A stretch of DNA of 64,000 nt from Podarcis melisellensis (lineage: Eukaryota), in NCBI GenBank assembly GCA_964234715.1, contig OZ174283.1; one strand, given 5' to 3'. The position numbers and the translations under genes are program-made. Numbering within the stretch: position 1 is the stretch's first letter; the number at the start of each line of letters is the position of its first letter. The notes below the pieces were generated by a model. It did not search any database and was not told where the DNA came from. It saw nothing but the letters and a program-made list of their open reading frames with translations. Positions 1-64,000 of the stretch are shown here, one piece after another.

Positions 1-59
1 CGCAGCCCGGCACCCTCTTCTCCCAGGCAGTGGCGCACAGGTGGAGGTACATGTTCCCC

Positions 60-649
60 GATAAATCAGGGCATTACATCTACCTTCGATACCTCGAAAT
101 ATGTCTACCTTATCGGTTGCGTTGCATAGATTCGCATTTGTTAGAGCCAGATTTAATGTGTTCCCCTCAAATGTGCCGAGCAATAGATTTTCTAACGGTA
201 AAACTTCTGTTTTATGCGCATGTGACAACAAATCAATAGAATCCCTTTATCATATCTTGTTTAATTGTCCTTTATATATTGTTCCCCGATCAAGGATTCT
301 GAGTTCAATCATTTTGGAAACTGTTGCTAAACCACCTGAATTACATCTAGCTTATCTACTCCAGGACATTGACTCTTATAGAACATTACAGGTTGCCAGA
401 TTCCTGATTTCAGTTCTTTCATATAAAAGACTTCATGGAATGCTGCATGACTATTAAAAATCTAGTAAACTCTATGCACCATCTTTATCTTCAAGGCCAC
501 AATACGGTACATCTAGAGATTGTACGTAATGTGAAGGAGATTATGCGTTGACATATTTTAGTTGATATTTTAGAATGTAAAATGCTATTTTATTTATTGA
601 TTGGTTTTACCTTGTGGGCTTATAGCCGAATAAAGTATTATCTATCTAT
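60..649 (+). mobile_element. 3' fragment of a non-LTR retrotransposon (RTEX-like) with zinc-knuckle C-terminus
   Basis: ORF 101-457 has ARFN..PS and CAC...ESLYHILFNCPLY...R; followed by AT-rich 3'UTR, AATAAA and (TATC)n tail. Confidence 0.7.
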
Positions 650-784
650 CAGCGGCGTAGCGTGGGGGGTGCAGGGGGGGCCGGCCGCACCGGGCGCAAC
701 ATCGGGGGGGGGCGCGCTCCACGGGTTATGGGGCGCAAATTACTTGCCTTGCCCCGGGTACTGACAACCCACGCTACGCCACTG
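650..784. mobile_element. Mini hAT-like element, copy 1
   Basis: TIRs CAGCGGCGTAGCGTGGG / CCCACGCTACGCCACTG; near-identical to 1061-1207; no TSD of its own. Confidence 0.8.
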
Positions 785-838
785 ACTGCGCGGAGAAAGA
801 GGGGCATAGGCAAGGACGCAAAAGGAGTCCCACGGGGC

Positions 839-927
839 CATAGCTGTCAACTTGTCCCTTTTCTTGCGAGGAATCCTATTCGGAATAAGGGAATTTCCCT
901 TAAAAAAGGGAAAGGTTGAAAGCTGTG
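839..927. mobile_element. Small hAT-type MITE nested in the composite
   Basis: TIR CATAGCTGTCAAC / GTTGAAAGCTGTG; 8-bp TSD CACGGGGC (831-838, 928-935); related copy at 13680-13771. Confidence 0.8.
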
Positions 928-1060
928 CACGGGGCCGCTCCATATAGGGACGATCATCCTGACCGGGTAGCTTCGTTTTCTTCTGAATTTAAAATAAATT
1001 CCGAAAAGTGGTGCGGTGGGACAGAGCGCTCGTCTCTGACTGGGGACTCCTGGTTCTGAT

Positions 1061-1207
1061 CAGTGGCGTGGCGTGGGGGGTGCAGGGGGGGCCGGCCGCA
1101 CCGGGCGCAACATCTGGGGGTTAGGGTTAGGGGGCACAAATTCACGGGTTAGGGGGCGCAAATTACTTGCCTTGCCCCGGGTGCTGACAACCCACGCTAC
1201 GCCACTG
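1061..1207. mobile_element. Mini hAT-like element, copy 2 (supplies the right end of the composite)
   Basis: TIRs CAGTGGCGTGGCGTGGG / CCCACGCTACGCCACTG; a degraded right half recurs near 37978-38033. Confidence 0.8.
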
Positions 1208-1773
1208 CTCCCAGGGGCCCTTTGGCCCTGGGCAGCCTTCCTCACCTCCCGGCGGGGTCCAGCCACGGGTCTTCGGCAGCCCAGCTGCCTCCACTGCTGG
1301 CGGGGCCAGCGGGTCTTCGATGGCACCCGTTTCCTCTGTGAATTGGCGCGAACCTTGGAAAGCCACCCCCGTTGGTGGCCATCGCTGCCTCGTGCGGGAG
1401 CCAGTTGCATCGTTGCATGATGGACTTTTCCTTTTCTCTGCCCTAAAGCTTTCAACGTTTTCCAAACGGTTATGTTTGGGTATGCGTCTTGAATACCATT
1501 TTTGACTCGCCGGTGGACAAGTCTACATTCAATGCATATTTGAAGCTTTCCACTTGAAAAATTAGTTCTCTTTTATCAACATCTTGCTATAAATTTGCAG
1601 GTTCACTGGCTTTTGCCCTCAGCCCCTCTGTTGACATCGAATCTAACTGGGTATATGTATGTAGTGGAGCAAATTTTCTTGTATCTTAACTGTGAGAATG
1701 ATCAGGCATAGCAGAGAGCAAGTCCTACTGAACTCAGTGGGACTTCTGAGTAAAAACGCTTAGGATTGCAGTA

Positions 1774-1961
1774 CAGTGGTACCTCGGGTTCCTTCCGCTT
1801 CAGGTTACAGACTCCACTAACCCAGAAATAATACCACGGGTTAAAACTTTGCTTCAGGATGAGAACAGAAATTGTCCTCCGGCAGCAGCAGGCTTCAGGT
1901 TAGCTTCAAGTTAAGAACGGACCTCCGGAACAAATTAAGTACTTAACCCGAGGTACCACTG
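1774..1961. mobile_element. Tc1/mariner (Tigger-like) MITE
   Basis: TA|CAGTGGTACCTCGGGTT ... AACCCGAGGTACCACTG|TA. Confidence 0.85.
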
Positions 1962-2576
1962 TATAATACTGCAGTCTTTTACTCAGTAAACTTACTTCTG
2001 AGTAGACACATACAGTGCAAGACTCAAGTGGCTTGGCTACATTTTCCTTCAAAATTATAAAATACAAAGTGCTTCACATGTCAGCATCATATTTCTTTCA
2101 TTTGGTACAAGTATTTTACAGCAGTGCCCTCTTTATGTATTCAAATAGTGTAATCATGTATATTGTCCTCTAGAATGGTGTCCAAACTTGTTTCAAAGAG
2201 GGCCAGATTTGATGAAGGGCCGACCAAAGTTGTTGAGCTTTTTTAAGGATTTCCCCCCAGGAAATAAACTGCCACGGGGGCAGACTTTGGACATGCCAGC
2301 ATCTAAATCCAAACAGACACCCCCATCCCACCTATTATAAGCAAGCAATACTCCAAAATGCTTATCTTGTGAACTTGCCATTTGTTTTATCATGACAAAA
2401 GCTCCCGTTTCCCCAAAAAGGCAGGATGGGGAAGTCTGATCTCTTCATCACTTTTAATTGATCTCCGAGACGTGGAAAAAGAAGAAGGAGAAAGTTTATT
2501 TCCAGGAGTTGGATCCCTTCCAATTCCTTAGATTTAACAGCAGAACAAGCAGTGGACAGCAACAACTTTCCACTTT

Positions 2577-3110
2577 AGAATCATAGAGTTTCAACTTTAG
2601 AATCATAGAGTTGGAAGAGACCACAAGGGCCATCGAGTCCAACCCCCTGCCAAGCAGGAAACACCATCAGAGCACTCCTGACATATGGTTGGCAAGCCTC
2701 TGCTTAAAGACCTCCAAAGAAGGAGACTCCACCACACTCCTTGGCAGCAAATTCCACTGTCGAACAGCTCTTACTGTCAGGAAGTTCTTCCTAATGTTTA
2801 GGTGGAATCTTCTTTCTTGTAGTTTGGATCCATTGCTCCGTGTCTGCTTCTCTGGAGCAGCAGAAAACAACCTTTCTCCCTCCTCTATGTGACATCCTTT
2901 TATATATTTGAACATGGCTATCATATCACCCCTTAACCTCCTCTTCTCCAGGCTAAACATGCCCAGCTCCCTTAGCCATTCCTCATAAGGCATCATTTCC
3001 AGGCCTTTGACCATTTTGGTTGCTCTCCTCTGGACACGTTCCAGTTTGTCAGTGTCCTCCTTGAACTGTGGTGCCCAGAACTGGACCAGTACTCCAGGTG
3101 AGGTCTGACT
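2577..3110 (-). mobile_element. CR1 LINE 3' fragment
   Basis: ORF2 C-terminus ([25 protein letters not shown]...[21 protein letters not shown]) and (GATTCTAT)-type tail. Confidence 0.92.
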
Positions 3111-3488
3111 TTGCTTGGAGGACAAGCTCCCCCACCCCTCTTCAGAATTTCAGAGTTACAAAACCACAGGGGACCCAATCTTCAGCTTCACTGGGGAGAG
3201 CCACCAGCCTCAGTCCAACTATTCCCTCCCTCTCCCTGCTTCCTCTTGTAAATGAGCCTTCCACTTCAAGGGGAAAGGATCTGAAAGGAACACTCACTTA
3301 GCAACAGAGAAGGCCAGGCGCTTGCAACAAACGCCATTCACTTTTTCCTTTTCTCTCTTTGGCTGAAGCCCACAGTAAATGCTGCCAGGCTGGGAGCCTC
3401 AATGGCGCCCTCTGGAAGCTTCAGCTGGTGCAAAAACCCAGGCTAGCCCCCCCTCCCCCCAGCAACAGCTCTGGCCAAACTGCACCTT

Positions 3489-3527
3489 AATAATAATAAT
3501 AATAATAATAATAATTATAATAATAAT
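3489..3527. repeat. (AAT)n microsatellite
   Basis: Direct read. Confidence 0.9.
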
Positions 3528-4579
3528 CAGCATCTTTTACATTTGGCACAAAATGCAAGCCCCACTGGGACTGGCTCCAGCTGAGTGACGCTGCCAAAAG
3601 TGCAGCGTGCCTTTGGCACTGAAATTTTCAGCAGGAATCGCTGCAGATTAATCAGGTGATTTGACAGGTATGGGTGGCCCCAACACCTGTCAGAAGTGGC
3701 CCCTGGAAGGTGGGCTAATCCAAGATCCAACTGGACACTGGGATGTAGGCAGTGATGCTTTCCCAAAGATGGAACGGACTCATGCGACAGGGGTGTGGGA
3801 GAAAGGTCAAGCCATGCTGTAGGAACGAAAGGCTGCTTGTACAACCTTGGATACTGCCAGTATATATGCAATACTTACTTGGTTTTAATTAGCAAGAGCT
3901 TGCTTAGAAGGGAAAGGCCTACAATGATTCCCAATTACTTCAGAGGCCAGTATGCTACTTGTTTGCAGTGACAGGATAAATGTTCCACGTGTTATGAAAA
4001 AATACCGTTATTTCAGAGCTGCTTGGGTGTGATGGACGGAGTTGAATTGTCTCTCTTTTGTATGTGTGTTTATGGGATTTTATGCATCTATGCATATATT
4101 TATATTCACAAACATAGGACAGGATACAAATGTATCACATTATTCTTGGGCATATTATAAAGAAAGTGAATGGCCAACTGCATGTCAAATTTTGTTGGCA
4201 AACAATAGTGAATTACGAGTTCCAGACATCATACCTTCTGACACCAATAATCAATTGCTGCCCCAGGAAACCCCCCTCCAGTGATATCCTGTGGTTTTGC
4301 TGCTCATCTACAAACAGTGCCAACTGAGGAGAACATTGCATTTCCTGTTTGGTTATCTTCCACATTTCTTTCAAATACCTTCTTCCAAAGTCACATTCTT
4401 TTTCTAAATAAACATCTGTCAGTATTTGGTATACTTTTTTTCAACGTGAACATTCCTTTATAAGGAAATGCCTACCTGTACAGATTGTGTTTTCCCCCTC
4501 TTAGTAATATACCCACACATAAGACGCACAACACAAAATGTAATATATCTCTAGTTTCCTTCTGTACAATATAAAACTG

Positions 4580-4585
4580 TTTATT
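4580..4585 (-). terminator. Candidate NOP14 polyadenylation signal AATAAA overlapping the stop codon
   Basis: Minus strand reads TTT TAA ATAAA; a GU-rich tract (TTTTGTGTTGTGCGTCTTATGTGTGGGT) lies ~40-70 nt downstream. Confidence 0.55.
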
Positions 4586-4678
4586 TAAAACTTTTTTCTT
4601 TTCATTGCCTTCCAGTCTCCTTCCTGCTGAGCAAGACTCCTGAAGAGTTGTTTCACTTTTCTTTTTCTTTCTGAATCC
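4585..4678 (-). CDS. NOP14: NOP14 exon 18 CDS (94 nt incl. TAA)
   Basis: DSERKRKVKQLFRSLAQQEGDWKAMKRKKF*. Confidence 0.95.
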
Positions 4679-7600
4679 CTGAAAATTAAAATAAAATTAC
4701 TTTTATTTTGGAACTACCCGTCCAATGAAGGTTTGAAAGATAGATACAACCTCTGATACAGTTTTAACTGAAGAAATCTGCACCAATCACCTCCACCATT
4801 CAAAATTTTATGAGAACCAAATGGTTTTTTTCTCCAGACCACCTAACATTTCTGGTTTTCAAATGACCTCATGTTTTCAGAATTCAAAGACATGCAAACA
4901 AGTCCCTGACAGAGATCAAACCATGCTCTTCAATGGCTGAGTGCATGTATCTTCCTCAGCCATGGTGAACAGCCTGGATTCAGAATAGGAGGGAGCCTCA
5001 TATGCCACCTGCATTATTCTAATGCTTGAGTAGAAAGAGGACAAACTACCTAAAGTCTTGAGAAGCGACAATGAAAAGATTCAATTGTGGATGACTATAT
5101 CTTTCCAATGTGATCACTCTTTCTGACCTCAGTCCTAGTTGTAAGATGAAACTGCAACTTTCAAAAATGTTTTTGGGAATGAATAGAACACTGCAGACTG
5201 CATGTTAGATATGAGGATTAGTGCAGTCCGTTACTTTCTTGTGAGTAAGCGATTGCTGGAAAAATATAAATAGTGCATTATCTGAATGCCCTATTTATAT
5301 TTTGTATCTTGCACTATAAAACATACAGACCATCTAATGAAGGGTTTGATTTCATCTGAAATCTGGTGTATTTCTACATTAAAACCATTGCAATAAATCA
5401 TCTTACTGCTGTCTTAGTTAACTCAAGGATAACAAATTTAAACCAAATTTAAATTTAAAAGAATATATGCATTACCTTTCCATGGTTTCTGCAAGCTGCA
5501 TTCTAGCAAGGAATTGGTTATCTTTGCGGATCTCACGAACAGCTCCTTTAAATTCACGTTTGTGCTTATGAATTAGCCGTTTTCTTTCCTGCTCTTTCTT
5601 ATTGCTTTCTTGTTTTCTTCCAAATTCCAGGCTGAAATTATAAAGTACATTATCTCAAACACACTTTTCTGCTGGACTTAACTGGAACTTTTTTGCATCA
5701 GGATCACCAACACTGCACACATTTTGAGGGCATCGTTGCCACGGCAAATTAATTTCATAGCATAATAATCTGATCCACTTTTATATGGTTTAGAATACGT
5801 AAAGTTAAAAAACAGCAGAAATATTTCCGCATTATATATAAATGTTATTTTTAATTTATGTAGCTTCTTCCAGCTATTAACAAAATTGTTGTGCAAATAG
5901 GTGGTGCAGCCCCTAAAGATGCCTTTTACAAGCCAGTAAATTAAAGGCATGAGAATAAAGTTACAGAAATAAACTGGTGTTTCACAGTAGCAGCAGCAGT
6001 AAAGTCACAATGCTTTGCAATTCCCTTTCCTTACATAGCACTGTTTTAGTAGCATCTAGTGTAAAGGTAAAGGGACCCCTGCCGGTACGGGCCAGTCGTG
6101 TCTGACTCTAGGGTTGCGTGCTCATATCGCTCTAGAGGCCGTGAGCCGGTGCCGTCTGAAGACACTTCCGGGTCACGTGGCCAGCATGACAAGCTGCATC
6201 TGCCGAGCCAGCGCAGCACACAGAACGCCATTTACCTTCCCGCTGGTAAGCGGTCCCTATTTATCTACTTGCACCCGGGGGTGCTTTCGAACTGCTAGGT
6301 TAGCAGGAGCTGGGACCAAACGACGGGAGCTCACCCTGCTGTGGGGATTCGAACCACCGACCATACGATCAGCAAGTCCTAGGCGCTGAGGTTTTACCCA
6401 CAGCGCCACCCGCGTCCCTAGCATCTAGTGTACTAACCCTCAAATTAAGTCTCTGGTATACATAGGTGCATATCTACCAGAAGCCCCCCTAGGTTTTTTG
6501 CACACCTCAGGTAGGCTTAGGGTAGACTGGTTAAGCACTTTGACTGAGGCTGCTCTATGGCTAGATCACATACCACACTGGCTGCTTTGAAAGCACGAGA
6601 AACCATGCGGGAAGGCAAAATATGAGGTTAATCCTCATGCTAACCAAAGCAAAATAATTACTACCAGCCACATGGTTCCCAGTTCAAACATTAATGATTC
6701 AGGATAGGATGCAACCATTGGACCTTAGCTATATGTCTTTAGCTTTTCTTCCTAGTCTCATCACCTGAATTAATTTCACATGGGGCAGTAAACACCAAGC
6801 AATTATGTGCATTATGCAGAGCTATCAATTCAACTTCAATTGTTGAACAGGCTTTGTCATGGATGCAAAGTATCAACTTTTATTTGCAACACAGGCAATC
6901 TCCATACACGACAGTATTTCTTTCAGAGCTAGAGATACTCACACTTTCACTATTTTGGGTGTGAACAGCTTCAAAGGCACTGGCTTTTTCTTTTCACACA
7001 CCAAGGGACAACGTTGCCCTTTGCTCTCCAGCTGTTTCAGAACACTGTCAAACAGCTCCTGAAAATGAAACTCTGCTTTAAAAAGGCAGCTGAATAAAAT
7101 GCAATAAAACAAATATACAGATACAGTTGTAATATAGTTAACATATACTAAGAAAAAGTGTTAGTGAAACTGTATCTGAATTTGCCTGCCGCTTTCAAAA
7201 AAAGAGTTTGATAAAGTCTTCCAACAAAAGATGCCCATGTGAACTTAGCAGTCATGAAATAAGAGGATAGGTCCTTTTAGGGATCAACAACCAGCTAAGG
7301 AACTGGAAGCGGAGGGTAGGAGCAAACAGTTCTTGCAATGGAATCAGGCAGGCAGTTGGGGTCTGTACTGGAGTAATACTGATGGTTCATACACAAGCTG
7401 GTGTCAGGCAGTCAGTGAGGCAGCCAAGTTTATAGATGGCACCTAATTAATCAAGATGTGAAAATTCAAGTGGACTGCAAAGACCTCAAAGCAGATCTCT
7501 CCAAACTGTGAGAATTGGCAACAACCCGGCAAATGTAGTTCAGTATAAATATGTGCAAAGTGCTACAGACTGGGTCAAAAGGCTAACTTTCCAACAGTGC

Positions 7601-10600
7601 AAGTCCATTCAAATTGTCAGTGACTCAATAGGAAATACCTTTCGATTGTGGAAGATAGCTCCATAAGAAAGGTAACTTAGTGTGCAAATTTAACAAATTC
7701 TTAGCACGGTATTTGCCTTTTCAGCATGCTGATTTTACATTCATCTGTGGTGTGATGCATTTGAAATACCATGCACAGTTCTGATTATCTCAACTCTAAA
7801 AGGGCATTGTATCAGAGGTGGAAAAGCATAGGAAAGGGCAACAAAGTAGTCCAGAAGATGGAATGTCACCTCTCAAAAGGGCAGGCTAAAGAGTTTGGAG
7901 CTTTTTGCTAATAGGGAGAGAACTATAGGGGAGGGAGATTCATAGAAATTATATATGGTGTGGAGAAAGTATTTTCCCCTCTCATAATACAATAACCTGG
8001 GGTCACACAATGAAATTGACTGACAAAATTCAGGGCAGACAATATAAAATCCTTTACACAACACATAATTGACCAATGGAAATCATTGCCACACAGTACA
8101 GTGATGGTCAATAGCTCAGACGCTTTAAGGAGGATTAGACAAGTTAACGGATTGTAGTTCAATCAGCAGCTATGGAATGAAGGAGTTGCACAGAACCACC
8201 CCTCCAAATTCTAAAGCTGCTAATAAAAAGCCCACTTTGATTATTAGTTTGGTCACTTGCTCTCAGAAATTGTGTCAAGCAGTTTGCCTTTCCACACGGA
8301 CGATTTTTGAGATGTCTAGCAAATGAAAAGACTCAGTGTACAATCTGCGAAGGTACCACAAATGTTTCTATTGGGTGAAATGCTTCACAGACTGAAACTC
8401 AGTGAGGCGGCAGCATGTTTTACCTGCAGGTGGTGAGGGTACCTAATCATTGGCATCTGTGTCCTAAGCAGCATTTGGATGGGCTGCATTATTTCACTGA
8501 ATGATGGAAGTGATCCATATGTAACTGCGCATCTCTTAACCAGGTCCAGGCACAGGTCTAAGCATGATAACCTGTAAAACAATTGGTAGTTGTCATATCA
8601 ACAGCTTCAATGACAAAACTGGCATTGCAATTTTAATGAAGAATTTGGAACAGTTGAAATATCTACTTTTGCCCCACAATTAGCTGAGAAAAGCCATAGC
8701 ACAATTACAGGCGAATGTTCCCAAAGTGAAGCATTTTCTTGCACTCCACAATGCTGGTGTGCAAAGCAGCTCTGTTGACGGTTTACCCAACCCATTGTAA
8801 AGTATTGGAAGTGCTCAGAGCTGTCTGACTGGTAAGGAGAGACAAAAATGCACACTGCTACTTTTAAATTTCTGTTCTTCAGCCAATGAGCCCTGTTGGG
8901 CATACATGCCCTCTGTGGGCATGCTAAAAGGTAGTGACTGGCTCACAATCTTGCAGTGAGCTTGTGCCAGTAAGCCCTTACATACAAACTCCATGCTTTA
9001 TCAGGTCTATTTACACTATTATCACATCACATTTCACTCCACCTCCCTGGGTCTTGGGGACTCTAAGCATTAGTGCAGGACTGCTTGCCCCTTGCTATGA
9101 AAGTTTACATCTTCTACATCTTTATCACGGGAAGGCTGAGGTCAGCAGGAAGAAGAAATTACGTGTTGTTCCTCATCACACCTGAGGGCACTAAGCAATG
9201 AGAAAGAGATTCCTCTCTAGCACCCTGCAGCCCTATTTCTGGGTCTGCACACATCATCCCCAAGGGATGTCCCCATGGAACTTTCTGCCCCACATTTCCT
9301 GCAGTTGGTATGGGGGCTGGACAAGATGGGCTCTGAGGTCCTTCAAACACATACGTATCTGTGAACAGTAGGACTGAAGCTGTCCGGAGCACACCTAAAG
9401 CTTTCCTGCAGCAGCAGGGATTCATCTGCAGACACCTTTTACTCTCCAACCGCTGCAAGGCTGCACTCTCTAGTCACTGAAGACTATGAAAGGACTATTT
9501 CTTCTGATTTGCTTGATAGTGGAGTGCTTCATAGTAGTTTAGTCAGCTACCACTAACAAATTTCCTAAAGGCAAGGTGAAATATTTTGCCCACAATATGA
9601 TTCTGTGTCTGTTGCTAAGGCGCACAAAAGACAGTTCTTTCATACTAAGTATTTATGCACTGGATCTATATCAGCAGGAAAACATTCTAAACACATTCTA
9701 GCATACCGCAGATGATTCATGCCTGTTCTGTCGTCTTTAGATCTAGTTATAATATGGAGTGGAAGATGTTGTTTTTGCCAGGTATCTGCATCTGCTTTGT
9801 CAGTGACAACAAGCAAGTCTGAGTGTTTTCCTAGTGACGCAAAAGGATGTACCAAGGTATAACCTGGAAGAGAAGAACACACTCAGAGATTAGTTTTAAT
9901 ATTGCTGAATATCTTACGGTATGGTAAATTTCAAAATAGTAAGAGACAGAATCACAGAATTCTAAACATTTTCTGATGCACTAAACCAACTAGACTCAGA
10001 AGTGGGGGGGGGGGAGAGGGGGGGAAGAGAGAACATATATGCCTATTCTCCCCAGTAACCATACCTTGAACCTCTTTGTTTGGCATAGCCATGTAAAGAA
10101 CTCCCAGGAGAAAATTGACAAGTTCTGGGATGAATCTTCGAGATAAGGATATATATTCTAGGAAGAGACAGCACACGAACAATCCTTTAACAACATCTTG
10201 CACTGTTGTTACTGTGCACTAAAGAAAAAATAGCACACATAATTATTGAACACAGAAAACCAACTATTCTAATTAGTCTCAGTTAGCAGGTTATCAGTAC
10301 AGTGGTATCTCCAGTTGTGAACAGGATTCGTTCTGGAGTTCCGGTTGCATCCTGAGGAATTCACAACCGGAGGTGCTGCTTCTGCGCATGCGGCAAAACC
10401 TGGAAAAATACCTCCAGGTTTGCCACATACGTATCCCAAAGGATACATAACCAGAGGTGAATGCAAGAAGAGGTATCACTGTACCTATAAAAGTTACTTT
10501 TCACTGCTTTAATACATTTATTTGAATGTGCTTTGATTCCTTGCCTTCCTGGAGGTTAAGAAGCATTCAATGAAAAAGTTTTGGAACCCACTGCAATGTA

Positions 10601-13600
10601 TTAAGACTGAGGTCGGGAAGTCCCAGCCTGTTTGAGCTGGCTGCAAGGGGTCAAGGTGCTTCACTTCATTCAAGAGGAGGAGGGAGGAAGAGTTCCTCCT
10701 CCGGGAACTCCCTTAGTGTCTGTGTTGGCTGCAGAGAGAGGGGCTAATCCTCCTCCAAAGCCAGCATGGAAGTGCAGCAGACTGCTGGAGGAGGGACTGA
10801 GCACCCGGCCCCTTCTTTGCCTGTCTATTGAAGAGACCCTCACAGGGGGTTATTTCTTTTTTTTTGGGGGGGGGGAATGTTGGCAGGGAAGAAGAGGGCA
10901 AAGTATGATAGAAGGTCAGGGAATGTTTTTAGTTTCACCAAGCAGAACGGGGATGGAAGGGTGAAAAGCCTCAGAAGGGGAGTAGTGAAGAGAATCTTAC
11001 ACAGCAAGAGAGGGATATGGAGGAGCAGAAAAACAAATAATGAATCCCACTGCCTTGCAGTCATTTCATACAGAGGGAAGAGTGAAAGAGAAGGTGGTTG
11101 GCAGAAAGAGAAAGGGGAGATGGCTCCACCCAGCACTGGGCCCTCCACCTTGCAGCTTGACACATCAACACTGAGGAAATGAAGCCCTGAGCAGAAAAGA
11201 AAGTTGAAAACCATTAAATTATAAAATGTCCCCCAACTCTTGTTGGACCGTATTAATGTCCACCTTTACAAAATAAAAGTTCCACGTTCTACTAGAAGCC
11301 AAGACTGCTTTCACATGTAACTTGGAATTGACAGCTGGGTGGAAACTCCCTGCCAAAAGGCGGTCTACAATTCCTGTGCAGGAGGCAACCATTTTAGCTG
11401 CATCCAATGTGCGATCGCCAACACGTGGGTCCTTTTGGACCTGGAAGAGGAACAGGCTGTGGTGCACTTATATGCGGGGGTCACTGACATGTGGGGGAGG
11501 GAAAGGGATGCCCATGCATAATGGGTCACTGCCCATACATGTACAAGAGGAAGGCAATTTTGCAGCCTTGGAAAGTTATGAAGGAAGATGAGGCAGTACA
11601 CCACAGCTTTAGACAGAGAGCACAGAACGTGCAATCGAGTAACTCTTGGCAATCAAGCCCTAATACTTGATTATGTGGTGATGTGGTTATCGAAAAGAAC
11701 GTGTGTAACCTCAGCAGAATGGACTTGAATGATCTGTGACAGCAACACTACAGGTCTGGCATAAGAGCCCTGGAAAGCGAGATCTGCATTTGTCTGAAGA
11801 TCTTCTGGCTGAGTTGGGCTGGTAGCGAGAATGCATCTTGGTTTTTTTTTATAAAGGGTCACACATATGCTAAAAATGCTAGAAAGTGCTTTAACTCCCC
11901 ATTCTTGGTTGGAACAATCCTGCATTGTAGTGGTCTCTTTCCCCATACATATGCACACATTCTGACTTCAGGCCCTAAAACTATGCAGAGAGGTAGCTAC
12001 GAAGTTATTATAATTTGCCATTCTGCACTTGCTCATTTACCTATCTCAGAACAGGTTCAGCTCTGCACAAAATTACAATCCCTGCACCATTCACCCCATT
12101 TTCCACTATGACCACTAAACCCAGGTAGTGGAAAGGTCTTACGGTGTTCAGGGAAGTTCAGCCTCAAATTATGTCCCCCAAGAGGAAGGAATGATATAAG
12201 AACTTTAGGCAGATGGTCTCTGTATATAGTCAAGTGCATTTGCAAAGATGGTAACTTTGCAAGTGGATCCATCTTCTTTTAGCTGCCTAACTGCAGTTTC
12301 AATGGAAATCTTTACACATTTGAACTAGGTTATTATAGAAAGATCTGTGTCGTTAACAACATTGCAGACATACCTTTGTGAGTAGCTGGCTCATATAAAC
12401 CAAAGACGGTGTTACCACCGGATGGCAGAAATCAGAGGTTGGAAAAAGTACTGCAATAATTTTCAAATATATAAGCTGAAAGAAAAAATATTCAGTCAGT
12501 AACAGTGGTAAATTACATTACCAACTGCTCAATAAGCTGTCTAAGGGGATGTTAGTGCCCCATTTCGCATGGCCCTTGCAGCAAGGAGCTTGAGCTGTTT
12601 TTGTGGCTTCCGGTGCCCTATCGCTGCAGCCATATAACCATGCAGAAAGGAAATGGCCAAAGTGAAGCAATCATTTTCCACATCTGCTCCCTGCAGTTCC
12701 AGTTTCATAAATTGCTAAAATGCCACAAGACCTAGTCGCTCAGAAGCAGCTGTCATGTCCCCAAGTTTCATTGTGCATAAGGGTTAAGCTCATTTAAAGT
12801 CACTGGACATTCAAGTAAATGTGCTATAGACGCTATACCATAGAACATCCATATGTTTATGCACATTACAGTAAAAGAAGTCAACTTCTTTTAAGAAACC
12901 ACTATTTTAAAAATTATTTCTTAAATTTGTATGCAGCATCTAGATCTCAGGGCTGTTCACAAATAAAATTTGTGCATGTCTCCATTCTACTTTCCTCAGT
13001 CAGAAGGAACTGTGAGACAGTCAGGCATGGCCCAGCTATAATCTGGCAGAACAGTCCCCCCAGTGGCCATTCCACCAGGCTTTTAATATTTCAGGTAGGA
13101 CCTCCCAAAAAAATGTTAGTGTATCCTTCTCACTAACTTACAAAGTGGCTCCTGCTCTGTGTTCCAACCAGACAGCCACAGCACACATACTGTATTTTCA
13201 ACCAAAAGCTGTATTGAGTGCATTGGCAGAAAGATTTTCTATAAATGCAATAAATAAGTAAGTAAGTAAGTACCATATCTAACCCTGGAAATGCCGCATG
13301 GCCTTTCACTGCTAGAATTTCTTCCATGTCATGAGTAGCATCTTGAAGGACAAGTTTAACATGATTACTTGCAGCTTTAGGGAACATTTGGCAAAGATCA
13401 TACAAGGGCCTGTTAACAGAAGATCAAGTCAGATTTAAGGACAATTTTTAATGGCCTTTTAATTCCAAAAGAAGAATGAACAGCTGAAACAATACACCCA
13501 ATTTCTACCCAGGCAGCTTATCCAGAAGAATACCATAGTTGATTATATTGACCGTCAATGAGTTGAACTCAACGGACATCTAAAACTCATCAAACCTATT

Positions 13601-16600
13601 AATCCTGGTATAGGACATTTGGACCTCACCGACTGGCAGGTGTATCACAATTGCCTACCTCCTGGTAAGCTAGCTAGAGCACAGCTGTCAACGTTTCCCT
13701 TTTTTTAAAAGGGAAATTCCCTTATTCCTAATAGGATTCCTTGCAAGAAAATGGAAAAGTTGACAGCTATCCCCTAAAGCTCTAAGCTGGTAAACATCTT
13801 ATTCAAAAAAATCTTAGAACTAGGTATTTATAGTTCCAGTTACAGATAGGTAGCCGTGTTGGTCTGCCATAGTCAAAACAAAAAAAATTCCTTCCAGTAG
13901 CACCTTAAAGACCAACGAAGTCAGTTCTTGGTATGAGCTTTCGTGTGCATGCACACTTCTTCAGATACACTGAAGGGTCTGGAAACTTCTGTTTCAGTGT
14001 ATCTGAAGAAGTGTGCATGCACACGAAAGCTCATACCAAGAACTAACTTAGTTGGTCTTTAAGGTGCTACTGGAAGGAATTTTTTTTTATTTTAGGTATT
14101 TATAGGTCTTTCCTCATAAAACTAGAGACTGTGTACTACAAAAATTGTTAAGATATTTCTCAGTGACTTAGAAAAAAGACATATTCATAGTTTACAGCAC
14201 TTTATCACTAGAAGAGTCTGAAAATGGGACAATTTCCCACCTGTCAAAACATGGGCATCAATACCTCATAGGTCAGTATTACAGATCAAAAAGGCATGAC
14301 ACATTACAGTGAGGTATGGGAGTTCCTTTGTCTGTTCAGATTTTTACTTTTTGGAGTGGAGCAGGGGGAGAGGAGTGCTTCAAGTAGCAGCCAGGAACCA
14401 TAGTCTCCGCTCGCATAATTTATTTATTCTATTTCTATCCTGTCCTTTCTCCCTATAGTGCCCAGGGTGGCAATAAAATGATTGCAAATTTCATTTATAT
14501 AATGTTTAGGTAGCTGCTACACTGATCTTCTGTCTAGAGTCAGTGATCAGATGGACATATAAAGGGTGACTTTTAGGGATTCTGGTCCTGAGCTGCCTAG
14601 GACTTTGTATACTAGTTTCAGCACCTTGAACATAGCCTGGTAGCCTACTGGCAGCCAATGCATTATTCTCAACAGCAGGGTAACATGATGGCAATATTCT
14701 GCCTCAGTGAACAGTCAAAGAGCCAAATTTTACATTGGCTGCAGTTCTTGGGCCAAGCTGAGGGATAGCCTAACACACAGAGCATTACATCTGCACAGCT
14801 GCAAGCCAAAACCAAAATTAAAAACTAGTTGACAAACTGGCTGAAACTAACCTTAGGTCTGGTACAGGCTAAGCAGAGCACAGGGAGTGAAATTGTGTCA
14901 GCAAAAAGAGCATCAAATACAATAAAATTTATGTGTGCTGGAGACAATTTACATTGAAATAAAAATATAATATACTTACAGTACTAACTTATCAACAGTT
15001 TTCAGTTCTGGAGGTGTCTGACGTGCCAGCTCCCCAACATATTCCAGAAGGAATTCAAACAGTTTCTACAGGATAAGTTTTTAAAAAGTAAATGAACTTT
15101 GGAATGCAAAGTACTTTGTTCCCTTCAATTAGCAAAAACTCCCCCCCCCCATGTTGATGTGTGAATAATGTACTTGATCACAAAAACATACCTCTAACTT
15201 TGCTTTGTTTCCCACTGCAAGGCTTGGGTGATTAGACTTTCGAATCCGTTCAATTACAAGCAGTTGTTCTTCTGTCGTTCTTCCCAACAATTCAGCTTTA
15301 AGTTGCTCATAAGATTCTGGAGCTATTGTAAAAATGAAAAACGTATAGCTATCTTACACAAAACAAAGCACAAACATTATGCCATAGAAAAATGGCACTA
15401 TGATTACAAAACGAAGACTAAAATTTGTCCTTTAGCAAGCTGCCACAATAGTTGCCTTTGCCCTGAATCTAAAGAATAGGGGATCCAGAGCGGCATCTTT
15501 CAGGAATTCCTGTTCTCTGGACAGCTTAGTAAGGTGTGACAACCCCTTGAGCCGTAATAGGCTGGCTCTGGCTAAAACCGAAGAAACAGAGGTGACCCTG
15601 AAGGCCAGGGCAGCTACCTCCAAGTCTTTCCGTGATGCTGCATCTGCTTTTCCCCCCTCTCCAGATTGTTTTAATATGGCATCATCATCTTTATGCAGGA
15701 GAATGTTGGAAATTAAGTGACGCAACTGCAATATCCAACCACTTTAGGAATTTCAATAACATGCAGAAAAAACTGCTTTAGGCTTTAGGAGCTCAGAGCA
15801 CTACCACTCAATTTTTTGCTTGTGAAAAATGCCACCCACTCAGAGAGCATCAGGCTGAATGTGTGGGGCCGTGGGGAGAACAGAAACACCCTTTGAGGTT
15901 TACTCAACTGGGTGTGGTTCAGGAGAGTACAAGCCTAGTGCAGAGATGGCTTTAGTAATCAGAAGGTGGTAGTTAGCTCACTTTTGTAGTCCTGCCCCTG
16001 GTGTTTCCTCCGATTCTGACACAAGTTCCACTGTTCCTCCTCTTTCTCAAGCATCTAATAAGCCAAATTCCACATTTTCCCCATGTTTTGTGGTTAAACC
16101 GGAAGGCAGCAATGTAAATGCTGTTTAAGATTTGAACTTTCAAGAGATTATTTTATCATGTTTTAGATGCTCTTCTTTCTGAAAAACCAGACCACACTAT
16201 TTTCTACCAGTGAACAAGGAGCAGTGCTTTCCTACAGAAAGTATATAATGCAATTTGAATAAAGGTGTTTTTCTTCCTACCAGCAAACAAATATGGCACC
16301 TCCAGTTTTGCAGCTTCTCTTTTGGCATCTTGCTTCTTCATATGCAATTCATTCTTGCTTCCTTCCCTCCTTCCCCTTTTCTGCTCTTCACCAGCAATGG
16401 CTACCTCCATGACCTCCTCTTCAGTTTCAACATCAGAGGGGCTGTCAATATCATCAGTACCAGTCGCAGCTTCTTCATCACTCTCCTCTCCATCACTGCT
16501 GCCGTCTTCTCTCGCCACACTCTCTTCCTCGTCTTTATCATCGTCAATATTCAGCTTGCCATCCTATTTAATAGGTTGAGATATATATATCAATCAGCGG

Positions 16601-19600
16601 AATCTTTAGGCATTAAAGCAGAGTTTGCTTCTCAGTGAAGTCTCCTACTTGTTTGACTGGTGGAGACTCTGGGGATGATCTCCTTGCAAAATATTGGGAG
16701 GCAGGCCTTTGAGAAGGAAAACCTGGCAAAGAGTATGGCTCAGAAAATGCCTCCCCACTTATTCTCTCCCTAGAAGCAGTTGAGATTGACATAGCTAAAA
16801 AAAGTACAGCCAACAAAGGAAGTGTCCATAGCAAAAAGGGCAGGTCCAGGACCACTCTGATGAACTAGGAAAAAATTGACAGCAAAACAACTTCTCAGTT
16901 CTCCCTATTGCTTCCATTTAGTAGTCCAGCTGCTAGGGTGTAATAGAGCACTATCCCAAAAGAAACAATGGCTCCATTCCTCTTGAGCCGCAGACCATCT
17001 CTGGTCAGACCATCCCTGTATGACTCCCACTGGGAGTATTACTGAATGGGATGGATCCAAGATACAGGGTGTCAGGCTGAGGGAGAAAGCAGTCTTCCCA
17101 GGGCACCACCATGACCAGCTGTACAACTACAAGGGATTTAAATTCACGTGTCAGCAATGTTACATTCCTAGTCTTCAAAGTACTGTATTTTTCGCTCTAT
17201 AAAACGCACCCGACCATAACACGCACGTAGTTTTTAGAGGAGGAAAATCCGTAGGCATGCCACCCATAGGCATTTCCTCCATAATACGCACAGACATTTC
17301 CCCATAGTTTATAGGAGGAAAAAAGTGAGTGTTAAGGTGCAAAAAATACGGTAATTTATGTCCCCTGAGGCCTCTGCAATTTGCTCCCCAGGTTGGCATG
17401 GCTGGATTGTGATCTTTTTGTTTCAGCTTCTTTAAAAACTAAATGAAAAAACACGTACCTTATAAGAAAGCATACGCCTGTCATCTTTATCAAGGAGGAA
17501 TCCATCTGCCAAATCGTCAGCTGATATGTGCTTGGGTTTCTTTTCTTTCTCAGGCTCATCTCCACACATTCGACGTAATCTGTCAGTCTGCAATGTATAA
17601 TATGTTGAGAACAGTAACATTAACGGCTAGTCTGATTTTTTATCACAGAAGGTATGATAAAATTCTGCTACAATGGTGCAAGCATTCAATGAATGATGGA
17701 GGCATTTATATTTGTCAGTGATGGGGAACAATATTGGTACAGTGAGCCAGATTTTTATCTTTCGCCACTCTATGAAGCAACCTGTCAAGCTTCTAATGTC
17801 ATGACAATGCCAGGTTACTGACAGGTGGACAATCCCCATCCACCTGTCAAAAGTGTCCAGCAGGGTGTGGGGATGAAACTGCTTCGTCAGGAACACACTG
17901 GAGAAGCAGCACCCAGCAGGTTCAATCCTCCTGGCTGCAGGAGTCTGCTTCACCAGCAGGGACCAAGCTGGCAGAAGAGCCTTCACTAGTCCTCCATCAG
18001 ATGATATAAGCTAGGAAGATCAGCTGATTCGCGGAGTTTGGGGAAAGAGCCTTTCAGACAAACTTGGCCAGGTTGGAACTGATTATTCCAATAAATTAAG
18101 ATCTACACGAATCAAATTTAACATAAAACATGTATAATCTGTTGGTTACATTTATATCTTGTTTAAACTGTTCAGGATAGAATACACCAATTTTATCCTT
18201 ATAACCATCCTGTAGTTAAGATGTAGGTTAGACTGGTTTAAGGTCAACCTGGAGTCTAAATCCAACACTCTAAAACACCATAGCACTCTGGACTCAGAAT
18301 AAAACAAAACAAAACAGTGTTAGAATGCCTAAAATCCATGGAAAAAACAACTCAAGAAGCAGCAAAGGGGAAAAACCAAGTTAGTGTCTAACCAAAAATG
18401 AAGCTAGAATTAAGAGGCCTGGAAGTGTTTAGTGGTTACTTGCCCAGCCTCAGCTGACAGGGGGACCCAGAGAAGGGACTGCATTCTCCAGGTCTGGGCA
18501 GGTATATATGGTAGGAGACAGTCCTTCATCTATTCCAAGTAAAAATATTTCATGGATATTTATGGCATCTTGTATATTCACAGTCACTGAAAACAGTTTT
18601 TTATTAAATGGAACACAATACACAAACACCATACCTCTAATTGGAGGAGTCTCTTTTGTTCTTCCTTTGCTAATTCTTCTTCTGTTTTCATCCTAGCAGA
18701 GGGTTGTGCCTTCATCTCAAACACAAGCTCCCGAACTATCATATCATATTCATCAGGCTGTGGGGAAAAAAATCACAAACAGTAACTCTCTACAATACGA
18801 ACCTTAGAGTAGCCCTGCTGGTTCAGGCCAAAGTCCCATCTGGTCCAGCAGAATGTTCTCACAGTGACCAACCAGATACATGTGGGAAACTCATGAGCAG
18901 GACCCAAGTGAAACAGTGCTCTCCCCAACTGGTATTCAGAGGCATGCAGCCCCAACAGGGTGTTGAAGAAACTGGACGTGAGAAGGGGTTAATTTCCTTT
19001 ATGAGTGTAAACTACCGCATGGATGAGCTAATTCAAGGTGCATGGTCAGCCAAGCCAGTTGCTACATTAATGCCCAGGGCAACAACTATCTGTGATTAAT
19101 GTTGTGTCAGCTAATTCAATGGTTTCAGGTGTCCAACTGTTAGTCTGCAATTAGTCTATTAGTCAATGTTACTTTTGACCAGTGTTACATCTTAAATTAC
19201 TGAATTTATTTACAGCAACGGGGATATTCTATACTTGCATATATCTGTATATATAAAGCCTACAAGCCGTATATATCTATGTCCAGAACTGGTTTACTGA
19301 GCCTTATCTTCTGCAACAGTAAACTATCTGAACCTTTCTCTGTGTGGTGAATGGAACTTGGAGCAACTTCCATTTCTTTGACATAAAAGTTTGCATTAAA
19401 AACCTTTAAGTATTTCATTAACATCTATTTTAAGTAACTCCCAAACCAGGAAGCATTATAACAACATTACAAATTTTCTTACATTTAATTCCCACCTATC
19501 TTCTGTCATGGAATCTAAGGCAGTGTACATATGACACTGCAGATAACTGCCTAGACCCAGACAGGGCTCACGAAAACCTCATTAGTTTACAATGTAATCC

Positions 19601-22600
19601 TAAACATGTCTATGCGGAAGTAAACCCCTTTGTGTTCAATGGGACTTACTAGGTGCGGATCAGATTGCAAGTTTACCTACTTACACATCCACCAATGAAA
19701 CAGTTGAGAATCATCTACAAGAATGAACAAGTTGGTGGCCTGCTCTCTTCACTTTTTTTTTGAAGGACACAAGAACAAACACTTGATTTTATCTGTAACA
19801 GGCTGGATGCCTTCAGAGACATGTACCTTAACACTTGGAATTTCAGAGAAGGGAGTGTGGCCTATTCCACTAGCTGACACATCAGATGCCTCCGACTATC
19901 CATCTACTGTCACCTACAACTGCCATTCCATCAAGCTACTTGAACTGTTTCCATACCAGTTGGTTATTTAAGAACTGTAGCTTTAAGAACTGGTGCCCAA
20001 GTTTATTTCTTTTTTCTCTTCCCTTTGTATGCAATATTGTGTGTGTGTTTTAGATTGTAATCCTGAGGGCAGAGACTGTCTTTAAAAAAATCAGCCATAT
20101 AATTTATAATTTTTGACTGAATAAGGGTAAAACTTAGATAAATAAGGGAGATCCACTTCTGTCCAGATTTATGGAGTCTGGAGAGAGGAGGATGTGGCAA
20201 AGCAGAATCTAGACTATCACCTAAAAGCACAGGACGTTAAGAGCAGGGAAGCACACTAAGAGAACATCACTAGAATTCACAAAGTTTCAGTTTTTCTCTT
20301 TAATTCCATACAGGAATTTGTACCTCTAACAGGCAGAATACTATTTGAAGTAAAACTGGATAGCAAGTAAAATAAGGCTTACCTTGGGCTTTTCCTCTTC
20401 ATTTTGTCTCTCCGACTTGGGGGTCTTGTGGAACAGAAAGGCTTGAACCTCCTTCCAATCACTGTTGAGTTTTTCTGTCAGCTCCAACGTATTTTCCCTC
20501 TGCGTTTGCCGCTCCCTCTAAACAGAAAGAAGAACAATTGTGGGAAACGGTCTTTCATGAAACTAGCCTTTAATATGCAAACTCCTCTCTTGAAAACAAA
20601 GAGAAACTGAAATTGCACACAGCCAAAACAGAACCAAAGTGAACACTGTATCTCACAGAAAATGGCAAATATTGGTTAACATTGTTTGTTTTATTTCATT
20701 TTTTAATTTCAAAGGAATTCAAATTTAGTACAAGAAACCCAGAGTTTACCTTTTCCAGTTTGGATTTTGCGATCATTTCTTCAATGAGCTCCTTCCGTGA
20801 CTTAGGTTTTTTATCTTCTTCGCTTTCCTTCCCTGTGATGGCTTTCTTACAGAGAAGTCCACCACCTCCAAAGTGAGCAGCTGTTAATTCCGCTAGAGAT
20901 GAAAGAATGAAGCTGCTTAGGAAAAGGTCAAATGTGGCTTCAGTCCTAACCCCATTTATTGGAGAAGCAGCTCTACTGAATTCAATAGTGCTTACATCTG
21001 AGCAAACATGGTTAGAATTCCACTGCAAAAGTACCAACCAAGCCAGCAATGTTTGTTAAGAACCAAAGGATCTTTTTTTCTGGTTCCAGGAAACACTGAG
21101 TTTTACATGGCATGTCAAAACATTTATCCAACTCTAGAGACTGTGTTAAATGAAATAAACAGCACATTTTAAATCATAGCTATCATTACTCCTAGTCAAA
21201 GTAGACCCACTGAAATCAATGGACTTAAAGCCTATTGGTTTCAATGGATCTACTCAAAGTATCACACTATAATTTTAACTTCTGAAAGTAGAGTTTTAAA
21301 TACAGTTGTACCTTGGAAGTTGAACAGAAGCCGTTCCGACTTCCGAAACGTTCAACTTCCAAAGCGTGGCTTCTGATTGCCTGCAGGAAGCTCCTGCAGC
21401 CAATCAGAAGCTGCGGAAGCCCGGCTTCCAAAAAAAGTTTGAAAACTGGAACACTCCCAGTTTTCAACCATTTGGGAGCCGGAATGTTTGACTCCCAAGG
21501 CATTCGGGAGCCAAGGAACGACTGTAGGGTATAAAATTAGAACATGTGCCAAATTTTAGTTTCATGTTTCATCACACTTTCGGATAACTGTAGCTACTTG
21601 CATCTGAAAAACTCCACCGTTGCAATAAATAGAAAATGTGGTGCCTTATGTAACACACAACTGCCGCATAGTAGGACATATGTACCACTCTGCCTTTTTG
21701 ACTCTTCTTACCTGAGAGTATTCCTCTTTCTTCAGTGTCGCTGTCACTATCTATAGTATCATTACATTTTTCAATGTCTGCTAGAGAATGGCCATAGTGG
21801 GTTAAATCTTCATCTTCATTGAGATTATATATATTTTTCTTTTCATAATTTTTCTGTAACAAAACAAAACAGAAACTGTTTTTTTGTGATCTTTGGTAAA
21901 ATGTTAATTCCTATCCACATTGTCAAGACATAGAGATATTGTGCCTATACTTTGGTTAAGCAAAGAAGCTTAAACTTCTGGGTAAAGCCTGGAATCAATA
22001 GAAAGTAGCTCTCTATTTAGAAGGTGTGTAGAGAGTAAATGTAGAAAAGTACATTCCTGACTGCAGCTAAAATGTCAAAGTCAACATACAGTGGTACCAT
22101 GGGATGCGAATGGGATCCATTCCAGAGCCCCGTTTGCATCCCAAACAGAACGCAAGACGCGGTGGCGCATCGCGTTTCGCCACTTCTGCGCGTGACGTCA
22201 TTTTGAGCGCCTGCATATGTGCAAGCAGCGAAACCCAGAAGTAACGTGCTCTGTTACTTCCAGGTTGCCGTGGAGCGCAACTTGAACGAGCTCAAACCGA
22301 AGCACATTCAACTCGAGGTATGACTGTATAGGCGATGGGAGATTTCCTCCTCTCTGAATGGCTTTACAGAATCTGGGATATGGCAATTACATATAAATGC
22401 ACTATGACTGAGGGACAATGGAGTCTATGAAAACAGGTTTTGGAGAGACAGGCAACTTTTTTGGGTGTGTGTGTGTGGAAGGGGGACCAAATTTAACAAT
22501 GATGTAAGATCATATTCACTATTTAACTGAAATATGATTTGGTGGAAATGATGCTTTTCTTTTTTGTATAACTATAACAACAATAATGATCCTTGTAAAA

Positions 22601-25600
22601 TGGCCCAATAACTCAATTCATAAAACACACTTTTCGATCAGGTATTTGTTTTATAGCTGTGCAACTGTGAGTTGTTTATCCACAGTGAAAACAAGCAAAG
22701 CTCAAACCCATGTTCTGAAAGCATGCAGTCAAATATTTCATCATACACCTTAGGAACAAAAGCAATATTTCAAAGCTTGTAACTTCTGCTTTTCCTATTA
22801 TCCTTTCCCTCAGCAGGAAATACTGTCTCTTCCTTCATGCTGGTCACTTAATCTCTGCTCTGTAGTTCTCTTAACTCTTATTCACATACATATTTTAAGT
22901 TTTTCAAGTGACTTAGATGTCTAATTTACATGTGGCATTTGCTAGATAGACCCAACAAAATTCTGCAGAATGAATAAATGATAAAACCACATTGCTGCAG
23001 AGAAAGCAAACTTTCAGATGGCTTAACCATTGTCTACCTGAACACCAAGAGCCATGTGCCAGCTTCCAACTCTTCCCTTGTTTCTTCCTTCCTCTTCTTC
23101 TATATACGTTACTCTGCCTACCAATCCCCCACCTATTCCATGTTGCCTTCATTATCACCTTGCTCATGCTGCCCTTCTCACATGATAGAAGTAACGACCA
23201 GTTGGCCTTACGTGCTAAACAGCCTATTTTTCAACACCGCCCTTAAAATACACAGTGGTACCTCGGGTTAAGTACTTAATTCGTTCCAGAGGTCCGTACT
23301 TAACCTGAAACTGTTCGTAACCTGAAGCACAACTTTAGCTAATGGGGCCTACTGCTGCTGCCGCGCCACCAGAGCCCAATTTCTGTTCTCATCCTAAAGC
23401 AAAGTTCTTAACCTGAAGCACTATTTCTGGGTTAGTGGAGTCTGTAACCTGAATTGTATGTAACCTGAGGTACCACTGTATTTTGGAGTTGGTGAACAAT
23501 TGCTTATAATCCCAAACAATTTATAAAAGCAGATATAACACTGCCAAAATGGTTTAGCATCAACTCTCCAACATGCTGATAACAGGCAACTCGTATGCAT
23601 CTTTAGTTGGAAGTAAATACATTTTAGAACAATGAGACTTACTTTCAATTAACTGTGCATAGGATCACAGTTTAAAGTTACTGGAAATTCTGTTTGGTAA
23701 GAGAGAAAGGGAACGACAAACCTCTTGGAGAAGTGGAAAAAACTGATCTTAGTAAAATGTGGAATTAAGGTAGAACTTATCTTCAACTTTGCATATTCTA
23801 TTACTTTATAAAAATACAGCTCAAATGTTCGTTCAATTTAATATTTATTTCTAAGAGAACAGGAAACTTCTAAAGAGTTGCTATGTCACTTTCTTAAATT
23901 ATTTTCATTATTACCTGTTGTTCCAAAGCAAACCTCTTCATCATTTTTTCTTCTGGACTTATTTTGGTATCATATTCCCCAAAACGTTTGTCTTTAAAGA
24001 CATTGGATTTCTCCTTTTCTTTGTATTCTTTCTGCAAAGTCTGAATACGCTGAAAAGCAAAATACCACAATATATTAAGGCAGAAACAAATATTACTCAA
24101 ACAGGGCACCAATAAGCAATAGTCAAACATGTTACAAACAATATGTTATTAATTTACAATCCTACCAATGTTTTTTGGCTTTTTAGCTGCTCACCTGCTG
24201 GTTTTTAGTTCTCACATCCTTTTCCCCCAGCCTGAATTATCCTCTTGACAAAGACACAAAATTAGGTGATGCATAGTTAGGAAACAGGGACACGGGTGGC
24301 ACTGTGGGTTAAACCACAGAGCCTAGGACTTGCCAATCAGAAGGTCGGCGGTTCGAATCCCTGTGACGGGGTGAGCTCCCGTTGCTCAGTCCCTGCTCCT
24401 GCCAACCTAGCAGTTCAAAAGCACGTCAAAGTGCAAGTAGATAAATAGGTACCGCTCCGGCGGGAAGGCAAACAGTGTTTCCATGCACTGCTCTGGTTTG
24501 CCAGAAATGGCTGTCATGCTGGCCACATGACCCGGAAGCTGTACGGCGGCTCCCTTGGCCAGTAAAGCGAGATGAGCACCGCAACCCGAGAGTCGGCCAC
24601 GACTGGACCTAATGGTCAGGGGTCCCTTTACCTTTACCTAGTTAGGAAATATTACACATAAGCTATTCTTACCTTTAGCTCATATGAATTTGCTTTTAGA
24701 CATGCCCCGTCTGCCCGCCAGGTCACTTTCTACCAACTGTCCTCTGAAAAGGATTCCAGGATAGGGAAGGCAGATAAAGACTACTACAAAGCCTGCTTTA
24801 GCTAGGCTTCCCCAAATCCCCCCTCACCTTTCCTTCACCAACTGCCTTATGGCAAAGGTCATGATGTTTTTTTTTTAGCATGCCAATATTATTTATACCG
24901 TTTGCTAAAATTAATTTAATGCCATTTGTAAGCTGCCTTTGAAAGGTTGCAAAACTGTCTGGCCCCATTTCCTAGTAGGCATTTAGCAAGAGCACAATCT
25001 ACACCTGATGCATTCCTAGCCAGCACAGACTCCGGTCTGTGTCTCTTGCCATCTAACTGCATGTGATCTTTTAGGTGAGTGCAGTCTCTGTGGAACTACT
25101 ACCTGGAAGGGAGGGGCCCCTGACCAGTTATGAAAAATGAGGCTGCTGAACACTTTGAGGCTGGGATGTTGTTTAGGAGTTTTGTTGCTGCTAGTGATAT
25201 TACTTTTGTATCTCTTAGATATTATTTTGAAATTGAACAATTTAGCTGTGCACGGTTTAATATTTTATTTATGCTTATGCCTACCTTTGTGATATTTGTA
25301 AGTATATTTTTTCAAGTTGTAAGCCACTTTGAACATGCTGTGAATTGTGGAACGGCAGAAGGCAAAGGTGTGTATCGAAGTACTAACATTATGAAGAGGC
25401 ACAATGTGAAACATACGCTATTTTACAGCATACCTAGTGGGTTCCGAATACAATTCGCTGTGGCCTTACTAGTTGATTTGCTTTATTGGGTTGGCAAGTT
25501 TTATTGTGCTGAGAGGCGCATGCTCAGGACCGCCTCTCCACACCATCTGCCCTTCTCCATAAGCCTCCTCCAGCAGGTCTGGAAGGTGGCAGCACGACAG

Positions 25601-26654
25601 CGGCTCTGTGGTGGCTCCCAGTTTGTGGAAAGCCCTTCCCAGGTAGGATCTTCACCCTTTAGGTGCCTGGCGAAAACATTTCTCTGTAAGCAGGCCTTAG
25701 GCCGATTATAGTGACCTTTTAGAAGTGGGCGGTTTATCTTTCATGTTCTCTTTCTCCCCCCCCCCCCCGGTTTTAACCTATCTCTGTGGGGGGGGGGTTT
25801 GTTTGTCAGTCTCTTCGGGCTGCAACGGCTAAAATAAAGCGACAAACAGATTTAATAATTAAAGGGAAGTTCTCTTTCTGCACATAACTGTGGCATTATG
25901 GGGGAAGTATTGCTTCTTTTCTCTGGCATTCTGGGAAGTCTCGCTTATAATCTTTTCTCTGCTTCTGCACACACTGTACAAACCGGTTCCAAATACCAAG
26001 ACATTCCCTCCTTGCTCAGTTCATCTTAAATTCATGATGCCCTGTTCTCAATGCATAGCTGACCACATCTACGGAACTCGATTATTATATTCTTTCATAT
26101 TATGATCAATCATTAGTAATTGTTTTAGTCATGCTATATCAATCTTTAGTTATAATTTAATTAGGAGGTTTCATGCCTGTCTAGTTCCAGCTCCGTTTCC
26201 CAGCCTTTAATCTATTGGGGATTAATGTCTATACGTAATTCCCGCCTTGTACATATGTTAACCAACCAGCAACAAGTTGCTTTGTGTTTGTATCAACCAA
26301 TCAGCCACAAGCACACCTGTGGCAATGTTTGTAATAATCAATAAATAACGATGATGGTTATTTATTAATTATTCCTACAAATAATAAATAATCATCATCG
26401 TAGTCACGACAAGAGGAGCCCCGTTTCTCCGGCGGCAGCCAAGGGCTCACCTTCCTGTGGGCCTTGGAGCGCGTGACGCCCGGCAGCCCCACGTCGTGCC
26501 TCGTCTTCCTGCCCAGGATGTGGAACTTCTGCCGGTTGACCTTCACCTCGAAGGGGTTGCTCGACACCGAGGGGGCGGCGCCGGAGGGGAGGCCCTGAGC
26601 CCGCCTCGCCGCGGCGCCACCACCGGGCCCCTTCCGCTTGCCCGCTTTGCCCAT
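4585..26654 (-). CDS. NOP14: NOP14 nucleolar protein 14, complete gene span (18 coding exons, 857 aa)
   Basis: 18 GT-AG exons with consistent phases sum to 2574 nt. Recognisable motifs: NPFEVKVNRQKF, DKRFGE, LTHYG, HFGGG, PTSDF.HPV, FIPE, KREFKGAVREIRKD. Confidence 0.97.
5476..5631 (-). CDS. NOP14: NOP14 exon 17 (156 nt)
   Basis: LEFGRKQESNKKEQERKRLIHKHKREFKGAVREIRKDNQFLARMQLAETME. Confidence 0.96.
6064..6418 (-). mobile_element. Sauria SINE
   Basis: GGGACGCGGGTGGCGCTGTGG head, (ACCTTT) tail; 14-bp TSD TAGCATCTAGTGTA. Confidence 0.9.
6943..7058 (-). CDS. NOP14: NOP14 exon 16 (116 nt)
   Basis: ELFDSVLKQLESKGQRCPLVCEKKKPVPLKLFTPKIVK. Confidence 0.94.
7420..8165 (+). mobile_element. Old, degraded CR1-type LINE fragment
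   Basis: Decayed similarity to the CR1 RT C-terminal region (KFADDTKL...KCKV...) with many frame breaks. Confidence 0.55.
8424..8571 (-). CDS. NOP14: NOP14 exon 15 (148 nt)
   Basis: LSCLDLCLDLVKRCAVTYGSLPSFSEIMQPIQMLL...HHLQ. Confidence 0.93.
9707..9863 (-). CDS. NOP14: NOP14 exon 14 (157 nt)
   Basis: YTLVHPFASLGKHSDLLVV...GMNHL; AG/GT flanks. Confidence 0.93.
10065..10218 (-). CDS. NOP14: NOP14 exon 13 (154 nt)
   Basis: CTVTTVQDVVKGLFVCCLFLEYISLSRRFIPELVNFLLGVLYMAMPNKEVQ. Confidence 0.95.
10300..10481. mobile_element. Tigger-like MITE
   Basis: TA|CAGTGGTATCTC ... GAGGTATCACTG|TA. Confidence 0.75.
12374..12475 (-). CDS. NOP14: NOP14 exon 12 (102 nt)
   Basis: LIYLKIIAVLFPTSDFCHPVVTPSLVYMSQLLTK. 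Confidence 0.95.
13274..13409 (-). CDS. NOP14: NOP14 exon 11 (136 nt)
   Basis: PLYDLCQMFPKAASNHVKLVLQDATHDMEEILAVKGHAAFPGLDM. Confidence 0.94.
13680..13771. mobile_element. Small MITE, same family as 839-927 (inverted)
   Basis: CACAGCTGTCAAC ... GTTGACAGCTAT ends and shared internal sequence. Confidence 0.7.
13834..14092. mobile_element. Penelope-like element remnant forming a ~90-bp-arm inverted repeat with hammerhead motifs
   Basis: Arms ~13881-13973 and ~13993-14088 are near-perfect reverse complements; 13-bp TSD TAGGTATTTATAG; CTGAAGA-stem-GAAA motif. Confidence 0.75.
14980..15065 (-). CDS. NOP14: NOP14 exon 10 (86 nt)
   Basis: KLFEFLLEYVGELARQTPPELKTVDKLV. Confidence 0.93.
15192..15322 (-). 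CDS. NOP14: NOP14 exon 9 (131 nt)
   Basis: PESYEQLKAELLGRTTEEQLLVIERIRKSNHPSLAVGNKAKLE. Confidence 0.95.
16281..16563 (-). CDS. NOP14: NOP14 exon 8 (283 nt, acidic region)
   Basis: DGKLNIDDDKDEEE...EVPYLFA; AG/GT flanks, phases fit neighbouring exons. Confidence 0.92.
17183..17351. mobile_element. Tc1/mariner-type MITE (CCGTATTTTT ends)
   Basis: TA|CTGTATTTTTCG ... AAAAAATACGG|TA. Confidence 0.75.
17459..17587 (-). CDS. NOP14: NOP14 exon 7 (129 nt)
   Basis: TDRLRRMCGDEPEKEKKPKHISADDLADGFLLDKDDRRMLSYK. Confidence 0.95.
18635..18757 (-). CDS. NOP14: NOP14 exon 6 (123 nt)
   Basis: PDEYDMIVRELVFEMKAQPSARMKTEEELAKEEQKRLLQLE. Confidence 0.95.
20383..20517 (-). CDS. NOP14: NOP14 exon 5 (135 nt)
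   Basis: RERQTQRENTLELTEKLNSDWKEVQAFLFHKTPKSERQNEEEKPK. Confidence 0.93.
20750..20892 (-). CDS. NOP14: NOP14 exon 4 (143 nt)
   Basis: ELTAAHFGGGG...KSRKELIEEMIAKSKLEK; AG/GT flanks. Confidence 0.95.
21303..21524. mobile_element. Tigger-like MITE
   Basis: TA|CAGTTGTACCTTGG ... CCAAGGAACGACTG|TA. Confidence 0.75.
21712..21853 (-). CDS. NOP14: NOP14 exon 3 (142 nt)
   Basis: KNYEKKNIYNLNEDEDLTHYGHSLADIEK...ERGILS; AG/GT flanks. Confidence 0.95.
22089..22326. mobile_element. Tigger-like MITE
   Basis: TA|CAGTGGTACC ... GAGGTATGACTG|TA. Confidence 0.7.
23253..23478. mobile_element. Tigger-like MITE, same family as 1774-1961 (inverted)
   Basis: CAGTGGTACCTCGGGTT / GAGGTACCACTG|TA and shared internal sequence. 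Confidence 0.85.
23915..24049 (-). CDS. NOP14: NOP14 exon 2 (135 nt)
   Basis: RIQTLQKEYKEKEKSNVFKDKRFGEYDTKISPEEKMMKRFALEQQ; AG/GT flanks. Confidence 0.95.
24287..24638 (+). mobile_element. Sauria SINE
   Basis: tRNA-like head with GGTTCGAATCC B-box, CCTTTACCTTTACC tail; TSD TAGTTAGGAAA. Confidence 0.9.
26451..26654 (-). CDS. NOP14: NOP14 exon 1 CDS (204 nt, ends phase 0)
   Basis: GCCATGG start; MGKAGKRK...NPFEVKVNRQKFHILGRKTRHDVGLPGVTRSKAHRK; donor AAG|GTGAGC. Confidence 0.95.
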
Positions 26655-27130
26655 GGCGCTCCCGCAGTTCACTCCCGTCGACGGAGCTCACGACCCTCGG
26701 AAGCCGGCAGCTCACGTCGCGGGTCGCCCGTGAGCCTCCGCGCGGCAACTCTCGCTCTCTAGTTGTCGCGAGATCTCTCTCTTCCGGCGGAAACGGGCCG
26801 TAGAGTCGAAGCCGCTTACGGAAAGGAAGGGCGCATCCCAGAATGCCTCGCGCAGGGGTCTTTACGGCTTCATTCTCCGCCACTGCGTTTCGGGAGTCCG
26901 CTCGCCCCCTGCTGGCGGACGGAGTTAGGCCTGGCACTGTACCGCCTGCGGAATCCCCCGGCGGCGCTGGGAGGATCGGAACCGGCCTGCAAATGGACCA
27001 ATCGCAGCGGGGCTGTTGAGGGGGGGCCGCCCCGAGGGCGGGGCCAACTGCGTCGGCTGGCGTCACGTGCGTCCGCACCTGGGCTATAAATAAAGGGCCT
27101 GCGCAGCCCTCTCCGCTTAGTCTTGGCCGG
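26655..27130. promoter_or_regulatory. NOP14 CpG-island promoter with bidirectional-looking motifs
   Basis: CpG-rich; TCGCGAGA (~26766), CTTCCGG ETS, CCAAT (26998), GC box (~27036), GTCACGTG E-box (27062), plus-strand TATAAA (27085). Confidence 0.75.
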
Positions 27131-27278
27131 TTTCAATCACCACGAGGGGGTTGGAGCTAGCGACGCGTTTACGCAGAAGGCGAGAAAAGAGCAAAGAGAG
27201 GATTTCCAGCACGGTTTTTTTGCTTCCAATGTCTTTTTTTTTTAAAGCATACTAGTAAAAATACAGACAGTGCATTTG

Positions 27279-27492
27279 TTGGTTTTTTTTAAAAAATAAT
27301 ATTTATTAAAGTTTCAAAAAAGTTAAAGAAGAAAACAGAAAATACAAAATACAGAAAAATAAAAACAATTAAAAACAAGACAATCTTTCCGTGTCATATC
27401 TTTCATTTACTTGTTTCCCTGACCTCCTCACACCTCCCTTTTTTGTATTCTAGTTCAATTAGTTATTTCAGCAAATCCTTTCCATCTTTGCT
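27279..27492 (-). mobile_element. 5'-truncated retroposed 3' end (L1/Tx1-like 3'UTR)
   Basis: 15-bp TSD CAGACAGTGCATTTG (27264-27278, 27493-27507); AATAAA and A-rich tail on the minus strand. Confidence 0.7.
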
Positions 27493-28353
27493 CAGACAGT
27501 GCATTTGCAAGTTGCGAATGAGATGACTGTGACAGCCGCGCAAAACTGTTACTATTGCAGGTTAGCGGGTGGAACTGAAGCCGGTTAGATTTTCTAGCTT
27601 TAAAAAGTCTCCCGTGTAGAGTGAAGCCCTTGTGCTGGCACGTTGCTCTTTCAAATGTTTAAAAGCTTAGAAAATAAAACGAACATTTTCAGGTGAAATA
27701 AGGTTTGAGTTAGAGAGTATTTGTTCCTGCAGCAGGACATTGGAAAGCTCTTCAAAACCCCTTTCAGTTTGCCAAAAAGACTCCGGGACGTTGGATTATT
27801 CGTGAAACCAGCTTACTTTTTAAAACAGTTTCTCTAAAAAAATAAGTCAACATGCTTGCTGAAAAACTGATATTAGCTATACCTTTTTGGAACAATAAAT
27901 GTCAAAACAGAAGTTATTCCTGCATTTCAAGGTACTGCACTAGATCAGTGTTTCCCAACCTTTTTTGGGCAAAGGCACACTTGTTTGATGAAAAAAATAT
28001 CGAGGCACACCACCATTACAGCCCCGTGACGTCAGCACGCAGCGTCACGCCGGGAGGGACGCACGAAAGTGTAACTTTCAATTTTTTCCCCTCCCCCTTG
28101 CCGGGGAACCTCCAAGCTTTAGGGGTGGGGGGGGGAGGAGGCAGCAAAGCGAGGGACTGAGGGACTCCTCCAACGACAAGGGTTGGGGAAGAAGAGAAAG
28201 TTATAGTTGTTTTTTAAAAAGTGATAATTTCATTGTTCTGTTTTTTTGTAAACCGCTTTGAAGGGTTCCTTCTCGGCACGCCCCCCCCCCACCCGACAAT
28301 CAAGCAGCGTATCAATTCCATGAAGCACCAAATGCAGGCGCGTTTTAACTCAC

Positions 28354-28470
28354 GTCTCGGAAGTGGGCGAGGCTGCGCTCGACCAGGGCGCTGAGACACT
28401 CGTAGGCCGAGCCCGCCTGGAGGAAGAGCTGCGCCAGGCACATCGCCTCGCTGCGGAAGAGGGAGCCCAT
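28354..28470 (-). pseudogene. ATP6V0A2: Captured copy of ATP6V0A2 first coding exon (39 codons, intact donor); isolated gene fragment
   Basis: [39 protein letters not shown]|GTGAGT vs recalled human [39 protein letters not shown]. Same 117-nt boundary; Kozak GCCATGG; no other ATP6V0A2 exons seen in the window. Confidence 0.9.
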
Positions 28471-29174
28471 GGCGGAGGGCGCCCAGGCCGGGCCTGAGGA
28501 GGCGCAGCGGCGGGAGCGGCAGAGGCGGCGTCACCGCTCTCCTCGGCGCCGCCTCCGCTCCGCCGTCGCCGCTGCTGCCGTCCCGCTGCGGAGGCGGCTC
28601 CGGGGACTGGCGGGTCCCCCGCTGCCCGGTGCCATGGAGAGGAGGCAGGCGAGGGAGACGGAGACCCGAGTGGCCCCAAGTCCCGCGGCTTCCGGCTTCT
28701 CCTCACAAGTCCAGGCGCCGCCAAGAGAGAAGGGGCGGGGAAAGCCTAGAGCGGCCAACCGCACGCTCACCTCGGAAGCTCCGGTCAATAAGACAGCGCC
28801 ATTGGCCCGGGCGCTCTGCCCCTCGGCACCTCTATGGCTGGCCCGAATACCGAGCGAGAAGCGGTTTCGTCTCTGTGGTAGGGAGGAGCAAAGAAGGGCC
28901 CAGCCAGGCGGGCCGAACGAAAGCGAGCCCAGAGTTCCTGTGCTTCCCTGGTGGGGCCGGCCATTGCCTTTCCCTTGGGCAGGGCGAGGGAATTCCCAGG
29001 CTGCAGCCTCTCGCGCTGGTGCCTCAAAGGCCTTTGCCTTTCCCGTATCACATGTGGAAAAGGGGGCTGGATCCAGTGACGCAACTCGGAAAACTGTTAG
29101 GGAAGCCAGAGCAGGAAAGTGAGTGGGAGGCGGCGTCGCCGCTTTAACCCACGTTTCCTTTTTGAAAGAGAAAC
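28471..29174 (-). promoter_or_regulatory. Captured CpG-island 5'UTR/promoter upstream of the ATP6V0A2-like exon
   Basis: Very GC/CpG-rich; GC box GGGGCGGGG (~28732), ATTGG CCAAT box (28801), CCGGAAG ETS motif, CACATGTG E-box (~29049), TGACG (~29076). Confidence 0.7.
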
Positions 29175-30242
29175 CAGTGTTTCCCAACCTTTTTTGGACT
29201 CGCTCGCAGCACACCAGGCAACAGCTCGCGGCACATTAGTGTGCCGCGGAACACCGGTTGGGAAACACTGCACTAGATGACCCTTGGAGTTCCTTCCAAC
29301 TCCACAATTATATGATTCTGTGGCAAAATACAGTGTTGTTGTTTTTTTGGTGTGTGTGTGTATATATATAATATATATATTCTACATTGTAAATATGGTT
29401 CCCTATCTTTACAGTTTCATTCCTGGTAAATTCCAGTTAGTAAACAAATGTTTATTGTGTTGATGGTCTGTCTCGTCTAACACTTATACTATTTATTAGT
29501 TTATTTTGTTCGAAACCCTGATTCTGATCAATGTTGATTGTGATTAATTTTAATTGTATAAATAGTTCTTTTTTATTATGTTACTTTATGTCCCTCAATT
29601 GCGGGAATTATTTATATGGGGATCCAGAGAGAGAGCCATTTCACTGAGCCCGCGAGAGAGGAGCGCCCTTCGCCGGGCGAGCTGGAAGTGCCTTCGAAGC
29701 AACAGCGCCGCGCTCGCGAGAATGCTGGACAGAGAGCGGGGCGGGGTCTCAGCGCTGCCCAGTTAGAAGTGGGAGGGCCTTCGGTCCCGCTCTCTTTTGC
29801 GATTGGCCCTCGCCGATTTCCTCCCCGCAGACTGGCGACACGCCTCCTTGGAGCTTGAGCAGGAAGTGGGCGCGGCGATCCCACCCCTGCTCCGATTGGT
29901 GGCTCCGGCTGTCCATCCAGGGAGGCGGGGCGGTGGGCTCGCCTGGGGAACCGGAAGCTGTCAGCGCTTGTGCCGGGTTCGCCGAGCGAGGAGGTTCCGC
30001 GCCGCCGCCGGGGATGATGGGAGGCTCTCAAGATGGCGCCGGCGCGTCGGTGGCGGAGTGAGCGCGCCGTCTCCCGCCTCTAGCCCGCTCTGGCGCTGTG
30101 AGCGGCTGGCCGCGACGGCTCTTGCGGGGCCGAGTCCCCCGAGGGCGGGCGAGGGAGTTTGGCCGGCCGGCCGGCCAGCAGCCGGACTCGGAGTTGGCTC
30201 TTCCCTCCGCGCGCGCGCGCCTCTGTGAGGGCGAAGGGGGGC

Positions 30243-64000
<33,758 letters not shown>

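What the first reader, a model, noticed from the sequence alone, without database searches (positions are those of the whole stretch)
23915..28470. Captured ATP6V0A2 exon could act as an in-frame alternative first exon of NOP14
Seen: the captured exon is on the NOP14 strand, 1.7 kb upstream of the NOP14 ATG, has its own promoter and ends in phase 0 (117 nt) at a consensus donor. NOP14 exon 1 also ends in phase 0 (204 nt). Inference: splicing 28354->24049 gives ...AHFRD-RIQTLQKEY..., an 828-aa chimera in which the basic 68-aa NOP14 N-terminus is replaced by the V-ATPase a2 N-terminal peptide. This would be exon shuffling by a DNA transposon at an early stage. Transcription from this promoter would also read through the native NOP14 promoter.
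Basis: inference. Interest (0 to 1): 0.8.

Follow-up and report, generated by a model that had tools for sequence, protein, structure and literature searches.

The report
Transposon-carried ATP6V0A2 first exon upstream of NOP14
A young DNA transposon in a lizard genome has dropped a copy of the promoter and first coding exon of the proton-pump gene ATP6V0A2 just upstream of the ribosome-assembly gene NOP14, in a position and reading frame that would allow a hybrid protein, but no transcript evidence shows that the hybrid is made.

Summary
The sequence observation is correct to the base. A 1325-bp non-autonomous hAT-type element lies at 27946-29270, with 15-bp inverted ends and an 8-bp target duplication. 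On the NOP14 strand it carries a CpG island, a 39-codon V-ATPase a2 first coding exon (28470..28354) and a GTGAGT donor. NOP14 exon 1 (68 codons) and the captured exon both end in phase 0, so the join to exon 2 (24049) is in frame. The insertion is proven by an empty-site alignment with other copies of the old repeat it landed in.

Use of the exon is not shown. No RNA run of the window's own species was found. RNA-like contigs from three studies of a relative about 3% diverged show only the canonical exon 1-exon 2 joint. That relative very probably lacks this insertion, so the test is not decisive. The relative holds about 8 copies of the cargo, so this is one member of a small mobile family.

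The hybrid would lose a NOP14 N-terminus that is nearly identical to the human one, so it is unlikely to replace NOP14. The closest precedents are bat Helitron captures of 5' gene ends and plant Pack-TYPE elements. The 828-aa figure was not checked, because the joined model was not built.

The parts
27946..29270 (-). Non-autonomous hAT-type element (1325 bp) with host cargo ('Pack-hAT')
   Evidence: Perfect 15-bp terminal inverted repeats and 8-bp target duplication. The empty site reconstructed from the flanks aligns without a break to three other copies of an old repeat.
27938..27945 (.). Target-site duplication, left copy (CACTAGAT)
   Evidence: families D7/I1; one search shows a single copy of this motif in paralogous repeats.
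29271..29278 (.). Target-site duplication, right copy (CACTAGAT)
27946..27960 (+). Terminal inverted repeat CAGTGTTTCCCAACC (downstream end in the NOP14 sense)
   Evidence: 3 exact matches in the window against 0.15 expected.
29256..29270 (-). Terminal inverted repeat (upstream end in the NOP14 sense)
29175..29270 (.). Complete 96-bp miniature element formed by an internal third copy of the end (29175-29197, 23/23 identical to 27946-27968) plus the outer end
   Evidence: D2, I3. Very high depth in the relative's DNA (table 2).
27946..28200 (-). High-copy transposon backbone (approximate inner limit)
   Evidence: Depth of 4e4 to 3e5 in DNA run X22 against about 14 for single-copy DNA. Loose ends at 28078, 28165 and 28200.
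28201..29174 (-). Host-derived cargo: CpG island, 5' leader, first coding exon, donor and about 150 nt of intron 1 of ATP6V0A2. Possibly mosaic, with homology breaks at 29022/29042
   Evidence: GC 0.64 and CpG o/e 0.86. X22 contig at depth 113.6 fits 28263-29022 at 99%. A separate piece fits 29042-29174 (table 8).
28471..29022 (-). Putative promoter and 5' leader of the captured gene end (CCAAT 28805-28801, GC box 28740-28732, CCGGAAG 28695-28689)
   Evidence: Read. These are consensus matches only; activity was not tested.
28354..28470 (-). Captured first coding exon of V-ATPase subunit a2 (39 codons, phase 0)
28348..28353 (-). Splice donor GTGAGT of the captured exon
27264..27507 (-). Retroposed high-copy repeat with A-rich tail and the only AATAAA (27307) between the captured donor and the NOP14 promoter. 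Flanked by a 15-bp direct repeat
   Evidence: depth 6e4 in X22.
26451..26763 (-). NOP14 exon 1 (5'UTR of at least 109 nt, then 68 codons from ATG at 26654)
   Evidence: The RNA-like contig X1 record 1 covers 26451-26763.
24050..26450 (-). NOP14 intron 1 (GT..AG), containing a Sauria-type SINE at about 24286-24639
   Evidence: Joint 26451->24049 in X1, X3 and X9 (table 5).
23915..24049 (-). NOP14 exon 2 (45 codons), the proposed acceptor exon
30243..30425 (+). HTT exon 1 ([17 protein letters not shown], four Q), which defines the divergent NOP14-HTT intergenic region that received the insertion

Best explanation
A young, lineage-specific insertion of a non-autonomous hAT transposon sits in the 3.5-kb gap between the divergently transcribed NOP14 and HTT genes of a squamate. 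The element carries a genomic copy of the 5' end of ATP6V0A2: CpG island, leader, 39-codon first exon, donor and the start of intron 1. It is one member of a small mobile family with this cargo.

It points the same way as NOP14, 1.2 kb upstream of the NOP14 start site. Both first exons end in phase 0. If the carried island fires, its cap-proximal donor should therefore pair with the acceptor of NOP14 exon 2, as upstream alternative first exons normally do, and give an in-frame hybrid.

Shown: the insertion, its cargo, the frame arithmetic and the canonical NOP14 splicing. Inferred: promoter activity and hybrid splicing.

The most likely present state is a neutral or slightly harmful passenger, with canonical NOP14 remaining the product. 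Any hybrid would be a minor isoform that lacks the deeply conserved NOP14 N-terminus and is unlikely to do NOP14's job. My odds are about 0.3 that the hybrid junction is detectable in this species, and under 0.05 that it is a selected new isoform.
For: - Insertion and element type: inverted ends, 8-bp duplication and an internal end copy. The empty-site alignment with three paralogous repeat copies agrees.
- Cargo identity: the peptide matches V-ATPase a residues 1-39 and is 16/17 identical to the mouse a2N peptide. The CpG island is preserved.
- Frames and junction.
- NOP14 exons: the Pfam profile is contiguous across 44|45, and the exons match human NOP14.
- RNA-like contigs: those of three studies show only 26451->24049, and the NOP14 contig starts near 26763.
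- Absence in the relative: contigs of the relative (X1 rec 6, X3 rec 23, X22 rec 14) stop fitting exactly at 27945 and run on with unlike letters, so the site is probably empty there.
- Copy number: cargo contig depth is 113.6 against about 14 for single-copy DNA, so about 8 copies.
- Youth: the target duplication and the ends are perfect.
- Intervening sequence: only one AATAAA and no obvious cryptic acceptor lie between the captured donor and the NOP14 promoter.
Against: - No RNA of the window's own species was available, so neither activity nor silence of the carried promoter is shown.
- The absence of the insertion in the relative is inferred from alignment ends. The expected 27945->29279 joint was not among the 15 of 163 joints listed.
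- The copy-number estimate rests on the mean depth of one contig.
- The parent ATP6V0A2 locus was not seen. The direction of capture and the state of the copy relative to its parent are therefore inferred from the transposon boundaries alone.
Confidence: 0.7

Rival explanations
1. The hybrid is really made. The carried CpG island is an active promoter, the captured exon splices to NOP14 exon 2, and a V-ATPase-a2-N-terminus::NOP14 protein is translated as a regular, possibly tissue-specific, isoform.
For: - Phase 0 on both first exons and an intact native donor.
- A strong start context for the captured ATG.
- The CpG island is undecayed (o/e 0.86).
- No cryptic acceptor upstream of NOP14 exon 1, which itself lacks an acceptor.
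- Established knowledge: cap-proximal donors of upstream first exons normally splice to the common second exon.
- Precedent: captured 5' gene ends in bat Helitrons join host transcripts (PMC4224331).
Against: - No such joint was seen among the listed joints, and RNA depth is zero over 28450-28643 in three runs. These are from a relative that probably lacks the insertion, and dips in depth are not evidence.
- The hybrid would delete NOP14 residues that are almost identical between lizard and human and fall in the Nop14 profile.
- The element is multi-copy and transposon-flanked, which invites silencing.
Confidence: 0.3
2. The carried promoter is active but the transcripts are unproductive. They end at the AATAAA at 27307, or run unspliced into the NOP14 promoter. 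The main effect would then be transcriptional interference with NOP14, or a short non-coding RNA with a 41-codon ORF.
For: - The AATAAA plus A-run at 27307 is on the same strand, 1.05 kb past the donor.
- The element lies 1.2 kb upstream of the NOP14 start region defined by the RNA contig.
- Unspliced, the exon runs into a stop after two more codons (41-aa ORF).
Against: A bound U1 at a strong cap-proximal donor usually suppresses nearby polyadenylation sites (established knowledge). NOP14 is an essential gene, so strong interference would be selected against. There are no RNA data for this species.
Confidence: 0.15
3. The exon is the genuine first exon of ATP6V0A2, or an assembly artefact, and not a captured copy.
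For: The peptide is a complete, open a2 N-terminus with promoter-like upstream DNA.
Against: - It lies wholly inside an element with perfect inverted ends and an 8-bp duplication.
- The flanks join into one old repeat.
- NOP14 exon 1 follows 1.7 kb downstream on the same strand and no further V-ATPase exon was seen.
- The cargo is present at about 8 times single-copy depth in a relative.
Confidence: 0.02

Closest known systems
[quoted passage not shown] 2014, PMC4224331)
   Same: A vertebrate DNA transposon carries a promoter, leader, first exon, donor and the start of intron 1 of a host gene. The cargo is amplified to several copies. The captured donor can fuse with host transcripts (the NUBPL fragment joined to SGSM3 in that paper).
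   Different: This is a cut-and-paste hAT-type element with inverted ends and an 8-bp duplication, not a rolling-circle Helitron. Copy number is about 8 rather than thousands. No chimeric transcript has been shown here.
Plant Pack-TYPE elements (Pack-MULE, Pack-CACTA, Pack-hAT; PMC8903248)
   Same: A non-autonomous element with inverted ends whose interior is replaced by host gene fragments. It is mobile and is a potential source of exon shuffling.
   Different: This one is in an animal (squamate) genome. The cargo is a 5' gene end with a CpG island rather than internal coding exons. The capture mechanism is not established here.
Alternative first exons and promoters of ordinary vertebrate genes
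   Same: An upstream first exon with its own CpG-island promoter and donor, a downstream first exon without an acceptor, and a shared second exon in a compatible phase.
   Different: Use of the upstream exon is not demonstrated, and it is a days-old arrival in evolutionary terms. It would remove a conserved part of the protein rather than only a leader.

Membership tests
hAT superfamily, non-autonomous element | 8-bp target-site duplication | tested here: met
   CACTAGAT at 27938-27945 and 29271-29278. There is a single copy in paralogous repeat copies aligned across the empty site.
hAT superfamily, non-autonomous element | Short terminal inverted repeats beginning YARNG | tested here: met
   15/15 complementary ends starting CAGTG. 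The YARNG rule is from general knowledge.
hAT superfamily, non-autonomous element | A related autonomous element with a hAT transposase sharing these ends | not tested
   No such copy is in the window, and no eukaryotic genome collection was available to search.
Pack-TYPE (gene-fragment-carrying) transposon | Interior made of host gene DNA, bounded by transposon ends, with evidence of mobility | tested here: met
   V-ATPase a2 exon 1 with its island sits between high-copy ends. The insertion is proven. The cargo is at about 8 times single-copy depth in a relative.
Pack-TYPE (gene-fragment-carrying) transposon | Identifiable parent locus from which the fragment was copied | not testable with these tools
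   The parent ATP6V0A2 locus is not in the window. A protein-word search with an ORF over the cargo found nothing.
V-ATPase subunit a, isoform 2, first coding exon | End-to-end match to the N-terminus, with the exon ending after ...FRD | tested here: met
   Residues 1-39 align to 1-39 of subunit a chains, E about 1e-6. Pfam gave no hit for so short a piece.
V-ATPase subunit a, isoform 2, first coding exon | Isoform a2 rather than a1, a3 or a4 | tested here: inconclusive
   16/17 identity with the published mouse a2N(1-17) peptide, against 13/17 for a1. No full-length a2 sequence was available to compare residues 18-39.
Expressed chimeric gene / alternative first exon of NOP14 | Frame-compatible donor and acceptor on one strand | tested here: met
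   117 nt and 204 nt, both phase 0.
Expressed chimeric gene / alternative first exon of NOP14 | Transcripts with the captured exon joined to NOP14 exon 2 | tested here: inconclusive
   Only 26451->24049 was seen in three RNA-like runs. The runs are of a relative that probably lacks the insertion, they are contigs rather than reads, and the joint list was truncated.
Expressed chimeric gene / alternative first exon of NOP14 | Active promoter (start sites, open unmethylated chromatin) | not testable with these tools
   Only the island composition and consensus motifs are available.
NOP14 (Nop14-like family, PF04147) | Exons 1 and 2 match the family profile in order | tested here: met
   Profile positions 7-44 and 45-89, E 1.5e-11 and 3.7e-17. 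Human NOP14 7MQ8 residues 9-65 and 66-87 also match.

The most novel reading that the evidence does not exclude
This squamate harbours an active hAT family that repeatedly picks up CpG-island promoters together with the first exon and splice donor of housekeeping genes. It scatters them as ready-made 'portable first exons'. The copy upstream of NOP14 is then a caught-in-the-act case in which the portable exon is transcribed and spliced in frame into an essential gene. That would make it a cut-and-paste counterpart, in a reptile, of what Helitrons did in bats.
Probability: 0.2. Interest if true: 0.75.

Novelty: new variant of a known kind. Interest (0 to 1): 0.42.

Why it matters
Capture of host gene pieces by DNA transposons is well documented in plants, but in vertebrates essentially only for bat Helitrons. 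A cut-and-paste hAT element that moves an intact promoter, first exon and donor would show a second route to new alternative promoters and hybrid proteins in vertebrates, particularly because it has landed in frame before an essential gene. It would catch that route at its earliest stage, which can be tested in populations. If the hybrid is not made, the locus is still a clean natural experiment. It shows what an ectopic CpG island does 1.2 kb upstream of another promoter and next to the HTT promoter.

Tried and rejected
1. A word-based protein search with the 227-aa spurious ORF over the cargo was meant to fish out other copies or the parent locus from public contigs. It found no hit, so parent and sister copies could not be fetched.
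2. A look-up of the scan's notes by cargo sequence was blank.
3. Pfam on the 39-aa peptide gave no family because the piece is too short. The PDB sequence search gave the match instead.
4. An Rfam scan of the whole window found nothing at gathering score.
5. A local BLAST of the element against the window found no second copy of the element. It found only the old flanking repeat.
6. A simple composite model, in which two miniature elements flank the ATP6V0A2 5' end, was considered for the capture. It was not adopted, because contigs of the relative break homology at 29022 and 29042. That suggests a mosaic cargo, and the question is left open.
7. 'Genuine ATP6V0A2 exon 1' and 'assembly artefact' were rejected on the transposon boundaries and the empty-site alignment.
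8. The joined chimera and the joined NOP14 model were not built, translated or searched. The 828-aa figure is therefore unverified.
9. The large representative-protein search was not used, because the claim does not rest on absence of relatives.

Full report
**What is in the sequence**

Read on the minus strand, the region holds the following, from upstream to downstream.

- An 8-bp motif CACTAGAT lies at 29278-29271.
- A transposon end CAGTGTTTCCCAACC lies at 29270-29256.
- A 96-bp miniature element is closed by a third copy of the same end (29197-29175).
- About 0.97 kb of GC-rich DNA follows.
- About 255 bp of high-copy transposon backbone follows that.
- The other end lies at 27960-27946.
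- A second CACTAGAT lies at 27945-27938.

The end motif occurs three times in the window against 0.15 expected by chance. I joined the two flanks with one copy of the 8-bp motif. That joined sequence aligns without interruption to three other copies of an old interspersed repeat elsewhere in the window, at about 42400-42600, 48080-48260 and 36150-36340. The 1325 bp are therefore a true insertion with an 8-bp target duplication. Together with ends starting CAGTG, this is the signature of a hAT-type element. The duplication and the ends are perfect, so the insertion is young.

**The cargo**

The interior from 28201 to 29174 has GC 0.64 and CpG o/e 0.86. It contains an ATG in a GCCGCCATGG context at 28470, then 39 codons, then GAC|GTGAGT.

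- The peptide aligns over its whole length with residues 1-39 of V-ATPase subunit a chains in the PDB (E about 1e-6).
- Its first 17 residues are 16/17 identical to the mouse a2N(1-17) peptide printed in PMC8204395. For a1 the figure is 13/17.
- The a2 assignment is therefore well founded for the first half. For residues 18-39 it rests partly on my memory of a2 sequences.
- Residues 30-37 differ from the subunit a chains aligned. Without the parent locus I cannot say whether this is decay of the copy.
- CCAAT, GC-box and CCGGAAG matches lie at 28805-28689. They are consensus matches only.

**NOP14 and its neighbour**

- The NOP14 exon 1 coding part (26654..26451, 68 codons) matches Pfam Nop14 profile positions 7-44. 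Exon 2 (24049..23915, 45 codons) matches positions 45-89, so the match is contiguous across the exon border.
- Exon 1 residues 33-64 are almost letter for letter those of human NOP14 in the small-subunit processome structure 7MQ8.
- HTT exon 1, with four glutamines, starts at 30243 on the plus strand. The element therefore sits in the divergent NOP14-HTT intergenic region.

The captured exon is 117 nt and the NOP14 exon 1 coding part is 204 nt. Both end in phase 0, and the junction would read ...AHFRD-RIQTLQKEY.... All of this is correct. I did not build, translate or search the joined model, so the 828-aa total stays unverified.

**Transcript evidence**

The run search found no RNA run on record for the stretch.

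- The best DNA holders (share 0.79) belong to organism E, which is probably the source of the window.
- Twelve small runs, guessed to be RNA, belong to organism A.
- DNA contigs of organism A differ from the window by about 3% in single-copy DNA.

I laid three RNA-like runs from three studies and one DNA run of organism A on 23600-29400. Three results matter.

1. *Only canonical splicing was seen.* X1, X3 and X9 each hold a spliced contig with the joint 26451->24049 (GT..AG on the minus strand). This confirms that they are RNA and that the exon 2 acceptor is used. The 2978-nt contig of X1 reaches up to 26763 and no further. No joint from 28354 was among the 15 joints listed, and 148 joints were not shown.

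2. *The relative probably lacks the insertion.* Three contigs of organism A stop fitting the window exactly at 27945, the last base before the transposon end. They are X1 record 6, X3 record 23 and X22 record 14, and they continue for 86, 7 and 23 letters that do not fit. If the element were present, the next 23 letters would be the high-copy end and would have aligned. Organism A therefore very probably has an empty site. The RNA test is thus not a test of this allele. The tool also warns that contigs show presence and not absence, and that dips in depth over conserved exons are no finding.

3. *The cargo is multi-copy in the relative.* A DNA contig of organism A fits 28263-29022 at 99% with depth 113.6, where single-copy contigs have about 14. 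The cargo therefore exists in roughly eight copies in the relative. Homology breaks at 29022 and 29042, and 29042-29174 occurs as a separate piece in RNA-like contigs. The cargo may therefore be a mosaic. The ATP6V0A2-bearing element is a small mobile family, and the NOP14 copy is a recent jump.

**How it would work if the island fires**

NOP14 exon 1 has no acceptor. A crude scan finds no pyrimidine-rich acceptor between 28353 and the NOP14 promoter. The only AATAAA on the way, at 27307, lies in the tail of a retroposed repeat flanked by a 15-bp duplication. By the usual behaviour of upstream alternative first exons, the cap-proximal donor is favoured and the downstream first exon is skipped. 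This is established knowledge and was not tested here. The captured donor would then pair with the exon 2 acceptor.

The product would swap the NOP14 N-terminus, conserved from lizard to human, for the a2 helix. In mouse that helix is described as regulating cytohesin-2 (PMC8204395). Such a protein is unlikely to substitute for NOP14. The alternatives are premature 3' ends near 27290, read-through interference with the NOP14 promoter, or silence of the island.

**Comparison with what is known**

- Plant Pack-TYPE elements, which include hAT-type ones, carry host fragments (PMC8903248).
- In vertebrates, the documented parallel is the bat Helitrons. They preferentially capture promoters, leaders, first exons and partial first introns. 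The NUBPL capture, for example, contributes splice sites to host transcripts (PMC4224331).
- The present case has the same cargo anatomy in a cut-and-paste element of a reptile.
- First readers of this scan left 17 unchecked notes of similar 'Pack-hAT' elements with other gene 5' ends in this genome. I did not test those.

**Verdict**

- The capture and insertion are real.
- The in-frame potential is real.
- Use as a first exon is unproven and could not be tested on the right species.

I rate the chance of a detectable hybrid junction at about 0.3, and the chance of a selected new isoform below 0.05.

Noticed in passing
window 30243-30425 (+): HTT exon 1 with a glutamine run of only four, inside a CpG island (29600-30600). 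NOP14 and HTT are head to head about 3.5 kb apart, with no gene seen between them apart from the transposon.
   Followed up: partly
window 28263-29022: In the DNA run of the related species, one contig covering the cargo has depth 113.6 against about 14 for single-copy contigs, and is 99% identical to the window. The ATP6V0A2-bearing element therefore seems to exist in about 8 copies there.
   Followed up: partly
window 29022-29042 and 29042-29174: Contigs of the relative break homology at 29022 and at 29042. The 133-bp piece 29042-29174 occurs on its own in RNA-like contigs (depth 47 and 30) that continue differently. The cargo may be a mosaic of two sources. A 16-nt imperfect direct repeat (28959-28974 and 29029-29044) sits at the break.
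   Followed up: no
window 27712-27945: Low-depth RNA-like contigs (depth 6-7) of the relative cover the DNA just beside the insertion site, upstream of the NOP14 start region. This may be upstream antisense transcription from the HTT island, or contaminating DNA.
   Followed up: no
window 26573 (NOP14 exon 1): One RNA-like contig of the relative (X1) has 9 extra letters (GGCGGCAGC) behind 26573. This is an in-frame three-codon difference in the Gly/Ala-rich start of NOP14. It is not seen in X3, X9 or X22.
   Followed up: no
window 24286-24639: A Sauria-type SINE in NOP14 intron 1, with depth in the millions in the DNA run. It marks the genome as squamate.
   Followed up: no
window 27264-27507: A retroposed high-copy repeat with an AATAAA and an A-rich tail, flanked by a perfect 15-bp direct repeat (CAAATGCACTGTCTG). 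It is on the NOP14 strand between the transposon and the NOP14 promoter.
   Followed up: partly
window 36150-36340, 42400-42600, 48080-48260, and the flanks 27880-27945 / 29279-29330: Four copies of an old interspersed repeat (about 80% alike). The hAT element inserted into one of them.
   Followed up: partly
same genome, other windows (scan notes): Seventeen first-reader notes describe hAT elements carrying CpG islands and first exons of other genes (UBE2G1, CDAN1, DCLK2, AHSA1 and others). If they are real and share these ends, capture of 5' gene ends is a genome-wide habit of this family.
   Followed up: no

Follow-up and report, generated by a model that had tools for sequence, protein, structure and literature searches.

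The 1325-bp element located between NOP14 and HTT in the lizard DNA analysed here (64,000 nucleotides, referred to below as the window) is very probably a transposed Pack-hAT that carries the 5′ end of ATP6V0A2 as its cargo. This confidence applies to the identity of the element and does not extend to the mechanism of capture. The window copy is an ATP6V0A2 gene fragment and not a gene. Coordinates are collated in Table 1.

The ends of the element were determined by direct matching, which bore out the perfect 15-bp TIRs and the exact 8-bp TSD described for this 1325-bp span in an earlier reading made from the letters alone (the sequence-only reading). The exact reverse complement of the left TIR (CAGTGTTTCCCAACC) is found at 29256–29270, and both copies of the TSD (CACTAGAT) are exact. 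With up to two mismatches allowed, the TIR occurred three times in the 64 kb against 0.15 expected, and three occurrences were reached in 0 of 100 shuffles; the third match lies inside the element, where the left end is repeated (29175–29197, 23 nt identical). The 8-bp length of the TSD is that of the hAT superfamily, and the 15-bp TIR is of the short type of this superfamily (about 10–25 bp, beginning with CAG or TAG); the ends (CAGTG...) look Charlie-like and may resemble those of MER58-type elements. The centre of the TSD is the palindromic CTAG, and at this one site (n=1) the TSD has the A at position 7 of the consensus nTnnnnAn, with A and not T at position 2. A literature search with the TIR letters returned no relevant paper. 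When positions 27946–29278 were deleted, the flanks rejoined as one contiguous copy of a SINE-like repeat with a single ACTAGAT; since the flanks without the element and with one TSD copy form one continuous repeat, the TSD is regarded as real. The hAT-type transposition proposed earlier is thus upheld by the 8-bp TSD, the TIRs starting with CAG and the rejoined repeat. The insertion lies 1.3 kb upstream of the ATG of NOP14 (minus strand, 26654) and 1.0 kb upstream of that of HTT (plus strand, 30243), the first exons of both genes having been recognised from single-exon ORFs.

Table 1. Features of the element and of its target site (positions in the window; a point in the strand column stands for no strand).
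Feature	Position	Strand	Basis or remark
SINE-like target repeat, left half	27900–27945	+	aligned with 5 other copies in the window
Left TSD copy, CACTAGAT	27938–27945	.	motif present once in the interrupted repeat
Left TIR, CAGTGTTTCCCAACC	27946–27960	+	direct match
Left arm, non-autonomous hAT backbone, very high-copy	27946–28200	+	word depth 4e4–6e5 vs about 100 in unique flank
Low-copy host cargo, ATP6V0A2-type 5′ end	28201–29041	-	841 bp; borders approximate, within about 30 nt
Start of intron 1, first 153 nt, GTGAGT	28201–28353	-	RNA coverage ends at donor
Coding part of exon 1, 39 codons, phase-0 donor GAC/GTGAGT	28354–28470	-	117 nt, ATG at 28470
5′UTR	28471–28740	-	putative extent, from RNA reads over the homologous copy expressed in the related species
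CpG-rich promoter-proximal DNA, about 300 bp	28741–29041	-	upstream of inferred transcription start
Moderately repeated segment, backbone right arm or other repeat	29042–29174	.	depth 1e3–9e4, loose end at 29042
Complete 96-bp MITE-like unit	29175–29270	+	second left end 29175–29197, right TIR 29256–29270
Right TSD copy, CACTAGAT	29271–29278	.	exact match to left copy
SINE-like target repeat, right half (..GACCCTTGG..CCTTCCAACTC..)	29279–29320	+	very high depth, loose ends at 29272 and 29318

The ends of the element belong to a repeated family: word depth amounted to 1e5–1e6 over 27946–28140 and 29176–29270 in three DNA-like runs, and many RNA reads cover the ends, with loose ends at 27946 and 29270. 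Members of the left-arm family part from the window after about 28018 and about 28200, where loose ends were likewise recorded. Of the segment 29042–29174, about 100 or more copies were found in the related species, and one 86-nt contig (depth 1195) matched it with 1 mismatch. The MITE-like unit to the right of this segment has no TSD of its own. With its 1325 bp the element is too short for a transposase, as is characteristic of Pack-TIR elements, and no autonomous hAT transposase element was found within the 64-kb window. A second element in the window (28–1207, TSD CTCCCAGG) likewise has a solo left end, with complete small elements after it.

Whereas the ends are very high-copy (word depth 1e5–1e6), the interior is low-copy as judged by word depth in public runs. 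The borders of the cargo were set from its depth, which is 3–25 times that of unique flank, and from contigs that end about 30–55 nt into the repeats on both sides. The host-derived extent had therefore been drawn too widely in the sequence-only reading: by word depth, 27946–28200 and 29042–29270 are repeated transposon sequence, and the host, non-TE DNA between the TIRs that marks a Pack-TIR is the low-copy cargo of about 841 bp with a2 exon 1. For the same reason, only part of the ~250 bp taken for intron-like DNA could be retained, namely 153 bp of low-copy intron (28201–28353), the remainder (27946–28200) being high-copy transposon sequence. The minus-strand CpG island (GC 0.65, CpG observed/expected 0.86), the ATG, the 39 codons and the donor were all confirmed. 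The 39-residue peptide aligned end to end with residues 1–39 of V-ATPase a subunits in the PDB (E about 1e-6), with an identity of 74–82% to a2-type N-termini as compared with 24/39 (62%, counted by hand) to a1, in support of its assignment to exon 1 of ATP6V0A2. A Pfam search with these 39 residues gave no match, the query being too short, and no homologous protein was found for a 227-residue ORF spanning the promoter and the right arm. Of a full V_ATPase_I protein (about 850 residues) only residues 1–39 are present; no further a2 exons were detected by tblastn in the 64-kb window, including the 27.9 kb downstream. Residues 30 and 33 are V and S in the window copy but G in the other copies and in relatives, and the private letters of the window copy include T at 28374 and A at 28382.

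That the sequence is a genuine ATP6V0A2 5′ end or a relocated paralogue, flanked by unrelated MITEs by chance, would agree with the intact ATG, the 39 in-frame codons, the consensus donor and the intact CpG island, but is considered extremely improbable: the downstream 27.9 kb without an a2 exon, the NOP14 exon 1 on the same strand 1.3 kb away, the alteration of the conserved G30 and G33, and the RNA of a related species, in which 0 of 27 reads have the letter of the window and multicopy DNA at 28537, all speak against it, and the exact TSD within a split repeat favours insertion as a single unit. Retroposition of an ATP6V0A2 transcript into a MITE would account for the presence of exon sequence and for nothing more; the cargo includes 153 nt of intron and about 300 bp that precede the transcribed region, and poly(A) and exon 2 are missing, so that this origin can practically be dismissed and a processed retrocopy was rejected. 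Since upstream CpG-island DNA and the start of the intron are both contained in the cargo of the Pack-hAT, capture is assigned to the DNA level and not to retroposition, in agreement with what had been proposed before.

The cargo is itself multicopy, as expected of a multicopy Pack-TIR. From k-mer depth in runs with unrecorded library type, roughly 3–5 copies were estimated for the source species and 10–25 for the related species. Single-contig depths were 103.6 for the cargo versus 9.9–11.6 for the flank in X9, 1400–2500 versus 88–100 in X3, and 400–640 versus 85–155 in X1. Two Podarcis muralis UniProt entries annotated as "uncharacterized" proteins were read from other copies: in P0008, exon 1 is joined to the translated left end (residues 39–55 correspond to 27998–27948) and beyond that to unlike flanking sequence; P0001 represents another variant. 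These entries, together with the depth ratios of 3–25, bear out the earlier prediction of further TIR-flanked copies. Short mammal-like exon-1 proteins such as P0003 and P0007, whose contigs may be human, were kept out of the comparison. An encoding contig was on record for P0151 and for neither P0001 nor P0008; this contig (L001, 926 nt) aligned with 28145–29071, and the 926 columns contained 1 indel and 10 mismatches, 4 of the latter being CpG transitions in the window copy. This contig is a collapsed family consensus, since both of its ends fall inside repeats, and is not proof of a parent. About 1% of positions separate the window copy from the family consensus, two of the changes affecting conserved glycines. 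Between the two species, the cargo consensus showed about 2 differences in 789 nt as compared with 5–7% divergence of the flanks; recent horizontal transfer was not adopted as an explanation, because a multicopy consensus reflects the ancestral element and amplification before the species split suffices.

RNA from a related species (X23) contained the exon and the 5′UTR only and stopped at the donor. Coverage, from 28362 to about 28740, came only from pairs with the first mate on the plus strand, which is the orientation that a standard stranded library gives for a minus-strand transcript. At 28537, 27 of 27 reads had G, and the letter common to the window and the multicopy consensus was found in none of them; four further substitutions and a 6-nt insertion (23 of 26 reads) were also absent from the multicopy DNA contigs. 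Because these letters are missing from the multicopy DNA, the reads are attributed to a separate expressed copy, presumably the parental one, and the sequence differences thus point to a separate expressed parental ATP6V0A2 gene. We infer that the element copies are transcriptionally silent. The best candidate for the parent is a 561-nt contig at diploid single-copy depth, which is 93% identical over 28780–29013 and diverges beyond, at the border of the cargo. A homologue search for the lizard ATP6V0A2 from the sturgeon a2 protein (P0034) listed only fish.

The insertion in the NOP14–HTT gap appears to be absent from the related species, in which the flank contigs stop exactly at 27945. In the source species, one X1 contig at single-haplotype depth lacks 27934–29280 and with it the element; 27933 is joined to 29281 through a single G (...AAGGT-G-CCCTTGG...), the precise empty site being expected to read ...GGTACTGCACTAGATGACCC.... 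No contig across either filled-site junction was listed; de Bruijn contigs break within repeats. A chimeric join that placed ATP6V0A2 5′ DNA between NOP14 and HTT during assembly would be in line with the lack of any single public contig spanning the whole stretch and with the private letters of the window at 28344–28779, which occur in no contig. Such an artefact is nevertheless judged very unlikely: exact TIRs and an 8-bp duplication, the duplicated motif being present once in the repeat that was interrupted, would not result from a misjoin, 77% of the words sampled from the stretch are present in X1, and the collapsing of several copies drops minority variants from contigs, so that private letters go missing.

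For the origin of the Pack-hAT, the explanation considered best is that the interior of a hAT backbone would have been replaced by about 841 bp of DNA from the 5′ end of ATP6V0A2. Capture may on balance have occurred by template switching within a longer backbone element, during replication or the repair of a gap, with transposition as the next step (as in the FoSTeST model of Tan et al. 2021), an explanation that we favour with reserve. A hAT transposase acting in trans would then have moved the chimeric element, which gave rise to a small family that at least two related lacertid species share; the window copy inserted into a SINE-like repeat fragment between NOP14 and HTT. Both borders of the cargo (loose ends at 28200 and 29042) are points at which canonical family members continue with other sequence. 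A rather less likely origin is compound (macro-)transposition, in which two independent hAT elements would have flanked the promoter and exon 1 of ATP6V0A2 (one lying upstream, the other in intron 1); the outer left end of one was paired by the transposase with the other's right end, and the interval between them was moved. The right side of the element consists of one entire MITE (96 bp) that has a left end to itself and is not bracketed by a separate TSD, and because of this complete unit in the right arm compound transposition fits better than simple internal replacement; the same layout recurs in the second element of the window (28–1207, TSD CTCCCAGG), and hAT elements often insert close to the 5′ ends of genes. 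Against this origin, the TIR scan of the 64 kb found no inner right TIR after the 255-bp left arm, the cargo borders fall inside family sequence, so that the arms are truncated and not whole elements, and the 561-nt candidate parental contig runs upstream into DNA that matches neither 29042–29174 nor the MITE.

It is conceivable, if rather doubtful, that a lacertid hAT system is active at present or was so very recently, that it takes up CpG-island promoters together with first exons time and again and spreads them, and that the NOP14–HTT copy is polymorphic, the element-less X1 allele being an excision footprint. If true, such repeated capture by an active hAT system would be a vertebrate counterpart of the rice Pack-MULEs. 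In-frame splicing from the captured exon, with its promoter and phase-0 donor, to exon 2 of NOP14 could also occur, because intron 1 of NOP14 is likewise in phase 0. Placed between the starts of NOP14 and HTT, the foreign promoter and splice donor of the element could matter for annotation and regulation in this species, and Podarcis muralis "uncharacterized protein" entries have already been read from Pack-hAT copies. How capture happens is still debated, and a young multicopy family in lizards could allow comparison across copies, species and individuals. The family bears a complete CpG-island promoter together with the first exon and donor; its copies are common to at least two species, and one copy is perhaps polymorphic.

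Pack-MULEs of plants, reportedly the subject of Jiang et al. 2004 and Jiang et al. 2011, resemble the lizard element in that host gene fragments make up the interior of a TIR element, GC-rich 5′ ends of genes are preferred and mobilisation occurs in trans; they are, however, Mutator elements with TSDs of 9–11 bp and long TIRs, in contrast to the hAT element with an 8-bp TSD and 15-bp TIRs in a vertebrate host described here. In maize, the ends of two hAT elements can move the host DNA between them (Ac/Ds macrotransposons, alternative transposition). The solo left end and the complete small element recall these macrotransposons, but the left arm has no partner end and two whole elements at the donor site are not evidenced. 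Among lizards, hobo-type hAT elements of Anolis carolinensis take in extraneous "filler" DNA, often other transposable elements, and thus also have foreign DNA in their interior; the parts of that report considered here do not mention a host promoter and exon among the captured DNA (Novick et al. 2011, PMC3014272).

Capture of host gene pieces by animal DNA transposons was found by Tan et al. (2021, Nat Commun 12:4280, PMC8277862), and the multicopy Pack-hAT is a further case of the kind that they described; the novelty attached by the sequence-only reading to such capture in a vertebrate was accordingly overrated, hAT capture in vertebrates being covered by the same study. Four cases of multicopy Pack-TIRs were recorded in 100 animal genomes, with a tendency to capture GC-rich DNA, and Pack-hAT-N8_XT of Xenopus tropicalis carries 291 bp of the CAPSL 5′UTR (PMC8277862). 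Like these elements, the lizard element is a TIR-bounded, non-autonomous hAT that occurs at several loci and contains GC-rich DNA from the 5′ end of a gene, those of Tan et al. 2021 having distinct TSDs. It differs from them in its larger cargo, which comprises a CpG-island promoter, a whole first coding exon, a donor and the start of an intron; in its extra internal left end; in an apparently higher copy number than that of their multicopy cases (about 10–25 in one species); and in its host, a lacertid; the main text of Tan et al. 2021 (PMC8277862) uses none of the words lizard, anole or squamate.

The interval 27400-29600 was covered by contigs from three DNA-like public runs (X1 from organism A; X3 and X9 from separate studies of organism B, both organisms being related lizards, B perhaps Podarcis muralis to judge from UniProt hits, an identity on which no argument here relies) and by the raw reads of one organism B RNA run (X23). 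X1 matched the interval best, containing 77% of the sampled words. The limits of arms and cargo were taken from the depth profile along the element (Table): 27946-28200 is the transposon's own sequence (left arm), 29042-29270 is probably so as well (right arm), and the host cargo occupies about 28201-29041 (841 bp). The intron start described in the sequence-only reading is present, with its length corrected from about 250 bp to 153 nt by the read-depth boundary at 28200.

Table. Features of the window and their read depths
Feature	Position	Depth or sequence	Reading
Unique flanks		X1 85-175, X3 88-100, X9 10-12	single copy
Left end	27946 to about 28140	word depth 1e5-1e6	very high-copy family sequence
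Left, inner part	28140-28213	still 1e4-3e5	family sequence; members part from window after 28018 and 28200
Cargo	28214-29027	single-contig depth X1 400-640, X3 1400-2500, X9 103.6	low-copy, exceeding flanks
Right, inner part	29042-29174	1e3-9e4	moderately repeated; loose end at 29042
Right end	29176-29270	word depth 1e5-1e6	very high-copy family sequence
Upstream repeat	27400-27547	word depth up to 1e6, all DNA-like runs	another extremely high-copy repeat
SINE-like repeat tails	29272-29320, 2608-2638, 36217-36264, 37652-37678, 42486-42536, 48140-48187	..ACTAGATGACCCTTGG..CCTTCCAACTC..ATTCTATGATTCT	very abundant
Second composite hAT-like element	28-1207	exact 8-bp TSD CTCCCAGG at 20-27 and 1208-1215	other family
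Its left end	28	CAGTGGCG...	
Its two complete small units	about 650-785 and 1061-1207		own terminal inverted repeats, 90-94% complementary; direct repeats between units 95-97% alike
Its interior	46-649		resembles LINE ORF2 C-terminal end (by eye)

Both terminal signatures that had been read from the sequence were found again: the 15-bp terminal inverted repeat (TIR) CAGTGTTTCCCAACC at 27946-27960 with its exact reverse complement at 29256-29270, and the 8-bp target-site duplication (TSD) CACTAGAT immediately outside both ends (27938-27945 and 29271-29278). With ≤2 mismatches, the 15-mer occurred three times in the 64-kb window (0.15 expected; three reached in 0 of 100 shuffles), which contains no N. 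The third lies inside the element and repeats the left end, 29175-29197 being identical to 27946-27968 over 23 nt; 29175-29270 is a complete 96-bp MITE-like unit by itself, without its own TSD. The right flank belongs to the SINE-like repeat, of which five other diverged copies lie in the window. The empty site was reconstructed from the left flank, a single CACTAGAT and the right flank, and was aligned to these other copies. The alignment was unbroken and the ACTAGAT motif is single in the repeat; thus 1333 bp (element plus one TSD) interrupt a formerly continuous repeat copy. The TSD is a genuine insertion scar, and the rejoined repeat, substituting for an empty site, counts against coincidence and against misassembly. 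Contigs in the read data fuse other SINE-like copies or other repeats straight to hAT ends at CTAGAT (joints 27452 to 27940 and 27490 to 27943); this motif may be a favoured hAT target.

The minus-strand exon was recovered as claimed, with an ATG at 28470 starting 39 codons that end in GAC before the donor GTGAGT. Among PDB entries, the peptide aligned over residues 1-39 with chains of V-ATPase subunit a (E about 1e-6; 24 of 39 residues, or 62% by hand count, identical to a1) and was 74-82% identical to a2-type N-termini. A search of 1.84 billion representatives matched 326 proteins, the best being short ORFs in which exon 1 is read into the intron; contigs encoding mammal-like exon-1 ORFs, possibly of human origin, were kept out of the comparison. 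No further a2 exons were found in the window, where tblastn with three fish a2 proteins recovered only exon 1. Given this result and the a2-type identity, the exon is judged from sequence comparison to be a piece of an ATP6V0A2-type gene rather than the gene itself.

The element lies inside a 3.6-kb head-to-head gap, 1292 bp from the ATG of NOP14 and 973 bp from that of HTT. Both genes were recognised from single-exon ORFs (NOP14 exon 1: minus strand, ATG at 26654, donor after 26451; HTT exon 1: plus strand, ATG at 30243). They are direct neighbours in the window (26654-30243), with no gene between them there; in human, GRK4 separates the two. A CpG island accompanies each gene (CpG observed/expected 0.97 and 0.94, respectively). 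The donors of NOP14 exon 1 and of the captured exon (28354) are both in phase 0 on the minus strand, and in principle splicing could join a transcript that starts in the captured promoter to NOP14 exon 2 in frame.

From the depth ratios, organism A is estimated to have roughly 3-5 cargo copies and organism B 10-25, the library types of X1 and X3 not being on record. The multicopy contigs of all runs differ from the window at the same sites (28344, 28346, 28374, 28382, 28705, 28723 and 28779). The changes at these sites are accordingly private to the window copy, and two replace conserved glycines with V30 and S33. Ten substitutions and one indel separate the window from a 926-nt Logan contig (L001) that carries the consensus exon (protein P0151). 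CpG transitions in the window copy account for four of these substitutions; small as the numbers are, they hint at methylation of the copied CpG island. L001 reaches about 55 nt into repeated sequence at the left and about 30 nt at the right; it ends as a collapsed family contig would and does not prove a parental locus. Two "uncharacterized proteins" of Podarcis muralis in UniProt (P0001 and P0008) were read from further copies. The P0001 peptide shows three differences from that of the window. In P0008, exon 1 and the intron start make up residues 1-38, with 10 codons missing as a gap, translation of the left end (27998-27948) supplies residues 39-55, and residues past the TIR are unlike the window's flank; this chimeric join with a different flank marks P0008 as deriving from another, decayed insertion of this chimeric element.

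RNA coverage in X23 was confined to 28362 to about 28740. Every pair had its first mate on the plus strand, which for a standard stranded library is the orientation expected of a minus-strand transcript, and coverage was near zero past the donor, fitting an exon 1 that is spliced and has about 270 nt of 5'UTR. The reads carried G at 28537 (27/27), further changes at 28640, 28656, 28658 and 28672, and GCTGCT inserted after 28570 (23/26). None of these letters occurred in the organism B multicopy DNA contigs; the transcripts thus derive from another copy, which would most simply be the parental gene. Expression of a transposed copy was undetected in X23. A candidate parental promoter for organism A is a 561-nt X1 contig whose depth (156.7) is that of a diploid single copy. 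It shows 93% identity to 28780-29013, and the 325 nt that follow do not resemble the window.

The evidence that the chimeric unit transposed is good; the capture step itself we infer. Template switching during gap repair or replication, replacing the element's interior before transposition (FoSTeST, PMC8277862), would be a slightly better than even proposition: both cargo borders lie within family sequence, where other members continue differently, the left arm is not followed by an inner right TIR, and the candidate parental contig does not run into 29042-29270. An alternative is compound transposition, in which two neighbouring elements moved together. It would account for the right end being a complete small unit, and the second composite element is of like layout (solo left end plus complete small units); this origin we regard as rather unlikely.

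Divergence of the cargo from its parent is apparently about 4-7%, that of the window copy from the family consensus about 1%, and the unique flanks of organisms A and B differ by about 5-7%. These values would fit an old capture before the A/B split, with transposition continuing later. The listed contigs span neither filled-site junction, since de Bruijn contigs break in repeats. In organism B, left-flank contigs from two studies align up to exactly 27945; the roughly 20 nt beyond that point do not resemble the TIR, a pattern expected if an empty site leads into the SINE. An X1 contig at single-haplotype depth (93.2) links 27933 to 29281 via one G, and the nearby flank is heterozygous (G/A at 27854, depths 97 and 78.5). 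Missing from this allele are the element, the two copies of the TSD and a few bases of flank; it does not correspond to the precise empty site. Either excision with resection, leaving a footprint, or an unrelated deletion may have produced it. A second X1 left-flank haplotype (27467-27674 and 27836-27854; 4 differences in 208 nt) reflects either high local heterozygosity or a sample other than the assembled individual.

A literature search returned no paper on Pack-hAT-like elements in lacertids. The ATP6V0A2 element belongs to an already described kind (Pack-TIR/Pack-hAT). Tan et al. 2021 (PMC8277862) reported 370 Pack-TIRs across 100 animal genomes, 208 of them hAT-associated and just four multicopy (three in Xenopus tropicalis, one in alligator); multicopy cases tend toward GC-rich captured DNA, and one of the four, a hAT-N8_XT, has taken 291 bp of CAPSL 5'UTR sequence to three chromosomes. 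Anolis hobo-type hATs take up extraneous DNA, according to Novick et al. 2011 (PMC3014272). The present element is distinguished by its complete cargo (promoter, first exon and donor), its copy number, its occurrence in two species and its possible polymorphism.
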